In this document: in pieces, positions 1-64,000 of the stretch
How the letters are laid out: each line of letters opens with the position of its first letter
Position numbering within the stretch: position 1 is the stretch's first letter
Origin: Bacillota bacterium
GTDB lineage: Bacteria; Bacillota; Dehalobacteriia; UBA4068
Direction of reading: 5' to 3'
DNA: 64,000 bases
Assembly: GCA_036733985.1 (NCBI GenBank)
Contig: DAIMZM010000001.1
Span: forward strand, 36 to 64,035
Translations under genes and position numbers: made by a program
Notes under the pieces: generated by a model
What the model was told of the DNA's origin: nothing
The model's input: only the letters and a program-made list of their open reading frames with translations
Databases searched by the model: none

Positions 1-115
1 CGGAAGCTGCCCTGGAATTATATGACCGCACTGTGGAGATGCTGGCCTGGCTGCGCGGCTTCCAGCCCCCCACCGTGGCCATGACCCCGGAACTGGCAAG
101 GGGGGCGTCGCTATG
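1..115 (+). CDS. 3' end of an unidentified gene, 5' truncated by the window edge; C-terminus ...EAALELYDRTVEMLAWLRGFQPPTVAMTPELARGASL
   Basis: Frame-3 open from window start to TGA at 113-115; GC-rich third codon positions typical of this genome. Confidence 0.35.
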
Positions 116-289
116 AGCCGGGCTTTTGTCAGCGAAAACGACGGCTGGCAGCGCTGCCTCCTGAAAATGGAGGACTGCATGTTCGCCGATGAATCAGGCC
201 GCTGCATCCTCCATTACTGCAAAAAGCATGGGGAAGCGCCGCCCAAACCCCCGGCCCGGCCGGCAGCGGCAGAAAAAGCAGAACCCTAA
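113..289 (+). CDS. small Cys-containing hypothetical protein, 58 aa (MSRAFVSENDGWQRCLLKMEDCMFADESGRCILHYCKKHGEAPPKPPARPAAAEKAEP)
   Basis: ATGA start/stop overlap with upstream gene; GC3-rich codons; followed directly by an intrinsic terminator; below the 60-aa cutoff of the ORF track. Confidence 0.35.
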   Translation: MSRAFVSENDGWQRCLLKMEDCMFADESGRCILHYCKKHGEAPPKPPARPAAAEKAEP

Positions 290-316
290 CAGCCCGCCAG
301 CCGGGCTGTTGTTTTG
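290..316 (+). terminator. rho-independent terminator (CAGCCCG-CCAG-CCGGGCTG then TTGTTTTG)
   Basis: GC hairpin with T-tract immediately after the stop at 287-289. Confidence 0.6.
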
Positions 317-388
317 CATACAAAAATCGTTATTATGCCTAAAAGTTTTTTATTAGTTGGAATATTATCCGCCAAAAACCATAAACAG

Positions 389-417
389 TTGAAACTTTCC
401 CAGGTTAGTGATAGTAT
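389..417 (+). promoter_or_regulatory. sigma-A type promoter for the aminotransferase/serA operon (TTGAAA-17-TAGTAT)
   Basis: -35/-10 hexamers with 17-bp spacer inside the AT-rich region upstream of the ATG at 479. Confidence 0.45.
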
Positions 418-478
418 TAGAAATAGTTTACAAGGCAAAGATAGTGCCGGTAACGATTATTTTTCAGGAGGAGAAAGA

Positions 479-1547
479 CATGCACAAACAGCTTTTTATC
501 CCCGGCCCAGTAGAGGTGCTGCCGGAAGTGCTGGCGAAAATGGCTGAACCCATGATCGGCCACCGCGGCAAAGCCTCTACGGAACTCCAGCAGCGTATCA
601 GCGAGAAGCTGCAAAAGGTGTTTTATACTGAAAACACCATCATCCTCTCCACCAGTTCCGGCTCTGGCCTAATGGAAAGCGCCGTCCGCTGCTGCTCCGC
701 CCAACGTGCTGCTGTCTTTTCCATCGGCGCCTTTGGCGACCGCTGGTATAAAATGGCTGTGGCCAACGGCAAAGCCGCGGACAAATTCCGCGCCCCGGAC
801 GGCCAGGCCACTGCCGCGGCTGATGTGGACGCGGCCCTGGCTACCGGCAAATACGACCTGGTCACCCTCACCCATAACGAAACCAGCTCCGGCGTGATGA
901 ACCCCATCGCCGAGATCGCCGCTGCGGTCAAGAAATATCCGGACGTGATCTTCTGCGTGGACGCGGTGAGCTCCATGGGCGGCACCTATATCCCAGTGGA
1001 CGAGCTGGGCATCGATTACTGCATCACCTCCACCCAGAAATGCTTAGGGCTCCCTCCCGGCCTTTCCATCGCCTCCGTGTCAGAGAAAGCCTATGAGCGG
1101 GCCAAGACCGTGGAAAACCGCGGCCTCTACTTCGACGTGGTGGAGATCTACGACAAGGTGCGGAAAAACTACCAATACCCCTCCACTCCTTCCCTTTCCC
1201 ATTACTATGCCCTGGATTATCAGCTGGACCGCATCCTGGCAGAGGGCCTGGAAAACCGTTTCGCCCGCCATATCGCCATGGCCGAGCGGGTCCGGGCTTG
1301 GGCTGAGCAGTATTTCGCCCTGTTCTCGGACAAGCGTTATCTCTCCAACACCCTGACCACCATTGCCAATACCCGGGAAATCAGCGTGGCCGACCTGAAC
1401 AAAGCCCTGGCCACCCGGGGATTTGAAATCAGCAACGGTTACGGCGACCTGAAGGAAAAGACCTTCCGCATCGCCCATATGGCGGATTGCACCATGGACG
1501 ATATCAACAACGTGTTGAAGAATATCGAAGAAGTCCTGGGCCTGTAA
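479..1547 (+). CDS. class-V aminotransferase (AGXT/serine-pyruvate family; probable phosphoserine aminotransferase paired with serA)
   Basis: MHKQLFIPGPVEV... N-terminus and class-V aminotransferase-like sequence; AGGAGG RBS 8 nt upstream; the track's longer 408 start lacks an RBS. Confidence 0.85.
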
Positions 1548-1578
1548 CTGATAATCTGTAAAGTGAAAAAAGTCAAGG

Positions 1579-1605
1579 CCGGGGAGGGGCTCCCCTGCTC
1601 CCCGG
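1579..1605 (+). other. GC-rich intergenic hairpin (CCGGGGAG...CTCCCCGG) between aminotransferase and serA, no T-tract
   Basis: 8-bp perfect stem read directly; possible mRNA processing/stability element. Confidence 0.4.
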
Positions 1606-1629
1606 CGCAATCATAAAGGAGATGCGATT

Positions 1630-2538
1630 ATGATCAGAATCCTTGCCAGCGACGGCATGCAGGCCGACGCGGTAAAAGCCCTGCAGGATAAGGGCTATGA
1701 GGTTACCCAGCAGTTTTATGAACCGGAAGAACTGGCCGAGCAGGTCAAGAATTATGATGTTCTGGTAGTCCGTTCCGCCACCAAGGTTCGGGAACCCATC
1801 ATTGACGCGGCCCTGGCCACCAACCGCTTGAAGCTGGTCATCCGGGGCGGCGTGGGCATTGACAATATCGACGCCAAGTACGCGGAAGCCAAAGGCATCA
1901 AAGTCACCAACACCCCCAAGGCTTCTTCCGCTTCCGTGGCTGAGCTGGCCCTGGGACATATGTTCTGCCTGGCCCGCTATATCGCCATCGCCAATGTGAC
2001 CATGAAGAACGGCGAATGGAACAAGAAGAAATACGAGGGCAGCGAGCTTTCCGGCAAGACCTTGGGCCTGATCGGCATGGGCCGGATCGCCCAGGAATTG
2101 GCCAAGCGCGCAGCGGCTCTGGGCATGGACGTCATCTACACCGATCTTTTGGGCGCCAATAGCAGCCTGCCTTATCAATTCGTCAGCCAGGAAGAGGTCT
2201 TGCAAAAGGCTGATTTCATCTCCCTGCATATCCCGGCTCCCGCTGACAAAAAGCCGGTCATCGCCGGCGCTGAGCTGGCCATGATGAAGCCCACCGCTTT
2301 CCTGGTCAATACGGCCCGGGGCGCGCTGATCGACACCAACGCCCTTTGCGACGCTTTGGATAACGGCGTCATCGCCGGCGCGGCCCTGGACGTGTTCCCG
2401 GCCGAGCCTGCCACTGACGAACGTGTGCTGAAGCATCCCAAGATCTCCCTGACCCCCCATATCGGCGGCTCCACTGCCGAGGCCCAGCTGCGGATCGGTG
2501 CGGAAATCGTTGATATCATTGAAAATTTCTTCAAATAA
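1630..2538 (+). CDS. serA: D-3-phosphoglycerate dehydrogenase (short form, 2-hydroxyacid dehydrogenase family)
   Basis: Rossmann GLIGMGRIAQELAKRA motif, D-isomer 2-hydroxyacid dehydrogenase signature; RBS AAGGAG. Confidence 0.9.
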   Translation: MIRILASDGMQADAVKALQDKGYEVTQQFYEPEELAEQVKNYDVLVVRSATKVREPIIDAALATNRLKLVIRGGVGIDNIDAKYAEAKGIKVTNTPKASSASVAELALGHMFCLARYIAIANVTMKNGEWNKKKYEGSELSGKTLGLIGMGRIAQELAKRAAALGMDVIYTDLLGANSSLPYQFVSQEEVLQKADFISLHIPAPADKKPVIAGAELAMMKPTAFLVNTARGALIDTNALCDALDNGVIAGAALDVFPAEPATDERVLKHPKISLTPHIGGSTAEAQLRIGAEIVDIIENFFK

Positions 2539-2562
2539 GCAATGACTGTTAAGCAATGAGAT

Positions 2563-2660
2563 TCCCAAACCGTTCCTGATACGGGGCCAGCCTTGCCTGC
2601 AGGCGTTTAGCCTGGGCGATGAAGGGCTTCCCCCATTGGGAACGGTTTTGCTTTCAGCTT
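2563..2660 (+). other. structured non-coding element: 10-bp stem (AAACCGTTCC/GGAACGGTTT) enclosing a 59-nt branched loop, followed by a T-rich tract
   Basis: Long-range complementarity read directly; no ORF longer than 10 codons on either strand. Confidence 0.35.
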
Positions 2661-2695
2661 GCTTTGGAAAATCTGATCCGAAAAGGAGTTAAGCA

Positions 2696-3937
2696 ATGGC
2701 AACTGTTAGACCTTTCAAAGCGGTGCGGCCCCAGCCTGAGCTGGCGGCAAAAGTAGCGGCCCTGCCCTATGACGTCATGAATTCCGACGAGGCCAGGGAG
2801 ATGGTGCAAGATAACGCCCATTCCTTCCTCCATGTGGACAAGGCTGAGATCGATTTGCCCAGGGAAACCCACCTTTATGACGCGGCGGTCTATGAATGCG
2901 CCGCCACCAAGCTGAGAAAAATGATCGAAGACGGTACTTTCCTCCGGGAAGACAAGCCCTGCTATTATATTTACCGCCAGGTGATGGCCGGCCGGGCCCA
3001 GACCGGCATTGTGGGCTGCGCCGCCATTGACGACTATCTCAGCAATGTGATCAAAAAGCATGAGCTGACCCGGGCGGACAAAGAAGAGGACCGCTGCAAC
3101 CATGTGGATTATTGCGACGCCAACACCGGCCCGATCTTCCTCACCTACCGGGCCCGGAAAGCCATTAACGACGTGGTGGACAAAGTCACCGCCACCCAGC
3201 CGGTTTATGATTTCCAGGCCGACGGCGTCCAGCAGACCGTATGGGTGATCCGGGACGACCAGGATATCAGCCTGATCAGCCGGGAATTTAGCGCCACTCC
3301 CAGCCTCTATATTGCCGACGGCCATCACCGCAGCGCTTCCGCGGTGCGGATCGGCAGAAAGCGCCGGGTGCAGCGCCCCGGTTATACCGGCGACGAGGAA
3401 TTCAATTATTTCCTCTCCGTGCTGTTCCCTGATGAGCAGCTCTATATCATGGATTATAACCGGGTGGTCAAGGATTTGAACGGGCTTAGCGAAGACCAGT
3501 TCAAGGAAAAGATCGCCGAGAAGTTCACCGTGGAGCCCTATAGCGGCCAAGGCCCCTGCCGCCCGGCGGAGCAGCACAGCTTCGGCATGTATTTAGGCGG
3601 CAAATGGTATCTGCTCCGGGCCAAAGCCGGCAGCTACGATGCGCAAGACCCGGTGAAGAGCCTGGATGTGTCCATCCTCCAGGAAAACCTGCTCCACCCC
3701 ATCCTGGGCATTGGCGATCCCCGCACGGATAAGCGCATCGATTTTATCGGCGGCATCCGGGGCCTGGGCGAATTGGAGAAGCGGGTCAAAGAAGGCATGG
3801 CCGTGGCTTTCGCCATGCATCCCACCACCATTGACCAGCTGATCAGCATTGCCGACGCCGGCCTGATCATGCCCCCCAAATCCACCTGGTTCGAGCCCAA
3901 GCTCCTTTCCGGTTTGTTTGTGCATGAACTGAGCTGA
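2696..3937 (+). CDS. DUF1015 family protein
   Basis: SLYIADGHHR motif and overall DUF1015-like sequence; ser-gene neighbourhood typical of the family. Confidence 0.85.
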   Translation: MATVRPFKAVRPQPELAAKVAALPYDVMNSDEAREMVQDNAHSFLHVDKAEIDLPRETHLYDAAVYECAATKLRKMIEDGTFLREDKPCYYIYRQVMAGRAQTGIVGCAAIDDYLSNVIKKHELTRADKEEDRCNHVDYCDANTGPIFLTYRARKAINDVVDKVTATQPVYDFQADGVQQTVWVIRDDQDISLISREFSATPSLYIADGHHRSASAVRIGRKRRVQRPGYTGDEEFNYFLSVLFPDEQLYIMDYNRVVKDLNGLSEDQFKEKIAEKFTVEPYSGQGPCRPAEQHSFGMYLGGKWYLLRAKAGSYDAQDPVKSLDVSILQENLLHPILGIGDPRTDKRIDFIGGIRGLGELEKRVKEGMAVAFAMHPTTIDQLISIADAGLIMPPKSTWFEPKLLSGLFVHELS

Positions 3938-3963
3938 ATCGCTGAAAAAGACATGGAACGTCA

Positions 3964-4000
3964 GGGGAACAAGCGTTAAGCAGCTTGTTCCCCGTTTTTT
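3964..4000 (+). terminator. rho-independent terminator (GGGGAACAAGC-loop-GCTTGTTCCCC then TTTTTT)
   Basis: 11-bp stem plus T6 right after the DUF1015 stop. Confidence 0.8.
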
Positions 4001-4053
4001 CAGCGTTACGAAGCACGAAGGCTGAGCCAGTAAAGCATTTGCCGTAAAATCAA

Positions 4054-4080
4054 GGCCGGGGCATGCGCCCCGGCCTTTTG
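4054..4080. terminator. second hairpin (GGCCGGGGC-ATG-CGCCCCGGCC) with flanking T-tracts, terminating the convergent minus-strand feo operon
   Basis: GC stem with TTTTG on plus strand and T-rich run on minus strand. Confidence 0.55.
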
Positions 4081-4094
4081 GCTATTTCTTTTTA

Positions 4095-4265
4095 CTATTC
4101 CTTTTCGCCCTTCTTGGCTATGGGGCAGCAGCCGCATTGGTCGCCGCCGGAACAGCCGGAACATCCGGAACAACCGCCCTGGCGGCGCCTGCGGACAATG
4201 CTGACTACAGCCCCGGCCACAGCAATCCCGATCAAGAGGATCAGCAAAATATCAATACCGTTCAT
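4095..4265 (-). CDS. FeoB-associated Cys-rich membrane micro-protein, 56 aa (MNGIDILLILLIGIAVAGAVVSIVRRRRQGGCSGCSGCSGGDQCGCCPIAKKGEKE)
   Basis: Starts 9 nt after the feoB stop; N-terminal TM helix then CSGCSGCSG...CGCC tail; absent from the ORF track (below 60 aa). Confidence 0.7.
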   Translation of the reverse strand: MNGIDILLILLIGIAVAGAVVSIVRRRRQGGCSGCSGCSGGDQCGCCPIAKKGEKE

Positions 4266-4274
4266 CAAATCACC

Positions 4275-6281
4275 TCACATCACCAGACGGGCCGCCTGAT
4301 AAACCAGGGCGCCCACGACCCAGGCAACCGTACATTGGAGAACCACCACCCCCAGGGTGGCCAGGCGGGAATCCAGCTCCCGGCGGATGGTGGCCACGGC
4401 AGCGGCACAAGGGGTATAGAGCAGCGTGAAGACCAGGAAGCTTAAAGCGGAAGCGCTGGTAAACAAGGCGGAAAGGGCGCCGCCCAGCTGGGCCACGCTG
4501 GTATCCAGCAGTACGGCCAGGGTGCTGACCACAGCCTCCTTGGCGGTAAAGCCGGTGATCAGCGCCGTGGCCACCCGCCAATCCGCAGAACCCAGGGGCG
4601 CCAGCACCGGGGCGATCCATTGGCCCACCAGGGCCAGCAGGCTGGCTTCCCCGGCAGCCACCACATTCAGCCGGGTATCAAAGCTGCGCAGGAACCAGAT
4701 GATAATGGTGGCCACGAAAATGATGGTAAAGGCCCGCTGCAGAAAATCCCGGGCCTTTTCCCAAAGCAGCAGGAGCACGCTTTTGGCGGAAGGCAGGCGG
4801 TAATTAGGCAGCTCCATCACAAAGGGGGCCGGGCGGCCCCGGAAAGCCCAACCCTTGAGCAGCAGGGCCATGACAATGGCCAGAAGTACGCCGCCTAAGT
4901 AGAGGCCCATCATCACCAGGGCCTGGTAACGCTGGAAAAAGGCCGCGCAAAACACCGCGTAAATGGGGATTTTGGCCGAGCAGCTCATGAAGGGGATCAG
5001 CAGGATGGTCATGCGCCGGTCCCGCTCCGAAGGCATGGTGCGGGAAGCCATCACCGCCGGCACTGAGCAGCCGAAGCCGATCAGCATCGGCACAAAGCTG
5101 CGGCCGGATAAGCCCAGCCGGCGCAGGGGTTTATCCATAATGAAGGCGGCCCGGGCCATATAGCCCGTATCTTCCAGCACGGCCAGGAAGAAGAACAGGG
5201 TGACGATCAGGGGCAGGAAGGAGAGCACGCTGCCCACCCCGGCAAAGACGCCGTCGATGATCAGGCTCTGCATCACCGGATTAATGCCGTAAAGGGTCAG
5301 GCCCTGATCCACCAGGCCGGTAAGCTGGTCGATGCCTAAGGACAGCCACTCCGAGAGCCGGTTGCCGATCACCTCGAAAGTCAGCCAGAAGACCAGGAAC
5401 ATTACGGCCAGAAAAACCGGGATGGCGGTATATTTGCCGGTGAGCAGCCGGTCTGCCTGGCGGCTGCGGCGGTGTTCCCGGCTTTCCCCGCCCTTGTTGA
5501 CGCTGGCCGCCACCACGCCCTCAATAAAGGTATAGCGCATATCCGCCAGGGCCGCGTTCCGGTCCAGGCCGGTCTCATGCTCCATTTCGACGATGCTATG
5601 TTCCAGCAGATCCAGCTCGTTTTGGTTCAGCTCCAGCTGGTCGGTGATGGCCCCGTCCCCTTCGATCAGCTTGGTGGCGGCGAAGCGGGGCGGCAGCTGG
5701 GCCCGGCGGGCATGATCCTCCACCTGATGGGCCACGCTGTGGATGCAGCGGTGCACCGGCCCGTCCGGGCAAAAGTCCAGTCGCTGGGGCAGCTGGCGGC
5801 TGCGGGCGGTTTCCTGCATACGCTGGGCCAGTTCCGCCACACCCTCGCCCTTGGCGGCGCAAATCGGCACTACCGGCACGCCCAGGGCTGCCGAGAGGCC
5901 GGCCACATCCACGCTGCCGCCATTGCCCCGCAATTCATCCATCATATTTAAAGCCACCACCATGGGCAGCTGTAATTCCAGCAATTGCAGGGTCAGGTAA
6001 AGGTTCCGCTCAATATTGGTGGCGTCCAGGATATTGATGATGCCGTCGGGATGCTGGTTGATGATAAAATCCCTGGCCACGATCTCCTCATTGGTATAGG
6101 GGCGGAGGGAGTAAATACCCGGCAGATCTACCAGCACGCTGTCTTTCAGGTTGCGGATCCGGCCGCTTTTTTGCTCCACCGTGACGCCGGGAAAATTGCC
6201 CACATGCTGGTTGGCCCCGGTCAGGGCATTGAAAAGCGTGGTCTTGCCGGAGTTTTGATTACCGGCCAGCGCAAAGATCAT
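4275..6281 (-). CDS. feoB: ferrous iron transport protein B
   Basis: N-terminal GTPase GNQNSGKTTLFNALTG, large polytopic C-terminal domain. Confidence 0.95.
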   Translation of the reverse strand: MIFALAGNQNSGKTTLFNALTGANQHVGNFPGVTVEQKSGRIRNLKDSVLVDLPGIYSLRPYTNEEIVARDFIINQHPDGIINILDATNIERNLYLTLQLLELQLPMVVALNMMDELRGNGGSVDVAGLSAALGVPVVPICAAKGEGVAELAQRMQETARSRQLPQRLDFCPDGPVHRCIHSVAHQVEDHARRAQLPPRFAATKLIEGDGAITDQLELNQNELDLLEHSIVEMEHETGLDRNAALADMRYTFIEGVVAASVNKGGESREHRRSRQADRLLTGKYTAIPVFLAVMFLVFWLTFEVIGNRLSEWLSLGIDQLTGLVDQGLTLYGINPVMQSLIIDGVFAGVGSVLSFLPLIVTLFFFLAVLEDTGYMARAAFIMDKPLRRLGLSGRSFVPMLIGFGCSVPAVMASRTMPSERDRRMTILLIPFMSCSAKIPIYAVFCAAFFQRYQALVMMGLYLGGVLLAIVMALLLKGWAFRGRPAPFVMELPNYRLPSAKSVLLLLWEKARDFLQRAFTIIFVATIIIWFLRSFDTRLNVVAAGEASLLALVGQWIAPVLAPLGSADWRVATALITGFTAKEAVVSTLAVLLDTSVAQLGGALSALFTSASALSFLVFTLLYTPCAAAVATIRRELDSRLATLGVVVLQCTVAWVVGALVYQAARLVM

Positions 6282-6519
6282 GGTCTTCTCCCCCGCTCTC
6301 CGCCTCGATTTCGATCATTCGGGCATCCTCCTTGCGCAGGGTCAGCTCATAGCCGCGCAAGCGCAATTCCAGGGGATCGCCCAGGGGCGCGGTTTTTTCC
6401 AGCTTCACTTTGGTGCGGGGGATCAGCCCCATATCCAATAAGCGCAGCCTTAATGCGCCTTCGCCCCCTACCGCCCGGATCCTGGCGGTAGCGCCGATCT
6501 GTAATTGATCCAGCGTCAT
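6259..6519 (-). CDS. feoA: ferrous iron transport protein A (FeoA domain)
   Basis: FeoA SH3-like domain sequence; AGGAGG RBS; start corrected from the track ORF, which runs through the promoter. Confidence 0.8.
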   Translation of the reverse strand: MTLDQLQIGATARIRAVGGEGALRLRLLDMGLIPRTKVKLEKTAPLGDPLELRLRGYELTLRKEDARMIEIEAESGGEDHDLCAGR

Positions 6520-6556
6520 TTCAGCAGCCCTCCTTATTTGTCCTTCTTGCCACTCT

Positions 6557-6585
6557 AAGTTAGCATACCCTAACCCTTTTGTCAA
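6557..6585 (-). promoter_or_regulatory. feoAB promoter (TTGACA-17-TAACTT)
   Basis: Consensus -35, 17-bp spacer, reasonable -10, about 40 nt upstream of the feoA ATG. Confidence 0.5.
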
Positions 6586-6588
6586 GAG

Positions 6589-6615
6589 CCGGGCAAATTG
6601 TTCAGAATTTGCCGG
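6589..6615 (-). promoter_or_regulatory. near-perfect palindrome CCGG(G)CAAATT-gttcag-AATTTGCCGG abutting the feoA -35; candidate metal-regulator operator
   Basis: 10-bp inverted repeat with one bulge read directly; does not match the canonical 19-bp Fur box. Confidence 0.4.
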
Positions 6616-6698
6616 AAAAGGCAATAACTTGTCTATTTAACTGGTAACCGCCGGCTAAAGGCCCGTTTCAGGGGCGGTTCCTAAGCCGCCCCTGCCCT

Positions 6699-6731
6699 GA
6701 GCAAAACAAAGGGCCGGATCAATTCCGGCCC
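6699..6731 (-). terminator. terminator of the MFS gene (GGGCCGGAATTGATCCGGCCC then TTTGTTTTG); the stop codon lies in the loop
   Basis: Hairpin plus T-tract on minus strand; a second GC hairpin at 6671-6692. Confidence 0.65.
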
Positions 6732-7915
6732 TTCTTACTCTCCGCCGCCGCTATGGGCAGCCGGGGCAGCAGGAGCGCTAGCAGCGGCACGATCAGCAGC
6801 AGCGCGCCTGCCAGCAGAAACATCTTTTGATAACTATCGCCGGAAAGGGGTATCACCACCCAGGCAGGCAGAACCAGCGCGCCCAGCATCTGTAAAGTGC
6901 AGAGCAGGCCGCCGCCGGTGCCGCCGTATGTAGCGCCGATTTCCGGCAACAGGGCCGGCAGGGAGAGCAGCAAGGGGAACAGGCCGCCCAAAGCCGCGCC
7001 TCCCAGGAAGAACAGCGCCCGCATCAGCCAGCCCACCGGAACCATCCAAACCCAGGCCACGCAGGCGCCGTAAACCAGGGCGGCCGCGGCGATCGTCAGG
7101 CGGTAGCCGCCCCGCCGCTGCACCAGCAGCGGGAAGAGCAGCGCGCCTGTCAGGTTGCCGGCCATTAACACGGAGACCAGGCCGCCGGCGGCGGAAGCGG
7201 TGATATGATGGTAGTCTGCCACAGCCGCTGGCAGCAAAGAGGCGGCCAGGGTGCAAACACCGGAAACCAGAAATATTGCCAGCGCAGCCAGCCAGAGGCC
7301 CCGGCAGCGCAGCGCCGTCCGCAGGCAGTCGGCAAAGGCCGGCTCTTCCCTGCTCCGGAGGCTGGGGGGCGGGCCCTGGAACAGCAGGAGAAAGCTGAGG
7401 AACGTCGCCACGAGCAGCACGGCCCCGGCCAGATAGGCGGCCCCCAGGCCGGGCAGCAGCACGGTGGTACCGGTGCCGGCCAGCATACCCAGGGAACTGG
7501 CGCTGAGCACCAGAGCCCCGGCCATGCCTACCCGCTCCGGGCCGACCTGCCCCCGGATAGCCTTGGCATAATTGCTGTAGAGGCAGGACATGCTCACGCC
7601 CAGCAGCAGCATTGAGCCGAAAAGGCCGCCGGCGTCGTTGCTGAAAACCCGCCAGACCATACCGGCGGCGCTGATCAGCAAACCGGTTACCAGCACCCGG
7701 CGTATGCCGAAGCAATCGCTGATCAGTCCGCTGGGCAGGGCCAGAAACATGCCGGGCAGCGCGGGCGCGGCAAAGATGGCGGCAAAGCGGGCCGGGCTGA
7801 CGGCATACTGGGCCATCACCGCGCCGGCCAAGGGAGAAAGCTGGTACTGGACATAGTTAATGGAGAAGAAGCCCAGGTAGAGTAATACCATGGTCCGTAT
7901 AGCGCTTTTAGTCAT
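6719..7915 (-). CDS. MFS transporter
   Basis: About 12 predicted TM segments, MFS-like loop motifs. Confidence 0.85.
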   Translation of the reverse strand: MTKSAIRTMVLLYLGFFSINYVQYQLSPLAGAVMAQYAVSPARFAAIFAAPALPGMFLALPSGLISDCFGIRRVLVTGLLISAAGMVWRVFSNDAGGLFGSMLLLGVSMSCLYSNYAKAIRGQVGPERVGMAGALVLSASSLGMLAGTGTTVLLPGLGAAYLAGAVLLVATFLSFLLLFQGPPPSLRSREEPAFADCLRTALRCRGLWLAALAIFLVSGVCTLAASLLPAAVADYHHITASAAGGLVSVLMAGNLTGALLFPLLVQRRGGYRLTIAAAALVYGACVAWVWMVPVGWLMRALFFLGGAALGGLFPLLLSLPALLPEIGATYGGTGGGLLCTLQMLGALVLPAWVVIPLSGDSYQKMFLLAGALLLIVPLLALLLPRLPIAAAESKKGRN

Positions 7916-7925
7916 GGCTGCCCCT

Positions 7926-7958
7926 CAATAAAAGCCGGGCCGGTCCCCAGACCGGCCC
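7926..7958 (-). terminator. terminator after the opp operon (GGGCCGGTC-CCCA-GACCGGCCC then TTTTATTG)
   Basis: 9-bp GC stem plus T-rich tail on minus strand. Confidence 0.6.
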
Positions 7959-7970
7959 GCATGGGAAAAG

Positions 7971-8969
7971 TTACAGCTCTGCCGGCGGGCCTGGGCATAA
8001 ATGGCAAGCCACCGTATGATCCGGGAACACCTGGGTCATCGCCGGCTCCTCTACCAGGCAGCGGTCAAAGGCAAAGGGGCAGCGGGTATGGAAGCGGCAG
8101 CCCCGGGGCACATTCACCGGGCTGGGGATCTCGCCCTGGGAGGGCACTTTATCCGGCTTCACCGCAGCCTCCTCCTTCAGCACCACCGGGATGGAGCTGA
8201 GCAGCATCTTGGTATAAGGGTGCTGGGGTTTCTGGAAGAAATCCGCCGTCGGGGCCATTTCCATGATGCGGCCCAGGTACATAATGGCGATGCGGTCGGA
8301 AATATTGCGCATCAGGCTCATATCATGGGTGATGAAAAGATAGGACATATTGAATTGCTGCCGCAGTTCCATCAGCTTGCCGATGATCTTGGCCTGGATG
8401 GAAACGTCCAGGGCCGAGGTGGGCTCATCCAGCACCATTAAGGTGGGATTGGTGGTCAGGGCCCGGGCAATGGCCACCAGCTGCTTCTCGCCGCCGCCTA
8501 AAGCCCGGGGGGATTTAAAAAAGCAATCCTGGGGCAGGTCCACGCTGTCCAGCAATTCCCGGATCCGCCCGTTGCGCTCTCCCCGGGGCACGATATGATG
8601 CACGGCCAAGGGCATGTGCAGGATCTCGCCGATGGAACGCTGGGGGTTCAGGGAGGTGCCCGGATCCTGGAAAACGATTTGGATCTCCCGCTTTAAGTCC
8701 ATGGCCCGCTGCTGAGCCGGCATGGAAATATCCCGGCCCTGGAAAGCGATGGCGCCGCTGGTGATGCCATGCATGCCCATGACGCAGTAGGCGGTGGTGC
8801 TTTTACCGGAGCCGCTTTCCCCCACCAGGCCTACCACCTCGTTCCGGCGGATCTTGAAGCTGACGTCGTCAATGGCCTTGACGAAGCGGCCTTTTTCCTT
8901 GGTGGGAAAATACTTCTTGAGCTTTTCCACCACCAGCACATCCTGTTGCTTCTCCCTGGGCTCAGTCAT
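7971..8969 (-). CDS. peptide/nickel ABC transporter ATP-binding protein (OppF-like)
   Basis: Walker A GESGSGKST, signature and C-terminal oligopeptide-ABC extension; start corrected to MTEPREK with 8-nt overlap to the upstream gene. Confidence 0.9.
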   Translation of the reverse strand: MTEPREKQQDVLVVEKLKKYFPTKEKGRFVKAIDDVSFKIRRNEVVGLVGESGSGKSTTAYCVMGMHGITSGAIAFQGRDISMPAQQRAMDLKREIQIVFQDPGTSLNPQRSIGEILHMPLAVHHIVPRGERNGRIRELLDSVDLPQDCFFKSPRALGGGEKQLVAIARALTTNPTLMVLDEPTSALDVSIQAKIIGKLMELRQQFNMSYLFITHDMSLMRNISDRIAIMYLGRIMEMAPTADFFQKPQHPYTKMLLSSIPVVLKEEAAVKPDKVPSQGEIPSPVNVPRGCRFHTRCPFAFDRCLVEEPAMTQVFPDHTVACHLCPGPPAEL

Positions 8970-10002
8970 TGGCCCCGTCCTCCTTCCTGGTTCCGTCTGC
9001 CGCGGCCCCCGGGCCCGCCCCGTCCTGCTCATAGAGGAAACAGGCCACCTGATGCTGTCCGCCCACCTGGTAATAGGGGGGCCGCTCCTGGCTGCAGCGG
9101 GCAAAGGCATGGGGACAGCGCCCGGCAAAGCGGCAGCCGGGAGGCGGACAGGTATAGCTGGGCAAGCGCCCGGGAATACCGGTCATCACCTTGTCGCCGG
9201 TGAGCTTGGGAATGGAATTCAGCAGGCCCTGGGTATAGGGGTGCAGGGGGTTTTCGAAGATGTCCTCCGTCTCCGCTGTTTCCACAATATTGCCTGCATA
9301 CATGATGCAGACCCGGTCAGCCATTTCCCTGGCTACGCCCATGGAATGGGTGATCAGGATCAGGGACATCTTTTTCTCATCCGCCAATTCCCGGATCAGC
9401 CTTAAGACCTGATCCTGGATGGTCACATCCAGATTGGTGGTGGGCTCGTCGGCGATCATCAGCTTACTGGCGGTGGCCAGGGCCATGGCGATGCAGACCC
9501 GCTGCCGCATGCCGCCGGATAACTGGAAAGGATAATTGTCCAGGATGCGCTCAGGATCAGGCATGGAGCAATCCTTCAAGGCCTTGATGGCCCGCTCCTG
9601 GATGGCGTTTTTATCCCGGCGATCCACAATGCCCGAATACTTGATGGTATCCCGGATCTGCCTGCCCACGGTGAACACCGGGTTCAGGGAGGCGGTGGGA
9701 TCCTGGAAAATCATGGACAGCTTTTGGCTGCGCATGACGTTCAGAGCTTTGGGCTTCAGCTTCAGCACATCCTGGTTATCAAAGAGGATCTGGCCTTTGG
9801 GGATTACCGCCTGCTCCGGCAGAACCCGCAGGATCGATTTGACGGTGGTGGTTTTGCCGCAGCCGCTTTCCCCCACCAGGCTGATCTTCTCTCCCGGCCA
9901 GACCTGCAGGCTCAGGCCGTTGATCACATAGGAATAGCCGCCGTATACTTTATAGTTGATATAGAGGTCGCGGATGTCCAGCAAGGGCTTGTTCTCGTTC
10001 AT
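8962..10002 (-). CDS. peptide/nickel ABC transporter ATP-binding protein (OppD-like)
   Basis: Walker [19 protein letters not shown] signature. Confidence 0.9.
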
Positions 10003-10004
10003 CG

Positions 10005-10907
10005 CTATACCTCCTTTGCGCCGAGCATATCGCCGACCCCGTCGCCCAGCAGATTAAAGGCCAGGACGATCAGCATGATGGCCAGGGCGGGGAAGACGGT
10101 GAGCCACCACATATCCGGCAGGTACTTGTAGCCGTCGGAAATCATGGTGCCCAGGGCCGGGTTGGGCGGCTGTTCGCCCAGCCCGACGAAGGAGAGGGCC
10201 GCGCCCATCAGGATGGCCACGCCCATATCCAGGGTCATTTTCGTCAGCACGGTGGAGGCGCAGTTGGGCAGCATTTCCCGAAACAGGATATGCAGCCGCC
10301 CGGCGCCGATCAGCTCGGCGGACTGGATATAATACTCGCCCCGCACCGAGGAGGCGGCGCTGTAAACCAAGCGGGCGTACCAGGCCCACCAGGAAAAGGT
10401 GATGGCCATCATGGAATGGAACAGGGTGGGCGAAAACATCGCGCCCACAGCCAGGGCCAGCACCAGGGAGGGCAGGGAGAGGAAAATATCCACCACCCGC
10501 ATGATCACAGTGGAGATGAGCCGGCCCTTCAGATAACCGGCGACCAGGCCCATGATCACGCCCACAGGCGCGGAAATGGCGATGACGCCCAGGCCCATGA
10601 TCAAAGCGCCCCGGAAAGAGAAGATGATACGGGACAGCACATCCCGGCCGTTTTGATCCGTGCCCAGCCAATAATCGGCGCAGGGGGCCTGCTTGGCCGC
10701 GGCAAAATTGGTGAAAGCGCCGGCATGCTCCGGATAGGGGGCCAGCTGCTTCTCAAAAATGGCCGCCAAAATGATCAGCAGGACCAGGATCAGGCCGACC
10801 ACGGAAATCTTATTGCGGGAAAACTTATACCAATTGCGTTTCAAGCTGTCCCAGCGGGCCTGGGCCACGCTGTGGACCTGACGCGTTGCCAGTTCTTTGG
10901 CCATCAC
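10005..10907 (-). CDS. ABC transporter permease (OppC/DppC-like)
   Basis: BPD transmembrane domain; N-terminal OppC-type segment. Confidence 0.9.
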   Translation of the reverse strand: MMAKELATRQVHSVAQARWDSLKRNWYKFSRNKISVVGLILVLLIILAAIFEKQLAPYPEHAGAFTNFAAAKQAPCADYWLGTDQNGRDVLSRIIFSFRGALIMGLGVIAISAPVGVIMGLVAGYLKGRLISTVIMRVVDIFLSLPSLVLALAVGAMFSPTLFHSMMAITFSWWAWYARLVYSAASSVRGEYYIQSAELIGAGRLHILFREMLPNCASTVLTKMTLDMGVAILMGAALSFVGLGEQPPNPALGTMISDGYKYLPDMWWLTVFPALAIMLIVLAFNLLGDGVGDMLGAKEV

Positions 10908-11929
10908 TCAGCACCCCCCTGATAACGAATACGCGGATCCAGATAAGCGGCCAGCACATCCACAAGGATATTCACCAGCAAAAAGGTGATGCCGATGATC
11001 ATCACCACGCCCACAATGGCGTTCAGATCCTTGGTGAGAATGGCGGTCATGCCGTATTTGGAAATGCCCGGATAGCTGAAAATCTGCTCCACCAGGAAAG
11101 CATTGCCCAGCATGGCGGCAATATCCAGGGAAATAATGGCTACCGTGGGCGTGGCGGAAGGCCGGAGCACATAGCTCATCATCACCCGGCGCATGGGGAT
11201 GCCGGAAGAGATTTCCGCCCCCACAAAATCCTTGCTCATATTTTCCAGCATGCTGGTGCGGGTAATGCGGGCGGACTGGGCAATGCCGGCCAGGGACAGG
11301 GCCACGCTAGGCATCAGCAGATGCTTGAACGTATCCCAGGCCGCGGCGGTATTGCCGCTTAAGAGGCCGTCCAGGATAAAGAAGCCGGTGATATGGCTGG
11401 GGGCCGCCATATGGGAGGAGATCCGGCCGATGGTGGGCAAGATTTGCAGGACATAACAGAAAAGCAGCATAAAGAGAATGGCCCAGACAAAGGAGGGCGT
11501 GGCGATCCCCAGATAGGAGGTGACGCGTACCGTATTATCGATCAAACCGCCGGATCGCCGCGCCGAAAGCACGCCGAACAGGATACCGAAAAAGATTTCC
11601 AGGATGGCGGCAATAAATATCAATTCCAAGGTGGCGGGCAGGTATTCGGCAATATCCTGGGCCACCGGGCGTTTGGTTTGGGCGGAATCCCCCAGGTCGC
11701 CGGTTAAGGCGCCCTTAAACCAGTAATAATACTGCACGGGAATGGCTTTGTTCAAATGGTTTTCTTCCCGGTACAGTTCCAGGGCCGATTCGCTGGCCGT
11801 GGTGCCCAGGGCCAGCACAGCCGGGTCCCCGGGGATGATGCGGGCCACAAAGAAAATGAGCATAGATAGCCCCACCAGGACGAATATTGACCACAATATC
11901 CTATTGAACACATATTTTAGCGTACTCAT
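10904..11929 (-). CDS. ABC transporter permease (OppB/DppB-like)
   Basis: MSTLKYVFNRILW N-terminus typical of DppB; AGGAG RBS; start trimmed from the track ORF. Confidence 0.9.
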   Translation of the reverse strand: MSTLKYVFNRILWSIFVLVGLSMLIFFVARIIPGDPAVLALGTTASESALELYREENHLNKAIPVQYYYWFKGALTGDLGDSAQTKRPVAQDIAEYLPATLELIFIAAILEIFFGILFGVLSARRSGGLIDNTVRVTSYLGIATPSFVWAILFMLLFCYVLQILPTIGRISSHMAAPSHITGFFILDGLLSGNTAAAWDTFKHLLMPSVALSLAGIAQSARITRTSMLENMSKDFVGAEISSGIPMRRVMMSYVLRPSATPTVAIISLDIAAMLGNAFLVEQIFSYPGISKYGMTAILTKDLNAIVGVVMIIGITFLLVNILVDVLAAYLDPRIRYQGGAE

Positions 11930-11995
11930 GTGTTGACACACTCCTTGGCTTAAACGGCAGTTCAAATACACGGCTGTGCAGAAGGAAAGCGGGTT

Positions 11996-12022
11996 CCCGG
12001 GGGAGGCGGAGCCTCCCCCGGG
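11996..12022 (-). other. GC-rich hairpin (CCCGGGGGAGG-CGGAG-CCTCCCCCGGG) between the SBP and permease genes
   Basis: 11-bp stem read directly; typical position for intra-operon mRNA stabiliser/attenuator giving SBP excess. Confidence 0.45.
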
Positions 12023-12055
12023 CCAGAAAATGAGGAGAGAGATTCAGGGTCAGGG

Positions 12056-13726
12056 CTAGTCCTTAAAGGCCATGGTGCGGAAATAGAGGGCGCGGCCCAT
12101 GATGGGGGCGTTGGCGTCAGCCTCGGCTTCCGGCCAATGGAGGTAAGCGGACTGGTAGCAGCGCTGCTCCGGCCATTCCAGAACACTGATGGTGGTGCAC
12201 ATATCCACCAGGTCGGCCTGGATCTGCTTGTACATTTCCAAACGGGTATCCTTATCCAGCTCGCCCAAGGCAGCTTCGATAGCGGCGTCGATCTCCGGAC
12301 TCTGCAGCCATTCATACTGCTGGAAAGTACCGGTAGTGGAGGAATGGTAGCGCAGGCTCAAGACCGCCCCGGCTTCGGCATAGCTGTCGCTGGGATACAT
12401 GATGGTGATATGGGCGGTGGTTTCCGGCGTGGCAGCCTCAGAAATCAGGGTGGTGAAAGGCGCGGCCGTGATATTGATGGTGATGCCCAGCTGAGCGGCT
12501 GCTTCCTGCAGCAGCAGGCAGAATTTTTCCTCATCCGGCACATCGGCGGAATAGTGGATCTCAATGGGATAATCGCCAATGTTATCGGCATACTTGGACA
12601 GGGCCAGCTCTTCCCGGGCTTTTTCCACGTCAAAGCTGTAAACCGGCACATCCGGATTATGCCCCTCATAGGAAGCGGAAACATAACCCACCGCCTGTTT
12701 GGTGCCGGGATAGATATATTCGGTGGCGGTATCGTAATCAAAGAGCCAGGACAGGGCCTTCCGGAGATGGACGTCGTCGGTGGGGGCCTTCTTGGTATTC
12801 ATTTCCAGATTGGCCACGGCGCCGGTATACATATAGGTCAGGTCAACGCCTTCCAGGGCGTCCATGGCCTGCAGGCTGTCCTGGGCCTGCCATTCGTCGG
12901 TGATCTCCAGCTCTTTGTTGGCGATCAGCGTGCGGACCGTGGCGGTATCGTTCACCGCCTGGACCGTGTAGCCTTCCGGCGCGTTCTCGCCCCAGCCCTG
13001 CCAGTAATCAGCGAATTTGGTGCAGTTAACGTATTCGGAGACATTGATATCATTGATGATATAGGGGCCGCTGCCTGCGTCATGGGTGGTGAGCCAGGCC
13101 ATGCCGTAATCGCCGAATTCGCCGTAGCTGCCGTCGGCTTTATTGGCCAGCACCAGTTCCTTGTTGACAATGCCCAGGCGCACCAGGGTGGCCACAAAGG
13201 GGCCGTAAGTCTGCTTCATGTTAATCTGAACCGTCACGTCGTCAAGGGCCACCGCGTCCTGAACATAAGCGGTCCACAAATAGGAGAAGCCTTGTCCGAT
13301 GGCTAAGGCCCGGTTCATGGAGAAGGCCACGTCCTCCGCGGTGAGCAGGTTGCCGTCATGGAATTTGACGTCGTCCCGCAGATGGAAGGTATAGGCCATC
13401 CCGTCATCAGAGACTTCCCATTCCGTGGCCACATGGGGCAGAATGGTGCCGTCCACATCAGGAAAAACCAGAGCGTCGTAGACATTGAAGCACATGGACG
13501 CGTCAATAGCGGTAGAACCCACGGCAGGATCGGGGTTCAGCGGCAGGCTGGCGTTGACGCGCACGATCTTTTCCGGATTCGGGTTGGCGGTGTCCGCCGG
13601 GGCCGGGGTTCCCGAATCAGGCTGCTGCTCCTGGCCGTCCTGGGTATTACCGCAGCCGGCCGCAAACAGCAAGCCCAGGGTCAAAAGGAAAATCATGGTC
13701 CAAACTAGGCTGGTTCTCAACTTCAT
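12056..13726 (-). CDS. ABC transporter substrate-binding lipoprotein, family 5 (OppA/DppA-like)
   Basis: Signal peptide with lipobox LFAAGC, family-5 SBP length and sequence; strong GGAGGAGG RBS. Confidence 0.9.
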   Translation of the reverse strand: MKLRTSLVWTMIFLLTLGLLFAAGCGNTQDGQEQQPDSGTPAPADTANPNPEKIVRVNASLPLNPDPAVGSTAIDASMCFNVYDALVFPDVDGTILPHVATEWEVSDDGMAYTFHLRDDVKFHDGNLLTAEDVAFSMNRALAIGQGFSYLWTAYVQDAVALDDVTVQINMKQTYGPFVATLVRLGIVNKELVLANKADGSYGEFGDYGMAWLTTHDAGSGPYIINDINVSEYVNCTKFADYWQGWGENAPEGYTVQAVNDTATVRTLIANKELEITDEWQAQDSLQAMDALEGVDLTYMYTGAVANLEMNTKKAPTDDVHLRKALSWLFDYDTATEYIYPGTKQAVGYVSASYEGHNPDVPVYSFDVEKAREELALSKYADNIGDYPIEIHYSADVPDEEKFCLLLQEAAAQLGITINITAAPFTTLISEAATPETTAHITIMYPSDSYAEAGAVLSLRYHSSTTGTFQQYEWLQSPEIDAAIEAALGELDKDTRLEMYKQIQADLVDMCTTISVLEWPEQRCYQSAYLHWPEAEADANAPIMGRALYFRTMAFKD

Positions 13727-13849
13727 ATACTTCCTCCTCCTTTATACATCCTTCTTACTTATTCACTTTTTCCAACACTATCATTATCATTCCCGCAGCC
13801 AGGCCCGGTCCTGCCGTTCTCCCAGGGCCTGAACGGGATTGACAGCAAA

Positions 13850-14296
13850 TTATTCGGCGGCGGAGATGGTCACTTCTTCCATGCCCCGCAGCCAGATGCG
13901 CTCGCCGATCTGATCCATTTCCGCTTCCTGGGAAAAATCCACCCGGCCGATCACATTCACGCTGAGCTGGCCCTGATTGCAGACCAGGTTCTCCGGTCCG
14001 TAGAAAATGGAAATGGTTTCCGCGTCCGGGATGCCGGGCAGGTTTTGCTCATTGCCCCAATCCCGCCAATAAGTGATATCGAATTTATTGACCACGCAGC
14101 TTTTGTTTTCCCGTCCCGGGCTGGTCGGGGTGGCGATGCCGGTATAAATCTCCCTGCCGCACCAGCGGGTATGTTTCATCTGCGCGGTCAGGGGCAATAT
14201 GGATTTGATGCTTGCCACAGTTTCCGGGGCCTTATCGCTATACAGCTCGCCATACAGCGCTCCGCCGCGGGCAAACTCAAACTTAATTCTCATCAT
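13850..14296 (-). CDS. hypothetical protein, cyclophilin-like/DUF3830-like (148 aa)
   Basis: Co-directional last gene of the hydantoinase cluster; family assignment from memory of the motif pattern, uncertain. Confidence 0.45.
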   Translation of the reverse strand: MMRIKFEFARGGALYGELYSDKAPETVASIKSILPLTAQMKHTRWCGREIYTGIATPTSPGRENKSCVVNKFDITYWRDWGNEQNLPGIPDAETISIFYGPENLVCNQGQLSVNVIGRVDFSQEAEMDQIGERIWLRGMEEVTISAAE

Positions 14297-14331
14297 CTTC
14301 CTCCGAGTCGAAAAGGTTTAGGCAGCAGGGC

Positions 14332-14901
14332 TTAGTCAAAGAGCCCGTTTTCTTCGCGGTTTACATAAATCAGCTTCACCAGCTGGCTGGTAAGATTGGC
14401 CCAGTTATGGGGCGTTTCCGACTTGATATGCAGGCTGTCGCCGGGATGCAGTTCATAGACCCGGTCTTCCACAAAAAAGGTCATGATGCCCTCCAGCACA
14501 TAGCCGAACTCCTCGCCCTCATGGGAATAAACCACCACATCCTTCCGCTCCTGGCCCGGCAGCAGCGTCACATGAACCGGGATCAGCTCCCGTTCCTCCT
14601 TGGGGATATTTCCGGCCAGGCTGCGGTAAATGGTATAGGAGCCGTCCAGGCGGAAGCCGTTTTGCTCATAGCTGCGGGTGACTTCATGATGCCCGGCCCG
14701 GGGTACATCGAAAAAGACCCGGCTGTTAACGCCCATGGCCGTGGCGATCTTCTGCAGGGAAGTCAGGGAAATGGAGCAGCGCCCCCGTTCCGCCATGGAG
14801 ATATAGCTCACGGAGAGGCCGGCCTTTTCACCCAGCTCCTTTAAAGTCAACTGATGCTCCAAACGGAGTTTTTTGATTTTCGCGCCTAATGCTTCGTCCA
14901 T
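14332..14901 (-). CDS. XRE-family HTH plus cupin-domain transcriptional regulator
   Basis: N-terminal HTH (QLTLKELGEKAGLSVSYISMAERG), C-terminal cupin. Confidence 0.85.
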   Translation of the reverse strand: MDEALGAKIKKLRLEHQLTLKELGEKAGLSVSYISMAERGRCSISLTSLQKIATAMGVNSRVFFDVPRAGHHEVTRSYEQNGFRLDGSYTIYRSLAGNIPKEERELIPVHVTLLPGQERKDVVVYSHEGEEFGYVLEGIMTFFVEDRVYELHPGDSLHIKSETPHNWANLTSQLVKLIYVNREENGLFD

Positions 14902-14937
14902 GTTATCCTCTCCCCTGGCCGATTGTTTTACCCCTGG

Positions 14938-15267
14938 TCAATCTTCCGGCACATCCCGCATCACGCAGATCAGGGTGCAGGGCTCGTCTAAATCATTGCG
15001 GCACCAGTGGGCGTGGCCTTTTTCAATGAAGCTGGCCTCCCCCGGGCCCATGGGCTTTTCCACGCCGTCGCAATTGCTGATAATCCGCCCGCTGATGAAA
15101 TAGCAGTATTCATCCGTGTCGTGGGCTGCCGCACCCTCCGCCGGGATGCGGACGCCGGGCTGGATGGAGACATGGCTGATCTCCAGGCCCGGGGCCTTGT
15201 ACAAGAGGCGGATCTGGCAAGCCTGGCTGCCGGTTTTTTCAATCTGCCTGATATCCCGTAATTCCAT
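14938..15267 (-). CDS. cupin domain protein
   Basis: Small beta-barrel with G-x5-H-x-H-like motif (EKGHAHW). Confidence 0.7.
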   Translation of the reverse strand: MELRDIRQIEKTGSQACQIRLLYKAPGLEISHVSIQPGVRIPAEGAAAHDTDEYCYFISGRIISNCDGVEKPMGPGEASFIEKGHAHWCRNDLDEPCTLICVMRDVPED

Positions 15268-15273
15268 TTCCGC

Positions 15274-17028
15274 CTACCGCCTTTCTTCCGCCTGGGCCTG
15301 GCGCAGCCGGGCTGTGGCCGCCAGGTCTATCTGCCGGTCGTCGGTGATGATCACGCCGTAAGCATCTTTGGCCCGTTCCCGGCTGATAAAACCGTTCAGA
15401 TAATCCTTGAGCACCCGTTCCGGCTCCCGTTCCAGGGGGTTGCCATACCCCCCGCCGCCGCCGGTTTTCATTTCAATGACCCAGTTCTTGCCCACCGGCA
15501 CATTGTTCATTTTCAGCGCCCTGCTCACCACCTGGCCGTTCTCATCATAGATGGTGACTTCCGGTCCCTTGGCGCTTTGGCCGCCCAGCACGCCCCAGGC
15601 CGGCATCTTGGCCCGCTCGAACCACATATAAACATTGCAGCCTTCCGCCAGGGTGCGGTAAACCCGCCGCACGCCCTGGCCGCCCCGGTTCCGGCCCGCG
15701 CCCTCGCTGTCTTTGCGGATGGCGTAAGTCTCCATCAGGCAGGGCAGCAGATGCTCGCAGATCTCCACGGGGAAATTCTTGAAATCCCCGTTCTGCACAT
15801 TGATCAGGCAATCCTGACCGTCGCCGTAAGCATGTCCGCCCCAGCCGCCCACCGTGGGCTCGTCATGGGCGAACAGCTCCCCGGTTTCCTGATTGATGCC
15901 GGTGATATAGCAGACCATGGAATCGCCGTAATGGGCGCCGGCGGACATTTCCGGCTTTACCCGGGAAATGGCCTTGACGATCAAATCGATGAGCAGGCCC
16001 AGATGGGAGAAATACCAGGAGAAAGCAGCCGGCTCCTCGGCGCTGAAAACGGTTTTCGGCGGGATCTTGAAAGTCAGGCCCTGGAAGGAGCCGCCGGTGA
16101 CCGGAGCTTCCGGCAGGATCAGCATTTTATAAGCCACGCGGATGGCGGAAATGGTCTGGGCCACGCCGGTATTGGTGCTGCCCACCGCCTGGGGGCTGGA
16201 ACCGGTCAGATCCACATCCAGATTGCCCTGGTCGTCCACGGTCAGGGTCATCCTGACCTTGATGGGCTGATCCACCACGCCGTCATTGTCCAGATAGCCT
16301 TCCTCCGTATAAACGCCGGCGGGGATTTGCCGCAGCACTTCCCGCTCCAGCACGGCGGTTTGCTCAAAAATCTCATAGGTGGCCTGGCGGATGGTCTCGG
16401 TGCCGAAACGCTCGATCAGGGCGCGGAGGCGTTTTTCCCCGGTTTTGCAGCCGGCGATCATGCCGTTTAAGTCGCCCCGGGCATTCCGGGGAAAGCGGCT
16501 GTTCATGCAGATGGTATCCACCACATCCTTACGCATCACCCCGGCGTCCACGATCTTCAACGGCCCGATGCGGATGCCTTCCTGGAAGATGCTGGTGGAA
16601 TCCATGGGGGCCAGGGGCTCCTTGGAACCTACGTCCAGCCAATGGGCCCGGTTGGCGGCAAAGCCCACCAGCTCGTCATGATAGAAAATCGGCTGGAACA
16701 CGGTCATATCGTTCAGATGGGTGCCGGAAATATAGCTGTCGTTCAAGATGAAGATATCCCCGTCCCGGAAATTCTCCTTGCCGCCGAAATAGTTGATGGC
16801 ATAACGCACCGTCTCGTCCAGATTGCCCAGGAACAGGGGCACGCCGGTGCTCTGGCCCAGCACTTCCAGGTTTTCATTATAGAGGGCCACGGCGCAGTCC
16901 TTCATCTCGTAAATGATCGGCGTATAGGAGCTGCGGAAGAGGCTGTTGCACATTTCCTCGGCAGCGGAAAGGAAGGCGTTGCGGATGATCTCGGTGGTGA
17001 TGGGGTTTAGTTTGCTTGTCTTAGTCAT
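15274..17028 (-). CDS. hydantoinase B/oxoprolinase family protein
   Basis: HyuB-like sequence over the whole length. Confidence 0.9.
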   Translation of the reverse strand: MTKTSKLNPITTEIIRNAFLSAAEEMCNSLFRSSYTPIIYEMKDCAVALYNENLEVLGQSTGVPLFLGNLDETVRYAINYFGGKENFRDGDIFILNDSYISGTHLNDMTVFQPIFYHDELVGFAANRAHWLDVGSKEPLAPMDSTSIFQEGIRIGPLKIVDAGVMRKDVVDTICMNSRFPRNARGDLNGMIAGCKTGEKRLRALIERFGTETIRQATYEIFEQTAVLEREVLRQIPAGVYTEEGYLDNDGVVDQPIKVRMTLTVDDQGNLDVDLTGSSPQAVGSTNTGVAQTISAIRVAYKMLILPEAPVTGGSFQGLTFKIPPKTVFSAEEPAAFSWYFSHLGLLIDLIVKAISRVKPEMSAGAHYGDSMVCYITGINQETGELFAHDEPTVGGWGGHAYGDGQDCLINVQNGDFKNFPVEICEHLLPCLMETYAIRKDSEGAGRNRGGQGVRRVYRTLAEGCNVYMWFERAKMPAWGVLGGQSAKGPEVTIYDENGQVVSRALKMNNVPVGKNWVIEMKTGGGGGYGNPLEREPERVLKDYLNGFISRERAKDAYGVIITDDRQIDLAATARLRQAQAEERR

Positions 17029-17045
17029 GGCGCTAGCCTCCTCCT

Positions 17046-19091
17046 CTAGTTGTCCTGCGCTTTGATAACCAGCAGGTTGCGGTATTCATCCACCGTGACG
17101 CGCCACTGGGGCGGGATCACAGAGGTGGCGGTCAGTTCCTCCACAATGGCCGGGCCGGTGAAAGCCTGGCCAGGCTGCAAATCCCGGCGCTGATAGATCC
17201 GGGCGGTATAGACCCGGCCCTTGAACAGCGCGGGCTGGGTTTTCGCCGCCAGCGGCGCTGCCTGGGAGAGAGTTTCCGATTTCACCTTGCCCATTTTGTC
17301 CAGGCGGCCCAGGCCCACCAGGCGCAAATTGACGATTTCCACCTCGCCCTCGGGGTTATTGAAGCCGTAGATCTGCATATGCAAGGCATGGAACCCGGCC
17401 TTCAATGCTTCCACCGAATCATGATCCACCGTCTCGCTGTTGAAAGTCACCCGCACCGTGTATTCCTGGCCCAGGTAGCGCATATCGGCGCTGCGGATGA
17501 ATTCCGCCTGCTCCTTACTGATATGCTGCCGGTTCAGCAAGGCCATGGCTTCGCTGGTCATTTCCTCGTATTTGGCGGCGATATCCCCGTAATCCGCCCG
17601 GGACAGATTCACCTGCATGGTACGGGCCAGATCCTGCCGGATATCAGACTGCAGCATGCCCCAGGCGGAGAAGATGCCGGGCAGCTCCGGGATGAGCACG
17701 GTTTCAATTTCCAGCTCGTCAGCGGTGGTGCAGGCATGCATGGGCCCGGCGCCGCCGAAGGCCACCAGCACGAATTCCCGGGGATCAATGCCCTTCCGCA
17801 CCGTCAGCTGGCGGATGGCGTCCGCCATTTTGGCGTCGGCAATATCGCAGATGCCCTGGGCGGTTTCCTCCACCGTCATGCCCAAGGGGCCGGCCACCGT
17901 GGCCACGGCCCGGATGGCCGCTTCCTTATCCAGGGTCATTTTGCCGCTGAGGAAGCCCTCGGGATCCAGATGCCCCAGCACCACATTGGCGTCGGTGATG
18001 GTGGGCCGCTCGCCGCCATTGCCGTAGCAGGCCGGGCCGGGATCAGCGCCGGCGCTTTGCGGTCCCACCCTGAGGCCGCCCGCCTCGATCCAGGCAATAC
18101 TGCCGCCGCCCGCGCCGATGGTATGGATATTGACCATGGGGGTCAGAATGGGGAAGCCTTCCAGATTCACTTCAGAGGAAATATCCGGCCGGCCGTCCAC
18201 CACCATGCTCACATCATAGCTGGTGCCGCCCATATCCACGCCGATCAGATTGGGATAGCCCAGCAGCTGGGAGAGGGACTGATTGCCCACGGCGCCGCCT
18301 ACCGGGCCGGACATCAGGGTCTGGATGGGATGCCGCTTCGCCATCTCAGCCGTGATGACGCCGCCGCCGCTTTGCATGATATGCACATGCTTGGTATAGT
18401 TTTTGCCGGCCATGCGCTGTTCCAGGAATTCCAGGTAGTTCTGGACAATCGGCGCGATATAGGCGTTGATCACCGTGGTGCTGGTGCGCTCATATTCCCG
18501 CCACTCCCGGGCGGCCTGATGAGATAGGGAGATGGAATAGCCGGGCAGATATTTTTCCAGCAAAGCGCCGATTTCCAGCTCATGGGCGGGGTTTTCATAG
18601 GCGTTGATCAGGCAGACCGCCACGGAGGTATAATTCCCGGCCTTGATCCGTTCCGCCGCCTGGGCCACGCTGGCCTCGGAGACCGGGCGGTATTCCCGGC
18701 CGTCCGCCAGCAGCCTTTCTTCCACTTCAAACACATCCACCCGCTCCAAAAGCGGGGTGGGCTTGCGGTAGCGCATATCATACATGGGCGGCCGGTTGCC
18801 CCGGGCGATCTCATAGACGTCGCCAAAGCCCTGGGTGGCGATTAAGGCCACCCGCGCGCCTTTTCTTTCCAAAAAGGCGTTCAGGCCGGAGGTGGTGCCA
18901 TGGACAAAGAAATCAATGTTCTGATAATCATCCACCTTTTCCTCAATACCGCTGATCACAGCGTCGGAAAGGTTCTGGGGGGTGGTCAGGGTTTTACCTT
19001 CCAGGTATTCGCCGGTTTCCATATCATAGAAGACCAGGTCGGTAAAAGTACCGCCGATATCAGCTGAAACGCGATACCTTTTGTTAGACAT
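17046..19091 (-). CDS. hydantoinase/oxoprolinase family protein (HyuA-type)
   Basis: N-terminal ADIGGTFTD sugar-kinase-fold motif and Hydantoinase_A architecture. Confidence 0.9.
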   Translation of the reverse strand: MSNKRYRVSADIGGTFTDLVFYDMETGEYLEGKTLTTPQNLSDAVISGIEEKVDDYQNIDFFVHGTTSGLNAFLERKGARVALIATQGFGDVYEIARGNRPPMYDMRYRKPTPLLERVDVFEVEERLLADGREYRPVSEASVAQAAERIKAGNYTSVAVCLINAYENPAHELEIGALLEKYLPGYSISLSHQAAREWREYERTSTTVINAYIAPIVQNYLEFLEQRMAGKNYTKHVHIMQSGGGVITAEMAKRHPIQTLMSGPVGGAVGNQSLSQLLGYPNLIGVDMGGTSYDVSMVVDGRPDISSEVNLEGFPILTPMVNIHTIGAGGGSIAWIEAGGLRVGPQSAGADPGPACYGNGGERPTITDANVVLGHLDPEGFLSGKMTLDKEAAIRAVATVAGPLGMTVEETAQGICDIADAKMADAIRQLTVRKGIDPREFVLVAFGGAGPMHACTTADELEIETVLIPELPGIFSAWGMLQSDIRQDLARTMQVNLSRADYGDIAAKYEEMTSEAMALLNRQHISKEQAEFIRSADMRYLGQEYTVRVTFNSETVDHDSVEALKAGFHALHMQIYGFNNPEGEVEIVNLRLVGLGRLDKMGKVKSETLSQAAPLAAKTQPALFKGRVYTARIYQRRDLQPGQAFTGPAIVEELTATSVIPPQWRVTVDEYRNLLVIKAQDN

Positions 19092-19136
19092 AGAGGTTCC
19101 TCCTTCAAGATAGCTTGATACTGAGATGGTTCTAAT

Positions 19137-19709
19137 TCAAACGCTTTCGCTTTTTCGCCCCATGCAGACAAAGAGCAGCTTGGCCAGCCTTTTCGTCTCA
19201 TTGCTGTAGCAGATCTGCTTCTGCCGGCCATAACTGATGCAATCCCCGGTGTTCAGGTAATGGATATGTTCCCCGGTATCCGCCTTGATAATGCCATCCA
19301 GCACATAGGAGAAGCCCTCAGTCCCGGCAGGCGGCCAAAAGCCGTAATCCTTTTGCCCCCGGCCCGGCAGCAGGGTGATGATTTTGGCGTCAATGGCCAG
19401 ATCATCCCGGCCCGGGCCGGGAGCCTCGAAAAAATAACCCTGTTCCGGCTGGGAAAAAACCGCGTTTTCATAAGCATAGAAGATGCCGTCCTCCGGCCCG
19501 GCCGCGGCCCGGAAATCCAGCAGCTTATTGCTGCTGACGGCCAGGGCGGCGGAGATCTTGTCCAGGGCTTCCAGGGAAACCTGGACAATGCCCCGTTCCA
19601 CCTGGGATAAATAGCTGATGGAAAAGCCGGAAAGCTCGCTTAACTCGTTCAAGGTCATGCCCTGGGCTGTGCGCTGCTGTTTGATTTGCGCGCCTAAATT
19701 TTCTTCCAT
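19137..19709 (-). CDS. XRE-family HTH plus cupin-domain transcriptional regulator (paralog of 14332-14901)
   Basis: HTH (GMTLNELSELSGFSISYLSQVERG) plus cupin; first gene of the cluster. Confidence 0.85.
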   Translation of the reverse strand: MEENLGAQIKQQRTAQGMTLNELSELSGFSISYLSQVERGIVQVSLEALDKISAALAVSSNKLLDFRAAAGPEDGIFYAYENAVFSQPEQGYFFEAPGPGRDDLAIDAKIITLLPGRGQKDYGFWPPAGTEGFSYVLDGIIKADTGEHIHYLNTGDCISYGRQKQICYSNETKRLAKLLFVCMGRKSESV

Positions 19710-19879
19710 AACAGATCCCCCGGCACTAAAATAATTATCAGATTAAACAGTATTGAACATGGATTTGCGCGATTGGGAATTTTAATCTTTTTCAACACAC
19801 ATTTCAGTATTCCTTTAAATTTTAGGAAAAAATTAAAAAATTTTAAAATAAATTGTCGGTTCCCAGAAACAGGCCGCAG
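19710..19879. promoter_or_regulatory. strongly AT-rich intergenic region (A/T runs, likely UP-element/curved DNA) upstream of the hydantoinase cluster
   Basis: Base composition contrast with the flanking GC-rich coding sequence. Confidence 0.4.
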
Positions 19880-19911
19880 ACATAACAAAACGGGGCCGCA
19901 CTTGGGCCCCG
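19880..19911 (-). terminator. terminator of the M23-domain gene (CGGGGCC-GCACTT-GGGCCCCG then TTTTGTTATG)
   Basis: Hairpin plus T-tract on minus strand. Confidence 0.6.
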
Positions 19912-19959
19912 TAACGAACCAGGTATGCGCAACGCCGGCCAAAGGGTTGGGCGCTGCCT

Positions 19960-19987
19960 GCCGGTTATTTCAATAAAACCGGCTTTT
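19960..19987. other. AT-rich hairpin GCCGGTTATTTCAATAAAACCGGC followed by TTTT on the plus strand; orphan terminator-like structure
   Basis: No upstream plus-strand gene; may terminate an sRNA or act bidirectionally. Confidence 0.35.
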
Positions 19988-19997
19988 CACTTGCGCT

Positions 19998-20669
19998 TTA
20001 CTCAAACAGGTATTCCAGAGGGCTGACCTCCACATTATCTTTCAGCAAAGAAAAGGTCACTTCGCCGCTTTCCGTGACGCCAATAGCCTGGCCAATGGCC
20101 AGCTGCTGCCCGGCGCTGACCTCCACCTGGGAAAGTCCCTGGTAAACACTGGTAAAGCCGCCGCTGTGAGTCAGCTGAACCAAATAGCCTTCCTCGCTTT
20201 CACCCAGATACAGCACCTCCGCGTCTGCCGCGGCTTTCACGGTTTGCCCGGCGCTGCCCTGGATCAGGATGCCTTGCTCCGTGGCGAAGCCGGAGGCCGG
20301 CACATCCAGTTCCGTCACCACCACGCCCGAAGCCGGCGCTGTAAAGCGCGGCACTTCGTCGCTGCCGGCCAGGCTGCCGCTGCCATCCACCGCCACCGCC
20401 GGCGCCTCAGCATCAGCCTCAGCCCCGGCGCTTTCGCCCCCGCCAAAGCTGATCCAGCTATTCTCCGGCGCCAGCCCCTCGCCGGCCACATAGCGGGCGC
20501 CCTGGCCCCATAAATTATCCGCCGTGATGCCTGCCGCCACCAAAAGGAACAAGACCAGCGCCAGCCCGCTCTGGCGCAGCAATTGCTGAGGAAAGGTACG
20601 CTTTTTGCCAAAATCCCGGTCCCTGAGCCGCCGGCCGGCGCCGTAATCGTTCAGACTGCCCATATCCAT
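19998..20669 (-). CDS. membrane-anchored M23/LytM-domain protein with degenerate active site (SpoIIQ-like)
   Basis: N-terminal TM segment; LytM fold motifs (LTHSGGFTSVY...GQAIG...VTFSL...PLEYL) but HxH replaced. Confidence 0.65.
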   Translation of the reverse strand: MDMGSLNDYGAGRRLRDRDFGKKRTFPQQLLRQSGLALVLFLLVAAGITADNLWGQGARYVAGEGLAPENSWISFGGGESAGAEADAEAPAVAVDGSGSLAGSDEVPRFTAPASGVVVTELDVPASGFATEQGILIQGSAGQTVKAAADAEVLYLGESEEGYLVQLTHSGGFTSVYQGLSQVEVSAGQQLAIGQAIGVTESGEVTFSLLKDNVEVSPLEYLFE

Positions 20670-20770
20670 ACCTCCATCACCCCAAGGGTTTTGTATATAG
20701 ATATGCTTGACCGGTTGTTTCTATACTTGCCTGAAACCCCTTCTTTTACTTAAAAGCAACGGTATCCGGC

Positions 20771-21568
20771 TCAGCCCAGGGCCACGTCCAGCACCATCAT
20801 CACGGAAAAACCCACCAGGGTGAACAGGGCCATGAAATCTTTTTTTTCATTGGTCTGGCTTTCCGGGATCAGTTCCTCCACCACCACATAGATCATGGCT
20901 CCGGCGGCAAAGGCCAGGAGAAAAGGCAGGAATTGCCGGGCGGATAAAGCCATCAGCGCGCCGATCACGCCGCCGATGGGCTCAACCACCCCGCTAAGCT
21001 GCCCGTACATAAAGGCCTTGCCCCGGCTCATGCCTTCCCGGCGGAGGGGCATGCTGACGGCGGTGCCCTCGGGAAAATTCTGCAGGCCAATGCCTACGGT
21101 CAGCATGCAGGCAGCGGCCAGGGTGGCACCGGGCAGGCCGTAGGCCAAAGCGCCGAAAGCCACGCCCACGGCCATGCCCTCGGGTATATTATGCAGGGTG
21201 ATGGCAAAAATAAGCATCTGGCAGCGCTTGCGGGAACTTTTTTCCGCACTGGGCTGTTTTTCCAGGCGGCTGCTGAGCCGGTCGCCGGCAAACAGCAGCA
21301 GGCCGCCGCTGAAAAAGCCGCAGAAGACAATGGCCCAGCTGCAGATGCCCAGCTCCACCGCTAAATCAATCGCCGGTGACAGCAGGGACCAAAAAGAGGC
21401 GGCAATCATCACGCCGGCGGCAAAACCCAGCATGGCGTCCATCACGGTTTTATTGATCTGCCGGAAAAAAAAGACCAAAGCAGCGCCCAGCGCCGTTACG
21501 CTCCAGGTAAAAACAGTGGCCAGCAAGGCTTGGGTCACATGGCTCAGCTGGGAAAATCCTTCCATCAT
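20771..21568 (-). CDS. ZIP family metal (zinc) transporter
   Basis: HNIPEGMAVG and HNFPEG-like ZIP signatures, 8 TM. Confidence 0.9.
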   Translation of the reverse strand: MMEGFSQLSHVTQALLATVFTWSVTALGAALVFFFRQINKTVMDAMLGFAAGVMIAASFWSLLSPAIDLAVELGICSWAIVFCGFFSGGLLLFAGDRLSSRLEKQPSAEKSSRKRCQMLIFAITLHNIPEGMAVGVAFGALAYGLPGATLAAACMLTVGIGLQNFPEGTAVSMPLRREGMSRGKAFMYGQLSGVVEPIGGVIGALMALSARQFLPFLLAFAAGAMIYVVVEELIPESQTNEKKDFMALFTLVGFSVMMVLDVALG

Positions 21569-21734
21569 ACGCCCTCCGAATTTCCAGACATATGATAGAA
21601 TATGGCGGAGATTGCCGGTGGTGCATGGCCAGAGTTCTTTACCGGTTTACAGGAAACTGGGCTTGGACGGCGAATAGTATTTTTATGGAAAAGTTATTAG
21701 TGATAACAAATTGGGTTAAATAAAGGAGCAAACT

Positions 21735-22607
21735 ATGAGCGATTATATCATCCTGACCGACTCCTCCTGCGATCTTCCGGCCGAGTTGGCGGAAGAGCTG
21801 GGGCTGGAAGTCCTGCCCCTGGCTTTTGTCATCGACGGCCACACGTACCGGAACCTGCTGGACGGCAGCGAGATCGGCTTCCATGACTATTATGATCTGC
21901 TCAGGGCCGGCAAAACCGGCAGCACATCGGCTGTGAATATCGGCGCTTTCCTGGAGGCCATGCGTCCCCAGCTGGAGGCGGGTAAGGATCTGCTTTACCT
22001 GGGCTTTTCCAGCGGCCTTTCTGCCACTTTCAGCGCCGGCGCCACAGCCGCGGAGCAGCTCAGGGAAGAATTCCCGGAGCGGAAAGTCTATGCGGTGGAT
22101 ACCCTTTGCGCTTCCCTGGGCCAGGGCCTGCTGGTCTGGCACGCGGTTCAGCAGCAGCGCCAGGGCAAATCCATTGAGGAAGTCCGGGATTTCGTCGAGG
22201 AAAACAAGCTGCATCTTTGCCACTGGTTCACCGTGGATGATCTGATGCATCTGAAACGGGGAGGCCGCATTTCTTCCAGCACCGCGCTGCTGGGATCCGC
22301 CCTGAATATCAAGCCGGTGATGCATATGGACAACGAAGGCCTGCTGAAGCCGGTGGATAAGGAAAGGGGCCGGAAAAAAGCCCTGAAGGCCCTGGCCGAC
22401 CGCTTGCGGGATACCGCTATCGGCGCTGCTGCCCAGACGGTCTTCATCAGCCATGGCGACTGCCGGGAGGAGGCGGAATACCTGGCGGATGTGATCCGGG
22501 AGCAAAGCGGCGTCAGCCGCTTCGTCATCAACTATGTGGGCCCGGTGATCGGCACCCATGCGGGCCCGGGCGTGGTGGCCCTGTTCTTCCTGGGTACGGA
22601 ACGCTAA
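21735..22607 (+). CDS. DegV family fatty-acid-binding protein
   Basis: DegV/EDD fold sequence (ILTDSSCDLP, HxGPG C-terminus). Confidence 0.9.
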   Translation: MSDYIILTDSSCDLPAELAEELGLEVLPLAFVIDGHTYRNLLDGSEIGFHDYYDLLRAGKTGSTSAVNIGAFLEAMRPQLEAGKDLLYLGFSSGLSATFSAGATAAEQLREEFPERKVYAVDTLCASLGQGLLVWHAVQQQRQGKSIEEVRDFVEENKLHLCHWFTVDDLMHLKRGGRISSSTALLGSALNIKPVMHMDNEGLLKPVDKERGRKKALKALADRLRDTAIGAAAQTVFISHGDCREEAEYLADVIREQSGVSRFVINYVGPVIGTHAGPGVVALFFLGTER

Positions 22608-22658
22608 CAGGCGCCAGGCCCGCCCGCTGTTCCCCCGCCCCATCCCCTGCCCGAAATT

Positions 22659-22692
22659 AAAGCCTTGCGCTTAACAGCGCAAGGCTTTTTTC
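22659..22692 (+). terminator. terminator after the DegV gene (AAGCCTTGCGC-TTAACA-GCGCAAGGCTT then TTTTT); the stop codon of the convergent minus-strand gene sits in its loop
   Basis: Perfect 11-bp stem with T-tract. Confidence 0.75.
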
Positions 22693-23096
22693 CGCCCTTT
22701 TCCCCCGGCCGCCCCGCTTCTGCCGTATTTGCGGCGGCAGATTAAGAAAAGCGAACCGCAGAGCATAAAGGGCAGGCCAAAGACCAGAGCCATGTCCAAA
22801 TCTTTAAGGCCGCCGTTTATCAAATGAAAGATTGCCATACCCATACCGCCAATGATTTGCAGGATACCGCCGGTCTTTTCGTTGAATAGGGCAATCACCC
22901 ATCCCGCAATAGCCATGCCTAATAACGGGAGAAAGGGCAACAGCTCCGTATCAATGCCGTTTTGGATGATGCCGGGCAGGCCCTCGCCGACCAAAAACAG
23001 CAAGAAAAACCCGGAGGCGAAAAAGCCGGTCAGCCGCCCGGTCCATCTTAAAATCAGCCCGATACGCTTTCCGGATTCCTCAGCTTGATTTGCCAT
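22671..23096 (-). CDS. hypothetical membrane protein (4 TM, basic C-tail)
   Basis: Hydrophobic segments; GC-rich codon usage like the core genome. Confidence 0.6.
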   Translation of the reverse strand: MANQAEESGKRIGLILRWTGRLTGFFASGFFLLFLVGEGLPGIIQNGIDTELLPFLPLLGMAIAGWVIALFNEKTGGILQIIGGMGMAIFHLINGGLKDLDMALVFGLPFMLCGSLFLICRRKYGRSGAAGGKGRKKALRC

Positions 23097-23252
23097 GCCA
23101 ACCGCCTCATTTATAATAAGCCTCTAATCTTTATTTTAACGGTTTTGCTTGCCTTGTCAAGTTTCCCGCGCCGGTACCCTGCTCCATCTTTGATGGAGGA
23201 TCAAACCCATGGGGCCCTATCTGTTTTTTCACATTGTGGAGCATTTTCAGCC

Positions 23253-23480
23253 TCATTCAATGGGAACATGGTTTAAATGGGTTGATGTTCCTGATTTTTC
23301 AGGGGAATGTTCTTTTGTGTCCCGTACGTTTTCGTTAATGCTTCTGAGAATCTTCTTACCCATATCTTTTATCTGTGCCGACGTTTTCTCCGGCAGATGC
23401 TCAAACAGCTTCTCCGCCATATTCAGTTTTAAACCAATAATCCTGCCTATGCGTTCTTCATCCATTATACTCGCCTCCAA
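23253..23480 (-). CDS. small hypothetical protein (70-75 aa, helical, charged, no Cys, no TM)
   Basis: Overlaps the 3' end of the ATPase gene (translational coupling); low-GC codon usage matching the islet; start may be the internal MDEERIG (23465). Confidence 0.5.
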   Translation of the reverse strand: MEASIMDEERIGRIIGLKLNMAEKLFEHLPEKTSAQIKDMGKKILRSINENVRDTKEHSPEKSGTSTHLNHVPIE

Positions 23481-24633
23481 AACGGATTTTCAGCATTCCA
23501 TCCTCGAACGCCGCTTTTTTTATGGAACGGCTGAGAAGTGTCCGCGGCAGGGTAATGTTCCTTTTAACAGCTCCGGCCTTAACAATCAGTTCGTCACCCT
23601 TTTGATTCAGGGCAAGGTCTTTTTTCTCCGCAAAAGGAATCGTAAGGGAAAGGATATAATCGTCCCCGTCCTTATCCACCTGCTGTGTTCTGCCGTTATA
23701 GTCGATATCCGCCGGATTGCGGTCCTGAAATATCTCTTCGGCCATTCTGCCCAGCATCGTCCATCCGACCACCTCCGTCTCAAAAAGAGGCGCATAATAA
23801 ATCGGGATAGGCGAGAAACTTTCGACGATATCCTTTTTATATTTCCGCTGGATATCCTTCCAGCCCTTAAAATAATCGTCTGTGATGCTTTCCGGGAATA
23901 CGCGATTGACAACTACGGCGTCCACATTAAAATCATAGATATTGAGATAGGTAAAACTGCGTTGCGCCTCCTTTATAACCATTTTTTCAGGATTAACCAC
24001 AATCCGAATGCTTGTGGTGTTTCTATCCGAAAATATCGTCCGCATTTCATCCAGTTCATAGTATATGTGATCAATCTCATCCATCACCTGACCGGACGGC
24101 ATCGGAATTCCAGCCAATGCCCCAATGACAGGGCCGGCAACTTTTACGGCTTTCTTTTTGATCGGGAAGAGCTTTTCCATCCACCACCGGAGCATTTCAG
24201 GGAAACTTAAGAGCGCAAGCGTTTCGCCTGTCGGCGCGCAGTCGATGATGATTACGTCAAACCTGCCTTCTTTATAGTATTTCAGGATGCGCAGCAAGCT
24301 CAGAAGGTCCTGCATGCCGGGGAAAACTGTCAGTTCCTCTGTTGTTATATCTTTTACCGCCTTTGCCGTAAAAAGTTCAGTGAGATATTTCTGAACCTGC
24401 CCCCAGCCTTTTTCTACCTCATGGGTCGTATCGATCTCCTGGGCCCAAAGATTTTCTTTTATTTCCATCAGCTCGTTCGTTAACTTCATGTCAAAGGAAT
24501 CCCCCAGACTGTGGGCTGCATCCGTACTGATAACCAGCGTTTTTAATCCCCGACCGGCACTCTTCACTGCGGTGGCGGCCGCAACACTTGTTTTGCCGAC
24601 TCCGCCTTTTCCGGTATAAATGATAATCCTCAT
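23458..24633 (-). CDS. ArsA/Get3-family P-loop ATPase with C-terminal HSP20/CS-like beta-sandwich domain
   Basis: GKGGVGKTS deviant Walker A, DCAPTGET switch motif, single ATPase unit, no ArsA metalloid Cys triad; about 90-aa C-terminal domain resembling the ArsA-associated HSP20-like fold. Confidence 0.8.
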   Translation of the reverse strand: MRIIIYTGKGGVGKTSVAAATAVKSAGRGLKTLVISTDAAHSLGDSFDMKLTNELMEIKENLWAQEIDTTHEVEKGWGQVQKYLTELFTAKAVKDITTEELTVFPGMQDLLSLLRILKYYKEGRFDVIIIDCAPTGETLALLSFPEMLRWWMEKLFPIKKKAVKVAGPVIGALAGIPMPSGQVMDEIDHIYYELDEMRTIFSDRNTTSIRIVVNPEKMVIKEAQRSFTYLNIYDFNVDAVVVNRVFPESITDDYFKGWKDIQRKYKKDIVESFSPIPIYYAPLFETEVVGWTMLGRMAEEIFQDRNPADIDYNGRTQQVDKDGDDYILSLTIPFAEKKDLALNQKGDELIVKAGAVKRNITLPRTLLSRSIKKAAFEDGMLKIRFGGEYNG

Positions 24634-24711
24634 AAAAAGCCTCCTTCCGCATTTAATTCATAGTACGAATACTACTAAATACGAAGTAATTGACGAAAAA
24701 ATTTGCGGCTG

Positions 24712-25194
24712 TTAGTCGATTTCAATTTTCCGTATGGCATTTTCATGCTGTTGATTAGCCGCCTGCGCTACGGATTCCTCAGTTAAAATATTTAGGATTT
24801 TGCCTGCGATCTGAGCCAAAAAGCGTATTTCTTCCTGCGTCAGCTTATCAGCCACTTTGTTCATATATTCTGCAACAAGCTCTTTAAGTCTTTTGATCTC
24901 TTCAATTCCTTTTTCTGAAAGCCTCAGAACAACGATTCTCCTGTCTTGTTCACTTCTTTCCCTGATGATATAGCCGTTCTTAACAAGCCTGTTGATAATG
25001 CCCGTCGCCGTACTCAAGGGTGAATGGATATATTCCGCAAGCTCTGTCATAATGATTTCTTTTTTCTTTTCAATCAGCAGCAGAGCGAATATCTCTGTTT
25101 TAGAAAATTTCAGGTCAAAGCTAAGCCATTCTTCCGGGAAAAATAATTTTTTCAGGTTATTAAGCAATAGGTCTGTAACATATTCAGTGTCCAT
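24712..25194 (-). CDS. MarR family transcriptional regulator
   Basis: Winged-helix MarR core (TELAEYIHSPLSTATGIINRLVKNGYIIRERSEQDRR). Confidence 0.85.
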   Translation of the reverse strand: MDTEYVTDLLLNNLKKLFFPEEWLSFDLKFSKTEIFALLLIEKKKEIIMTELAEYIHSPLSTATGIINRLVKNGYIIRERSEQDRRIVVLRLSEKGIEEIKRLKELVAEYMNKVADKLTQEEIRFLAQIAGKILNILTEESVAQAANQQHENAIRKIEID

Positions 25195-25243
25195 AAAACA
25201 TTTTACCTCTCAAATAATTCTCTGAACGTACTATACGGAGCTA

Positions 25244-25272
25244 ATTATATTCGTCTTAACCATTTTTGTCAA
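25244..25272 (-). promoter_or_regulatory. consensus sigma-A promoter of the islet operon (TTGACA-17-TATAAT)
   Basis: Perfect hexamers with 17-bp spacer, about 45 nt upstream of the marR ATG. Confidence 0.6.
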
Positions 25273-25282
25273 TAGTAATAGA

Positions 25283-25323
25283 AAGGGTATTATCCCTCAA
25301 AAATATCAAGAGATAATACCCTT
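25283..25323 (-). other. AT-rich inverted repeat AAGGGTATTATC-N17-GATAATACCCTT just upstream of the islet promoter; ppdK terminator and/or operator
   Basis: 12-bp arms read directly, 76 nt downstream of the ppdK stop. Confidence 0.45.
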
Positions 25324-25398
25324 ACTTTATTTATGCTTATCCCCTAAAGCCTTGGTATATAAAAACTTTTTACCTCTGGCCGTCAGGGGGCGGACAAG

Positions 25399-28026
25399 CT
25401 AGGCCTCTTTAATAGCGGCCTGGGCGGCTGCCAGCCGGGCGATGGGCACCCGGAAGGGGGAGCAGGACACATACTGCAGGCCGATCTGATGGCAGAACTC
25501 CACAGAAGCCGGATCGCCGCCATGCTCGCCGCAGATGCCCAGATGGATATCAGGCCGGGTGGCTTTGCCCTTTTGAACCGCCATCTGCATCAGCTGGCCC
25601 ACGCCCTTGAAGTCCACCCGGGCAAAGGGATCGCTCTCGTAAATCTGCTTCTTGTAGTAATCATCCAGGAAAGCCCCGGCGTCGTCCCGGGAGAAGCCGA
25701 AGGTCATCTGGGTCAGATCGTTGGTGCCGAAGGAGAAGAACTCGGCCACCTCCGCGATCTCATCAGCCAGCAGGGCGGCCCGGGGGATCTCGATCATAGT
25801 GCCCACCAGGTAGTTCAGCTCAATACCGGCCTCGGCAATGATCTGGTCGGCCACCCTTTTCACGATATCCGCCACATATTTCAGCTCTTTCACATCGCCC
25901 ACCAGGGGGATCATGATCTCAGGCTGGATATTGTAGCCCTTGTTCTGCTTGACCTGAAGGGCGGCTTCAATAATGGCCCTGGTCTGCATCTCGGCGATCT
26001 CCGGATAGGTGACGGTAAGGCGGCAGCCCCGGTGGCCCATCATGGGGTTGAACTCATGCAGCGCCGCGGACCTGGCTTTTACCTGCTCAAAGCTGATGCC
26101 CATATCTTTGGCCAAGTCGGCGATGTCCTCGTCTTCCTTGGGCAGGAATTCATGCAGCGGCGGGTCCAGCAGGCGCACGGTGACCGGCCGTTCCGCCATG
26201 GCTTCGTAAATGCCGATGAAATCTTCCCGCTGCATGGGCAGGAGCTGATCCAGGGCCTGGCGGCGGGCAGCCTCGTTATCCGCCAGGATCATCCGGCGCA
26301 TCACCGGAATCCGGTCCTCGTTGAAGAACATATGCTCGGTGCGGGTCAGGCCAATGCCCTCGGCGCCGAATTCCACAGCCCGGGCCGCGTCCTTTGGCGT
26401 ATCCGCATTGGTGCGTACATGCAGCTTGCGGTACTGGTCGGCCCAGCCCATGAAGCGGCCGAAATTGCCGCTAATGGAAGCGGGCGCGGTTTTGATATCC
26501 CCGGCGTAAATCTTGCCGGTGGTGCCGTCCAGGGACATATAATCGCCCTCATGGAAGATATGCCCGCCCAGCTCCAGGGTTTTAGCCTCTTCATCGATCC
26601 TGGCTTCGCCGCAGCCGGCCACGCAGCAGGTGCCCATGCCCCTGGCCACCACGGCGGCATGGGAAGTACGGCCGCCCCGGGCGGTAAGGATGCCCTCGGC
26701 AGCCACCATACCTTCGATGTCCTCAGGCGAGGTCTCCGTCCGGGCCAGGATCACCCGTTCTTTGCGCTCATTATGGGCGATCTTGGCGTCCTCGGCGGTG
26801 AAATAGACGCGGCCGGCGGCAGAGCCGGGGCTGGCGGGCAAGGCCTGGCCGATGGGCTGGGCTTTGGCCAGTTCAGCCGGGTCAAAGGTGGGATGCAGCA
26901 GCTGATCCAGCTGCTTGGGATCCACTTTCATCAGGGCTTCCTTCTCCGTGATCATGCCTTCGTCTACCAGATCCACGGCCACCTGCAAGGCGGCGGCGGC
27001 GGTGCGCTTGCCGTTCCGGGTCTGAAGGAAATAGAGCTTCTTATCCTCAATGGTAAACTCCATATCCTGCATATCTTTATAATGGTTTTCCAGCCTGGTG
27101 GCGATTTCCACAAACTGCTGGTAAACCTCGGGCATATCCTGTTCCAGCACGGAGATGGGCTTGGGCGTGCGGATGCCGGCCACCACGTCCTCGCCCTGGG
27201 CATTGATCAGGTATTCGCCGAAGAGCTTCTTCTCGCCGGTGGCGGGATCCCGGGTGAAAGCCACGCCGGTGCCGGAGGTATCGCCCATATTGCCGAAAAC
27301 CATCATCTGCACATTGACGGCGGTGCCCCAATCGCCGGGGATATCGTTCATGCGGCGGTAGACGATGGCCCGGTCGTTATTCCAGGAGCGGAACACGGCT
27401 TTCACCGCGCCCAGCAGCTGTTCATGGGGATCGGCGGGGAAATCCTGGCCGATCTTGGCCTTGTATTCCGCCTTGAACTGCTCGGCCAGCTCCTGCAAAT
27501 CGGCGGCGGTGAGCTCGGTATCAAACTCCACGCCCCGGGCTTCCTTCATCTGGCCGATCAGCTGCTCGAAATACTTCTTGCCCACTTCCATGACCACGTC
27601 GCTGTACATCTGGATGAAGCGGCGGTAAGAATCGTAAGCAAAGCGGGGGTTGCCGGTCCTTTTGGCAAAAGCCGCCACCGCCTCGTCGTTCAGGCCTAAG
27701 TTAAGGATGGTATCCATCATGCCGGGCATGGAAGCCCGGGAGCCGGAACGCACCGATACCAGCAGCGGGTTTTCAATATCGCCAAACTTTTTACCGGAGA
27801 TCTTTTCCAGTTCAGCCATGGCCTCGTCGATTTGAGCGATGATCTCAGCGCTGATCGTCTCGCCATTTGCGTAATAGTCGTTGCAAGCTTCCGTCGTCAC
27901 CGTAAAGCCCTGAGGAATGGGCATGCCCAGGCGGGTCATTTCCGCCAGGTTCGCGCCCTTACCACCCAGCAGGTTCTTCATGCCGGCATCGCCTTCACGG
28001 AAATGATACACGAATTTTTTGCTCAT
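25399..28026 (-). CDS. ppdK: pyruvate, phosphate dikinase
   Basis: MSKKFVYHFREGDAGMKNLLGGKGANLAEM N-terminus, PEP-utilising His domain (GGRTSHAAVVARG), full length 875 aa. Confidence 0.95.
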   Translation of the reverse strand: MSKKFVYHFREGDAGMKNLLGGKGANLAEMTRLGMPIPQGFTVTTEACNDYYANGETISAEIIAQIDEAMAELEKISGKKFGDIENPLLVSVRSGSRASMPGMMDTILNLGLNDEAVAAFAKRTGNPRFAYDSYRRFIQMYSDVVMEVGKKYFEQLIGQMKEARGVEFDTELTAADLQELAEQFKAEYKAKIGQDFPADPHEQLLGAVKAVFRSWNNDRAIVYRRMNDIPGDWGTAVNVQMMVFGNMGDTSGTGVAFTRDPATGEKKLFGEYLINAQGEDVVAGIRTPKPISVLEQDMPEVYQQFVEIATRLENHYKDMQDMEFTIEDKKLYFLQTRNGKRTAAAALQVAVDLVDEGMITEKEALMKVDPKQLDQLLHPTFDPAELAKAQPIGQALPASPGSAAGRVYFTAEDAKIAHNERKERVILARTETSPEDIEGMVAAEGILTARGGRTSHAAVVARGMGTCCVAGCGEARIDEEAKTLELGGHIFHEGDYMSLDGTTGKIYAGDIKTAPASISGNFGRFMGWADQYRKLHVRTNADTPKDAARAVEFGAEGIGLTRTEHMFFNEDRIPVMRRMILADNEAARRQALDQLLPMQREDFIGIYEAMAERPVTVRLLDPPLHEFLPKEDEDIADLAKDMGISFEQVKARSAALHEFNPMMGHRGCRLTVTYPEIAEMQTRAIIEAALQVKQNKGYNIQPEIMIPLVGDVKELKYVADIVKRVADQIIAEAGIELNYLVGTMIEIPRAALLADEIAEVAEFFSFGTNDLTQMTFGFSRDDAGAFLDDYYKKQIYESDPFARVDFKGVGQLMQMAVQKGKATRPDIHLGICGEHGGDPASVEFCHQIGLQYVSCSPFRVPIARLAAAQAAIKEA

Positions 28027-28081
28027 ACATCTTCCTCCAATTTATTAAATATAGTCCGGGAAACCATGGGTGAAAGCTGTT

Positions 28082-30196
28082 TTATTCAACGATCTGGCTT
28101 AGCTCGGCTATGCCGTCGGTCAGCGTTACGATCCGCTGCAGCAGGGCCAGCCGGTTGCGGCGGCAGGCCTGGTCCTCATCCATCACCATCACCGCCTCGA
28201 AAAAGGCGTCGATATAGGGCGTCAGCTTGCTGGCAGCCGCCAAAGCGCCCCGGTAATCCCCGGCCTGCACCAGGGGGGCCAATTCCCCCCGGACAGCCAG
28301 GGCCGCCTGGTAGAGCCCGCCCTCGCTGGCATCGGCGAAGAGGCTTTCCCGCACTTCCGGCAGGCCCGCCGCCAGATCCGCCTGAGCCGCGCCGCTCTTT
28401 AAAATATTGGCGGCCCGGTGGAAACCGGCCAGCAAGCGGCGGAAAGCCGGCTCGGAGCGGAATTCCTGCAAAGCCCGGGCCCGTTGCCGGACAGCCAGCA
28501 GGTCCCCTTCCGCCAAGCCGATCCGGCTGAGGGCGTTCAGCACATCATAGCCGATCCCACCCTCGCCCAAAAGGTTTTCCAGGCGCTGCTGGATAAAGCG
28601 GAGGACGCTCTCCACCCGCTCCGCCAGATCCGTCCCGGCCAAGGCCGGCACATCCCGCTCCAGTAAAGCCATGGCCCGGGGCAGCAGGGCCCGGAGGCTT
28701 AACCGCAAGTCATGGCCGAGGATAATCTGGATACAGCCCAAAGCGGCCCGGCGCAGGGCATAGGGATCCTGGGAACCGGAGGGGGCCTGGCCGATGGCAA
28801 AAAAGGCGGCCAGATTATCCAGCTTATCCGCCAGGGCTACCGCCATACCGGCCTTGGTCTTGGGCAATTCGTCCCCGGCAAAGCGGGGCAGATAATGCTC
28901 CCGGATGGCCTGGGCCACGGTGGCGTCCTCCCCCTGGGCATTGGCGTAATACTCGCCGATGATGCCTTGGAGCTCTGGGAATTCATACACCACATGGGAA
29001 GCCAGATCCGCCTTGCAGAGCCTGGCCGCCTGCTCAGTCTGAGCCAACGCCTCCTGGCTATAGCCCAGCAAACCGCCGATCTGGGCGGACAGGGCCGCGA
29101 TGCGCTGGATTTTCAGGCTCAGGCTGCCCAGCTTTTCGTGGAAAACCACGGCGGACAACTTGGCTACCTGATCCGCCAGGGGCAGGCGCAGGTCTTCTTT
29201 ATAGAAAAATTCAGCGTCGGCTAAGCGGGAGCGGAGCACGTTTTCATTGCCTTCCGCCACCACTTGCAGATCATGGCTGTCGCCGTTACGCACGGTGATA
29301 AAGCAGGGCAGCAGCTTCCCGGCCCGGTCATAGACGGGGAAATAGCGCTGCTGGTCCACCATGGGCGTGGTCACCAGTTCTTCCGGCAGGGCCAGGTATT
29401 TTTCTTCAAAGCGGCCGGCTAAAGCCGTGGGATATTCCAGCAGGTAGGTCACTTCTTCCAGCAAGTCCGCATGTTCATGGAGGCAGCCGCCCAGGCCCTC
29501 AGCCACAGCCTGGATCTGTTCTTCGATCAGCCGCTGCCGCTCCTGCTGGTCCACGATCACATAATGGGCTTGCAGCTTGGGCAGATATTCAGCGGTATGG
29601 GCCAGCTCCAGATGATCGCTGCCCAGGAAACGGTGGCCCCGGCTGTAGCGGCCGGCCTTGACCCCGGCATAGGTCATTTCCGCCACAGTATCGCCATAAA
29701 GGGAGACCAGCCAGCGGATGGGACGGACAAAGCGCAGGGGATTATCCCCCCAGCGCATGGGCTTGGCAAACGAGAGCTTATCCAGGACAGCGGTGATCAG
29801 CCCCGGCAGCAGGGTTGCCGTTGGCTGGCCGCTGGTCTTTTTCAGCGCGAACAGATAAAGGTTGCCGGAAACTTCCCGCCGCTCCAATTGCTCCGGCTCC
29901 AGGCCCTGGCTTTTACAGAAACCCAGCAAAGCCCGGGTGGGTTCCCCCTTTTCATCATAAGCGGCTTTAACCGCCGGGCCTTTCACCTCGCTGAACGTAT
30001 CGGCGGAGTGTTCGGCCAGCCCATTGATGAGCAGGGCCAGGCGGCGGGGGGTGGCCAGCACCCGCAAGTTGCCATAATCAAGGCCCGCGGCGCTGAGCTG
30101 GGCCGTGGCCAGCTCCTCCATTTGCTTGACCAGGGGGGGCAAAAAACGGGCCGGTATTTCTTCCACACCCAGTTCAAAGAGGAAATCCTTATTCAT
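28082..30196 (-). CDS. glyS: glycine--tRNA ligase beta subunit
   Basis: GlyS N-terminus [18 protein letters not shown]; 8-nt overlap with glyQ. Confidence 0.95.
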
Positions 30197-31109
30197 GCTC
30201 AGCCACCGCCTTTCCCAAGCCCAGGGTTTCCCTAACCGCCGGATCCTTGACCAGGGGGAAGCCCAAACGCTCCCGCTCCGCCAGGTAAGCCGCTGAGCAG
30301 GCCCGGGCCATGGCCCGTACCCGGAGGATATAGCTTTGCCGTTCCGTCACGGAAATGGCGGAACGGGCGTCCAGCAAATTAAAGGTATGGGAACATTTCA
30401 GGCAGCAGTCGTAGGCGGGCTGGGGCAGATCCGCCGCCAGCACCCGGCGGCATTCCGCCTCATAAAGATTGAACAGCTGGAACAGGGTATCGATATCCGC
30501 CACCTCAAAATTATAGCGGGAATAATCCACCTCATGCTGATGATGCACATCGCCGTAGGTGATCTCCCCTACCCATTGGATATCATAAACGCTGCGCTTC
30601 TTCTGGATGACCATGGCCAGCCGCTCAATGCCGTAAGTGATCTCGCCACAAACCGGGCGGCAGTCAATGCCGCCGAATTGCTGGAAATAAGTGAACTGGG
30701 TGATCTCCATGCCGTCCAGCCAGACCTCCCAGCCCAGGCCCCAAGCGCCCAGGGTGGGGCTTTCCCAGTTATCCTCCACAAAGCGGATATCATGGGACAA
30801 AGGGTCGATGCCGATGCTGGCCAGGGAATCCAGGTACAGCTCCTGAATATTGTCCGGGGACGGCTTCAGCAGCACTTGATACTGATAATAATGCTGCAAA
30901 CGGTTGGGGTTGTCGCCATAGCGGCCGTCGGTAGGTCGGCGGGAGGGCTCCACATAAGCCACGTTCCAGGGCTCCGGGCCCAAGGCATGCATGGCGGTGG
31001 CCGGATTCATGGTGCCCGCGCCCTTTTCCGTATCATAGGGCTGGACAATGATGCAGCCCTGATCGCCCCAGAATTTATTCAGCGCCAAGATGATCGATTG
31101 AAAATCCAT
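30189..31109 (-). CDS. glyQ: glycine--tRNA ligase alpha subunit
   Basis: Highly conserved GlyQ sequence ([17 protein letters not shown]...). Confidence 0.95.
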
Positions 31110-31222
31110 TGAACCTCCCCGTTCCTTTAATAATTAAACCGCCGCTGCCGGAAGCGTTCCGGTGAAGCGCAGATGACTAAGCAGTCTTTCGTATTAAATA
31201 GTCTTTCCATTTTACCGAGAGT

Positions 31223-31251
31223 ATTATATATAAAAGCCCTGTGAAAGTCAA
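31223..31251 (-). promoter_or_regulatory. glyQS promoter (TTGACT-17-TATAAT) with about 105-nt leader
   Basis: Hexamers read on minus strand; leader lacks the T-box GGUGGNACCGCG motif. Confidence 0.55.
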
Positions 31252-31326
31252 ATAAAACGCCAATATTAAGCAATGTTGCGAATTTTTATAACGTATGCAG
31301 AAAAACGTAAACGCCTGGGGCTCCTC

Positions 31327-32964
31327 TTAAGCCTCCAAGGCCGCCTGCAGCCGGGCCCGGCTGCGGCTCTCCCCCAGGGCCTTTGAAACCTGCCAGAGAT
31401 CCGGCGAATTCTGCCTGCCCGTGATGGCCACCCGGATGGTATTGCTCACCTCCACAATGCTGCCCTGGTACTGCTCCGGGTTTTTCTTGTACAGCTTGGG
31501 CTGGGGGGCGTAATGCTGCTCCGTGCAGATCCGCTTCACCTTGGCGAACCAGGCCTCATTATCGTCCCGGAAATCCACCAGCTCCAGATAGCGGCCCAGC
31601 ACTTCCCGCCGCTGTCTTCCTTCCAGGGGAAAATCATCCTCCCGGCGGAAGCGCTGGTCATAGAAGAAGGAGAGAAAATCCGCCGCCTGCTTCCAGGCCA
31701 CCAGATCTTTCCGGGGCCGGTCGCCGCCTTTGCCAATGGCCAGGGCCGCCAGGGCATAGTCCCGGTCCTGAGCCAGCAAGCCGGCAAATTCCGGATCATA
31801 CTGGCGGCACCAGGCTAAAAGGCCGTCATAAACCGCTGCCGCATCCATAGCGGCCAGCACCGCCTTGCTGATATCGTTCAGCTTATCCAGATCAAAGAGA
31901 GCGCCGCTATTGCTCATCTTTTCCGTGGTAAAGGGGAAATCCTCAGCCAAGGCGGCTGGGTTATCCAGCCGCCACTGCTCGAAATTGGAATTGAGCACGG
32001 TCAGCAAATATTCCCGCACGGCCCCGGGCAAATAGCCTTCGGCCTGATAATATTCCAGGGCCAGCTCCGGGTCTTTGCGCTTGGAGAGCTTCCGCCGCAC
32101 TTCCCCGTCCAGCTTCATCAGCTGGGCCGTATGGCAGTACAGGGGCCGCCGCCAGCCCAGGGTATCGAAAAGCTGCACATGCAGGGGCAGGGTAGCCAGC
32201 CATTCCTCCCCCCGCACCACATGGGTGGTGCGCATATAGTGGTCATCCACCACATGGGCGAAATGATAGGTGGGCACGCCGTCGCTTTTCAGCAGCACAA
32301 AGTCCTGATAGTTCTCCTGCACCTGCAGCTCGCCCCGGATGGCGTCCGCCACCGCCACCGTGTTATTGATATCCCCCTGGCTACGGAAGCGCAGCACAAA
32401 GCCGCGGCCGGCCCGGAGATTTTCCGTGACCTGCTCGAAGGTCAGATCCCGGCAGGCCGCCCATGGCCCATAATAGCCGAAATTTTGCTTAGCCCCGATC
32501 TGCCGCTCACGCATGGCGGCCAGGGCTTCCTCCGGGCAGAAGCAGGGATAGGCCTGGCCCAGCCTGACCAGATGCTTGGCGACAGCCTGATAGATCCCTA
32601 CCCGCCGCCGCTGGCGGTAAGGGCCGTAAGCGCCCTTTTCCCCCGCCAGGGTCACGCCTTCGTCAAAGCGGATGCCGAAGAAATCCATGGCCTCAATGAT
32701 GACCCGGGCGGCGCCGGGCACTTCCCGTTTGGCGTCCGTATCCTCAATGCGCAGGAAAAACACGCCGTTGCTCTGATGGGCCAGCCGCTCGCCGATCAGG
32801 GCGTTATAAAGATTGCCCAGATGCACAAAGCCGGTGGGGCTGGGGCCGATCCGGGTAACCTTGGCTCCGGGGCGCAGCTGACGGGGGGGGTACAGGGCCT
32901 GGTAATCCTCTGGGGTTTGGTCGATCTCCGGGAACAGCAGCTCTGCCAAAGCGTCATAATTCAT
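31327..32964 (-). CDS. gltX: glutamate--tRNA ligase
   Basis: Class I HIGH-like (HLGN) and KLSKR motifs; PTYHFAHVVDD...RGEEW GluRS signature. Confidence 0.85.
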   Translation of the reverse strand: MNYDALAELLFPEIDQTPEDYQALYPPRQLRPGAKVTRIGPSPTGFVHLGNLYNALIGERLAHQSNGVFFLRIEDTDAKREVPGAARVIIEAMDFFGIRFDEGVTLAGEKGAYGPYRQRRRVGIYQAVAKHLVRLGQAYPCFCPEEALAAMRERQIGAKQNFGYYGPWAACRDLTFEQVTENLRAGRGFVLRFRSQGDINNTVAVADAIRGELQVQENYQDFVLLKSDGVPTYHFAHVVDDHYMRTTHVVRGEEWLATLPLHVQLFDTLGWRRPLYCHTAQLMKLDGEVRRKLSKRKDPELALEYYQAEGYLPGAVREYLLTVLNSNFEQWRLDNPAALAEDFPFTTEKMSNSGALFDLDKLNDISKAVLAAMDAAAVYDGLLAWCRQYDPEFAGLLAQDRDYALAALAIGKGGDRPRKDLVAWKQAADFLSFFYDQRFRREDDFPLEGRQRREVLGRYLELVDFRDDNEAWFAKVKRICTEQHYAPQPKLYKKNPEQYQGSIVEVSNTIRVAITGRQNSPDLWQVSKALGESRSRARLQAALEA

Positions 32965-33024
32965 GAAAACACCTCATATGGTTTATCGTTCTCCATCAAG
33001 GTATTATACCAATATCCCCCAGGT

Positions 33025-33053
33025 TTGACAATACGGTACATTTATTGTAAAAT
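33025..33053 (+). promoter_or_regulatory. promoter for asp23-yloV (TTGACA-17-TAAAAT)
   Basis: Hexamers plus a second extended -10 (TGTGTTAAAAT) nearer the gene. Confidence 0.5.
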
Positions 33054-33152
33054 GATACGACACGATTTCTTCTTTTGCGCATAAACAGGCGGTTTAAATC
33101 AAAGCCTTAATGTGTTAAAATCAATTATAAATCAATTAAGGGAGGCTTAGGC

Positions 33153-33512
33153 ATGGGTAAAGAGATCGTCACCGCGCTCGGCGTCATCGATATCAGCAGA
33201 GACGTTATTGCCACGCTGGCAGGAATCGCCACCACCGAATGCTTCGGCGTCGTCGGCATGGTGTCCTCCCGCATTTTCAGCGACGGCATCAGCGAGCTGC
33301 TGGGCCGGGAAGCGCTTTCCAAAGGCGTGGATGTGGCCATCAGGGACAATGTGCTGCATATTCGTGTTAATGTGGTGGTGGGCTATGGCAACCGGGTCTC
33401 CGTGATTGCCACCAATATTATCGAAAATGTCAAATATATCGTGGAAAGGCATACCGGGCTGATTGTCGATCAGGTGGACGTGCATGTGCAGGCCGTCCGC
33501 GTGGTGGACTAA
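33153..33512 (+). CDS. Asp23/Gls24 family envelope stress protein
   Basis: Asp23-like sequence; conserved partner of the DAK2 protein. Confidence 0.9.
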   Translation: MGKEIVTALGVIDISRDVIATLAGIATTECFGVVGMVSSRIFSDGISELLGREALSKGVDVAIRDNVLHIRVNVVVGYGNRVSVIATNIIENVKYIVERHTGLIVDQVDVHVQAVRVVD

Positions 33513-33533
33513 GGCAAGGAGGACGATAAGCGG

Positions 33534-35234
33534 ATGAGTAAACAAATCGAGCGGATGGACGGGGCACGGCTTGCTGCCTTTTTCAGGCATGGCTCCGACT
33601 ATCTGGGCCAGCATAAAGAAGCAATCAACGCCCTGAACGTCTTTCCGGTGCCGGACGGCGACACCGGCATCAATATGTATCTGACCGTCAGCTCCGCCGG
33701 GGCCAAGCTGCCTCAAGACCCGGCGGGCATCCCGGTGGGGAAAATCGCCGCTGATTTTGCCCAGGGCACGCTGATGGGGGCCCGGGGCAATAGCGGCGTG
33801 ATCCTCTCCCAGATTTTCCGGGGCTTGGCTTCCTCCCTGGCCGGTAAAGACAGCGCCGGCCCGGCCGAACTGGCCGCCGCCCTGCAAAAGGGCTCGGATA
33901 TCGCTTATAAATCCGTGATGAAGCCGGTGGAAGGCACCATCCTCACGGTTTACCGGGAATTTGCCGCCGCCGCCCTGAGAGCCGCGGAGAAAAAGGCGGA
34001 TATCCTGGAAATGCTGGGCCAGGCCCTGAAAGCCGGGGAAAAAGCCCTGGCCAATACCCCCAACCTGCTGCCGGTGCTCAAAGAAGCCGGCGTGGTGGAC
34101 GCCGGGGGCAAGGGCCTGCTTTGCTTTATGGAAGGCGGCCTGGCCGGCCTGGCTGAGGGCAGGCTGCCCATACGGGTTCCCACAGCGGCCCCGGCTCCGG
34201 TAACGCCGGCCCCCGCTGCCAAGATCCCGCCCCAGGAGGCAGCGGCTGAGGAGGCTATCGCTTTTACCTACTGCACCCAGCTCCTGGTCAAGGGAGAACA
34301 TCTGCCCATTGACCAAATCCGGGAACGGCTTTCCCAGGATCCCCCCGGCGACAGCCTGCTGGTGGTGGGGGACGAAAGCCTGATCAAAATCCATTTCCAC
34401 AACAACCATCCCGGCCAGGTGCTGGAATACTGCGCGGGCTTCGGCAGCCTGCATGATATCATCATCGATAATATGCGGGATCAGCATCATCAGACCATCA
34501 TCGACGCGGCCGAGGCTGAGGAAGCGGCAACAGCCCAGGCCGCCCCGGCTTGGACGTTACCGGCGGCAACCCCGGTCCGCTGCGGCGTGGTGGCGGTTTG
34601 CGTAGGCGAGGGCCTGGCCGGCATCTACGAAGACCTGGGCGCCCAGGTGATCTCCGGCGGCCAGACCATGAACCCCTCTGCCGAAGACCTGGTACAGGCC
34701 GTGGAGGAATGCCCCGGGGCGGAAGTGGTGATCCTGCCCAATAACAGCAATATCATCCTTACCGCCGGCCAGGTGCAATACCTGACGGAGAAAAAGGTTT
34801 GCATCGTGCCCAGTAAATTCGTGACCCAGGGCCTCACCGCCATGCTCCGCTTCAACCCGGAGCATGACGCGGAGCAAAACGCCGCGGCCATGGAAAAAGC
34901 CGGGCAAAAGGTGCTGAACGGCGAGCTGACCTATGCGGTGCGGGATACCAGGTATAATGGCTTCGAAATCAAATCCGGGGATATCCTGGGGCTGTTCCAG
35001 GGCGAGATCGTGGCCACCGGCCAAGACCTGGGGCAAACCTTCCAACAGCTGATCGCCAAAATGGTGGGAGAAGCTGAGGAGCCGGAGCTGCTCTCCCTTT
35101 TCTACGGCCACGACGTGGACGCGGAACAGGCGGAAGCCCTGGCCGGCCAGGCGGCTGAAGCTTGCCCGGATCTGGATGTGGAGACCCATTTCGGCGGGCA
35201 GCCCCTGTACTATTTCCTCATCGCGGTTGAATAA
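33534..35234 (+). CDS. yloV: DAK2 domain fusion protein YloV
   Basis: N-terminal DAK2 domain (PDGDTGINM), C-terminal DegV-like half; upstream of recG as in many Firmicutes. Confidence 0.9.
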   Translation: MSKQIERMDGARLAAFFRHGSDYLGQHKEAINALNVFPVPDGDTGINMYLTVSSAGAKLPQDPAGIPVGKIAADFAQGTLMGARGNSGVILSQIFRGLASSLAGKDSAGPAELAAALQKGSDIAYKSVMKPVEGTILTVYREFAAAALRAAEKKADILEMLGQALKAGEKALANTPNLLPVLKEAGVVDAGGKGLLCFMEGGLAGLAEGRLPIRVPTAAPAPVTPAPAAKIPPQEAAAEEAIAFTYCTQLLVKGEHLPIDQIRERLSQDPPGDSLLVVGDESLIKIHFHNNHPGQVLEYCAGFGSLHDIIIDNMRDQHHQTIIDAAEAEEAATAQAAPAWTLPAATPVRCGVVAVCVGEGLAGIYEDLGAQVISGGQTMNPSAEDLVQAVEECPGAEVVILPNNSNIILTAGQVQYLTEKKVCIVPSKFVTQGLTAMLRFNPEHDAEQNAAAMEKAGQKVLNGELTYAVRDTRYNGFEIKSGDILGLFQGEIVATGQDLGQTFQQLIAKMVGEAEEPELLSLFYGHDVDAEQAEALAGQAAEACPDLDVETHFGGQPLYYFLIAVE

Positions 35235-35236
35235 CA

Positions 35237-35266
35237 GCGGCGGCCCGCCTGGGCCGCCCTTTTTTA
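35237..35266 (+). terminator. terminator after yloV (GGCGGCC-CGCCTG-GGCCGCC then CTTTTTT)
   Basis: GC stem plus T6. Confidence 0.7.
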
Positions 35267-35305
35267 TGTCGATTTTTGTTGAATTTATTTAAAAGCTTTA
35301 AAACC

Positions 35306-35329
35306 GTTCTTCTTTTATAAAAGAAGAAC
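35306..35329. repeat. perfect AT-rich palindrome GTTCTTCTTTT-ATAA-AAGAAGAAC
   Basis: 10-bp arms read directly in a 250-bp AT-rich intergenic region. Confidence 0.6.
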
Positions 35330-35394
35330 CAAGAAAATTTTAAAGTAATGATAAAGGGTACATAAACAACCTGCTATTATTTAAAGTTCTTTTG

Positions 35395-35424
35395 CTGCTT
35401 TTCTTACAAGAAAAGCAGGGTTTT
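35395..35424 (+). other. perfect hairpin CTGCTTTTCTT-ACA-AGAAAAGCAG followed by GGTTTT; terminator-like, possible 3' end of a small RNA
   Basis: 11-bp stem plus T-run, 70 nt downstream of the first palindrome and 60 nt upstream of recG. Confidence 0.4.
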
Positions 35425-35483
35425 AAAATCAGCTTATAAAATAAATAAACCATACATTAAGCTGCGGTTAAGAGGTTAGCGGT

Positions 35484-37784
35484 ATGGAAGAATTGCTGAG
35501 ATTATTGGACAAGGAACAAGCGGTGGGCTATACGGACAGCGCTGTTTTCGGCGGTCTGGGAGCTTATTTATCAGCCTGGGCAGCGGAACAGAGCCTGCCG
35601 GAACTGGCCTTGCTGGCCCAGAGCTATCAGCAGGCCAGCCTGGCCCTGCGTCCGGAACTGCTGCGGCAGATCAGCGCGGCCCTGGCTATGGTGAAAGCGC
35701 CGGCCCTGGTGGCGAAAAAGCCCGCCCCGGCCCTGGCCGCCCCCAACCCCGCCACCCTGAGCCTGCCTTTGACCACCCTGGCCAGCGTGGGCGAAAAGCG
35801 GGCCCAAACCTTTGCCAGGCTGGGGCTGAAAACCATCGGCGATCTGCTGGCCTTTTATCCCCGGGATTACCGGGACCGCCGCAGCGTCACCCCCATCAGC
35901 CAAGCCCCCGTCAACAGCCTGGTCCAAGTGCGGGGGGAAATCGTCGGCAGCGAGAGCGTCCGGACCAACAGCGGCCTGCCCATCCTCACCTGCCTGATCC
36001 GGGACGACAGCGGCGTCCTGGCCCTGATCTGGTTCAACCAGCCTTTCCTGCAGAAAAAGCTGACCCAGGGCCGGGAGATCCTGGCCTATGGTAAGGTGGA
36101 AAAGCGCTATGGCAAAATCAGCCTTACGGTTCAGGATTATCAGCTGACCGATGAGGAAAACGCCCCCGGCCCCGGCATCCTGCCCATTTATGACGGGACG
36201 GCCGGCCTTTCCCAGAAAATGATCCGGGCCGCGGTGACCGCTGCCTGGCAGCGGGGGGGCAAGCAGCTGCCGGAGCTGATCCCGGAAGCGCTCCGGGAAA
36301 AAAGGATGCTGCTACAGCGGAGCGAGGCGGTGGCGGCCATGCATTTTCCGGAGAGCTTCGCCCAGCTGGAGATTGCCCGCCGCAGCCTGGCTTATGCGGA
36401 ATTGCTCGCCATCCAGCTGGCCGTGGCCAGGAATGTGGTGCCTCCGGCCAAGGTGGTGCGGGCCACGGATCAGCAGGACGCGGATAATGAAGAGATCTAC
36501 GCGGATTTCGCCGCGGCCCTGCCCTTCTCCCCCACCCCGGCCCAGGAACGGGTGATCCGGGAAATCTACGAAGATATGGACAGGGGCCGGGCCATGAGCC
36601 GCCTGGTCCAGGGGGATGTGGGCAGCGGCAAGACAGCCGTGGCCGCCGCCGCCATCTATAAATGCTGCCGCCGGGAAGAGCAGGCGGCGCTGATGGCCCC
36701 CACGGAAATCCTGGCCCGGCAGCATTATCAAGGCCTGCTGCCCCTGCTGACCCGGCTGGGCCTGACCGCGGCCCTGCTCACCGGGCATACCCCGGCGGTG
36801 GAGCGCCGGGCCATCCTCTCCCAGCTGGAAACCGGGGTGCTGGATTGCCTGATCGGCACCCATGCCCTGATCCAGGAAGGGGTCAATTTCCGCCAGTTGG
36901 GCCTGGCTGTTACGGATGAGCAGCATCGCTTCGGCGTGGCCCAGCGAGCACGGCTCCGGGGCCAGGAAGATACGGATCTGCTGGTGATGACCGCTACCCC
37001 CATTCCCCGCACCCTGGCCATGACCCTCTACGCGGATCTGTCCTTCTCCGTCATCGACCAGCTGCCGCCGGGACGGAAGCCGGTCCGCACCTATGCGGTG
37101 GATTATAGCTATGAGCAGCGCATCTATAAATTCCTGGATCAGGAGATCGCCAAGGGGCGGCAGGCCTTCGTCGTCTGCCCTTTGGTGGAACAAAGCGAAA
37201 AGACCGACCTGGACTCCGCCACGGAACTGTTCCGCAATCTCTCCGCCGGGGTGTTCCGCCACCGGCGCCTGGCCCTGCTCCACGGCAGGATGAAGCAGGC
37301 GGAGAAAGAAGCGGTGATGGACGGCTTTTACCAGGGGGAAATCGATATCCTTATCGCCACCACCGTGGTGGAGGTGGGGGTGAATGTGCCCAATGCCACC
37401 ATGATGCTGATCCGGGACGCGGAACGCTTCGGCCTGGCCCAGCTCCATCAGCTGCGGGGCCGGATCGGCCGGGGCGGGGAGCAAAGCCACTGCATCCTGA
37501 TGCATAATGCCCAAAGCGACGTGGCAAAAGAGCGGATGAAGATCATCAGCCAGACCAGCGACGGCTTTGCCCTGGCCGAGGCGGATTTGCAGCAGCGGGG
37601 GCCCGGGGAGATCTTTGGCCAGCGCCAGCATGGCCTGCCTGAGCTGAAAGTGGCCAATCTGTTCCGGGACGCGGAGCTGCTGAACCTGGCCCAGCAGGAC
37701 GCGGCCCAGCTCCATTCCGGGCATATCAAAACCACCCCGGCCCTGGAAGCCGAGGTGGGAAAATTAACCGCTTTGCTGGTCTGA
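35484..37784 (+). CDS. recG: ATP-dependent DNA helicase RecG
   Basis: Wedge domain, helicase motifs (GDVGSGKT, DEQHRFG), 766 aa. Confidence 0.95.
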   Translation: MEELLRLLDKEQAVGYTDSAVFGGLGAYLSAWAAEQSLPELALLAQSYQQASLALRPELLRQISAALAMVKAPALVAKKPAPALAAPNPATLSLPLTTLASVGEKRAQTFARLGLKTIGDLLAFYPRDYRDRRSVTPISQAPVNSLVQVRGEIVGSESVRTNSGLPILTCLIRDDSGVLALIWFNQPFLQKKLTQGREILAYGKVEKRYGKISLTVQDYQLTDEENAPGPGILPIYDGTAGLSQKMIRAAVTAAWQRGGKQLPELIPEALREKRMLLQRSEAVAAMHFPESFAQLEIARRSLAYAELLAIQLAVARNVVPPAKVVRATDQQDADNEEIYADFAAALPFSPTPAQERVIREIYEDMDRGRAMSRLVQGDVGSGKTAVAAAAIYKCCRREEQAALMAPTEILARQHYQGLLPLLTRLGLTAALLTGHTPAVERRAILSQLETGVLDCLIGTHALIQEGVNFRQLGLAVTDEQHRFGVAQRARLRGQEDTDLLVMTATPIPRTLAMTLYADLSFSVIDQLPPGRKPVRTYAVDYSYEQRIYKFLDQEIAKGRQAFVVCPLVEQSEKTDLDSATELFRNLSAGVFRHRRLALLHGRMKQAEKEAVMDGFYQGEIDILIATTVVEVGVNVPNATMMLIRDAERFGLAQLHQLRGRIGRGGEQSHCILMHNAQSDVAKERMKIISQTSDGFALAEADLQQRGPGEIFGQRQHGLPELKVANLFRDAELLNLAQQDAAQLHSGHIKTTPALEAEVGKLTALLV

Positions 37785-37812
37785 ACGCCGCCACAACCGC
37801 CGGCGCGGCTGA

Positions 37813-38592
37813 TCAGCGGCCTGCAGCCAGCCGGTTGCCGCATTCAGAGCAGAACAAAGCCCTGGCCGGCAGGATTTTGCCGCAATAAGGGCAGGGCTTC
37901 CGCTCCGCTGCCGAAGGGATGGCCGCGGGCTTAGGGGAAGCGGCCTGCTTCACCGCGGCGGGGATGCTGTCTTGAAGGGCTTTTGCTTTGGCCGGGACCG
38001 GAGACGGCTGGGGTATGTATTGATCCTCCGGGACGCCGAAGGCCTGGGCAGTCAGGGCGGGCGTGTATTGGTTCCGGGGCGCGGGCATGCTCAGGGGCTC
38101 GGTGTATTGCCGGGCAGCCGGGGCTGGGGCCGTTGCCTCAGCCACCCGCCGGGCCTGGGCCTTCGCCGCCGGCGGTATGGGCTGGTTCGCCAGGGCGCTG
38201 CGGTCGGTCCAGATGCCGCCTTTGGCCGGGGCGGGCTGGGGCAAGACTGCCGGATTCAGGCCGTCGCCAACGGCCTGGGCCAGGGGGACAGCCAGATCCG
38301 CCTCTTGGCCGTAGAAATCATAATCGCAGTTTTCGCAGAACTCCGCCCGGCGTTTGTTCCTGGCGCGGCAAACCGGGCATTTCTTTTTCCGCCCTACCAG
38401 ACAGGTGACGATCAGCAGCAACAGCAGGATGGCGGCTGCCCAGATCAGCACGCAAAAGCCGTAGGGATGAGGGCAGAAATGGCAGAGGGAACAGACGCCG
38501 CCTGCCGGGGCAGACGAATCCGGACTGGCCAAGGCCGGGGCGGAAAAGCACCAGAACAGGGCAATCAGCATTACCAGCTTTGTTTTCATCAT
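37813..38592 (-). CDS. membrane protein with signal peptide, Cys-rich region, TM helix, two zinc-ribbon motifs (CPVC...CENC and CPYC...CSEC) and a Pro/Ala-rich linker
   Basis: Motifs read directly. Confidence 0.65.
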   Translation of the reverse strand: MMKTKLVMLIALFWCFSAPALASPDSSAPAGGVCSLCHFCPHPYGFCVLIWAAAILLLLLIVTCLVGRKKKCPVCRARNKRRAEFCENCDYDFYGQEADLAVPLAQAVGDGLNPAVLPQPAPAKGGIWTDRSALANQPIPPAAKAQARRVAEATAPAPAARQYTEPLSMPAPRNQYTPALTAQAFGVPEDQYIPQPSPVPAKAKALQDSIPAAVKQAASPKPAAIPSAAERKPCPYCGKILPARALFCSECGNRLAAGR

Positions 38593-38786
38593 GTTTATCC
38601 TCTTATCCTCAGCCTTTCCGGAGCAACGGCGTTACCTGATAGGTGAAATTTTTAGGCGCGGCAACATTATATCAAAATCCGGCCAGGTTGACAATAAGCA
38701 GCCGCCAACAGAACCCGACTTTTTCCCCCATGGCCATTTGCCGGTTTTCTTTTGCCAGCAGCTGTGGTAAAATATTTTGTTATTAA

Positions 38787-40433
<1,647 letters not shown>

Positions 40434-40437
40434 GGCC

Positions 40438-40986
40438 ATGAGCCGGATCATGCTGCATCTTTATCCGGATCAGACGGTTCCCGGCCGGGAGGAGCGGCTG
40501 CGCGCCGCCGCCCTGGCCTTCGCGGCGGCCCTGGGCCGCCCGGAGCCGGATCTGACCCTGGCCCGGGGCGCATACGGCAAACCCTATTTCCCCCAGGCCC
40601 CCTGGCTGCATTTCTCCATTTCCCACAGCGGCGACTACTGGCTGCTGGGCCTGGGCTGCTCCCAGCTGGGCGTGGATATTCAGCAGAAGCGCCCGGTGGA
40701 TCACCAGGCCCTGGCCCGGCGCTGGTTCACCCCGGCGGAAGCGGCGTATGTGGCCCAGGGAGGCCGGGAAGCTTTCTATGCGGTTTGGAGCGCCAGGGAA
40801 GCGTACTTGAAGCTGCTGGGCTGCGGCTTGGACAACCAAGATCAAAGCGTCAGCGTGGTCCGGGACGGGCAGCTGCTCAAACGCCTGGGCGATACGGAGC
40901 TGATCAGCCTGCCCCTGCTGGAAGGCTATGCCGTTTGCCTGGCCTGCGCCGGCGGGCCACTGGAAGTGATCCGCCATGATTGCTGA
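40438..40986 (+). CDS. 4'-phosphopantetheinyl transferase (Sfp type)
   Basis: W-x-x-KEA-x-x-K-like motif (WSAREAYLKL), about 180 aa. Confidence 0.75.
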   Translation: MSRIMLHLYPDQTVPGREERLRAAALAFAAALGRPEPDLTLARGAYGKPYFPQAPWLHFSISHSGDYWLLGLGCSQLGVDIQQKRPVDHQALARRWFTPAEAAYVAQGGREAFYAVWSAREAYLKLLGCGLDNQDQSVSVVRDGQLLKRLGDTELISLPLLEGYAVCLACAGGPLEVIRHDC

Positions 40987-41029
40987 AAACCGGGATTGCC
41001 CGGCCCCAAACCGCCAAGGCTGATGACAG

Positions 41030-41066
41030 AAAAAAAGCCCCTGAGCTCAGGGGCTTTTGCTTTTGC
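41030..41066. terminator. bidirectional terminator (AAGCCCCTGAGCTCAGGGGCTT flanked by A7 and T-runs) between the PPTase gene and selD
   Basis: Perfect palindromic stem with T-tracts on both strands. Confidence 0.8.
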
Positions 41067-41069
41067 TTA

Positions 41070-42107
41070 TCAGATGATCTCGATGTGGTAATCGCCCTTG
41101 GCCCGCACCTCGCCGATGAGAGCCGGGGCGGGCAGGGCGTCCTGCAAGCGCTTGAGCAGGGCCGGGGCTTCCCGTTCCGGCACCGCCAGCAGCAGGCCCC
41201 CGGAGGTTTGGGGATCATACATGATATCCTGGCTGGCCAGGCTCACCTGAGGCGCGGCATGGGTATGGCATTCGGCAAAATGCCGGTTCCGGTACAGGCC
41301 TTCCGGCAGGATGCCTAGCTCCGCCAGGTCTATGACCCCCGGCAGCAAGGGCAGGGCGCTGTGGTCGATCACCGCCGTCACCCCGCCGCCCCTGGCCATT
41401 TCCAGGGTATGGCCCAGCAGGCCGAAGCCGGTCACATCCGTGCAGCTGTGGATGGTGAAATCCGCCGCGATCTCCGCCGCGTATTTGTTCAGCTGCCGCA
41501 TCTGCTCCACAGCCTGTCCGTAAACCGCCTCGTCCCCTACCCCGCCTTTATGGGCGGTGGTGATGATGCCCACCCCCAGGGGCTTGGTGAGGATCAGCAG
41601 ATCCCCTTCCCGGGCCGAGTTATTGCTGAGAATGCGGCTGGGATGGGCAAAGCCGCTGACAGCCAGGCCGTATTTAGGCTCCTTGTCCTGGATGGTATGG
41701 CCGCCGGTGATGATCACCCCGGCCTCGTAAGCCTTTTCATAGCCGCCTCTGAGCACCGCGTGGATGGCCTCCCGGTCCATGTCCGGGGTGACGGTCATAA
41801 TATTCAGGGCCAGCTTGGGCGTGGCGCCCATGGCATAAACGTCGCTGATGGCATTCACCGCGGCGATTTGGCCAAAAGTGAAGGGGTCGTCCACAATGGG
41901 CGGGAAAAAGTCCACGGTCTGCACCAGGGCGATCTCATCGGTGACCAGGTAAACCGAGGCGTCGTCGCTGGTATCATAGCCCACGATCAGCTTTTCGTCC
42001 CGCAGGCTGGGCAAACCGGCCAGCAGCTCCGAGAGCATGCCCGCGCCCACCTTGGCCCCGCAGCCGGCGCATTCCGCCAATTTGGTCATTTTAATGCTTT
42101 CAGTCAT
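41070..42107 (-). CDS. selD: selenide, water dikinase (Cys-type, no in-frame TGA)
   Basis: AIR-synthase-like fold; N-terminal TKLAECAGCGAK motif with Cys at the position that is Sec in some SelD; GGAGG RBS; start trimmed to MTESIK. Confidence 0.9.
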   Translation of the reverse strand: MTESIKMTKLAECAGCGAKVGAGMLSELLAGLPSLRDEKLIVGYDTSDDASVYLVTDEIALVQTVDFFPPIVDDPFTFGQIAAVNAISDVYAMGATPKLALNIMTVTPDMDREAIHAVLRGGYEKAYEAGVIITGGHTIQDKEPKYGLAVSGFAHPSRILSNNSAREGDLLILTKPLGVGIITTAHKGGVGDEAVYGQAVEQMRQLNKYAAEIAADFTIHSCTDVTGFGLLGHTLEMARGGGVTAVIDHSALPLLPGVIDLAELGILPEGLYRNRHFAECHTHAAPQVSLASQDIMYDPQTSGGLLLAVPEREAPALLKRLQDALPAPALIGEVRAKGDYHIEII

Positions 42108-42894
42108 GGCTCCATCCTCCAAAATCCTTTATGGCCTGCAAAACGCCTTCGCCGATGGCCAGCGCTTTATCGGAAATATGATAACAAAGTTCCGGCTCGA
42201 TCCGGGGGTCGATATCCCCGGATTTCATGCCCTTGGTCACGATGGTGCCTTTAGCCAACATGCCCCGGACCAAACCGGTGAGCTGGGCCTGGGCCAATTG
42301 ATCCCCTACCCGGGCCACCGGCCGCCCCTTTTCCACAATATCGCCGATGGCGGCCAGGGGGATAAAAACCCCGTCCCCCGGCGCCCGGATGATCCGCTCC
42401 TTGTCATAACCCAGCACCGGGCCGGGGACGCCGCTGTCCGGCTCCGGGGAACCCTGCCACAGCACCTGGCCCAGATTGGGCCCCCGCTGGCTTTCGACGG
42501 CCGCATGGCAGTCTTCCCCGGCCACAAAACCAGGGCCAATGGCGATCACCAGAGGCGCGTCCGTCTTGCATGTGCCGGTATTATGCTTGGCAATGATGGC
42601 GTCCACCAGCACATCCGGCTGTAAGGCCTTCAGGCAGCGGGTTTCCGGGTCGATGAGCACCGCCGCGATCCCCTGCCCGGCCATTGCCAGAGCCTGATCG
42701 GGACTATCCGCCAGACGGCCCCGGATCTCTTCCAGCTGCGCGTTACCCTGTTCCGCCGCCACGGCAAAGCTGACGGTGCGCCGCACCACGGTGGGGCGGG
42801 CGATTTCCGTCATAATCACCTGATGCCCGGCGCGGATCAAACAACAGGCAATACCTGAGGCCAAATCCCCAGCGCCCTTAATCATGACCAGCAT
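42100..42894 (-). CDS. yqeB: selenium-dependent molybdenum hydroxylase system protein, YqeB family
   Basis: Size and sequence consistent with YqeB; conserved linkage to selD and yqeC. Confidence 0.75.
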   Translation of the reverse strand: MLVMIKGAGDLASGIACCLIRAGHQVIMTEIARPTVVRRTVSFAVAAEQGNAQLEEIRGRLADSPDQALAMAGQGIAAVLIDPETRCLKALQPDVLVDAIIAKHNTGTCKTDAPLVIAIGPGFVAGEDCHAAVESQRGPNLGQVLWQGSPEPDSGVPGPVLGYDKERIIRAPGDGVFIPLAAIGDIVEKGRPVARVGDQLAQAQLTGLVRGMLAKGTIVTKGMKSGDIDPRIEPELCYHISDKALAIGEGVLQAIKDFGGWSHD

Positions 42895-42931
42895 AAAATC
42901 CCCCCTGTATGGATCAAGGCTGCCCCGGGCT

Positions 42932-43684
42932 TTAAGCCGGGTAAACCAAACGCCGCTGCCTTAGGGACACCGCCGCCACCGGCACTTCCGGGGCCCGGGC
43001 CTTCAGGATGGCCAGCAGCGGGCCGGGGTCGGCGGCATCCGCCTGGTTGAGCAGGATGCGGTACCGCTCCTCTGTGTCCGCCCCCTTCATCTGCCCGGCC
43101 GGGGACAAGAGCAGGCCTGCCATCAGCTCCGGCGTGACCAGGGCTGTCTGCCCTACGCCCAGCAAAGGCGCTGCCAGCTCAGGCCGGTGGCAGACTTGGT
43201 TCAGGGGCTGGCCCAGGGCGCTGAGCCCGGCCACGGCGACCAGCTTGTCCCAGCCGGCGGGCAGCACCGGTTCCCAGGCTGCCGGGGCTTTCATGGGCAG
43301 GCCCTTGGAGCCGTCCGCCTCCACGATCAGCCATTCCGCCAGGGCTTTCAAGCGGGCCAGGGCAGCTTCGCCAGGCCCGGTCAGGCGGCCCTCCGGCCCG
43401 GGCAGGGCGGCGCAGGGGATCTCTCCCCTGGCCCAGGCCGCTGCCGCCAGGGCCGGATCCCCCTTGATCAGCGGGTAAGCCTCCGGCGGGCGGATATGGG
43501 TGGTGGTGCTGATCAGGGCCCGCCGGCCCTGGGCGCGGGCTTCCTCAGCCAGGGCGTACATCAGCGAGGTCTTGCCGCCGCCGCCCACGATGGCGATGAG
43601 CCCCCCCGGAGCCAAAGCCAGGGCCTCTGCCAGCCCAGGCAGGAAAAAGTCCTGATATGGTATTTTTTCGGCGATAAAGACCAC
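42932..43684 (-). CDS. yqeC: putative selenium-dependent hydroxylase accessory protein YqeC (P-loop)
   Basis: IAIVGGGGKTS P-loop near the N-terminus, about 250 aa; GTG start. Confidence 0.7.
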   Translation of the reverse strand: MVFIAEKIPYQDFFLPGLAEALALAPGGLIAIVGGGGKTSLMYALAEEARAQGRRALISTTTHIRPPEAYPLIKGDPALAAAAWARGEIPCAALPGPEGRLTGPGEAALARLKALAEWLIVEADGSKGLPMKAPAAWEPVLPAGWDKLVAVAGLSALGQPLNQVCHRPELAAPLLGVGQTALVTPELMAGLLLSPAGQMKGADTEERYRILLNQADAADPGPLLAILKARAPEVPVAAVSLRQRRLVYPA

Positions 43685-43701
43685 CTGCTTGCTATTATAG
43701 A

Positions 43702-43721
43702 AAAGTGAGAATAATCACTTT
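43702..43721 (-). promoter_or_regulatory. perfect palindrome AAAGTGA-GAATAA-TCACTTT overlapping the putative -35 of the yqeC-yqeB-selD promoter (TATAAT 9 nt before the start)
   Basis: 7-bp arms read directly; candidate operator. Confidence 0.4.
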
Positions 43722-43787
43722 GCACAGTATAACACAATAGGAGCTGTTTGTAAATTATATCCGGAATAAAATAACTCCGCAGATGGG

Positions 43788-44612
43788 CTATTCGCCCAGG
43801 CGCTTATTGATAAAGGCTTCCGCTATGGCCACCAGATAATACATGCCCGCGGCCAGGATGGAAAGCAGCAGCACACTGCCCATGACCAGGTCCATCTTGA
43901 ACACCTGGCCGCCGTAGACGATCAGATAGCCCAGCCCGGCCCGGCTGACCAGGAATTCTCCGACGATCACCCCCACCCAGGACATGCCCACATTGATTTT
44001 CAGCACGGAGATGATCGTGGGCAGGCTGGCCGGGAACACCACCCGGGTGAAGATCTGCTTCCGGTTGGCGCCAAAGGTCCGGAGCAGCAGGATCTTTTCC
44101 TGATCCACTTCCATAAAGCCGTTCAGTACGCCGATGATGGTCACCACAATGGAGATCAGCAAGGTCACCACCACGATGGAGCTCATCCCCGCCCCTACCC
44201 AGACAATGATCACCGGGCCCAGGGCGATCTTGGGCAGGCTGTTCAGGATCACCAGATAGGGGTCGGAGACCCGCTGGGCCAGCTCCGAGCACCACAGCAG
44301 TACCGCCGCACCCAGGCCCAGCAGGGTGCCCAGGCTGAAGCCGATCACGGTTTCCAGCAGGGTCATGCCCAGATGCTGCCAGATGCTGCCGTCGGCAAAC
44401 ATCCCGGCCAGCAGGGTCACGGCCCGGCTGGGCGAGCTGAAAATGAAAGCGTCGATCCAGCCCAGGCGGGCGGAAAGCTCCCAGAGGCCCATCAGGGCCA
44501 CCAGCAGCAGCAGCCTAAGGGCCTGCACCAGGATATGCCGCTGTTTCAGGCCTTTCAGGTATTGCCAATGCTCTGGGGAATGCTGCTCAAGACGCGCTTC
44601 TGCCTTAGCCAT
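43788..44612 (-). CDS. ABC transporter permease (NitT/TauT family)
   Basis: BPD transmembrane domain of the SsuC/TauC type. Confidence 0.85.
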   Translation of the reverse strand: MAKAEARLEQHSPEHWQYLKGLKQRHILVQALRLLLLVALMGLWELSARLGWIDAFIFSSPSRAVTLLAGMFADGSIWQHLGMTLLETVIGFSLGTLLGLGAAVLLWCSELAQRVSDPYLVILNSLPKIALGPVIIVWVGAGMSSIVVVTLLISIVVTIIGVLNGFMEVDQEKILLLRTFGANRKQIFTRVVFPASLPTIISVLKINVGMSWVGVIVGEFLVSRAGLGYLIVYGGQVFKMDLVMGSVLLLSILAAGMYYLVAIAEAFINKRLGE

Positions 44613-45381
44613 TCACATTCAGCTCCTTCCAGATCCGGTTAAAATAGCCGCGGAATTCCGGGGCCTGGCGTTTATCGATCACATGCCCGCTCTCGCTGGT
44701 CAGCCGGATATCGATTTCGCTTTTCAGCTGGCCGGGGCGTTCCGACATCACCAGCACCCGGTCGGCCAGGGAAATGGCTTCGGAAATATCATGGGTGACC
44801 AGGATGGCGGTTTTGCCCTCCTCCCGGATGATGCCGGCAATATCGTCGGAAACCGTAATGCGGTTCTGATAATCCAGGGCGGAAAAAGGCTCGTCAAGCA
44901 GGAGGATCTCCGGGGATACGGCCAGGGTGCGGATGAGGGCCACCCTTTGCCGCATACCGCCGGACAAATGCCGGGGAAAGCTGCTGAGAAAATCCCCCAG
45001 GCCGTACTGTTCCAGCAAGCCCCTGAGCCAGCGCTCCTTTTCCGGCGTTACCTGCTTCCTTAAGTCCAGGCCCAGCAGCACATTTTTCCATACGTTGAAC
45101 CAGGGGAACAAATGGTCATGCTGCAGCATATAGCCCACCGACCCCAGGGAATCCGGGCCCACTTCCCGGCCGGCCACAAAAATACGCCCTGCCGAGGGCT
45201 GTATCAAGCCGGAAATCAAGGAAAGCAGTGTGCTTTTGCCGCAGCCGGAGGGGCCGACAATGACCAGGAATTCGCCTTCCCGCACCTGAAAACTCATGTC
45301 GTCCACTGCCAGCGTTTCCCCCTGAGGCGTATGATAACGGAGCGATACTTGCTCCACGCGAACCATTGGTTTTTCTGTCAT
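44605..45381 (-). CDS. ABC transporter ATP-binding protein (NitT/TauT family)
   Basis: Walker [18 protein letters not shown]. Confidence 0.9.
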   Translation of the reverse strand: MTEKPMVRVEQVSLRYHTPQGETLAVDDMSFQVREGEFLVIVGPSGCGKSTLLSLISGLIQPSAGRIFVAGREVGPDSLGSVGYMLQHDHLFPWFNVWKNVLLGLDLRKQVTPEKERWLRGLLEQYGLGDFLSSFPRHLSGGMRQRVALIRTLAVSPEILLLDEPFSALDYQNRITVSDDIAGIIREEGKTAILVTHDISEAISLADRVLVMSERPGQLKSEIDIRLTSESGHVIDKRQAPEFRGYFNRIWKELNVNG

Positions 45382-45429
45382 GATTTCCTCCCGGCAAGCT
45401 TAGTCTGTTATAGTATATGGGCCGGCTTG

Positions 45430-45470
45430 GCGAAAGTGAAAAAGGGACAGGCCGGTTCGGCCTGTCCCTT
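45430..45470 (-). terminator. terminator after the lipoprotein gene (GGGACAGGCCGAACCGGCCTGTCCC then TTTTTCACTTTC)
   Basis: 11-bp stem plus T-tract on minus strand. Confidence 0.75.
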
Positions 45471-45501
45471 AGCTGGCATATTTCTTGACCCGGCGGCATT
45501 C

Positions 45502-46569
45502 TTAATCCAGCAGCATTTTCATCTCCACGCCGCTGATGAAACCATCCTTCACATAGTAGCGTATTTCCTGGGCCGGCCGGTAATCCTGGCTGACAAAAAC
45601 ATAAGCCTTGTCAAAATCGCACCAGCTCTCTTCCCCGCCGGGCTGCAGCTCCGGCTTCTCCGCCGCATCCGGATAGGTGGAAAGCAGCCGGGGCTCGTTC
45701 ATGCCGCAGGTCAAGGCCCCGGCAGCCGCCGCCGGGTCCGTGGTGCGGAGGCGGCTGATATAGCTGCGGCCGGTTTCCGCCAGCGTATACCAGTCCACCC
45801 AGGTCTGGCCCTCCTCCCCGGGGATGGTGATGCTGTAGCAATCCACCCCGGCGTCGTCGCCGCAGCTGATAGCCGGAGCGATATCCGCCAGATCCTCATT
45901 CTCCCAGGGAAAAGCCCCGAAGACCCGGCCCAGGCGGAAGGCGAAACCCGCCTCCCCCTCTTGCCAGCGGTGCATGGTGAAGCGGTATTCGCTTTCACCA
46001 TACGCGCCAAGGTCCGGCGCCTCCCCCCGCTGATAAGCCTCGTCCAGCATCGCCTTTAAACCTTCCTGCAAGGACAGGTCAAAAGCCGGCGAGCCCAGGT
46101 CGGTATAGGTGCCGTCTTCGTTCAGGGAGAGCACCCGGGTATTGAAGCGGTCGTCCCGATAATAGCCGTCCTCGATACGGGCGGCCCCGGCCAGGCCCTG
46201 ATCTTCGCCAGACTCAGCCAGCTGTACGCCCCAGGCCATCTCGTACAATTCCAGGCCCTTTTCCAGGGTTTGCCTGTGCGCCACGGACAGCACCGCATAG
46301 CCCGCGACCTCTGTGCCCTGATTGACGAAGGAGATGGCCCGTTTCCGGGCCAGCAGATCCGCGATCTCTTCCGGACTGCCGGTCGGATCCTCCCCCTCCG
46401 CCGGCAAGCCGGCCTGCAGCTCTTCCAGGGTCAGTTCCGCCGGCCGGCTTATCTCCCAGCCATTATCCCCCGGCGGCTTCCCCCCCTCCTGCCGCCAGGC
46501 GCAGGCGGAAAGAGCCAGCGCCATACCCAGCGCCAACAGGCAAACAAGCGGCTTCTTCATACAATCCAC
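45502..46569 (-). CDS. hypothetical lipoprotein (lipobox LSAC), acidic, no recognisable domain
   Basis: Signal peptide MKKPLVCLLALGMALALSAC; embedded between the SBP and ATPase/permease genes. Confidence 0.65.
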   Translation of the reverse strand: MDCMKKPLVCLLALGMALALSACAWRQEGGKPPGDNGWEISRPAELTLEELQAGLPAEGEDPTGSPEEIADLLARKRAISFVNQGTEVAGYAVLSVAHRQTLEKGLELYEMAWGVQLAESGEDQGLAGAARIEDGYYRDDRFNTRVLSLNEDGTYTDLGSPAFDLSLQEGLKAMLDEAYQRGEAPDLGAYGESEYRFTMHRWQEGEAGFAFRLGRVFGAFPWENEDLADIAPAISCGDDAGVDCYSITIPGEEGQTWVDWYTLAETGRSYISRLRTTDPAAAAGALTCGMNEPRLLSTYPDAAEKPELQPGGEESWCDFDKAYVFVSQDYRPAQEIRYYVKDGFISGVEMKMLLD

Positions 46570-46665
46570 CTCCCATATCCTGTCAGACGGGCGGGGTGCT
46601 TTTCTTGTTCCACAGCCGAAAGGGGCGGCTCCCGTGAACCGCCCCTTGCTACCGGCTGAATCAAC

Positions 46666-47664
46666 CTATTTTCGAACGCTTTCAGCTATGGTATTATCGA
46701 TCAGGTCTTCATAGGCGGGCCCGGATTGGATGACCCCTGCTTCAATGATGATATCCAGCAGGCGGCCGTAATCCGCTTCCAGCATCACCGGGTCGCTTTT
46801 CCAGACGTCGATATCCTTGTAGCGCTGGGCCACCACGGTGAGGAGATCCACGTCGCTGTCGGGGAAGCTGGGAGCCAGGGTTTTAGCCACATCCTGGGCG
46901 GAACTGCCGATCACATATTGCTGGCCCCGGTAGACGGCCCGGATAAAGCCGGTAAGCAAATCTTTGTTCTTTTCCAGATAGCTCTTTTTCACCATAAAGC
47001 AGGTATAGGGCACCTCGCCCCCGGCCTCGCCTACGCTGGCCACGATATACCCCTCATCCGCCAGTTCCATGGTGGAGGCGGAAGGCTCGAACATGGTCAC
47101 ATAGTCGTCGTTGCCGCCGATGAAGGCCCCGCCCATCAGGTTGAACTGCACATCCGTGCGGACAGTGATATTTTTCCCATCAACCAAGCCATGCTGTTTC
47201 AGCACATACTCCAGGGTCATCTGGGGCATGCCCCCGGCCCGGCCGCCAATCACCGAGGTGCCTTCCAGCTTCGACCAATCAAAATCAGGATCCGGCACTT
47301 TGCCCAGGAGGAAGGAGCCGTCCCGCTTGGTCAGCTGGCCAATGACCACCGCATAGTCCTCTTTGCCTTCATTGTGCACATAGACGGCGGTTTCCGGGCC
47401 CATCAGGCCGATATCCGCCTGGCCGGAAAGCAGGGCCGTCATACTCTTGTCAGAGCCGCCGCCATTGGTCAGCTCCACCTGCAGGCCCTCTTCCTCAAAA
47501 TAGCCCAGGTTGATCGCGGCATAGAAAGGCGCGTAGAATACGGAATGCGTCACTTCATTAACTTTCACGATTTCCAGTTTATCCTGGGAGCAACCGGAAA
47601 ACAGCAGGCCCATCCAGGCCAGCAGCAGTACCAGCATCAGTAGGGGAAGCCATTTTGTCTTCAT
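46666..47664 (-). CDS. ABC transporter substrate-binding lipoprotein (NMT1/THI5-like, aliphatic-sulfonate/taurine family)
   Basis: Lipobox LFSGC; NMT1-like sequence; start trimmed to MKTKWLPLL. Confidence 0.8.
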   Translation of the reverse strand: MKTKWLPLLMLVLLLAWMGLLFSGCSQDKLEIVKVNEVTHSVFYAPFYAAINLGYFEEEGLQVELTNGGGSDKSMTALLSGQADIGLMGPETAVYVHNEGKEDYAVVIGQLTKRDGSFLLGKVPDPDFDWSKLEGTSVIGGRAGGMPQMTLEYVLKQHGLVDGKNITVRTDVQFNLMGGAFIGGNDDYVTMFEPSASTMELADEGYIVASVGEAGGEVPYTCFMVKKSYLEKNKDLLTGFIRAVYRGQQYVIGSSAQDVAKTLAPSFPDSDVDLLTVVAQRYKDIDVWKSDPVMLEADYGRLLDIIIEAGVIQSGPAYEDLIDNTIAESVRK

Positions 47665-47719
47665 ATCTTTACCTCCTTCTATGATACCGCCATTATATGA
47701 CGCTCCCGGCCGGAGGTGC

Positions 47720-47755
47720 GTAAAAAACATAACGCCGCCCGGTAAGGGCGGCGCT
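47720..47755 (-). terminator. terminator after the amino-acid ABC operon (GCGCCGCCC-TTACC-GGGCGGCG then TTATGTTTTTT)
   Basis: Hairpin plus T-tract on minus strand. Confidence 0.7.
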
Positions 47756-47964
47756 ATGCCAAAAGAGAAGGGGGAATGTTACAAACGAAATGTTTGTCAT
47801 GAAGAAGAGAAGAAGGTTTGTCTTGTTACTTTGCTATCCTCTATTTCGTTATCAGTATAACACGGCTTTTTGATAACTGCGTGAAAATCAGCTGAGCAAT
47901 GTTGGAAAGCAGCTTGATTTTCCCCCTGCTTCCCGGCCCCGGCCTGTGCCGGCCGGCCCGGCGC

Positions 47965-49050
47965 TTAATGCTCAATGACAAAACGCAGCCGGACGCCGGC
48001 TCCCTCCTGGCCAAGGGTCTCATCAATCAGCAGGGGCCTGAGAATGCGCCTGCCCAGCTCGTCCACTGCCGGATGGTCCAGGGCGGAGGCCGTCAAACTG
48101 GAAAATTCCAGATATACGTCCTTAAAGCCGGTCCGGTCCGAGCTGCGCAGGCGGAAGACGGCCTCGGGGGCGCCGCCCTGGCCCAGGATGGGGTAAATCA
48201 GCTCTTCGTAAATGGCCGTGATCATATTCATCTGTTTTCTGCTATAGCCGTAGGGGATGCAATATTGCCGGATCCGGCTCATAAAAGAGTAGATATCCAG
48301 GTTTTCGCCAATGATCCGTTCCTCGTAGACCTTCAGCTTATCCACAAAGGTGCGGGTCTTTTCCCGCTCCGGCGCGTCAAAGATCTGCTCCGGCGGCCCG
48401 GCTTCATAAATGCCCTGCTCCGCCATGAAGACAATCTTCTTCCCTACGGCCCGGGCAAAGTCCATTTCATGGGTGACCATCACCGAGGTCAGGCCTTCCT
48501 GCACCAGGCGGAGGATCACGCTTTGCACCTCGTCCACCATGGTGGGATCCAGGGCCGAGGTGGGCTCGTCAAAGAGGATGATTTCCGGATGCATGATCAG
48601 GCAGCGGGCAATGGCCACCCGCTGTTTCTGCCCCCCCGACAGCTGGCTGGGCATATGGAATTTCCGGTTATCCATGCCCACCAGGGCCAGCAGGGACAGG
48701 GCCTCCTCAATGGCCGCTCTTTTCGGTACACGGTTCACCCTGATTGGCGCCAGGATCATGTTTTCCAGCACATTCAGGTGGGAAAAGAGGTTGAAGCTCT
48801 GATAGACCATGCCGATCCGGGCCCGGAGCCGGTCCAGGTCAGCCCCTGGGGCCAGGATATCCGCCCCATCCAGCAGGATTTGCCCGCCGCTGGGCGTCTC
48901 CATCCGGTTGATGCAGCGGAGCAGCGTGCTCTTGCCGCAGCCGGAGCCGCCGATGATCACCAGGGAATCCCCCTGCTCAATCGTGAGGTTCACCTGCTGG
49001 AAAATCAGATTTTCGCCAAACTTCTTGCTGAGATCGCGGATCTGGATCAT
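47965..49050 (-). CDS. polar amino acid ABC transporter ATP-binding protein with about 115-aa C-terminal extension
   Basis: GlnQ/ArtP-like core (about 245 aa, Walker A GGSGCGKST) plus extra C-terminal domain of unknown type. Confidence 0.85.
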   Translation of the reverse strand: MIQIRDLSKKFGENLIFQQVNLTIEQGDSLVIIGGSGCGKSTLLRCINRMETPSGGQILLDGADILAPGADLDRLRARIGMVYQSFNLFSHLNVLENMILAPIRVNRVPKRAAIEEALSLLALVGMDNRKFHMPSQLSGGQKQRVAIARCLIMHPEIILFDEPTSALDPTMVDEVQSVILRLVQEGLTSVMVTHEMDFARAVGKKIVFMAEQGIYEAGPPEQIFDAPEREKTRTFVDKLKVYEERIIGENLDIYSFMSRIRQYCIPYGYSRKQMNMITAIYEELIYPILGQGGAPEAVFRLRSSDRTGFKDVYLEFSSLTASALDHPAVDELGRRILRPLLIDETLGQEGAGVRLRFVIEH

Positions 49051-49739
49051 AGATCAGCCTCCGAAAGATGCTTTTCCCGGCCCAGCAGGGACAGAAGCGC
49101 CGAAGCCAGGCAGCCGATGAGGATATAGAGCAGGGAGACGATGACCAGCCCGGCCACGGCGTCAAAAGTGCGGGAGGTGATGATATCCGAGGCCCGGGTC
49201 AAATCCTGAACCGCCAGATAGCCCACCACCGCGGTTTCCTGCAGGGTAATGACGAACTGGTTTTTATAGATGGGCAAGGCCTGGCGCACCGCCTGGGGCA
49301 GCACCACCCGGAGAAAGGCCTCCCGCTTGCTTAAGCCCAAGGAACGGGCGGCCTCCTTTTCCCCGGGGGAAACCGTTTCCACCGCCGTATAGAAGATGCT
49401 GTAAATATAGGCGGCGGATTTGACGGTCAGGCCCAGGATCACCAGGAGCTTCAGGCTGAGAGCGGTATTGACGAAGATGACGTAAATCATCAGCATCAGC
49501 AAAACCAGGGTGGGCAGGCGCACAAAGAACTGGGTCAGGATATCCACGGCCCTGCCCAGCCATTTGTAGCGGGAACGCTTGCAGATGCAGAGCAGCGCGC
49601 CTAACAGGCTGCCGGCAATAAAGGCGGAAAAAGTCAGCAGCAGCGTGGTCAGGAGGCCCTCCAGCAAAAAATGCCAGCGGTTCTGATGGATCAGGTTCAG
49701 GTACAGCCGGTTTTGCAGGGAAGCTAAAAATTCACCCAT
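49047..49739 (-). CDS. amino acid ABC transporter permease (His/Glu/Gln/Arg/opine family)
   Basis: BPD domain, about 230 aa. Confidence 0.85.
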   Translation of the reverse strand: MGEFLASLQNRLYLNLIHQNRWHFLLEGLLTTLLLTFSAFIAGSLLGALLCICKRSRYKWLGRAVDILTQFFVRLPTLVLLMLMIYVIFVNTALSLKLLVILGLTVKSAAYIYSIFYTAVETVSPGEKEAARSLGLSKREAFLRVVLPQAVRQALPIYKNQFVITLQETAVVGYLAVQDLTRASDIITSRTFDAVAGLVIVSLLYILIGCLASALLSLLGREKHLSEADL

Positions 49740-49763
49740 GAAACCATCCTTTCAGCCGGTTGC

Positions 49764-50612
49764 TCAATAGAAGTCCAGCACATCTTCGGAGATGCCGCTT
49801 TCCAGCAGGGATTCGTCGGTAATGGCCACCCAGACCAGCTGGCTGACATAATGGGGCTTGGTGCAGAGCAGCCCGGAAGTCCGGGCATATTCCTCATAAT
49901 AGCCGGATAAGCCGTCGATCATCATTTCCGCCCGGCCCACGGTCAGGTCGGTGATGGCCGCCATATAGGAGCTGAAAATGAATTCCGCCTGGTAATTGCG
50001 GGAATTGGCAAAGTGGGTGACCAGCTCTACCTCCAGCCCGGCCAGGGACTCTTGCTCAAAATCCCAGTAGCAATAGGGATAATAATCCTCGCAAACCACC
50101 CGGATCGTTTCTCCGGTACCGGTAGCCGGCACATCCCGGCGCTGATAATCCGCCAGAAAAGCCGCGTCCCCCCGGCGCACAAGATCCGCGTAAGCTTCCG
50201 TTTGCTGGAATTCCTCGATAAAAGCGTCGTATTCCTGCTGCAGGTCAGGCCGCCCCGGCGTCACAAAGGCCAGGATTTCGTCTTCCACGATGGGCGGGGA
50301 GAGAACGGTAAAAGCCGGCATGCTGCGGCACAGCAAGCCGGCGCTGGCCATTTCCAGGGCCAGATAATCCACATAGCCGTATTTCATGGCCATCACCGCC
50401 CCGGCCATGCTGTTATAACGCAGGATCTCCGCCTCTTCCGCCCAAGGGCATTGATCAAAATAACAATCCGCGTTCCAGCTCAGGACGACGCCGATGGTAC
50501 CGCTTTGCCAGTCCTCCTGGTCCGGTACGCCGGTGGGGCGGGCCTTTGGGGCGCAAGCGGACAGGGCCAGCAACAAAACCAGAAACAGCAGGGCGACAGA
50601 CGCCTTTTTCAT
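49764..50612 (-). CDS. putative substrate-binding lipoprotein of the amino-acid ABC system
   Basis: Lipobox LLALSAC; operon position; weak family similarity only. Confidence 0.6.
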   Translation of the reverse strand: MKKASVALLFLVLLLALSACAPKARPTGVPDQEDWQSGTIGVVLSWNADCYFDQCPWAEEAEILRYNSMAGAVMAMKYGYVDYLALEMASAGLLCRSMPAFTVLSPPIVEDEILAFVTPGRPDLQQEYDAFIEEFQQTEAYADLVRRGDAAFLADYQRRDVPATGTGETIRVVCEDYYPYCYWDFEQESLAGLEVELVTHFANSRNYQAEFIFSSYMAAITDLTVGRAEMMIDGLSGYYEEYARTSGLLCTKPHYVSQLVWVAITDESLLESGISEDVLDFY

Positions 50613-50687
50613 GCCTTCATCTCCCAGGCAACCCGAATCATGCTTTACAACAACATATTTTAGCAAAATATTACAATATCTGTCAAT

Positions 50688-50730
50688 AAAAAACGCCTAA
50701 AAAAGGCCGGGACAGGATTTGTCCCGGCCT
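50688..50730 (-). terminator. terminator (AGGCCGGGACAAATCCTGTCCCGGCCT then TTTTTTAGGCGTTTTT)
   Basis: Perfect 11-bp stem plus long T-tract on minus strand after the 75-aa gene. Confidence 0.8.
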
Positions 50731-50750
50731 TGATGCGTACCCGCCGGCTT

Positions 50751-50978
50751 TTATAAGGTAATGGACGAGGTGTATTCCACCTTGATCTCATTATCCTTGG
50801 TCCGGGCCAGTTTGGCCTTGTTGCCCCGGCCGTCGTCAATGGTCATTTTCTCAATGCTGAACTGGTTAAAAAAATTGACCGCATCGGCTTCCACAAAGGC
50901 GGCCCAGTTCTTTTTCCGCTGGCTGCCCGGCGCCAGGGCTTCTTCCAGGGACTGGGGATTTGCATAATTCTGGCTCAT
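50751..50978 (-). CDS. small hypothetical protein (75 aa, hydrophilic)
   Basis: AGGAGGAAAC RBS, own terminator. Confidence 0.5.
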   Translation of the reverse strand: MSQNYANPQSLEEALAPGSQRKKNWAAFVEADAVNFFNQFSIEKMTIDDGRGNKAKLARTKDNEIKVEYTSSITL

Positions 50979-51039
50979 AGTTTCCTCCTCTTGGCTTGGT
51001 CTGCCGTTTTAGTATACCACAGGGGGAGGGGGGAAGTAA

Positions 51040-51132
51040 ATGCTTCCTTTGGCCAAAAGCGGCAAACAGGGCCTCAAGCTTTACATGGATTTTACAGAAC
51101 TGGAAAATCCGTCGCTTTTTACCGCTTTTTTG
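51040..51132 (+). other. structured leader: nested hairpins (outer AAAAGCGG/CCGCTTTT, inner GGATTTT/AAAATCC) ending in T6; attenuator or riboswitch-like element upstream of the secreted protein gene
   Basis: Complementarity read directly; possible promoter TTGGCT-16-TATACC at about 50995-51022; 130-nt AT-rich spacer to the ATG. Confidence 0.35.
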
Positions 51133-51263
51133 CAAATAGGGCTTGAAGTTTGCATCTATATTCTGTTATTATTAATTTACGCTGAAAGAACCGCAGTATT
51201 GTTTCTGAGATTTTGCTGTTCATTCAGATTATATTAATTCACATTATTAGGAGGTTTTTTAAA

Positions 51264-51995
51264 ATGAAGGACATGAAGCTGTTGCTGGTCATGGCGCTGG
51301 CCCTGTCTTTAGTCTTCGCTTTTGGCGCTGTTGCTCTGGCTGAGGAGGCCACCCCGGCTCCCGACGCTACCACCGAGACCCCCCCTGCGGAAACGGCCCA
51401 GCCCACCGAAGAGGTGACCACCGACGCCCCTGCTGAGGAAGAAGCGCCCGCGGAACCCTTTGTGATCCCGGTGCCGGAAAAGGTTCAGCTGACCAATCAG
51501 GCCCTCACTGTTGACGGCAAAGCCGTGACCCCTGCCGCTTACAATATCGACGGCTACAACTACTTCAAGCTCCGGGATCTGGCCGCGCTGCTGAAGGATA
51601 GCGGGTCCAAGTTCAACATTGCCGTGGATGCCGAGACCTTCACCATCACCCTGACCAAGGGCGAAGCCTACACCCCCATCGAGGGCGATCTGGCCGCTAT
51701 TGAAGACAAATCCGCCACCTGCGTGCCCAGCACCTGGAAGGTACAGATCGGCGACGCAGCTGCCGAAGTCCTGGTCTACAATATCGGCGGCAACAACTTC
51801 TTCAAGCTGAGCGACCTGGGCACGGCCCTGGGCTTCGGCGTGAAGTATGACGAAGCCAGCCGCACCATCATCGTGGAAAGCGCCGGCTATGTGGCCCCCG
51901 CTGAAACCCCCGCCGAGACCCCTGCCGAGACTCCTGCCGAAACCCCGGCGGAGACTCCTGCCGAAACCACCGAAACCACCACGCCTGACGCCTAA
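51264..51995 (+). CDS. secreted protein with two copper-amine-oxidase-N-terminal-like (stalk) repeats and C-terminal (PAET)n tail
   Basis: Signal peptide MKDMKLLLVMALALSLVFAFGAVALA; two copies of the V-G-x-YNI-G-NYFKL-DL motif; start trimmed from the track ORF. Confidence 0.75.
   Translation: MKDMKLLLVMALALSLVFAFGAVALAEEATPAPDATTETPPAETAQPTEEVTTDAPAEEEAPAEPFVIPVPEKVQLTNQALTVDGKAVTPAAYNIDGYNYFKLRDLAALLKDSGSKFNIAVDAETFTITLTKGEAYTPIEGDLAAIEDKSATCVPSTWKVQIGDAAAEVLVYNIGGNNFFKLSDLGTALGFGVKYDEASRTIIVESAGYVAPAETPAETPAETPAETPAETPAETTETTTPDA
51900..51968 (+). repeat. in-frame 12-nt tandem repeat (CCNGCNGAGACN), 5-6 copies encoding PAETPAETPAET
   Basis: Read directly. Confidence 0.8.
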
Positions 51996-52023
51996 GCCGG
52001 TTTTCGGCCAGGCTTTGCTCAGC

Positions 52024-52057
52024 AAAGTACAGCTTTAGACATAAAAGTACAGCTTTA
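52024..52057 (+). repeat. two perfect 14-bp direct repeats AAAGTACAGCTTTA with 20-bp period in the 3'UTR
   Basis: Read directly. Confidence 0.7.
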
Positions 52058-52073
52058 CACCTATCAGAACAAT

Positions 52074-52106
52074 GGCAGGCGGCCCTTTCGGGCCGCCTGC
52101 TTTTCC
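52074..52106 (+). terminator. terminator (GGCAGGCGGCCC-TTTC-GGGCCGCCTGC then TTTTCC)
   Basis: 12-bp stem plus T-tract. Confidence 0.75.
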
Positions 52107-52108
52107 AC

Positions 52109-52137
52109 TTTACCCGGGCGGGATCTTAGGCTATAAT
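52109..52137 (+). promoter_or_regulatory. promoter of the NTPase gene (TTTACC-17-TATAAT)
   Basis: Hexamers read directly. Confidence 0.45.
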
Positions 52138-52225
52138 CGTACTATATTGCGGGTTCTATTGCCGGGCTGTCCGCTGTTTCCGCCCTGACGGAAGCCAAAG
52201 CCCAGGCTGATCCAAGGGGGATTCC

Positions 52226-52765
52226 ATGCACGTTTTCCTCACCGGCCCGATCCAGGCGGGCAAAAGCACCGTGATCAACAAAACCGTGGCCAATCTGCCC
52301 CCAGAACTGCTGGCCGGTTTCCGCACGGTCAGCCTGGCTTCCCAACTGCCCCAGGCCCTGGCGGAAACCTATATCGTGCCGGCCTGGGAGGCGGCGCCGG
52401 CCCTGAACCGGGACCGCCTGATCGGCATCCGCTGGGGGGAAGGGCTTTATACCCCCTTTGCCGGGGCTTTCGATAGCGGCGGCCTGGCCATCCTGGGGGC
52501 AAAACGGCAGGCCAATCTGTTGCTCATGGATGAGCTGGGCTTCATGGAGAGCCAAGCGCCCCGCTTCTGCCAGGCTGTGCTAAGCCTGCTGGATCAGGAT
52601 ACCCCCATCCTGGGGGTGGTGAAGCCCAGATCCACGCCCCTGCTGGACAGTGTGCGCCAGCATCCCGGCGTCAAAGTGCTGACGGTCAATGAAAACAACC
52701 GGGATCAGCTGCCCCGATTGATCCGGGAATTGCTGATCCTCCAGCCGGCGCAGCCTCGGCCTTAG
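52226..52765 (+). CDS. THEP1-like nucleoside-triphosphatase (P-loop NTPase)
   Basis: MHVFLTGPIQAGKSTV Walker A at the extreme N-terminus, about 180 aa. Confidence 0.65.
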   Translation: MHVFLTGPIQAGKSTVINKTVANLPPELLAGFRTVSLASQLPQALAETYIVPAWEAAPALNRDRLIGIRWGEGLYTPFAGAFDSGGLAILGAKRQANLLLMDELGFMESQAPRFCQAVLSLLDQDTPILGVVKPRSTPLLDSVRQHPGVKVLTVNENNRDQLPRLIRELLILQPAQPRP

Positions 52766-53529
52766 GCGTTGGCAAAAAAAGCCTTAGCCGCCGCCACCAC
52801 CTGCCCGGTTTGCCCCGGCCCCTCAAAGCGGTGATTCGCGCCGGCTACCACCAGCAGCCGGGCCTTGAAGCGCTGGGCAAAGGCCTGGGCGTCCGCCAGG
52901 GGCGCGGTCTCATCCGCGTCCCCATGGATCATCAATAGCTCGGCCATGTCCGGGCGGCACAGGCTGAAGGCGTCGTGAGTCTGTAAATCCCGGCGGAAGC
53001 CGGGGGTCACTTTAAAAGGCCGCTGATAATCCCCCCGTACCCAGCACCAGCCCTGGGCTTCCAGCAAGGCCAGATCCTCCGGGGCGGCTTCGGCCTCGAA
53101 AAGGTTGGGCATGGTCACGGCGGCGCAGCGGAGCATGGCCTTTTGGCCCTGATGGGGTCGGAGGGCCAAATAGAGGCTGAGCAGATAAGCGCCGAAGCTG
53201 GAGCCAAAATAGCAGAGCTCCGCCTCAGGGGCCTGGGCCAGGGCAAAAACCTCTGCCGCGGCGATATCGTCCAGGCAATTGCCGATCCGGAGGCTTAAGC
53301 CCTCGTCCCGGCTTTCGCCATGGCCGGGAAAATCAAAGCAGAGATACCCCAGGCCCAAAGGTAGCAGGGCTTGCCAAAGCTCCTGATTGGTGCCGCTGTC
53401 TTTGCTGGAGCCAAAGCCGTGGCAGGCCAGGACCACCCGTCTGGCCTGGGGCGGGATTTGGTACAGGCAGGGGATGGCGTAACCGGCTTTGCCGGAAAGC
53501 TCAGTCTTGGTCATCATGGTTTCAGTCAT
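52762..53529 (-). CDS. alpha/beta hydrolase
   Basis: GxSxG nucleophile elbow (GSSFG), HG oxyanion motif (ACHGFGSS); start set at MTETMM with RBS. Confidence 0.75.
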   Translation of the reverse strand: MTETMMTKTELSGKAGYAIPCLYQIPPQARRVVLACHGFGSSKDSGTNQELWQALLPLGLGYLCFDFPGHGESRDEGLSLRIGNCLDDIAAAEVFALAQAPEAELCYFGSSFGAYLLSLYLALRPHQGQKAMLRCAAVTMPNLFEAEAAPEDLALLEAQGWCWVRGDYQRPFKVTPGFRRDLQTHDAFSLCRPDMAELLMIHGDADETAPLADAQAFAQRFKARLLVVAGANHRFEGPGQTGQVVAAAKAFFANA

Positions 53530-53726
53530 CCTGGAAGGCGTCCTTTTCCCTATTTTTCTTATATTTTCCACAATTATCACTGAAAACCTGCCTGCTCTCC
53601 CCTGATGCCGCCAGATTTTCCTTGCCCCGGGCCCTTAGGCTTAGTATAATAGCAGTAGCATCATGATAATACCTATTCCGGATTCCGGCAGGCCTGGCCG
53701 CCGGACCAGAGAGAGAGGCGGGCAAA

Positions 53727-54125
53727 ATGGCCAAATACCAAGTAAACGTCCCGGAGCTGGATATACGCTGGCGGGACCGGAAAAGGATCATCTTCGGTTT
53801 ACCCTGGACCTTTACGGTTTATTCACTGACGCCGGAAAAGCTGCTGATCGAAACCGGCCTGTTCAATAAAAAGCAGGAGGAAATCCGCCTCTACCGGGTG
53901 ATGGATCTGACCCTGAGGCGGCGGCTGGGCGAGCGCATTTTCGGCCTGGGCAGCATACACTGCTGCTCCGCGGATAAATCCACCCCGGAATTTATCATCA
54001 AGCGGATCAAGAAAAGCCCGGAGGTCAAAGAGCTGCTCTCCAATATGGTGGAAAAGGAGCGGGAAGCCAAGCGGGTGTTCAGCCGCGAATTCATGAGCGA
54101 TATGGACGGCGAAGCCATCGGCTGA
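53727..54125 (+). CDS. PH (bPH_2-like) domain-containing protein, soluble
   Basis: Bacterial PH-domain pattern (EIRLYRVMDLTLRRRLGERIFGLGSI); GAGAGAGG RBS. Confidence 0.6.
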   Translation: MAKYQVNVPELDIRWRDRKRIIFGLPWTFTVYSLTPEKLLIETGLFNKKQEEIRLYRVMDLTLRRRLGERIFGLGSIHCCSADKSTPEFIIKRIKKSPEVKELLSNMVEKEREAKRVFSREFMSDMDGEAIG

Positions 54126-54192
54126 CCCCGGCGCATAAGCAAAAATTTAGGGCGTTCCCCCTGGGGGAACGCCCTTGTTTTCTTGCGGCCGC

Positions 54193-54912
54193 TTAAATAT
54201 AGTGAATCTCCACGCTGCCCATGGTGACGGCGCCGCAGACGGTGAGCTGGGGCGCTCCCTCCTCCGGTTGGGAAAGGTACGTGTCGTTTTCCACACCGCC
54301 CAAATTGGCCCGCAGCTGATCCACGACCCGCCAGCTTCTGGGTACAAAGAGCTTGATCTCGCCAAAGCTGCAGTCCAGCTCGACTTGAGCCCCTGCCGGG
54401 CTTAAAATCGCCTGGTCAAAGAAGACGCTTAAAGCGCCGAAGGAGACGCTGAAATTCCCGCTGCTCAGGCAATCCCCATGTAAATACTTGCTGGAAGCGC
54501 CGAAGCTGACCCGGACATAGGGATTATTACCGTCAATATCCTCCCGGGTTTCCCCATGCTGCCCGTAAGGCCCGCAACCCTCCCGGCGGCGGCTGAGATA
54601 GCGCCGGCTGTTGTTCCGGAAGATGCAGGACAGGCCGATGCTGAGCAGGATAGCGGAGAGCAGCAGCAGCCAGAAGGAGATATAGGCCAGGCCCAAAGGC
54701 TGCTGGTAAATCAGATACAGCAAAGCCAGGCTGAGCAGGATGCCGAAAAATTCCCCCTTGACCGCGCTTTTGATCAGCACCGCTGCCAGCAAAATCGTGG
54801 CCAGCAGGCTGACAAAGCCGATTTGGCTAAAGCTGCCCAGCTGGCTGGCCAGGAGGAAAACCGCTGCCAGGATAAAGAAAACGCCCCAAAACCAATTCCT
54901 TTTATCATGCAT
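54193..54912 (-). CDS. LiaF-like membrane protein (N-terminal TM helices plus C-terminal DUF2154/LiaF beta-domain); putative LytTR-system membrane partner
   Basis: 4 TM segments then LiaF C-terminal-like repeats (SFGEIKLFVP...VCGAVTMGSVEI). Confidence 0.7.
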   Translation of the reverse strand: MHDKRNWFWGVFFILAAVFLLASQLGSFSQIGFVSLLATILLAAVLIKSAVKGEFFGILLSLALLYLIYQQPLGLAYISFWLLLLSAILLSIGLSCIFRNNSRRYLSRRREGCGPYGQHGETREDIDGNNPYVRVSFGASSKYLHGDCLSSGNFSVSFGALSVFFDQAILSPAGAQVELDCSFGEIKLFVPRSWRVVDQLRANLGGVENDTYLSQPEEGAPQLTVCGAVTMGSVEIHYI

Positions 54913-54944
54913 AAAAAAGCTCCTTTCTTTAATAAACCCGTTCT

Positions 54945-55400
54945 TTAATATACCCGTTCATTCAAACGCTGCCTGAGCGCCTGATAATAGCGCCGGGAAA
55001 CATAGACCTGCTTATGGCTGTTCCTGAATTTGACCAGGCTGGAGGCTGTGAGATTGACGGCGATGGAATAGACCTGCCGGGTATTGAGGATGGCGGATTT
55101 GGAGGCGCGGATAAAGCAGCGGGGCAGCAGGTTTTCCAATTCATACAAACGGTATTTGATGCGGAAAGCATCGGTATCCGTATGGGCGAAAATATCATCC
55201 CCATCCGTTTCAAAGAACAGCACCGTCTCCAGGGGGAAATAAAAGGCCTCATTGTCTTTGTAGAAGGCGATCCGGCTGTTGGCGGCGTCCTGCTCCCGGA
55301 TGAATTGGGCGATCCTCCGGATGTTTTCATCCACGCGGCCGCAGCGGATCAGCGCTTCATCCTCGGCAAGCCCGTTCACCAGTTCAATATGTACCTTCAC
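54945..55400 (-). CDS. stand-alone LytTR family DNA-binding regulator (GTG start)
   Basis: LytTR domain (FYFPLETVLFFETDGDDIFAHTD...FIRASKSAILN); GGAGG 7 nt upstream of GTG. Confidence 0.8.
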   Translation of the reverse strand: MKVHIELVNGLAEDEALIRCGRVDENIRRIAQFIREQDAANSRIAFYKDNEAFYFPLETVLFFETDGDDIFAHTDTDAFRIKYRLYELENLLPRCFIRASKSAILNTRQVYSIAVNLTASSLVKFRNSHKQVYVSRRYYQALRQRLNERVY

Positions 55401-55496
55401 CCGGCATCCTCCTTTTCTGTAGCAGTAAAAGCTTTAGCCTGGCTTCTGCCGTCATTATAACGCCTGCCGGCCGCTTTGGGAAGGGCTTTTGGCTAT

Positions 55497-55525
55497 GCGG
55501 TAAGCTTTAGGCCTCAAGCGGTAAG
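55497..55525. promoter_or_regulatory. direct repeats GCGGTAAG x2 with 21-bp phasing (plus a related GCAGTAAAAGCTTTAGCC copy at 55413-55431) in the LytTR/patatin divergent intergenic region; candidate LytTR binding sites
   Basis: Read directly; LytTR proteins bind phased direct repeats. Confidence 0.35.
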
Positions 55526-55629
55526 GATCCCGCTATCAAAGCCCGGTCCCGAAGCTTGGCCGGGCTTTGCCTCACCATTTCCGCTTTGGGCAATAGACTA
55601 TAGCAATAACGAGAGAAGGAGGGCATACT

Positions 55630-56592
55630 ATGATCGCCGTCTTAGCCATAGATGGCGGCGGTATCCGGGGGATCATCCCCGCCGCTTTCCTGGTGGAATT
55701 GGAAAGACGCACCGGCCAGCCTATTTGCCGGCTCTTCGACCTGGTGGCCGGCACCTCCACCGGGGGGATACTGGCCGCCCTGCTCACGGTTCCCAATCAC
55801 CGCAACCAGCCCAAATACTCGGCGGAGCAGGCGCGCCTGGCCTATCTGCAGCATGGGGGGGAGATTTTCCACCGCAGCCCCTTAAGAAAAGCCGCCACCC
55901 TGGGGGGCCTGACCCGGCCCAAATATTCGCCCAAAGCCCTGGAGCGGATCCTTGAGGAATACCTGGGCAAAAAGCGGCTGCATACCACTTTGACGGAAAT
56001 CCTGGTCACCGCCTACGACATGTCCAGCAGCACCCCCTGGTTTTTCAAAACCTCCTTTGCCAGAGAGCACCGGGCCCCGGCGGACGATCCCCTGCTGACC
56101 CAGGTGGTGCGGGCCACCACAGCCGCGCCCACCTATTTCCCGCCCCTGGCCATGGAAGGCCACTGCCTGATCGACGGCGGCGTCTTTGCCGCCAATCCGG
56201 CGGTTTGCGCCCTGGCCCAGGCCCGGAACATGTACCCGGAGGAGCGGGATTTCCTGGTCGTCTCCCTGGGCACCGGCCTGATCACCCATAACCGGCCCTG
56301 CAGCCAGGTGGAACGCTGGGGCACTGCGGATTGGGCCGTGCCCATCAGCTCGGTGATGCTAAACGCCGCCAGCGCCACGGTGAATTATCAGATGCGGGCC
56401 CTGGCCGGCAAGAAAAAGTATGTACGCTTCCAGGTGCTGCTGGACGGCGCTTCCAGCGACATGGACGACGCCAGCCCGGAGAATATGCTCAAGCTGGACG
56501 CCATTGCCCAACAAGCGGTGATCCGGTATGACGCCGCCCTGGACCGGGTCTGCACGATGCTGGAAGAAAAAAACCAGGCCGCCCCGGACTAG
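55630..56592 (+). CDS. patatin-like phospholipase
   Basis: GGGIRG oxyanion motif, GTSTG serine hydrolase motif, DGG catalytic Asp. Confidence 0.9.
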   Translation: MIAVLAIDGGGIRGIIPAAFLVELERRTGQPICRLFDLVAGTSTGGILAALLTVPNHRNQPKYSAEQARLAYLQHGGEIFHRSPLRKAATLGGLTRPKYSPKALERILEEYLGKKRLHTTLTEILVTAYDMSSSTPWFFKTSFAREHRAPADDPLLTQVVRATTAAPTYFPPLAMEGHCLIDGGVFAANPAVCALAQARNMYPEERDFLVVSLGTGLITHNRPCSQVERWGTADWAVPISSVMLNAASATVNYQMRALAGKKKYVRFQVLLDGASSDMDDASPENMLKLDAIAQQAVIRYDAALDRVCTMLEEKNQAAPD

Positions 56593-56702
56593 CTGCTTAA
56601 TTCCGCCAAAGCCTTGGCCCAGCAAGCCCCAGCGCCTTTAGGGCTGATACATAATCCGGCGCCGACCGCGCATACTGTTAGCATCCCAGCAAGGAGGCGC
56701 TT

Positions 56703-56933
56703 ATGGACAAAATGCAGGAAAAAAGGGACAGAAGCCTGGACTTTCTGGACGGCTGCCAAGTGGCTTCGGCCAGGGAATGCACCGGCTTGATCCAGGGTAT
56801 GCCCACGGATGAGGGGGAAACCGAATCCTATGCGGATCTCTACCCCATCCCGGAGCAACAGCCCCTGGATCCGGGGAAAACCAACCGCCAGGATCTGCGG
56901 GATCCCATTGGCAAAAACCTGAAATCCCTATAG
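56703..56933 (+). CDS. small acidic hypothetical protein (76 aa)
   Basis: AAGGAGG RBS at optimal spacing; followed by terminator. Confidence 0.5.
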   Translation: MDKMQEKRDRSLDFLDGCQVASARECTGLIQGMPTDEGETESYADLYPIPEQQPLDPGKTNRQDLRDPIGKNLKSL

Positions 56934-56937
56934 GCCC

Positions 56938-56998
56938 AAAAACCGCCGCTGTGTAACCACCCCTTTCCGGAGGGTCTAAACAGCGGCGGTTTTATTTG
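56938..56998. terminator. bidirectional terminator (AAAACCGCCGCTG...CAGCGGCGGTTTT, inner hairpin in the loop) between the small gene and convergent mutY
   Basis: 13-bp outer stem with T-tracts on both strands. Confidence 0.7.
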
Positions 56999-57016
56999 TT
57001 TGGCTCTGATAAAGCT

Positions 57017-58078
57017 TTAGAACGCTTGGCAGAAGGGCTGGAAGGCCGAGGGCAAGGCCAGCTTCCCGGCCAGCGCTTCCCTGGTGGCCCAGGTGAAGCC
57101 GGGAACCGTATCCGTACAGCTGACCACATAGCTGGTCATCTCCCAGACCACATGGGTGAACACATGCTTATAACCGGGCCCCTGCCGCATCCCGGCAACG
57201 GTGAGGCCCCAGGCGCTGAGCTGCCCCGCCGCCTCCCCAGGGGTCAAAGCCCCCTCCACATTGGGAAATTCCCAAAGCCGGGCCAGCAAGGCCCGGGCCG
57301 GCCGCTGCCGCAGGGCCACCTGATCCTGGGCCAGCAGCAGGAAAACGGTTTTCTGTTCCAGCCTTTTGGGCCTGCTTTTGGCCTTCACCGGCAAAACGGC
57401 CTGTTGGCCCCGGGCCAAGGCCTGGCAGCAGAAAGCCAGGGGGCAGAGGCCGCACTGGGGCTCAGGCTTAGGCTGGCAGATCAGCGCGCCCAGCTCCATC
57501 AGGCTTTGCGTGAAATCCCCTGCCCGGCCAGTTGGATAAACAGCTTCCAGCAGCTTGCTGATTTTCAGCTTCATGGCCGGGGCGGCAATATCCGCAGCGT
57601 CCCCGGTAAGCCTGGCCATGACCCGGAGCACATTGCCGTCCACAGCGGGCCGGGGCTGGTCAAAGCAGATGGAGGCGATGGCCCCGGCGGTGTAGGGGCC
57701 GATCCCCGGCAAGGACAGGATATCCGGATAATCCTCTGGAAAACGGTTGTTGAACTTTTCCCGGATCATCCGGGCCGCCTGTTGCAAATGCCGGGCCCGG
57801 CTATAATAGCCCAGGCCTTCCCAGAGCTTCAGCAGCTGGCCTTCGTCCAGCTCAGCCAGGCTTTGAAGATCCGGAACCGCTGCCAGGAAGCGGTTATAAT
57901 AAGGCAGGGCCGTCTCCACCTGGGTTTGCTGCAGCATGATTTCCGAAACCCAGACCCGGTAAGGGTCCCGGTTCAGCCGCCAGGGCAAAGCCCTGGCGTT
58001 TTCCTCATACCAGGCTAAAAGCGGCGCGACAATGGCCTCTAGCCCTTCCCCGCTTTTGGCGGTGTTTTCCTCGGTCAT
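57017..58078 (-). CDS. mutY: A/G-specific adenine DNA glycosylase
   Basis: HhH-GPD, 4Fe-4S Cys cluster (CQPKPEPQCGLCPLAFCC), NUDIX-like C-domain; start trimmed to MTEENT. Confidence 0.9.
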   Translation of the reverse strand: MTEENTAKSGEGLEAIVAPLLAWYEENARALPWRLNRDPYRVWVSEIMLQQTQVETALPYYNRFLAAVPDLQSLAELDEGQLLKLWEGLGYYSRARHLQQAARMIREKFNNRFPEDYPDILSLPGIGPYTAGAIASICFDQPRPAVDGNVLRVMARLTGDAADIAAPAMKLKISKLLEAVYPTGRAGDFTQSLMELGALICQPKPEPQCGLCPLAFCCQALARGQQAVLPVKAKSRPKRLEQKTVFLLLAQDQVALRQRPARALLARLWEFPNVEGALTPGEAAGQLSAWGLTVAGMRQGPGYKHVFTHVVWEMTSYVVSCTDTVPGFTWATREALAGKLALPSAFQPFCQAF

Positions 58079-58240
58079 CTTTATGAAATATCCCCCGGCA
58101 CTGGTATCAAAATTGCGGGCGGTTTCCTTGGCCCGGCTGCCAACAGTATAGCAATGTTCTTGGTAAAAGTCTATGGGGAGGCTGCCGGATCCCGGCCCCT
58201 GGAAATACTTACCGGTCAAGTTTAAAAAGGCCGGCCTGCC

Positions 58241-59845
58241 CTATTCCAGCCATTCAACCAAATCCCGGAATTCTTCCCGGTAAGGGTCGCTTAAATCCAG
58301 GCCGTCCAGGGTATCCAGCACCTGGTCCAGGCTGGTGTCGCCCTTGTAGGCGCTGTCCCGGATGACCAGGGAAAGCGCCGCTACCGCGCTGACGAAGCGC
58401 CAGTCCCGGCTGGGGCTATCGGTCAGTTCAGCTTCGCCAAAGGCATAGGCCAGCAGACGGCTTTCGCTGGCGCCGGGGTTCTTATAGCGCACGGAGAGGG
58501 TCAGCCATTCCCCACTGTCCGCAGTCCCGCTCAAAGAGCCGCTGTCCTGATATTTCAGGTCCGTGCCCTGGACTTCCATGTCCGAATCCAGCGGAACCAG
58601 CTCATAGGCCACCGTGACCTGATGGCCCGCGCCCACCTCCCCCCCGTCCTTGCTATCGTCCTTAAAATCCGCCGTGGCCAGCTGCCGGTTCTCATAGCCG
58701 ATCTGCCGGTAACCTTTCACATAGGCCGGGTTGAACTCGATTTGCAGCTTCACGTCGTCGGCCACGGTGAGCAGGGTGGCGGTGATATCCTCTCCCAGCA
58801 CCTTTTCCGCCTCGTCCAGGCAATCGATATAATGGTAATTGCCATTGCCGTGATCGGCCAGGGTCTCCATTTTATTGTCCTTGTAATTGCCCTGGCCAAA
58901 GCCCAGCACCGAGAGATAGACGCCGTTTTGCCGCTGCTCGCTGACATAGTCGTGGAGGTCGGAAACGCTGGTCATGCCCACATTCAGATCCCCGTCGGAA
59001 GCCATGATGATGCGGTTGTTGCCGCCTTCGATATAGTTTTTCTGTGCCAGGCGATAGGCCATTTCCAGGCCGGATTGCCCATCGGTGCTGCCCCCGGCGG
59101 ACAGCCTGCGGATGGCCCGCAGGATCTCTTTGTCCTCATTGCCGTTGGCCCCGTCCAGCACCACCCGCTCCTCCCCGGCATAGGTGACGATGGAAACCGT
59201 ATCCTTGGGCCCCAGCCGCTCTACCAGGTAGGTGAAAGCGTCCTGGAGCAGGGGCAGCTTATCCGGGCTGTCCATGGAGCCGGAAACGTCCAGCAGGAAC
59301 ACCAGATTGGAGGCGGGGGCGTTTTCATAATCCAGGGGCTCTGTGGCCAGGCCCAGCACCAGCAGCAGGGTATCGCTGTTCCAGGGGCAAGGGCTGATCT
59401 CCGCGCTGACGCCGAAAGGCTCGCCCCGGGCCGGGGCCGGGTAATCATAACGGAAATAATTGACCAGCTCCTCGGTGCGGATCGCGCCGCTGGGGATCTG
59501 ATCCAGGCTATAGCCCTCCCGGATCAGGCGGCGGAGATTAGCATAGCTGGCCGTATCCACATCCGCGGCAAAGGTGGACAAGGGCCGGTCCGCCACGGCC
59601 ACAAAGGGGCTTTCACTGATCACGTCATATTCCTCCGTGTTCCAGTCCGTTTCCTGCCATTCCCCCGTGGGCGTCAGGGCTTCCGGTTCACTGCCTTCAT
59701 CGGCGGCGGCATCCGTACCGGCAGCCCCTGAGGGGGCTTCTTCCGCCGGGGCCGGGGCTCCGTTGACGTACATGCCGCTGCCGCAGGCGGTGAGAAGCAG
59801 GCAAAGGCTGATCAGAATCAGCGTCAGGCTAAGGGTCTTTTTCAT
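58241..59845 (-). CDS. VWA domain-containing lipoprotein (YfbK-like)
   Basis: Lipobox LLTACG; vWFA MIDAS motif (DVSGSM), C-terminal beta-rich domain. Confidence 0.8.
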   Translation of the reverse strand: MKKTLSLTLILISLCLLLTACGSGMYVNGAPAPAEEAPSGAAGTDAAADEGSEPEALTPTGEWQETDWNTEEYDVISESPFVAVADRPLSTFAADVDTASYANLRRLIREGYSLDQIPSGAIRTEELVNYFRYDYPAPARGEPFGVSAEISPCPWNSDTLLLVLGLATEPLDYENAPASNLVFLLDVSGSMDSPDKLPLLQDAFTYLVERLGPKDTVSIVTYAGEERVVLDGANGNEDKEILRAIRRLSAGGSTDGQSGLEMAYRLAQKNYIEGGNNRIIMASDGDLNVGMTSVSDLHDYVSEQRQNGVYLSVLGFGQGNYKDNKMETLADHGNGNYHYIDCLDEAEKVLGEDITATLLTVADDVKLQIEFNPAYVKGYRQIGYENRQLATADFKDDSKDGGEVGAGHQVTVAYELVPLDSDMEVQGTDLKYQDSGSLSGTADSGEWLTLSVRYKNPGASESRLLAYAFGEAELTDSPSRDWRFVSAVAALSLVIRDSAYKGDTSLDQVLDTLDGLDLSDPYREEFRDLVEWLE

Positions 59846-59909
59846 GGGCGCACCTCCGTTATTTGCTTTGCTACCCATAAAGACGCTGGCCCCCGGGCTT
59901 TTGTGACGG

Positions 59910-60572
59910 TTAGGTGAACAATAAATTTTCCGCCAGCTTAAGGGCCTCCTCCCGGAGTAGATCAGTACGGATGGTCACCGGGTAACCGGGCGCATAACAG
60001 ATCAGTTCCCATTCGCCGCCGGTTTCTTTGAGATACCAGAGCCCGTTGGCTAAGGTCAGCCATTCATAGCTTTTATCCCGGGCCAATTCCCCTTCCGTCA
60101 GGCTGCCGTCTGTTGAGATATGGATATATTGCCCGGCTTCATTGGCCCAGCTGCCTTCCGCCGTAGCAGTGAAGCCTGCCGGCAGCCAGCCCGGCCTGGA
60201 GACGGGTTGCGGTTCCCCGGCATCTTCCCCCGCCTCCCCGGAGGGTTCGGCGGCTTCCTGGGCAGGCGGCGCGGTGGCCGGGGCCTCCGCCCCGGCCCCG
60301 AACAAAGCGCGGAACAGTCCGGCCCCGCTGCCCAGGCCGATGAACAGCAGCAGGCAGGCGGCGGTAACCGCGGCCCAAACCCAGCCGGGGATGGGACGGC
60401 GCTGAGGCCTTTGCTTGCCGCTGATCAGCGCCTGGATCCTGGCGTCCAGGGCGGGGGTGGTGACGCAGGCGACCGCTCCCTGCTCAAAGCGGGCGATCTC
60501 CGCGTCCAGGGCCTGCTCATACTCAAACAAAGCCGCTTTCAGCACGGTTTCTTGCCAATGAAGATCAGCCAC
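59910..60572 (-). CDS. anti-sigma factor, single TM, DUF4367-like extracytoplasmic domain
   Basis: 8-nt overlap with the sigma gene, central TM helix, Pro/Ala/Glu-rich linker. Confidence 0.65.
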   Translation of the reverse strand: MADLHWQETVLKAALFEYEQALDAEIARFEQGAVACVTTPALDARIQALISGKQRPQRRPIPGWVWAAVTAACLLLFIGLGSGAGLFRALFGAGAEAPATAPPAQEAAEPSGEAGEDAGEPQPVSRPGWLPAGFTATAEGSWANEAGQYIHISTDGSLTEGELARDKSYEWLTLANGLWYLKETGGEWELICYAPGYPVTIRTDLLREEALKLAENLLFT

Positions 60573-61095
60573 GCTCTTCCCCTCCCTTCGCCAGCTGTTC
60601 CGCCAATTTGGCCAGGCCCCGGCTCAGCCGCTGCCGGGCGTTTTCCGGGCTGACGCCGGTCAGCTCACCGATCTGCCGGGAATCCAGATCCAGATAATAT
60701 TTCAGATACAGCGCGTCCCGGTAATTGGGGGGCAGCGCAGCCAAAGCCGCCCGCAGATCCAGGCTGGCTTCCTGTTCCGGCCCGGCGGCGGCATCAGCGC
60801 TGCCCAGCCGCGCCAAAATCTCGTCTTCCAAGGGCTCCGGCCGTCCTTGGCGCAGCAGGTCCCGGCAGACGTTCCTGACCACAATGACGAGATAGCGCTT
60901 CAGTTTGTGACGCTCCAGGCTCCGCAGGGTCTGCTGATGCCGGAGCAGCTTCAGCCACACGGTTTGCGCCGCGTCCTCCGCCAAATAAGTATCCCGCAGC
61001 AATTCTTTGGCAATATAGTAGATCAGCTTATGATAATCCTGATACAATTCAGCCAGAAAGCCGCTTGTATCCAAAGCCAGCAATAAAGCCAGCAT
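60565..61095 (-). CDS. RNA polymerase sigma-70 family (ECF-like) sigma factor
   Basis: Region 2 (YHKLIYYIAKELL...DAAQTVWLKL) and region 4 HTH (SRQIGELTGVSPENARQRLSRG). Confidence 0.8.
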   Translation of the reverse strand: MLALLLALDTSGFLAELYQDYHKLIYYIAKELLRDTYLAEDAAQTVWLKLLRHQQTLRSLERHKLKRYLVIVVRNVCRDLLRQGRPEPLEDEILARLGSADAAAGPEQEASLDLRAALAALPPNYRDALYLKYYLDLDSRQIGELTGVSPENARQRLSRGLAKLAEQLAKGGEERG

Positions 61096-61164
61096 CAGGC
61101 CACCCCCTCTTGCCCGTATTCCTTAGGCCAAGTGTAGCATATCCGCCCGGCTGCGGTAAAGCTA

Positions 61165-61210
61165 ATTGAAAAAACCGCAGCAATCATAATCGATAACTGC
61201 GGCTTTTGAT
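61165..61210. terminator. bidirectional terminator (CCGCAG-N16-CTGCGG flanked by A6/T4 runs)
   Basis: Read directly between the C_GCAxxG gene end and the sigma gene start. Confidence 0.55.
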
Positions 61211-61260
61211 TTCAGGGTCAAACAAGGGGCGGTTTTCACTTTAGCGGATGCGGCTGCCGC

Positions 61261-61692
61261 TTACAATAAATCTTCCAGTATCTCCAGGGCATCCGCCACA
61301 AAAGCAGGGCAAACTTCCAGAAAGACACCGCTTTCCGCGGCCCGGGCAAAGGCTCCGGGCTGGGAAAAATCATAGCTGATCAGTTCCCGGCAAATCGTCG
61401 TGCCATGCTTCTCCATAAAGCGCTGCTGGAATTCGGCCACTTTTTCCCGGCACAGCGCGTCCTGCTCCTGGTCGCCGGGCTGAAAATGGCCGTATTTCAT
61501 GCCAATGGCGATCATCGCGCCGGTTACCGCGCCGCAGGTATCGCCCCGGAACATGCCGGCGCCGAAAGGCGCGGCCATCCGCAGGGCTTCCTCCCGGTCA
61601 TAGCCCAGTTCTTCCGCCACTTCCCCCAGGACGACCTGGGAGCAATGGATGGATTTTTGAAACTGATTTCCGATCTGGGTTTTTGTCAGCAT
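61261..61692 (-). CDS. C_GCAxxG_C_C family putative redox-active protein
   Basis: Family-defining Cys pattern (C...GDTCGAVTG...C) in about 140 aa; GGAGG RBS at the trimmed start MLTKTQ. Confidence 0.75.
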   Translation of the reverse strand: MLTKTQIGNQFQKSIHCSQVVLGEVAEELGYDREEALRMAAPFGAGMFRGDTCGAVTGAMIAIGMKYGHFQPGDQEQDALCREKVAEFQQRFMEKHGTTICRELISYDFSQPGAFARAAESGVFLEVCPAFVADALEILEDLL

Positions 61693-61799
61693 GGGATTTT
61701 CCTCCTCTATGTTTTTTTGTAGCAGACGGCTGGCTGCTGTTCCACAATTCCTGAGCACCAAACGCAGCGGAAATTAAATGTCCCCCCAGGGATTGGGCC

Positions 61800-61991
61800 T
61801 CACTTATCCTCAAGTTCAGCCTCGACCTCAGCCACCTTTCCCCTGGCCAGCGCTTCCGGAATATAGATGAAGCCGCAGCAAGGGCATTGGGGCAAATCCA
61901 CATTAAAATGATGCCCCAGATATTCCAGGGTCGCGTTTTTAACAACCAGCGGGGTCTGGCAGCAGCCGCAAATCAGATCCGATTCATCCAT
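61800..61991 (-). CDS. small zinc-ribbon protein (63 aa; CGCC...CPCC)
   Basis: Starts 4 nt after the stop of the upstream oxidoreductase; two Cys pairs 26 residues apart. Confidence 0.55.
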   Translation of the reverse strand: MDESDLICGCCQTPLVVKNATLEYLGHHFNVDLPQCPCCGFIYIPEALARGKVAEVEAELEDK

Positions 61992-61995
61992 ATCT

Positions 61996-63993
61996 CTACC
62001 TCGGCAGACGCAGGCGGTGGCAATAAGCGGCGTGGAGCATATAGGCGTCCGCTGTTTTTTCATATTCCGCCCAATAAGTAATGGGGCCAATGGCCAAATT
62101 GCCGACGCAATGGCCATTGTCACGGCGGATGGCTTTCCGCCCGCTTTTCTCACAATGCGCAATGGTTTGCCAAATATCTTCCCGGAGGATCAAATCCCTG
62201 TCCATCTGTTCCGCCAAATCAGCCGGAATCGTGAGGGCGACGCCCGCCCCGGGATAGGTTGCCCCGGCAGCCCCATCCAGGCCGAAATATTCCCTTAAAG
62301 CCCGCTGCTTTAGCAAAAAGCGGTTTTCCCGGCGCTGATCAATACCCGGCGCCGGCCTGGACTTGCCGTTCAGGGCAAAGAGCAGGTCCAGCAGGTGGTA
62401 GCAGCTTTTGCCGGACTTGGCGAAAAGATCCCGGCAATTGGCGCAATAGGTCAGGTAAGGCAAAGGGCTTTCGGCGATCCGCTTTTGAATGACGTCCGCG
62501 GCAAAAGCCGGCGCGGCAACGGCGGAATGACCGCCCCAGCCGCAGCAACGGCCTATTTCCCCGCTATCCGGCAATTCTTCCGGCACATAGCCCGCATCAG
62601 CCGCCAGCTGCCTGACGCTTTGCCTGAGCTCTGGGTCGTCCTTGGCGGAGCAGGGATCGAATACCGCCAGGGCCTCCGGCTCCGCCTGAGCCGGCCCGGC
62701 GATTCCCCAGGCCGCCATCAGGGTATAAAGGGATAGGCCTTTGATCCCGGGTAAATATTTGGCAAACATCTTTTGGCAGGTGGCGCAGGCAAAAATCACC
62801 TGGGGCCGGCCCAGGCCGGCCCATTCCTGTTCCAGGGTTTCCAGCTGCTGTCGCAGCAGCCCTTCTTCGCCGGCCCATTCGGCGGGAGCGGCACAGCAGG
62901 ACAGCCAGAGCGCCGTATCCGGCTGCCGCTCCCTCAGCCAGGCATAGCTCCGCAGCACATATTCAGGATCGCTGGCTCCCAGCTGGCAGCCGGGAAAAAA
63001 GGCAAAGGCGCTTTTCTTTAAACCTGGGGGGCGCTGCGCAAGATGGCAAAGATCCCCGGTGGCAAAGGCCATGTCCCGCAGCCAGAAATCGTGGAAAGGC
63101 CCGGGCATTAAGTCCAGCTGCCGCAGCCTGCGCCGGCTTTGGAGGAAAAAATCTTCCATGGCCACATCCGCCGGGCAGGCTTTGAGGCAATTGCCGCAGG
63201 CGGTGCAGGAATTGATCAGCCGCAGCGCGCCCTTGGGGCTGAAACTGTCCGGCTCAAAGGTGGCGAAGACTTCGTTCTTGATCTTTAACGGATACCGCTG
63301 GTAATACGTCATCAGATCACAATGGCGCAGGCAATTATCGCAATCGCATTTCAAACAGCGGGCCGCTTCCGCCTGGGCTTCCTCAGAGGTATAGTCCGCT
63401 GCCTCCGGGATGACCGGCGGCAGCGGCTTGATTTCCAGGGGAAAAGGGAAAGGGTTGGCCTTTGGCTCGCTCTGGGCAGGAGCGCCGCCGCCCCGCAGAA
63501 AGGCCTGGATGGCCCCTGCCGCCTGCAAGCCCTGGGCAATGGCGGTCACCGGATCCGCGCCGGTCAGTTCGCCGCCTAAAAACACCTGGGGCAGCCGGGT
63601 GCGCGGCGCGGAGGGATCCGGCAGCGGCAGCAAACCGAAGTCCCGCCCCCCTTTGCCGGTGGCGATATAGACCGCGTCCGCAGCCAGCCCGCCCAGGTCT
63701 TTGATCTCCTGTTCCAGCAGCAGCTGATAGCGGATAAACTGAAACTCACGGGCGAATTCCTGGGTGAAGATTGCTTCGCCTGCCAGGCGTCTGGCTTGCC
63801 CTCCCGGCCGGCTGGTTTTTTCATAAACGCTGACCTGATAGCTTTTTTCCGCCAAGCGGATGGCGCAGGCCAAGCCGCTCATCCCCCCGCCCACCACGGC
63901 CACCCGCTCTGCTTTGGGGGGCAGATGATAATCCGGCGGATCCTTTTTACCAGCCAGATTGGCGCAAGCCCGTTCCAGCTCCGCCAAGGCCAC
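61996..63993 (-). CDS. FAD/NAD(P)-binding oxidoreductase fused to a 4Fe-4S ferredoxin domain and tandem CCG domains (HdrD/GlpC-like), with about 100-aa C-terminal extension; N-terminus may extend beyond the window
   Basis: VAVVGGGMSGLACA Rossmann motif, CTACGNCLKACP ferredoxin motif, CCG motifs (CCAAP, RCCGWGG); frame stays open upstream of the Met at 63993 to the window edge. Confidence 0.8.
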   Translation of the reverse strand: MALAELERACANLAGKKDPPDYHLPPKAERVAVVGGGMSGLACAIRLAEKSYQVSVYEKTSRPGGQARRLAGEAIFTQEFAREFQFIRYQLLLEQEIKDLGGLAADAVYIATGKGGRDFGLLPLPDPSAPRTRLPQVFLGGELTGADPVTAIAQGLQAAGAIQAFLRGGGAPAQSEPKANPFPFPLEIKPLPPVIPEAADYTSEEAQAEAARCLKCDCDNCLRHCDLMTYYQRYPLKIKNEVFATFEPDSFSPKGALRLINSCTACGNCLKACPADVAMEDFFLQSRRRLRQLDLMPGPFHDFWLRDMAFATGDLCHLAQRPPGLKKSAFAFFPGCQLGASDPEYVLRSYAWLRERQPDTALWLSCCAAPAEWAGEEGLLRQQLETLEQEWAGLGRPQVIFACATCQKMFAKYLPGIKGLSLYTLMAAWGIAGPAQAEPEALAVFDPCSAKDDPELRQSVRQLAADAGYVPEELPDSGEIGRCCGWGGHSAVAAPAFAADVIQKRIAESPLPYLTYCANCRDLFAKSGKSCYHLLDLLFALNGKSRPAPGIDQRRENRFLLKQRALREYFGLDGAAGATYPGAGVALTIPADLAEQMDRDLILREDIWQTIAHCEKSGRKAIRRDNGHCVGNLAIGPITYWAEYEKTADAYMLHAAYCHRLRLPR

Positions 63994-64000
63994 CGGGGCG

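Follow-up and report, generated by a model that had tools for sequence, protein, structure and literature searches.

A low-GC operon for a Get3d-like ATPase after ppdK in an uncultured Bacillota lineage, very probably acquired horizontally

The low-GC stretch between positions 23097 and 25398 of the window (the whole 64,000-nt stretch of Bacillota DNA analysed here) is very probably a horizontally acquired, self-contained operon, inserted right after ppdK, with a MarR-controlled chaperone as its proposed cargo. The insertion would have taken place in an uncultured Bacillota lineage of ~59% GC, probably after its split from the lineage of the closest relative found (L118). The imported unit, below called the cassette, would have comprised a sigma-A promoter, an operator-like palindrome, and genes for a MarR-family regulator, a Get3d-type ATPase of the ArsA family and a translationally coupled 70-aa protein. 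The coordinates of these and the adjoining features are collected in Table 1.

Table 1. Features of the islet and its surroundings, in window coordinates
Feature	Position	Strand	Evidence or remark
Perfect 13-bp hairpin AAAGCCTTGCGCT-GTTA-AGCGCAAGGCTTT	22659..22688		Repeat scan
Segment in the window, missing from the syntenic site of L118	22608..25403		2796 bp vs 234 bp
DUF7670 membrane protein, 141 aa, 3-4 hydrophobic segments	22671..23096	-	PF24709 DUF7670, 5.7e-10
156-bp spacer, cassette to DUF7670	23097..23252		GC 0.46
70-aa soluble protein, DUF3926-like, C-terminal VPIE	23253..23465	-	Position after the ATPase (ArsA), hhalign
Single-domain Get3/ArsA-fold ATPase with C-terminal HSP20-like (alpha-crystallin) domain, 391 aa	23458..24633	-	PF02374, PF17886
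MarR-family transcriptional regulator, 160 aa, first cassette gene	24712..25194	-	Pfam PF01047
Operator-like imperfect palindrome ATAGTAC-N7-GAATTAT, between -10 and RBS	25214..25234	-	Position
Perfect sigma-70/sigma-A consensus promoter of the cassette, TTGACA-17-TATAAT	25244..25272	-	Promoter scan
Inverted repeat, 18-bp hairpin just upstream of -35	25280..25326		Arms 25280-25297 and 25309-25326
72-bp AT-rich junction, ppdK stop to cassette	25327..25398		GC 0.43; no counterpart in L118 or L083

Composition and borders of the islet

A preliminary description of this DNA had called the islet AT-richer than both flanks and had named a GC equal to that of the flanks as counter-evidence to acquisition. 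The computed GC is 0.433 (43.3%), compared with 0.589 (58.9%) for the whole window and 0.581 and 0.595 for the 10-kb flanks, which bears out the former and is the opposite of the latter. When all 2302-bp windows of the 64 kb were scanned (mean GC 0.589, sd 0.033), the global minimum of 0.432 started at 23101 (z ~ -4.7). A dinucleotide signature normalised for base composition gave 99 for the islet against 60 ± 17.5, which puts it high, at rank 4 among 247 windows, without setting it apart. The three genes are intact and all on the minus strand, as described, with GC3 values of 0.43 for the small gene, 0.54 for the ATPase gene and 0.43 for the MarR gene, against 0.737 ± 0.056 (minimum 0.58) for the 52 other ORFs in the window. 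The A/T-ending codons ascribed to these genes are therefore real in relative terms, accounting for about half of their codons compared with about a quarter elsewhere.

Gene calls and the repeat scan also agree with the described absence of integrase, transposase and flanking direct repeats. No remnant of a recombinase, integrase, transposase or IS was found in the neighbouring genes or the collinear block, no direct repeats of the kind expected for att sites or a target duplication bracket 22608-25403 or 23253-25326, and tRNA genes are absent from the entire 64-kb window. The neighbours of the islet are DUF7670, DegV, ZIP, M23, ppdK and glyS/glyQ. Overall, the islet resembles horizontally acquired genomic islets and islands in its GC and GC3 deviation, empty site, phylogenetic incongruence and close copies on mobile elements. 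It differs from typical islands in measuring only 2.3-2.8 kb, in lacking an integrase or transposase, a tRNA target and flanking direct repeats, and in holding no more than one operon and, possibly, an orphan gene.

The 12-bp inverted repeat reported at the ppdK-side border is real but longer than stated, with arms of 18 nt that are 89% complementary; as minus-strand RNA it folds into an 18-bp hairpin, after which comes UUUCUAUU. The 137-nt spacer between ppdK and the MarR gene folds at -48.6 kcal/mol (z = -6.0). The hairpin is kept in the nearest copy of the cassette found elsewhere (L083; GGGTATTATCTCTTGATG-ATTTGAGGGATAATACC), inside the upstream region of the cassette, and homology with that copy begins at window position 25321, within the outer arm of the repeat. 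In place of this hairpin, L118 has its own GC-rich ppdK terminator. The structure is a terminator or insulator, or a regulatory site, and not a terminal repeat; it probably terminates or insulates ppdK read-through, and this cassette-borne hairpin would now occupy the place of the ppdK terminator. The repeat was also considered as the end of a transposon or other mobile element and rejected in that role, as both arms lie at the ppdK-side border and form one hairpin, and the other end of the islet carries no matching arm.

Within the junction on the ppdK side, positions 25362-25377 are a 16-nt near-copy of the MarR RBS region (25195-25210). On the opposite side, homology to every other cassette copy ends exactly at 23253, and the promoter scan placed a promoter-like TTGACA-16-TAAAAT for DUF7670 in the spacer beyond (23133-23160, minus strand). 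The perfect 13-bp hairpin lies between DegV and DUF7670, which are convergent, and serves as a terminator in both directions.

The three genes of the operon

The product of the first gene matches the winged-helix MarR domain (PF01047; 51.5 bits, cut-off 24.6) and reached no NCBIfam equivalog. Its promoter, described earlier as the islet's own perfect sigma-A consensus, is indeed so: it lies 50 nt upstream of the MarR start, is the sole match in the 64 kb and was found in 0 of 100 shuffles. The -35 (TATTGACAA) and -10 elements keep the same distance to the MarR ATG across the cassette family. About 18 upstream regions share a family-wide palindrome, ATATTTCG-N5-CGAAATATT, whose window version is degenerate; from its place in the sequence, it is a putative MarR binding site. 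The arrangement resembles that of autoregulated MarR-family operons (marRAB, ohrR-type), with the regulator first and a palindrome over -10 to +1 of a strong promoter, but the cassette regulator would control a chaperone-like ATPase and a small protein, not efflux or detoxification.

The second gene encodes an ATPase matching PF02374 (ArsA_ATPase, 3.9e-98), PF17886 (ArsA_HSP20, 6.2e-23; 80.6 bits, cut-off 22.5) and TIGR00345 (GET3_arsA_TRC40, 275.6, cut-off 135). Its P-loop, the deviant Walker A motif GKGGVGKT, is intact at residues 8-15. In the AF2 model, the ATPase core mostly has pLDDT values of 70-96, falling to ~43-66 at residues 71-110 and 131-180, and strands across residues 317-386 make up a beta-sandwich. 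The best Foldseek matches were NosGet3d (8egk/3igf), archaeal Get3 (3ug6/3zq6) and AtGet3d (8elf), with 8egk, 3igf and 8elf aligning over ~390 columns at ~21-22% identity. The score for the NosAFP equivalog (NF050088) is 162.7 bits, below the cut-off of 325, and together with the 21-22% identity in the structural alignment this does not make the protein an orthologue of cyanobacterial NosAFP/All4481. The cassette ATPase is a Get3d-like, 'Group 6' bacterial Get3 homologue and not an arsenic pump. It shares with Get3d/Group 6 proteins (Nostoc All4481, PDB 3IGF/8EGK; Arabidopsis Get3d, 8ELF) a single Get3/ArsA-fold domain followed by a C-terminal HSP20-like beta-sandwich. It differs from them in its low identity, its intact Walker A lysine, its non-photosynthetic host and its fixed operon with a MarR gene and a DUF3926-like protein, a context that goes unmentioned in the consulted passages of PMC10248533 and PMC6593721. 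Both papers describe the combination of Get3 with an alpha-crystallin domain and give its function as unknown, and PMC6593721 already includes members from Firmicutes.

Source names such as 'arsenite-transporting ATPase' on homologues, together with the Pfam ArsA_ATPase match, would make the islet an arsenic-resistance determinant, a reading we find hardly credible. ArsA of the ArsAB arsenite pump (E. coli R773; PDB 1F48) does belong to the same P-loop ATPase superfamily and to PF02374. However, the cassette protein has one domain in 391 aa, not the two homologous halves of the duplicated ~580-aa ArsA, and, with 100.2 bits, falls short of the 650 required by the ArsA equivalog model (TIGR04291). 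It contains a single cysteine (in DCAPTG) and lacks the metalloid-binding cysteine triad; arsB, acr3, arsC, arsD and arsR are absent from the neighbourhood in the window and from related loci with listed called genes; and the closest structures are those of Get3d and archaeal Get3. The arsenite-pump labels carried by these Bacillota homologues in the homologue database are unsupported by the present evidence.

The ATG of the third gene overlaps the ATPase stop by 8 nt (ATGGATGA). Its product had no match in Pfam, NCBIfam or PADLOC and no TM segment. An ORF of 63-79 aa occupies the equivalent place 3' of the ATPase gene in nearly all loci, and a C-terminal [IV]-x-[IVL]-[EDKQ], similar to the IxI motif of small heat shock proteins (sHSPs), was present in all 44 distinct homologues of the small protein. 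With hhalign, a profile of 20 homologues aligned from end to end with a DUF3926-annotated protein of B. thuringiensis (94% probability, E 1e-7), which holds the equivalent operon position and ends in IIIE. The Pfam DUF3926 model itself was unmatched by the small-protein homologues at E<=1; the clostridial small proteins fall below it. The corresponding Bacillus cereus-group locus (for example, B. thuringiensis YB6, NZ_CP151870 95247-97171) has MarR, ArsA family ATPase and DUF3926 in equal order, the small gene again overlapping the ATPase stop, and its ATPase is 66% identical (aa) to that of the window; the Bacillus trio differs in adjoining housekeeping genes (gatCAB, metNIQ). Close cassette copies have a MarR gene of 152-166 aa directly upstream of the ATPase gene, and tblastn found MarR 5' of the ATPase in nearly all related loci whose contig extends that far. 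The trio of MarR, Get3d-like ATPase and DUF3926-like protein is a conserved, widespread Bacillota operon.

Empty site, related copies and possible routes of acquisition

L118 (ppdK 92% aa, 81-84% nt) is collinear with the window from 32979 to 15466, or ~17.5 kb, in the order glyQ-glyS-ppdK-(234 bp)-DegV-ZIP-M23-HTH/cupin-hydantoinase, and the three cassette genes are absent. By blastn, the collinear alignment stops at window 25404 and picks up again at 22607. The check suggested in the preliminary description was to see whether ppdK and the upstream membrane-protein gene are adjacent in close relatives, as an empty site: L118 does have an empty site, with ppdK followed by DegV, but it also lacks the membrane-protein gene. 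Because DUF7670 is missing too, the indel relative to L118 is 2.8 kb (22608-25403), not 2.3 kb. The membrane-protein gene is thus not 'core', as it had been called, but a near-orphan, whose only detectable homologue is 99% identical and from the same species, and it was not found next to the cassette in other loci. DUF7670 is a lineage-specific accessory gene that forms part of the indel. It lies in the indel without sharing the composition of the islet (GC 0.53, GC3 0.64), and one event therefore cannot be distinguished from two. Intergenic DNA does not align between L118 and the window, which hides exact breakpoints and any target duplication or att-like site. More distant relatives (L119-L122; ppdK 83-85%) have different genes and no cassette after ppdK and hence say nothing about the direction of the event; synteny breaks after ppdK in all of the lineages examined.

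The nearest relatives of the cassette (ATPase 85-93% aa) have unrelated genomic surroundings, and some of them are located inside mobile elements. The nearest copy, L083 (cassette 86.5% nt identical), also stands just after ppdK, in an unrelated host: the ATPase is 92% identical to that of the window and the ppdK fragment only 74%, where true relatives reach 90-94%, and the best ppdK matches of L083 (L123-L125) lack the cassette. In L126 and L127 (ATPase 86% aa), large serine recombinases are present on both sides, in L126 with a Mob_Pre relaxase as well; L085-L088 have two IS3 copies, TrbL and relaxase fragments as neighbours, to which L085 adds an IstB/IS21 helper gene. Copies with ATPases of 85-86% aa identity occupy three other contexts; L084, L085 and L126 are mutually ~90-91.5% nt identical in three different contexts. 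These copies borne by mobile elements belong to another sub-lineage, only ~75% nt identical to the window cassette. Among 29 metagenome loci with ATPases of 50-80% aa identity, the GC of the ATPase gene is near that of the flanks in most; in low-GC Clostridia, operon GC is that of the flanks, and none of the low-GC loci has ppdK near the cassette. On the preferred reading, the trio is native to low-GC Clostridia and Bacilli and a sub-lineage of ~44-47% GC moves between genomes, sometimes as cargo of serine-recombinase, Mob_Pre relaxase or IS3 elements, the window holding the cargo alone.

The empty site in L118 and the unrelated contexts of the nearest cassette relatives support the horizontal acquisition suggested earlier. 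Its qualification as 'recent' stands in part: the composition appears without amelioration, but no donor was found and the nearest copy is no closer than L083, and for that reason 'recent' follows from composition only. At third positions on the window branch, 15 AT>GC and 12 GC>AT changes were counted, a comparison of low power with 27 polarised sites.

As an alternative, the cassette could be ancestral at this locus, old or native in the ancestor of the window and L118, lost together with DUF7670 in L118 and kept at low GC for function. In the unalignable intergenic DNA the direction of the indel is not directly visible, the L083 cassette likewise lies directly after ppdK, and identities at four-fold sites are similar for the ATPase gene (window/L083, 71.5%) and ppdK (window/L118, 75.7%), suggesting that the cassette lineage is not very young. 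Yet the host of L083 is no relative (ppdK C-terminus 74% aa against 90-94% in the clade), and the cassette is missing from L123-L125 and, after ppdK, from L119-L122, so that an ancestral cassette would require several independent losses. The GC3 of 0.43-0.54 against 0.74, the absence of a GC-ward substitution bias and the close copies riding mobile elements elsewhere also argue against ancestry, and we consider it improbable. Less probable still is an assembly or binning artefact in which a low-GC contig was joined into a high-GC MAG. The window does come from a metagenome-assembled contig, and a related contig, L002, is demonstrably mosaic: within DegV it changes cleanly between the window and L118 types of sequence, in a 28-bp stretch identical in both. 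However, an independent assembly, L001 (GCA_964607365.1), is identical over the cassette, DUF7670 and DegV and shows 3 differences over 1.8 kb of ppdK (99.96% by blastn); by reproducing the islet, it confirms both junctions. L002, at 2.7x coverage, spans both junctions at 100% identity with its switch 270 bp outside the indel, and L083 provides a similar islet after ppdK in a separate assembly.

For horizontal acquisition, which we prefer, the candidate modes of integration would be recombination, either illegitimate or homology-facilitated, and insertion of a carrier element that later decayed. An integrative or mobilisable element, bounded by serine recombinases or IS copies, may have brought the cassette in as cargo; its mobility genes would then have decayed and left the operon and perhaps DUF7670. 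The serine recombinases and relaxase around L126/L127, the IS3 copies, TrbL and relaxase fragments beside L085-L088, and the short AT-rich junctions that flank the cassette (23097-23252 and 25327-25398) are consistent with such an origin; against it, a recombinase or IS remnant, terminal repeat and target duplication are absent from the window, the junction segments match nothing in the copies on mobile elements, and those copies are of the other sub-lineage, which leaves this route possible but doubtful. We entertain only tentatively that the cell took up naked or conjugated DNA and that the cassette then integrated by illegitimate or ppdK-anchored, homology-facilitated recombination. With ppdK, a conserved gene, as the anchor, it would be understandable that one cassette lineage follows ppdK in two unrelated hosts, and the window and L083 both have the order ppdK-hairpin-cassette; the absence of mobility genes and the synteny break after ppdK point the same way, and the switch in DegV of L002, if real, shows interspecies exchange through flanking homology in this region. 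Nevertheless, L002 may be an assembly chimera at its low coverage, no low-GC locus with ppdK near the cassette was found, and the 3' end of ppdK in the window is clade-typical (94% aa to L118, 74% to L083), so that an imported ppdK tract is not visible. Independently of what the cassette does, this lineage of it might land preferentially in the terminator region downstream of ppdK, although we think this unlikely.

Proposed function of the operon

Judging from the sequences, the operon might encode a MarR-controlled chaperone or targeting module in which the small protein is a partner of the ATPase, a proposal we regard as tentative. MarR would keep the operon repressed as long as it senses no stress ligand or oxidant; once derepressed, the ATPase would handle hydrophobic segments in the manner of Get3, either as a chaperone or as a targeting factor. 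Its partner would be the small protein, which might dock its C-terminal I/V-x-I/V motif onto the alpha-crystallin-like domain. In sHSPs, the C-terminal I-x-I/V motif anchors in the beta4/beta8 groove of the alpha-crystallin domain. Similarly, a flexible K/E/S/P-rich linker leads to the [IV]-x-[IVL] end of the small protein, and the ATPase carries an alpha-crystallin-like domain; unlike in sHSPs, the motif and the domain would sit on two separate polypeptides. In two AF2 models of the ATPase fused to the small protein, computed with unpaired MSAs, the small protein and its tail had pLDDT values below 50 (tail 27-43) and convincing docking was not seen. One fusion had a single beta-bridge at the second-to-last residue (I460) and the other none, the MSA rows over the small protein being partly misaligned in the second fusion.

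A bolder version, which we think unlikely, is that the trio is a dedicated mobile, stress-switched chaperone or membrane-targeting module, whose 70-aa protein is an obligate partner that plugs its I/V-x-I/V motif into the alpha-crystallin-like domain. If true, it would for the first time open a way to the function of bacterial Get3d-type proteins outside phototrophs, and it would split an sHSP-style contact over two polypeptides. The gene-transfer event itself is routine; as a clean and well-controlled example of a small islet without an integrase and with the site left empty in a sister species, it is useful mainly for annotating this MAG lineage. In summary, bacterial homologues that combine Get3 with an alpha-crystallin domain are widespread, and in Bacillota they are set in a fixed three-gene operon that has repeatedly been exchanged between genomes, sometimes on mobile elements, and that offers testable hypotheses about a regulator, an operator and a partner protein.

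Composition of the islet and its empty counterpart

The horizontal acquisition proposed in the preliminary description is supported by the GC and GC3 anomaly of the islet, by an empty site in the closest collinear relative recovered, and by the unrelated contexts in which close copies of the cassette are found. The GC content of 23097-25398 is 43.3%, compared with 58.9% for the whole window and 58.1% and 59.5% for the 10-kb flanks, confirming that the segment is AT-richer than both sides. It is the global minimum of all 2302-bp windows, the lowest of which (0.432, start 23101) lies ~4.7 sd under the mean (0.589, sd 0.033). Codon usage is also unlike that of the neighbouring genes, as had been claimed, with GC3 of 0.43 for MarR, 0.54 for ArsA and 0.43 for the small ORF versus 0.737±0.056 (minimum 0.58) in the 52 other ORFs of the window. 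When normalised for composition, the dinucleotide signature of the islet ranks high (4th of 247 windows) yet is neither unique nor discriminating, so the anomaly lies mainly in base composition and codon choice. None of five further GC dips is an additional islet; all fall in ordinary intergenic or promoter DNA. As described before, no integrase or transposase is present at the islet, nor in its gene neighbourhood, and no direct repeats bracketing it were found; there is no tRNA anywhere in the 64-kb window, no Rfam family at E<=1 in 22400-25700 and no relevant match to the PADLOC defence-system models.

Features of the islet and its surroundings in the window
Feature	Position	Strand	Remarks
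MarR-family regulator gene	24712-25194	minus	160 aa, intact
ArsA_ATPase + ArsA_HSP20 gene	23458-24633	minus	391 aa, intact
Small ORF	23253-23465	minus	70 aa, intact; start 23465 set by homologues
DUF7670 membrane gene	22671-23096		GC 0.53, GC3 0.64
Promoter TTGACA-17-TATAAT	25244-25272	minus	Upstream of MarR; sole such site in 64 kb, 0/100 shuffles
Inverted repeat	25280-25297 and 25309-25326		Arms of 18 nt each
Degenerate palindrome ATAGTAC-N7-GAATTAT	25214-25234		Window version of the family palindrome
16-nt direct repeat	25195-25210 and 25362-25377		AAAACATTTTACCTCT / AAAACTTTTTACCTCT, 15/16 identical
Further GC-profile dips (0.35-0.42)	19710-19997, 21569-21734, 31110-31326, 32965-33146, 35190-35483		166-294 bp

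Searching genome contigs with ppdK gave, among the matches listed, relatives of <=73% identity without synteny, and the protein database contained ppdK relatives at 92, 85, 85 and 83%. The 92% relative lies on a 147-kb JGI contig (L118), which is collinear with window 32979-15466 at 81-84% nucleotide identity and has the gene order glyQ-glyS-ppdK-DegV-ZIP-M23-HTH/cupin-hydantoinase, with the three cassette genes absent, i.e. the site between ppdK and DegV is empty. Collinearity over this span is broken at two places only. At the first, 2796 bp of the window (22608-25403) correspond to 234 bp in L118, including its own GC-rich ppdK terminator; the low-GC islet measures 2.3 kb, as originally sized, and the indel against L118 measures 2.8 kb. 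The empty-site spacer also carries a short tandem repeat, GGCGGGCCGTTCACATAA (~2.5 copies, L118:12740-12800), between the ppdK terminator and DegV. The second lies at window 31139-31339, a spacer of just 200 bp between glyQ and the tRNA-synt_1c gene; here L118 has an extra ~5.1 kb (L118:1719-6829) encoding an SLH-domain protein, GIY-YIG, YhhN and an aldehyde dehydrogenase. The DUF7670 membrane gene beside the islet, previously taken as core, is accessory: L118 lacks it as well as the cassette, and it is a near-orphan, with a same-species protein of 99% identity as its sole detectable homologue. Its composition is intermediate and much nearer to host GC than that of the cassette, and it may have arrived with the cassette, arrived separately or been lost in L118.

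An assembly artefact is unlikely, as an independent NCBI MAG (L001) covers both junctions and is identical over the whole cassette, DUF7670 and DegV, with 3 differences in the 1.8 kb of ppdK. A further contig, L002 (ERZ724081 NODE_19539, L002:1-3673), was compared with window 22031-25701 and L118:13144-13436 and proved to be a mosaic, 100% window-type from 25701 to 22336 and then 100% L118-type from the equivalent of window 22307, with a single switch within DegV, inside a 28-bp stretch identical in the window and L118. We therefore rejected L002 as independent support for the DegV side and use it for the islet junctions only. With a coverage of 2.7x, it may have been assembled as a chimera from two species that co-occur, or it may be a genuine recombinant between species; if real, the switch would mean exchange of the locus by flanking homology. 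The difference from L118 may also reflect deletion of the segment there instead of gain in the window lineage. The more distant ppdK relatives (L119-L122, 83-85%) are of no use for polarising the event, having other genes past ppdK. Neither a breakpoint nor a target duplication could be read, because on both the ppdK and the DegV side the intergenic stretches of the window, L118 and L083 (the locus with the nearest cassette copy) are unalignable, with no homology beyond the coding regions. Gain of the cassette after the split from L118 is the favoured reading.

Cassette copies elsewhere and possible routes of arrival

The trio recurs with every close ArsA homologue; MarR has 152-166 aa and ArsA 388-391 aa, and the 70-aa gene overlaps or abuts the ArsA stop. 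The nearest copy, in L083 (ArsA 92% aa), lies directly after a ppdK gene, with an MCP gene on the other side, and that in L084 (86%) is found among beta-lactamase-family, methyltransferase and other genes. The copies in L085-L088 (85%) are accompanied by TrbL (4/4), by relaxase fragments (L085-L087) and, in L085, by two IS3 copies and an IstB/IS21 helper gene, and those in L128/L129 (82%) by ordinary chromosomal genes. In the remaining pair, L126/L127 (86%), the L126 copy lies between large serine recombinase genes, with a Mob_Pre relaxase also present, and the L127 copy has a recombinase downstream. In these two contigs (L126:7600-13000, L127:3011-3880) the bracketing recombinase genes have Mob_Pre relaxase and HTH genes near them, and this copy looks like the cargo of an integrative mobilisable element.

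DNA homology to all these copies stops precisely at the small-gene stop (23253), and its ppdK-ward limit is 25166-25220 in most copies and 25321 in L083, inside the outer arm of the inverted repeat. Two sub-lineages are apparent, one formed by the window and L083 (86.5% nt) and the other by L084, L085 and L126 (~90-91.5% mutually, in three unrelated contexts), with ~74-75% between the groups. A metagenome scan added 29 loci with ArsA of 50-80% identity; MarR lies upstream wherever the contig reaches, with L115, the most divergent at 50% aa in ArsA, as the exception, and ArsA is usually followed by the small ORF. In most of them ArsA-gene GC matches flank GC (e.g. 0.38 vs 0.38/0.36), which marks the operon as native to low-GC Clostridia; the window and L083 cassettes hold 43-47% GC in hosts of 52-60% GC. 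The Bacillus cereus group has the same arrangement, MarR, ArsA (66% aa) and a protein annotated DUF3926. One such locus, in which gatCAB and metNIQ adjoin the trio, is on B. thuringiensis YB6 'plasmid unnamed3' (NZ_CP151870 91809-100972), a record typed as a non-mobilizable 127-kb plasmid that looks less like a typical plasmid than like part of a chromosome or chromid. Phage carriage was rejected, as no cassette relatives were found in viral contigs, and so was plasmid carriage, with 4 matches only, the best being chromosomal-looking Bacillus records.

The vector route may have been a carrier element that later decayed, as cassette copies are borne on mobile elements elsewhere, or recombination after DNA uptake, which fits the lack of any element remnant at the islet. 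Four-fold-site identity of ArsA between the window and L083 (71.5%) is about the same as that of ppdK between the window and L118 (75.7%), and thus no near-identical donor was found. Polarised third positions on the window branch gave 15 AT>GC versus 12 GC>AT changes, with no GC-ward bias in what is an underpowered test; this fits, if weakly, with an evolution of that branch for the most part outside the present high-GC host.

The L083 copy (L083:1-2531, JGI 3300050582, versus window 23253-25733) is likewise immediately downstream of ppdK and is also a low-GC islet (0.36-0.44 versus 0.50-0.57). Its ppdK C-terminus is 74% aa identical to that of the window, compared with 90-94% within the window clade, and tblastx of its right flank against the window and host-relative loci gave no match, so the L083 host is unrelated. 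The best ppdK matches of L083 (L123-L125) have other accessory genes at the site past ppdK, and no imported ppdK tract is visible in the window. Such a double arrival at one relative position suggests either a permissive synteny break past ppdK or a site preference.

Promoter, putative operator and hairpin

The perfect consensus sigma-A promoter reported for the islet is indeed present and unique in the window. The upstream layout is fixed across the cassette family, with a -35 of TATTGACAA, a 17-nt spacer, a -10 of TATwAT, a palindrome (ATATTTCG-N5-CGAAATATT), the RBS and the MarR ATG. Autoregulated MarR operons are laid out in this way, and the palindrome would be bound by MarR, as judged from sequence. 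The inverted repeat is also real and longer than the 12 bp first noted, whereas its assignment as an element border does not hold: both arms form one hairpin, and a mobile-element or transposon end was therefore rejected. Read as minus-strand RNA, it gives an 18-bp hairpin and then UUUCUAUU, and the ppdK-MarR spacer has a folding z of -6.0. The hairpin (25280-25326) is common to the window and L083 and not to the other sub-lineage. Since the L118-type terminator is absent from the window, the hairpin is placed where a ppdK terminator is needed, and we read it as a terminator or insulator. The 16-nt direct repeat has one copy in the MarR RBS region and one just past the ppdK stop, with promoter and hairpin between them, and may be due to chance in AT-rich DNA.

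The ATPase, the small protein and their possible role

The ATPase was considered as an arsenic-pump subunit, and this arsenic-resistance reading was rejected, as the protein is a single domain of 391 aa with one cysteine and there are no nearby ars genes. With the ArsA equivalog model it reaches 100 bits (cut-off 650), and with that of the Get3/TRC40/ArsA subfamily 276 (cut-off 135). Among proteins of solved structure, algal ArsA1 and archaeal Get3 are the best sequence matches, and the AF2 model of the ATPase fits NosGet3d (8EGK/3IGF), archaeal Get3 and Arabidopsis Get3d, C-terminal beta-sandwich included. The ATPase is of the 'Group 6' Get3 + alpha-crystallin architecture, which is recorded in Firmicutes among other phyla and called functionally unknown in PMC6593721, and is described as Get3d in PMC10248533. 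Many homologues (P0003-P0120) carry the source labels 'arsenite-transporting ATPase' or 'arsenic ABC transporter ATPase', which on single-domain Get3d-like proteins are probably a systematic misannotation.

The 70-aa protein is soluble, with two predicted helices and a K/E/S/P-rich tail, and ends in [IV]-x-[IVL]-[EDKQ] in 44/44 distinct homologues. Its family profile aligns end to end with the Bacillus DUF3926-annotated protein (94% probability, E 1e-7), a family of which we found no mention in the literature searched. In small heat-shock proteins, a C-terminal I/V-x-I/V anchor binds the beta4/beta8 groove of alpha-crystallin domains. The end of the 70-aa protein resembles this anchor, and we therefore propose that it would dock on the HSP20-like domain of the ATPase. 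In two AF2 models of ATPase-small fusions, made from unpaired alignments that were partly misaligned (MAFFT), the small protein as a whole is modelled with low confidence, its tail has pLDDT <45, and the docking is not confirmed by either model.

In summary, the acquisition is of a standard kind, that of a small genomic islet lacking mobility genes, and the cargo belongs to a protein family that is known but uncharacterised. Three points appear to be new: the fixed MarR / Get3d-like / DUF3926-like operon with a conserved promoter and putative operator, the IxI terminus shared by all homologues of the small protein, and the evidence that one cassette sub-lineage moves between genomes; no description of these was found in the accessible portions of PMC6593721 and PMC10248533 or in the wider literature searched. 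It is conceivable, albeit somewhat doubtful, that the operon, once derepressed through MarR, provides a chaperone or targeting module acting on hydrophobic segments.

Follow-up and report, generated by a model that had tools for sequence, protein, structure and literature searches.

The locus lies in a 64,000-nucleotide stretch of DNA from a Bacillota bacterium (the window, taken below as the whole of that stretch) and consists of three genes, all on the minus strand, in the order marR, ATPase gene, gene for a 70-aa small protein. The open reading frames were confirmed at the coordinates given here, together with the other features that the text refers to.

23253..23465 (-), small-protein gene, 70 aa, apparently a divergent member of DUF3926
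23256..23276 (-), C-terminal tail of the small protein, L-N-H-V-P-I-E-COOH, an IxI-type motif
23458..24633 (-), gene for the Get3/ArsA-fold ATPase, 391 aa, with Pfam and NCBIfam matches
23476..23685 (-), alpha-crystallin (HSP20-like) domain (ACD), ATPase residues 317-386, from PF17886 and AF2 strands
24654..24691 (-), putative operator O2, between marR and the ATPase gene, AATTACTTCG-TATTT-AGTAGTATTCG-TACTAT-GAATTA
24712..25194 (-), MarR-family repressor gene, 160 aa, with a PF01047 match
24715..24735 (-), C-terminal tail of MarR, I-R-K-I-E-I-D-COOH, an sHSP-type IxI motif
25213..25234 (-), putative operator O1, from an anchored comparison of 42 loci
25244..25272 (-), marR promoter, TTGACA-17 nt-TATAAT, 12/12 consensus positions in a promoter scan
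25283..25323 (-), inverted repeat GGGTATTATC...GATAATACCC, between the ppdK stop, which it closely follows, and the marR -35 box

The trio forms an insert of 2.07 kb and ~44% GC within a ~60% GC chromosome; GC is 0.31-0.51 across ~23100-25400 against ~0.60 in the flanks, as expected for the low-GC islet described in the initial annotation. It recurs in at least 41 Bacillota genomes, from diverse Clostridia, Halanaerobiales and Haloplasmataceae as well as Bacillus thuringiensis and B. cereus, and the gene order is kept: in a genome scan the ATPase gene was found in 43/43 loci, marR directly upstream of it in 41/41 (those with sequence available there), and the small ORF in ~37/41 (those with a complete ATPase gene). 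No fourth conserved gene was found among the neighbours of the 43 loci, and a DUF7670 gene that lies downstream of the trio in the window is missing from the other trio loci. Together the three genes make a self-contained module of Bacillota that moves horizontally and, in the window, sits on a laterally acquired low-GC islet. As the initial annotation had said, there is no arsB/acr3, arsC, arsD or arsR within ±11 kb of the trio in the window; nor is any of these a recurrent neighbour across the 43 loci. A role in anti-phage defence was considered and rejected, the ATPase and the small protein having no match in a PADLOC search. No Rfam family reached the gathering score within the window, and a literature search found no published account of the module or expression data for it.

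Residues 1-301 of the ATPase match PF02374 (ArsA_ATPase, 3.9e-98) and residues 323-385 match PF17886 (ArsA_HSP20, 6.2e-23), the two Pfam families that the initial annotation had named for checking. The protein has a single nucleotide-binding domain, a conserved and hydrophobic helical subdomain of the client-binding type, and a C-terminal ACD. The deviant Walker A motif GKGGVGKT, switch I (STDAAHS), switch II (DCAPTGET) and the A-loop-region sequence APLFETEVVG all align to 3ZQ6 and are invariant in the orthologues, and the active site is, by alignment, complete, with P-loop, switches I and II and A-loop region conserved. The sole cysteine, C132, lies inside DCAPTGET, so that the metalloid cysteines of ArsA are absent, in agreement with the earlier description of a single ArsA/Get3-type domain lacking them. 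The TIGR00345 threshold for the TRC40/GET3/ArsA subfamily is passed (275.6 bits vs 135); the nearest PDB sequences are ARSA1 (5zme, 1e-49) and archaeal Get3 (3zq6, 3e-47), and Foldseek matches of the AF2 model (pLDDT 76) include 3zq6, 3ug7 and NosGet3d 8egk. The 391-aa protein is 65-92% conserved across classes and under strong purifying selection. More widely, the ACD-bearing Get3-like ATPases found at E<=1e-30 fall into ~830 clusters (50% identity).

Which known system does the ATPase most resemble? ArsA (E. coli R773, 1F48) shares its superfamily and Pfam domain, and both operons contain a repressor and a small partner. The operon partners of ArsA are ArsR and ArsD, the protein works with ArsB or Acr3, and the metalloid cysteines of the R773 enzyme are Cys113/172/422. 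ArsA is, however, a duplicated protein of ~583 aa with two tandem nucleotide-binding halves whereas the window ATPase has 391 aa and one domain, and the ArsA (TIGR04291) and ArsA_halo equivalog models give it only 100.2 bits (cut-off 650) and 128.8 bits (cut-off 800). Archaeal Get3/TRC40 from M. thermautotrophicus (3ZQ6) and M. jannaschii (3UG6/3UG7), and likewise ARSA1 (5ZME), are ~33% identical to the ATPase over ~305 residues but have neither an ACD nor MarR or small-protein partners, and switch II, DTAPTGH in those proteins, is DCAPTGE in the window, with Cys and Glu in place of Thr and His. Mycobacterial BagA/BagB (Rv3679/Rv3680; 6BS3), Get3-like ATPases with a function other than arsenic transport, are very distant (3e-7 to 6e-7; 47-50 bits with NCBIfam models whose cut-offs are 400-521) and form a heterodimeric pair that has no MarR or DUF3926 partners.

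The closest match in architecture is Get3d (Nostoc All4481 / Arabidopsis At1g26090; 3IGF, 8EGK, 8ELF), which combines the same Get3/ArsA fold with a C-terminal seven-stranded ACD (PF02374+PF17886). Foldseek aligns the window model to 8EGK and 8ELF over ~390 columns, ACD included, and neither Get3d nor the window ATPase has the CXXC zinc motif. The ATPase-HSP20 fusion that the initial annotation had singled out is real, but already known from Get3d (PMC10248533). The two proteins nevertheless differ: the Get3d equivalog model (NF050088, NosAFP) gives the window ATPase 162.7 bits against a cut-off of 325, identity is ~21%, and the ATPase domain appears, by E-value, closer to archaeal Get3 than to Get3d. 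The active site is degenerate in NosGet3d and AtGet3d (PMC10248533) but complete in the window ATPase; a Get3d copy on a Nostoc plasmid reads GKADTRHT and has no switch II. Moreover, the Get3d ACD has been linked to photosynthetic lineages (PMC10248533) whereas the hosts of the module are non-photosynthetic Bacillota, and no operon with IxI-tailed partners has been reported for Get3d, whereas the window ATPase gene lies in one.

The HSP20/CS-like C-terminal domain of the initial annotation proved to be a seven-stranded ACD (AF2) that itself lacks a C-terminal extension. Its peak conservation, judged by per-column entropy in 42 orthologues, falls in DLALNQKGDELIVKAG (beta4-beta5), VKRNITLPR (beta7) and A374/F376 (beta8), the strands being numbered by analogy and the least variable parts (beta4-beta5, A374 and F376) being read from the entropy. 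Tails in cis, on the ATPase itself, were seen in only two of 150 representatives (~110 full-length), P0231 (...EIPID) and P0180 (...EEIGL), which is about what chance would give.

The small ORF was started by the ORF finder at TTG 23480 (75 aa); the conserved start is ATG 23465, giving the 70 aa that the gene callers also report. This start overlaps the ATPase stop by 8 nt (ATGgaTGA) and is preceded, 8 nt upstream, by a Shine-Dalgarno sequence GGAGG formed by the F-G-G codons of the ATPase. The ATG/GGAGG/8-nt overlap arrangement is kept in 35/37 orthologues, which upholds the translational coupling proposed earlier, and the neighbourhood comparison shows the small protein following this ATPase subtype, in the overlapping position, in 37/41 loci plus B. 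thuringiensis. The protein had been described as Cys-free, helical and of no recognisable family. The first two points hold: it has no Cys, and AlphaFold predicts helices at 3-21 and 26-52, then a disordered tail. The third does not. In B. thuringiensis the gene after the orthologous ATPase, with an equal 8-nt overlap, encodes a bona fide DUF3926 protein (PF13080, 1e-33), and a profile built from the small proteins of Clostridia matches it at 2e-13 (Z=1), even when the tail is removed. The Pfam DUF3926 model itself gave no match at E<=1 to 35 Clostridial and window small proteins. Homology and positional orthology together identify the small protein as a distant, divergent DUF3926 member. Its pN/pS against the orthologue at locus L002 is 0.21; there was no structural match, and the profile search for natural fusions gave none, returning only stand-alone proteins of 66-74 aa. 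The possibility that it is a paralogue of the C-terminal helices of MarR was rejected: hhalign gave P=1.4e-4 when the tails were included and 0.035 when they were left out, the latter within the range of column shuffles, and what the two proteins have in common is the tail.

MarR matches PF01047 (9.6e-14) and PF12802 (1.1e-9), and its best PDB relative is FabT (6jbx, 8e-10, residues 30-128). A winged-helix core extends to about residue 140 and is followed by a variable linker of ~20 aa and the C-terminal tail; no conserved Cys is evident in the orthologue alignment. Reading on in frame from marR through the spacer into the ATPase gene meets two stops. A TTGACA/TAnnAT pair occurs at the position of the window promoter in nearly all trio loci. 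In the window O1 begins some 8 nt downstream of the -10 box; it ends 15-19 nt before the marR ATG and has the family consensus ATATTTCG-N5-CGAAATATT, the conserved operators being of the type ATATTTCG-N5-CGAAATAT. With 4 mismatches, the copy in the window (ATAGTACG-TTCAG-AGAATTAT) is degenerate; in the anchored comparison 33/42 loci had an O1 with <=2 mismatches. The family consensus of O2 is aATAtTTCG-N5-cGtAgTATTCg-N5-aGAAatA, that is, two overlapping palindromes, and in most other loci it is preceded by a terminator-like hairpin GCCCAT..ATGGGC-T(n), missing from the window and from loci L001-L003. With a palindrome adjoining the -10 box in the 42 loci compared and a second site before the ATPase gene, the predicted sites show the pattern of operators by which a MarR protein acts on its own promoter.

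The feature that the initial annotation missed is at the extreme C-termini. MarR orthologues end [IVL]-[KR]-K-I-x-I-[ED]-COOH, with Ile at -4 and -2 in 42/42, [ED] at -1 in 41/42 and K at -5 in 33/42, whereas the preceding linker is unconserved (entropy ~3 bits). The small proteins end [LIV]-x-x-[IV]-x-[IVL]-[ED]-COOH, again after a high-entropy linker, with [IV] at -4 and [IVL] at -2 in 37/37 and [ED] at -1 in 33/37; AF2 predicts this region to be disordered by itself. Such an ending occurs in 1% of 384 unrelated ORFs. Both tails read as the IxI tail of sHSPs, which classically binds the beta4/beta8 groove of the ACD (PMC3638399); the pattern is that of sHSP C-termini from archaea and bacteria, for example the IxI of MjHSP16.5 (PMC3638399). 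Proteins other than sHSPs use the groove as well: BAG3 docks on it in HSPB ACDs, in trans, through IPV motifs, and it has been called a hot spot of regulatory contacts (PMC6212398).

Tailed proteins also accompany ACD-ATPases outside this family. Three further lineages of divergent ACD-ATPases, one in Actinobacteria and two of metagenomic types, have one downstream: after the ACD-ATPases of Actinobacteria (36% identical) it is a DUF5304 protein, in every case with the ending VE[HR]IDL[DGN], after the ATPases of the metagenomic L061/L064 type a 74-aa protein ending QVPVD, and after the metagenomic L060 ATPase a 57-aa protein ending KKIEVE. In the lineages sampled, the tail partners co-occur with ACD-ATPases sharing the KGDELI motif in beta4-beta5. 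A tandem pair of ACD-ATPases in Fusobacterium has no tail partner and is also without the KGDELI motif, and no adjacent tail protein was found beside either this pair or cyanobacterial Get3d.

The reading that we favour, to which we give a probability of roughly 0.55, is that MarR and its operators, the ACD-bearing ATPase and the DUF3926-like protein make up one circuit, in which the ATPase state would be coupled to its own transcription because the ACD docks the tails. MarR would bind the predicted palindromic sites O1, at the marR promoter, and O2, ahead of the ATPase gene; the ACD beta4/beta8 groove would dock the MarR and small-protein tails in trans, so that an ATPase dimer could grip a MarR dimer at two points and gain avidity; and the small protein, produced in stoichiometric ratio to the ATPase, would be a competitor for the ACD grooves. 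In this way the state and load of a chaperone- or targeting-type ATPase would be coupled to transcription of its own operon. HspR-DnaK, HrcA-GroEL and sigma32-DnaK are feedback circuits based on chaperone titration. The trio would provide a chaperone-occupancy feedback of the HspR-DnaK or HrcA-GroEL kind, its threshold set by the small protein; the link is one of analogy, the likeness being that a chaperone product controls its own repressor and the differences lying in regulator family, chaperone class and contact. The initial annotation had taken the trio for a regulated module of unknown function with an HSP20-like domain and a coupled small partner, not an arsenic-pump remnant. Its view of a regulated module stands; where it had assigned no function, the tails seen on MarR and the small protein now point to a specific mechanism that can be tested.

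Docking is suggested by an ACD that has no extension of its own, is most conserved in beta4-beta5 and beta7-beta8, and is accompanied by tails on both partners. Gene content, conservation, operators, tails and fold are what the loci show; that the tails dock on the ACD, which way the feedback runs and what the cellular client would be are inferred. The sHSPs and BAG3 offer a precedent, with I/V-x-I/V on a flexible extension, a partner ACD, docking in trans and competition for the groove. Unlike in those systems, the ACD is here a domain of an ATPase, and the two proteins that bear the motif, one a transcription factor and the other 70 aa long, come from the same operon as the ATPase, where docking is predicted from sequence. 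In the solved Get3d structures the ACD packs on the ATPase dimer and there is no oligomerisation (PMC10248533), so the groove may be partly occluded or used differently. The degenerate O1 of the window, the chance-level cis tails, and the absence of an adjacent tail protein from cyanobacterial Get3d and the Fusobacterium pair were counted against this reading.

A different role for the same tails would be to bind the ATPase dimer or a Get4-type surface and tune ATP hydrolysis, the ACD acting elsewhere, for example in stabilising the closed dimer. Other SIMIBI or ParA-MinD-type ATPases have such partner peptides, those of ParB, MinE and Get4/Get1/Get2, and the [KR]-K pair, dibasic and conserved, that precedes the IxI of the MarR tail recalls basic activating peptides. 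Moreover, partner segments at the dimer interface regulate Get3-class ATPases, and in Get3d the ACD occupies the Get4 site and has been proposed to stabilise the closed dimer (PMC10248533). We nevertheless consider this unlikely: the known activating peptides are N-terminal and either helical or basic, and do not have the form hydrophobic-x-hydrophobic-acid at the extreme C-terminus, whereas the tail pattern fits sHSP C-termini (PMC3638399) and the partners accompany KGDELI-bearing ACD-ATPases.

Somewhat less probable again is that the tails mediate no complex, MarR being an ordinary repressor that responds to a small molecule or an oxidant and controls a Get3-like holdase induced by stress, the small protein an unrelated co-factor, and the shared motif a stability, degradation or localisation signal. 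Control by a ligand or by redox state is the usual case for MarR proteins, and the conserved operators would suit simple autoregulation. This leaves unexplained, however, why one extreme C-terminal motif should be carried by two unrelated proteins flanking the ATPase in more than 40 genomes, and why unrelated downstream proteins in other phyla (DUF5304 and the L060/L061 types) should have it too; and no conserved Cys is seen in MarR. An acidic C-terminal residue is, furthermore, atypical of ClpXP-type C-terminal degrons.

Could the ATPase be strictly a Get3 for tail-anchored proteins, with the small protein an adaptor or receptor mimic (like Get4 or the Get1 coiled coil), MarR only a regulator, and the tails tethers for accessory factors? 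The proximity of the ATPase domain to archaeal Get3/TRC40 and Chlamydomonas ARSA1, the conserved hydrophobic helical subdomain and the intact active site are all consistent with this, as is the predicted helical hairpin of the small protein, the hairpin to which it is likened being the cytosolic coiled coil of Get1. Get3d, too, binds tail-anchored proteins in vitro (PMC10248533). But there is no membrane receptor gene or conserved membrane protein near the trio (neighbours of 43 loci), the Get3 CXXC zinc motif is absent, and the small protein matches no known structure; we regard a strict targeting role as improbable, though it overlaps the preferred circuit and does not exclude it. Finally, a decayed ars operon from which half an ArsA and a regulator survive, as the PF02374 match and the database label 'arsenite-transporting ATPase' might suggest, is refuted for practical purposes by an ATPase half the size of ArsA, with its one Cys at none of the metalloid sites, by the lack of ars genes at the window locus and as recurrent neighbours, and by strong purifying selection on the whole 391-aa protein.

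For Get3d, it has been written that 'the role of the aCD is unclear', and the domain has been seen as a hallmark of photosynthetic lineages (PMC10248533). As the trio shows, Get3-like ATPases that bear an ACD and have an intact active site are widespread among Bacillota and Actinobacteria, which are not photosynthetic here, and it offers a concrete candidate ligand for the ACD, encoded next door. We tentatively extend the docking model, with distinctly less confidence than for the trio itself, to a general and hitherto unrecognised role of Get3d-like ACDs in docking IxI tails in trans, the partners being MarR and a DUF3926 decoy in Bacillota and DUF5304 in Actinobacteria; chloroplast and cyanobacterial Get3d may have unlinked equivalents. 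If the proposed circuit exists, it would be a new kind of chaperone-occupancy sensor, a transcription factor tethered to a Get3-type ATPase by an sHSP-style contact, and a new route by which a bacterial repressor can read chaperone load. DUF3926 and DUF5304 would gain functions, and the label 'arsenite-transporting ATPase' would have to be corrected in thousands of annotations.

The palindrome at 25283-25323 had been put forward as the MarR operator, a candidate that was rejected in favour of the conserved palindromes at ~25213-25234 and ~24654-24691. Lying upstream of the -35 box and common only to locus L002, it is not a conserved operator. L002, the one place outside the window where the repeat was found, also has ppdK upstream, and the repeat is probably a terminator or insulator at the upstream edge of the islet.

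The initial annotation described three genes on a low-GC islet, encoding a MarR regulator, an ATPase with an HSP20-like C-terminus and a small protein translationally coupled to it. All three are present as consecutive open reading frames on the same strand, the first two with Pfam matches:

24712-25194, minus strand: MarR-family gene (Pfam MarR PF01047, 9.6e-14)
23458-24633, minus strand: gene for a 391-aa ATPase (Pfam PF02374 and PF17886)
23465 (start ATG) to 23253 (end), minus strand: small ORF of 70 aa, no Pfam match

The islet is also real: GC content is 0.31-0.51 over approximately 23100-25400 versus about 0.60 in the surroundings. Of the 70-75 aa first allotted to the small protein, the lower figure stands; the ORF finder's 75-aa version begins at a TTG inside the ATPase's conserved F-G-G codons, whereas the true start is the ATG at 23465, with GGAGG 8 nt upstream. 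This start and the ATPase stop overlap as ATGgaTGA, a geometry kept in 35 of 37 orthologues, and public gene calls also give the 70-aa start. The small ORF is a real gene, because its pN/pS against the orthologue in L002 (a low-GC Clostridial MAG) is 0.21; that of the ATPase is 0.13. The conserved codons for Phe-Gly-Gly/Ser at the ATPase C-terminus double as the small gene's Shine-Dalgarno sequence (GGAGG or GGAAG), both in the window (23466-23480) and in the orthologues, so that the ATPase's last residues are under dual constraint.

To which known system does the ATPase belong? Both Pfam models proposed for checking it matched, ArsA_ATPase at 3.9e-98 (residues 1-301) and then ArsA_HSP20 at 6.2e-23 (residues 323-385). 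Its sole cysteine, C132, lies within DCAPTGET, in line with the reported lack of ArsA's metalloid-binding cysteines. By sequence, its nucleotide-binding domain is nearest to Chlamydomonas ARSA1 (1e-49) and archaeal Get3/TRC40 (3ZQ6, 3e-47; 3UG6, 2.5e-45); ArsA (7e-23), NosGet3d (1.8e-23, N-terminal part only) and BagAB (~1e-7) are far more distant. It passes the NCBIfam GET3_arsA_TRC40 subfamily threshold (275.6 vs 135) and reaches neither the ArsA equivalog (100 vs 650) nor the NosAFP/Get3d equivalog (162.7 vs 325). In the AlphaFold2 model (pLDDT 76, pTM 0.75), a Get3 fold is joined by a sandwich of seven strands at 317-386. The top Foldseek match is archaeal Get3 (33% identity over ~305 columns), and the program aligns NosGet3d and AtGet3d over ~390-410 columns, including the α-crystallin domain (ACD), at ~21% identity. 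Going by its sequence motifs, this ACD-bearing ATPase is of Get3 type and catalytically complete, in contrast to Get3d, whose active sites have been described as degenerate (PMC10248533). The ACD has been called unique to the Get3d clade and linked to photosynthesis, its role being unclear (PMC10248533). Switch II in non-cyanobacterial ACD-bearing relatives is mostly DCAPT[GA]E, not DTAPTGH. With this low ArsA score and no ars genes within ±11 kb of the trio, the initial annotation's view that arsenic efflux is unlikely and that this is a regulated chaperone or targeting ATPase was right in outline.

The ATPase has at least 8000 relatives in a large protein collection; the best 120 of these, spread over many Clostridial genera, are 75-100% identical and almost all exactly 391 aa long, and most bear the name 'arsenite-transporting ATPase' or 'ArsA family ATPase'. 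Scanning a single genome for each species yielded 43 loci at 65-92% ATPase identity, in Clostridiaceae, Ruminococcaceae, Peptococcaceae, Desulfosporosinus, Syntrophomonas, Lutispora, Caloramator, Anaerovorax, Sedimentibacter, Halanaerobiales and Haloplasmataceae. MarR is directly upstream of the ATPase in all 41 loci with sequence there, and the ATPase stop is overlapped by a small ORF in about 37 of the 41 loci whose ATPase gene is complete, while the remaining four have truncated or decayed copies. Bacillus thuringiensis YB6 also has the trio, with the same 8-nt overlap, annotated as MarR, ArsA family ATPase (66% identical) and 'DUF3926 domain-containing protein'. The small protein thus does follow this ATPase subtype, and the three genes move together. 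When 468 flanking ORFs were clustered all against all, no further gene was present in more than 10 loci. We found no natural fusions of the small protein, and no PADLOC or Rfam match. Such modules are widespread, with their genes annotated one by one (MarR, 'ArsA family ATPase', and hypothetical or DUF3926), and are therefore no discovery in themselves; we found no published work on a MarR-ATPase-small-protein module, the only related paper being the Get3d study (PMC10248533).

The small protein had been assigned to no recognisable family. The B. thuringiensis protein at the same position matches PF13080 at 1e-33, a model that detects 0 of 35 Clostridial small proteins. Since a profile of these Clostridial proteins matches the Bacillus DUF3926 protein at 2e-13, with or without the tail described below, the window protein is best classed as a divergent DUF3926. 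AlphaFold predicts, in agreement with the helical character first described, a helical hairpin (3-21 and 26-52, pLDDT 85-89) followed by a disordered stretch (53-70); a search of the PDB found no similar structure. Homology to the C-terminal helices of MarR was considered and rejected, as the similarity vanishes without the tails.

Ahead of marR is a perfect sigma-70 promoter, TTGACA-17-TATAAT (25272-25244). Comparison of 42 loci revealed a palindrome, ATATTTCG-N5-CGAAATATT, that begins a few bases past the -10 box (~8 nt in the window) and ends 15-19 nt ahead of the marR ATG; it has at most two mismatches in 33 of the 42 loci and four in the window copy (25213-25234). A second, composite site, aATAtTTCG-N5-cGtAgTATTCg-N5-aGAAatA, lies in the marR-ATPase spacer (window ~24654-24691). 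Candidate MarR operators are thus conserved at both control points. A terminator-like hairpin between marR and the second site occurs in most loci and is absent from the window and its closest relatives, so that the three window genes probably form one transcript. The inverted repeat GGGTATTATC...GATAATACCC (25283-25323), first proposed as the operator, lies upstream of the -35 box, between it and the ppdK stop, and occurs elsewhere only in L002, where ppdK is likewise upstream; rather than an operator, it is probably a ppdK terminator or an insulator.

The feature that may connect the three proteins is at the C-termini of two of them. MarR ends in [IVL]-[KR]-K-I-x-I-[ED]-COOH in 42 of 42 orthologues, with Ile at -4 and -2 invariant and the last residue acidic in 41, after some 15-20 residues with ~3 bits of entropy per column. 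Comparison with FabT and other solved MarRs puts the end of the core near residue 140, and the tail is therefore an appendage. The small protein likewise ends in [LIV]-x-x-[IV]-x-[IVL]-[ED]-COOH (37 of 37), after an unconserved charged linker. Among 384 unrelated ORFs of the same loci, four (1%) end in [ILV]x[ILV][DE] and one in the longer pattern. [quoted passage not shown] IPV motifs of BAG3, a co-chaperone that is not itself an sHSP, bind this groove too, and it has been described as a hot spot where regulatory interactions compete (PMC6212398). In the ATPase itself, the ACD stops at its last strand, without a tail; its least variable stretches are DLALNQKGDELIVKAG, VKRNITLPR and A374/F376. 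Two other ACD-ATPases, P0231 and P0180, themselves end in a tail (...GKDEDYEIPID; a 34-aa charged linker then ...GEEIGL) and could be natural cis versions of the tail-ACD contact, although two among 150 representatives is no more than chance predicts.

Tail-bearing partners recur in other lineages. In Actinobacteria (Nonomuraea and five more distinct loci from soil metagenomes in which the downstream gene is sequenced to its end), the ATPase (PF02374 and PF17886, 36% identical to the window protein) is followed by a DUF5304 protein of 137-331 aa; linkers are very different, and the tail is V-E-[HR]-I-D-L-[DGN]-COOH in all. DUF5304 is found at L048 (5168-5602), L050, L052-L054, L056 and L057. 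The gene order, SRPBCC - ATPase - DUF5304 - ROK glucokinase, may resemble the SCO2127-glkA region of Streptomyces coelicolor. In a metagenomic type (L061/L064), an ACD-ATPase is followed after 4 nt by the start of a 74-aa protein ending ...GTQVPVD (L061, 2365-2589), and in another (L060) the partner is a 57-aa protein ending ...GLKKIEVE (~3700-3880). Small proteins of these two types have a common helix, E-h-L-x-x-h-x-S-L-I-[DE]-x-R-I, and their ATPases are divergent; in L061 the small protein is also rich in Cys at its N-terminus (CENPGCFC). An L-x-[KQ]-KGDELI motif at β4-β5 is common to the ACDs of all four tail-partnered lineages, and the three outside the Bacillota trio appear to point the same way as the trio tails. 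The Fusobacterium vincentii locus (L047, 2814-5167), with a tandem pair of ArsA_ATPase+ArsA_HSP20 genes (396 and 388 aa, stop and start codons overlapping), has ACDs without this motif, no MarR and no tail-bearing small protein, and may represent a heterodimeric family variant. A Nostoc Get3d has no adjacent partner.

We infer that the ACD groove docks the IxI tails of MarR and the small protein. A MarR dimer, with two tails, and an ATPase dimer, with two ACDs, would bind with avidity, and the small protein, its level matched to the ATPase by translational coupling, would compete for the same grooves. The reading we favour is chaperone-occupancy feedback, in which MarR activity would depend on how much ATPase is available, or on its state with respect to nucleotide or client, with the ATPase acting as co-repressor or anti-repressor and the small protein setting the threshold. 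Candidate clients would be hydrophobic or tail-anchored segments, or unfolded proteins generally. HspR-DnaK and HrcA-GroEL are analogous feedbacks. The full mechanism carries moderate confidence, as its central contact, between tail and ACD, is inferred. Conserved IxI-tail wiring of a repressor and a small protein to an ACD-bearing Get3-like ATPase appears to be new, as does recurrence of the tails with unrelated partners in other phyla; such wiring would give the Get3d-type ACD, so far enigmatic, a testable function.

Genes within ±11 kb of the trio are chromosomal housekeeping: on the lower-coordinate (downstream) side an SBP_bac_5 protein, hydantoinase A and B, M23 peptidase, a ZIP transporter, DegV and DUF7670, and on the higher-coordinate (upstream) side PpdK, GlyS, GlyQ, GltX, two ORFs and RecG. 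The two ORFs between gltX and recG (33147-34490, 447 aa; 34557-35189, 210 aa; both minus) have no Pfam match at 1e-5. The DUF7670 membrane protein gene (PF24709, 5.7e-10; 22671-23096, minus), just downstream of the trio and absent from this position in all other loci compared, has intermediate GC (0.50-0.55) and its own sigma-70-like promoter (23160-23133). Trio DNA is 84-85% identical to L001 and L002, two Clostridial MAGs of 31-45% GC, exactly from 23252/3 to 25279/25324, that is, from the promoter region through the small-gene stop codon. Protein identities to L002 are 88% (ATPase), 83% (MarR) and 83% (small protein) versus only 63% for PpdK. Because the match ends at the trio edges, PpdK is far less alike and both MAGs are low in GC, the trio is, judging from these comparisons, a unit of ~2.07 kb that was recently gained from a low-GC lineage or exchanged with one. 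ppdK is directly upstream in both the window (25399-28026; 60% GC genome) and L002 (1678-4302; ~38% GC genome), which, given the lower PpdK identity, suggests a preferred insertion context or replacement by recombination.

Follow-up and report, generated by a model that had tools for sequence, protein, structure and literature searches.

A putative HdrRM-type LytTR Regulatory System with paired direct repeats upstream of its own promoter in an Oscillospiraceae-like Clostridia genome

Results

A LytTR-only regulator and a LiaF-like membrane protein are encoded in a two-gene operon

The window (the whole stretch of 64,000 nucleotides that was analysed) carries on its minus strand a gene for a small LytTR protein followed by a gene for a membrane protein, and a patatin-like gene is located divergently upstream of the pair. 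The two minus-strand genes are annotated here as parts of a LytTR Regulatory System (LRS), together with the elements that delimit their transcript.

54945..55400, minus strand: LRS regulator gene, 151 aa, GTG start (ORF list and Pfam)
55407..55412, minus strand: ribosome-binding site GGAGGA, 6 nt 5' of the GTG start (read from the sequence)
54193..54912, minus strand: LRS membrane protein gene, putative inhibitor, 239 aa (Pfam and AlphaFold2)
54149..54175, both strands: bidirectional intrinsic terminator, 12-bp stem with 9 G-C pairs (terminator scan)
55630..56592, divergent from the operon: patatin-like phospholipase gene (Pfam)

The LytTR domain (PF04397) occupied residues 53-146 of the regulator (E=2e-17) and was preceded by a 52-aa N-terminal extension, and no receiver or other signalling domain was detected in the 151 residues with Pfam and NCBIfam. 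The best NCBIfam match was the LytTR part of BtsR, which reached 20 bits against a cutoff of 246. All 1358 homologs of the regulator, about 150-155 aa in length, were LytTR-only proteins as well. The GTG start was also found in the close orthologs L001-L018 except L004, and the aligned position of the ribosome-binding site was kept in orthologs. The original prediction, made from the sequence of the window, of a stand-alone LytTR regulator of 151 aa with a GTG start was therefore borne out.

The membrane protein matched LiaF-TM (PF22570) with E=1e-10. In its AlphaFold2 model, which was built from a 31-sequence alignment and had a mean pLDDT of 82.6, transmembrane (TM) helices were predicted at residues 5-24, 33-52, 55-68 and 80-99, followed by a disordered Arg-rich linker and an all-beta C-terminal domain of approximately residues 132-238. 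The Pfam match and the model agree with the earlier claim that a protein with four TM helices is encoded downstream of the regulator. The further claim of a LiaF/DUF2154-type C-terminal domain held for the family but not for the individual protein: LiaF-like_C (DUF2154, PF09922) was detected at E<=0.01 in 27 of the 37 family members, with a best value of 4e-6, whereas the copy in the window gave only 13-15 bits (E=0.02-0.07), below the cutoff of 29. LiaF-TM, on the other hand, was matched in all 37 members. A PDB sequence search with the membrane protein found no relatives. The best PDB fold match of the C-terminal domain was the putative adhesin 4qrk, a weak match (E=0.018, TM 0.34-0.38) of the beta-helix/adhesin type.

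Both the N-terminus of the membrane protein (MHDKRN) and the linker that follows TM4 (RNNSRRYLSRRRE) carry positive charge. As four TM helices lie between them, we infer that the C-terminal domain is cytoplasmic and could there come into contact with the regulator.

The regulator and membrane protein genes were separated by 32 nt. The terminator started 17 nt past the stop codon of the membrane protein gene and is shared with a convergent bPH gene; because this one terminator comes straight after the membrane protein gene, the operon consists of exactly two genes. Promoter and terminator scans gave a single promoter at the 5' end and a single terminator at the 3' end. The genes around the pair encode bPH_2, alpha/beta hydrolase, NTPase, patatin and MutY-like proteins, and no kinase or receiver domain was found within several kb of the operon in the ORF list and with Pfam.

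The phased repeats are placed at the operon's own promoter

The 229-bp divergent region towards the patatin gene was confirmed, with the patatin gene starting at 55630. The octamer GCGGTAAG was found in this region at 55497-55504 and 55518-55525, 21 bp from start to start, exactly the two copies and the phasing that had been described. When the 229 bp were shuffled, any exact 8-mer repeated at a distance of 20-22 bp appeared in just 0.7% of the shuffled sequences. Comparison of promoters and a promoter scan placed these copies in a larger arrangement on the minus strand.

55514..55522, minus strand: distal direct-repeat half-site ACCGCTTGA (promoter comparison; identical in the ortholog L041)
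55493..55501, minus strand: proximal direct-repeat half-site ACCGCATAG, separated by 12 bp from the distal half-site and by 10 bp from the -35 (identical in L041)
55477..55482, minus strand: -35-like hexamer TTCCCA (promoter scan; weak, 3/6 matches to TTGACA)
55454..55459, minus strand: -10 hexamer TATAAT, 17 bp from the -35 (promoter scan)

Read along the operon strand, the order is ACCGCTTGA-12 bp-ACCGCATAG-10 bp-TTCCCA-17 bp-TATAAT, that is, a sigma-70-like promoter preceded by two half-sites and followed by a leader of about 47 nt, with a predicted 5' end near 55447, and the GGAGGA. From this layout the octamer is understood as the core of a 9-bp half-site in the LytTR operon's own promoter, and the description needs correction in that the functional unit would be two 9-bp half-sites, which on the minus strand read ACCGCTTGA and ACCGCATAG, instead of the 8-mer. 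Both half-sites fit the HdrRM/BrsRM type ACCnCTTAn. The phased repeats very probably serve the regulator as the binding site on its own promoter, and are unlikely to act as a switch for the adjoining lipase gene. Because the half-sites are located 10 bp upstream of the -35 of their own operon, positive autoregulation is the role best supported, rather than control of the patatin gene.

The same repeats could in principle be an operator for negative autoregulation, through which the regulator represses its own operon; autorepression is common among small regulators, and the sign of the regulation is not fixed by any of the computed results. We regard this as very improbable, as the sites are wholly upstream of the weak -35 TTCCCA and do not overlap it, an arrangement typical of promoters that depend on an activator, and the identical layout in hdrRM mediates activation experimentally (PMC6193735).

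A third related copy of the repeat, which had been proposed 85 bp upstream, was absent. When up to 2 mismatches to GCGGTAAG were allowed, the octamer search returned only GCAGTAAA at 55422 and GCGGAAAT on the minus strand at 55577-55584. The former lies 75 bp from the first copy of GCGGTAAG, in the predicted 5'UTR; it was rejected as a third repeat, being a partial copy of repeat plus spacer that is missing in the closest ortholog, and the segment of the leader that holds it is absent from L041.

Over the whole window GCGGTAAG was observed 6 times against 1.75 expected. Each of the four extra copies stands alone within a long ORF, so this enrichment is not regulatory. When the 64 kb were searched with three degenerate half-site patterns for other paired sites, only the operon's own pair was convincing, and the two other hits corresponded to the level expected from shuffles; no regulon target of the regulator was found within the 64 kb. 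A 10-bp inverted repeat at 55537-55569 was discarded; no T-run comes after it. The leader folded no better than its shuffles (z = -1.4), and an Rfam search of 53500-57100 gave nothing real.

The gene pair and the repeat geometry are conserved across relatives

The comparative set comprised 37 genome and 80 metagenome loci with regulator relatives of 40-78% identity, and it also took in contigs with the identical protein, together with the two homologs closest to it. In 118 of the 122 loci the regulator gene was followed directly by a gene for a homolog of the membrane protein. The genes flanking the pair varied between loci, and no recurrent neighbour family emerged: 121 neighbouring ORFs gave 136 Pfam families, none of them in more than 5 ORFs. 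Around the orthologs with 78% and 74% identity, for example, the neighbours were a Peptidase_M56 and a radical SAM protein in one case and a radical SAM protein and a seryl-tRNA synthetase in the other.

After removal of near-duplicates, 44 promoters including that of the window were compared. The spacer between the half-sites was 12 bp in 35 promoters and 13 bp in 9, and the gap from the repeat to the -35 was mostly 10 bp (n=27), with 9 bp (n=12), 11 bp (n=4) and 8 bp (n=1) in the rest. A near-consensus TATAAT was present in nearly all 44 promoters and stood out as invariant in the promoter alignment, and the -35 TTCCCA was the same in L041 and TTTCCA-like in most close relatives. The half-site consensus obtained from the 44 promoters was ACC-n-[C/G]-[T/A]-T-[A/G]-n. 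With a simple score for the pair, 56% of 43 upstream regions reached 12/14 or more, as compared with 0.1% of 3123 control windows taken from the same loci.

The closest ortholog with usable flanks, L041 (78% protein identity), had half-sites, -35 and -10 identical to those of the window. Its 12-bp spacer matched that of the window at only 7/12 positions, and ahead of the repeats the two sequences were unrelated. Such a pattern, in which the sites are kept while the spacer and the flanks diverge, is expected for sites under selection. In the ortholog with 74% identity (L042), the repeat pair was poorly recognisable. The conservation of the repeats in orthologous loci, on which the original prediction had staked its own refutation, thus came out in favour of the prediction, with the pattern found across 44 promoters and identical half-sites in L041.

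Half-site positions 4-6 differed from clade to clade: they contained GC in the window and L041, TG or GG in a Caproiciproducens-like group, TC in Lachnospiraceae and AC in Holdemanella. These differences fit a regulator and a site that may be co-evolving.

With these data, the idea that the repeat pair arose by chance and that the regulator and the membrane protein are unrelated and merely adjacent is hardly credible. It is true that an 8-mer is short and that four further GCGGTAAG octamers occur in the window, but these four are single and inside long ORFs, an exact pair at such a distance is rare in shuffles (0.7%), position and pattern of the pair are conserved across the 44 promoters, and the gene pair is kept in nearly all loci (118/122). 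The promoter conservation, the pair scores and the conserved gene pair effectively refute chance as the origin of the repeats.

The divergent patatin gene is an occasional neighbour

The patatin protein was CapV-like, with 223 bits in PADLOC and 185.7 bits in NCBIfam, the latter below the cutoff of 200. In CBASS, a CapV-type effector is found beside a CD-NTase cyclase; this arrangement was not seen here, as no cyclase ORF was present on either side of the patatin gene in the ORF list and with Pfam. By tblastn, a patatin gene was located beside an LRS only in three contigs of the same species and at one distant locus, L028, where the identity was 24%.

Because the start of the patatin gene is 105-135 bp away from the repeats, within one and the same intergenic region, one might suppose that the repeats serve bidirectional control and that the regulator also, or mainly, drives this CapV-like gene, as a lipase module triggered by envelope stress or infection. 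No plus-strand promoter was found for the patatin gene by the promoter scan at its threshold or by eye, and the lack of a good sigma-70 promoter on this strand means that the gene might need an activator. In addition, L028 has a divergent patatin-like neighbour too, and a cell-death pathway is under the control of LRS in S. mutans (PMC6193735). We nevertheless consider such control of the patatin gene unsupported and highly improbable. Both the orientation of the repeats and their spacing, 10 bp from the -35, suit the minus-strand promoter, and towards the patatin gene nothing promoter-like is seen at an equivalent distance. Upstream of the LRS in the closest orthologs (78% and 74% identity) the genes are unrelated, patatin is not among the most frequent Pfam families of the 121 neighbouring ORFs, and one extra patatin co-occurrence among about 86 neighbour genes has an estimated chance of about 0.05-0.1.

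A more far-reaching version of this idea is that in this species the LRS is wired through the 229-bp region to a cyclase-less CapV-like patatin phospholipase and that both form a transcriptionally controlled suicide or defence module, which seems to us quite improbable. If it were true, an effector that degrades membranes would be turned on when the regulator is released from its LiaF-like membrane partner (e.g., after phage attack or damage to the envelope), and the module would echo the cell-death pathway controlled by LRS in S. mutans. The sole hint of such wiring is the divergent patatin-like gene at the distant L028.

Discussion

The locus as a LytTR Regulatory System

LytTR Regulatory Systems were defined by Zou et al. 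2018 (PMC6193735). An LRS consists of a LytTR-only regulator and a co-transcribed membrane inhibitor encoded downstream, has two direct repeats of ~9 bp that are 11-13 bp apart and 4-11 bp (mostly 10) upstream of the -35, and shows positive autoregulation, which inactivation of the membrane protein sets free (PMC6193735). In their Tables 2 and 3, the repeats are ACCTCTTAG-12-ACCACTTAA for HdrRM, ACCACTTAT-12-ACCGCTTAT for BrsRM and ACCACTTAG-12-ACCGCATAG, with a 10-bp gap, for Corynebacterium uterequi.

The locus described here is an LRS by every structural criterion: the regulator contains PF04397 at residues 53-146 and nothing else that was detected, a TM protein devoid of a kinase or enzymatic domain is encoded downstream in the same operon, and the repeats have a 12-bp spacing and a 10-bp gap to the -35. 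The predicted two-gene LRS, composed of a LytTR-only regulator, a LiaF-like membrane protein and phased repeats, is supported by features that can be read directly in the window and its relatives, namely the domain architecture, the operon structure, the geometry of promoter and repeats and the conservation across relatives. LRS are widespread, yet few are known to have been characterised outside S. mutans.

By its architecture and site geometry the locus looks like the HdrRM type. As in HdrRM (SMU_1854/SMU_1855), the LytTR-only regulator gene is placed upstream of the membrane protein gene, the membrane protein differs little in length (228 aa in HdrM and 239 aa here), 9-bp ACCnCTTAn direct repeats 12 bp apart lie just 5' of the operon's -35, and the module stands alone, with no kinase. 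HdrM (SMU_1855, 228 aa) is listed with DUF2154 (PMC6193735); a domain of this DUF2154/LiaF_C type may be shared by the membrane protein here, whose copy in the window stays below the Pfam threshold. There are differences as well: the gap to the -35 is 8 bp in HdrRM and 10 bp here, the -10 here is not extended, the host has a high-GC Oscillospiraceae-like Clostridia genome, and there are no bacteriocin or competence genes near the locus. BrsRM of S. mutans would be alike in its regulatory logic, and its operon repeat is very similar (ACCACTTAT-12-ACCGCTTAT).

A possible mode of action

We estimate a probability of about 0.85 that the locus is an HdrRM-type LRS that works as a self-contained, two-gene sensory module in the following manner. 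Two protomers of the soluble LytTR-only regulator would bind the 9-bp repeats ACCGCTTGA and ACCGCATAG, and the regulator bound upstream of the weak -35 would activate its own promoter, creating a positive feedback loop. In the basal state, the co-transcribed membrane protein would hold the regulator inactive. A stimulus, possibly one acting on the cell envelope, would lift this inhibition, and the freed regulator would then amplify its own operon and turn on target genes elsewhere in the genome.

Binding of the regulator to the repeats, activation as opposed to repression, and inhibition by the membrane protein are inferred here by analogy with HdrRM and BrsRM of S. mutans, and each of these steps should be taken as probable to the extent that the analogy holds. 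For S. mutans, HdrR was reported to bind such repeats in EMSA, mutation of the repeats abolished autoactivation, and deletion of the membrane protein gene induced the operon (PMC6193735). In the parts of that paper that were searched, no physical interaction between the regulator and the membrane protein was found (PMC6193735).

Relation to other systems and significance

LiaF is an inhibitor of signalling. The LiaF of LiaFSR, from Bacillus subtilis and other Firmicutes, shares LiaF-TM and, at the level of the family, a DUF2154-like C-terminal domain with the membrane protein of the locus; LiaF, however, has as its target LiaS, the histidine kinase of a two-component system, whereas the partner here is a LytTR-only protein. 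In LiaFSR, the histidine kinase LiaS and the response regulator LiaR are found alongside LiaF, and because no kinase or receiver is nearby, the locus is not LiaFSR. Regulators of the AgrA/ComE type share the DNA-binding domain with the regulator, and their sites are alike in geometry, with 9-bp direct repeats and a 12-13 bp spacer upstream of the -35; they differ in having a phospho-receiver domain and a cognate kinase, and the regulator here has neither.

LRS of the SMU_1855 type had already been recorded in Ruminococcaceae and Clostridiales MAGs, among the S3 table matches listed (PMC6193735). The locus is thus a textbook LRS in a lineage where LRS are already catalogued; it consolidates existing knowledge and opens no new ground. 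It does provide a clean example of an LRS outside S. mutans, in an Oscillospiraceae-like anaerobe. Its main practical value is the clade-specific site consensus, ACCGC[T/A]T[G/A]n in two copies 12 bp apart, a motif that could be used for regulon prediction in a complete genome. In addition, the published promoter blueprint of LRS holds for the whole LiaF-TM/DUF2154 branch (n=44 promoters), which spans Oscillospiraceae, Lachnospiraceae, Erysipelotrichaceae and lactobacilli.

Among the database proteins we also came across one, P0221, in which the regulator and membrane parts are joined in one ORF; it may be a hint of a functional link between the two, or it may be an artefact of assembly.

The patatin gene and its neighbourhood

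The patatin gene that diverges from the LytTR operon encodes a protein strongly resembling CapV and other CBASS effectors, with 223 bits against the PADLOC model "Phospholipase effector" and 185.7 bits against NCBIfam CBASS_lipase, the latter being slightly below the cutoff of 200. When both flanks of the gene were checked, it was found to lie between the LytTR Regulatory System (LRS) and a MutY-like gene, and no CD-NTase cyclase adjoined it. Possibly, the window patatin is a defence effector, either orphan or degenerate.

55630-56592, +, patatin gene
57017-58219, -, MutY-like gene

A distant LRS with 42% identity, encoded in a Clostridia MAG (locus L028), also has a divergent patatin-like phospholipase gene, separated from the LytTR gene (at 4001) by an intergenic region of 162 bp. 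The adjacency of patatin and LRS thus amounts to two cases, the window and L028, and is statistically unconvincing.

L028, 3041-3838, -, patatin-like phospholipase gene (PADLOC, 70 bits)

Repeats in and around the intergenic region

In the orthologous promoters of L005, L007, L008, L014, L016 and L018, a third, weaker half-site (e.g., TCCTTTTAC or GCATTTTAA) was observed upstream of the LytTR gene, another 21-bp step upstream from the canonical pair, which suggests binding by three protomers in some lineages. The window promoter has no third phased half-site. Its operon 5'UTR contains a partial copy, GCAGTAAAAGCTTTAG (55422-55437), of the stretch made up of proximal half-site and spacer, GCGGTAAGCTTTAG (55497-55510); because this segment is missing in L041, the ortholog with 78% protein identity, it appears to stem from a recent local duplication and not to be a conserved site.

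The stretch from the LRS repeats to the patatin ribosome-binding site contains a perfect inverted repeat, which might serve another patatin regulator as its operator or form a hairpin in the leader. No T-run follows the repeat on either strand, and the 100-nt leader did not fold better than its shuffles (z = -1.4).

55537-55569, inverted repeat with perfect 10-bp arms, CAAAGCCCGG-13 nt-CCGGGCTTTG

The octamer GCGGTAAG is over-represented in the window, with 6 copies observed vs 1.75 expected. The four extra copies were considered as regulatory sites and rejected, as they are single and lie within long ORFs. All four read CTTACCGCC in the operon orientation. We take the excess to be an effect of codon usage or of a coding motif.

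26681, single GCGGTAAG copy within a long ORF
27622, the same
32614, the same
34758, the same

A possible fusion protein

P0221, a database protein of 407 aa found on one ENA contig, unites the LytTR regulator with the LiaF-TM membrane protein in a single ORF via a linker of ~25 aa. It is either a natural membrane-tethered fusion or an artefact of assembly or frameshift; if natural, it would resemble the membrane-tethered LRS-like regulators of Bacteroides.
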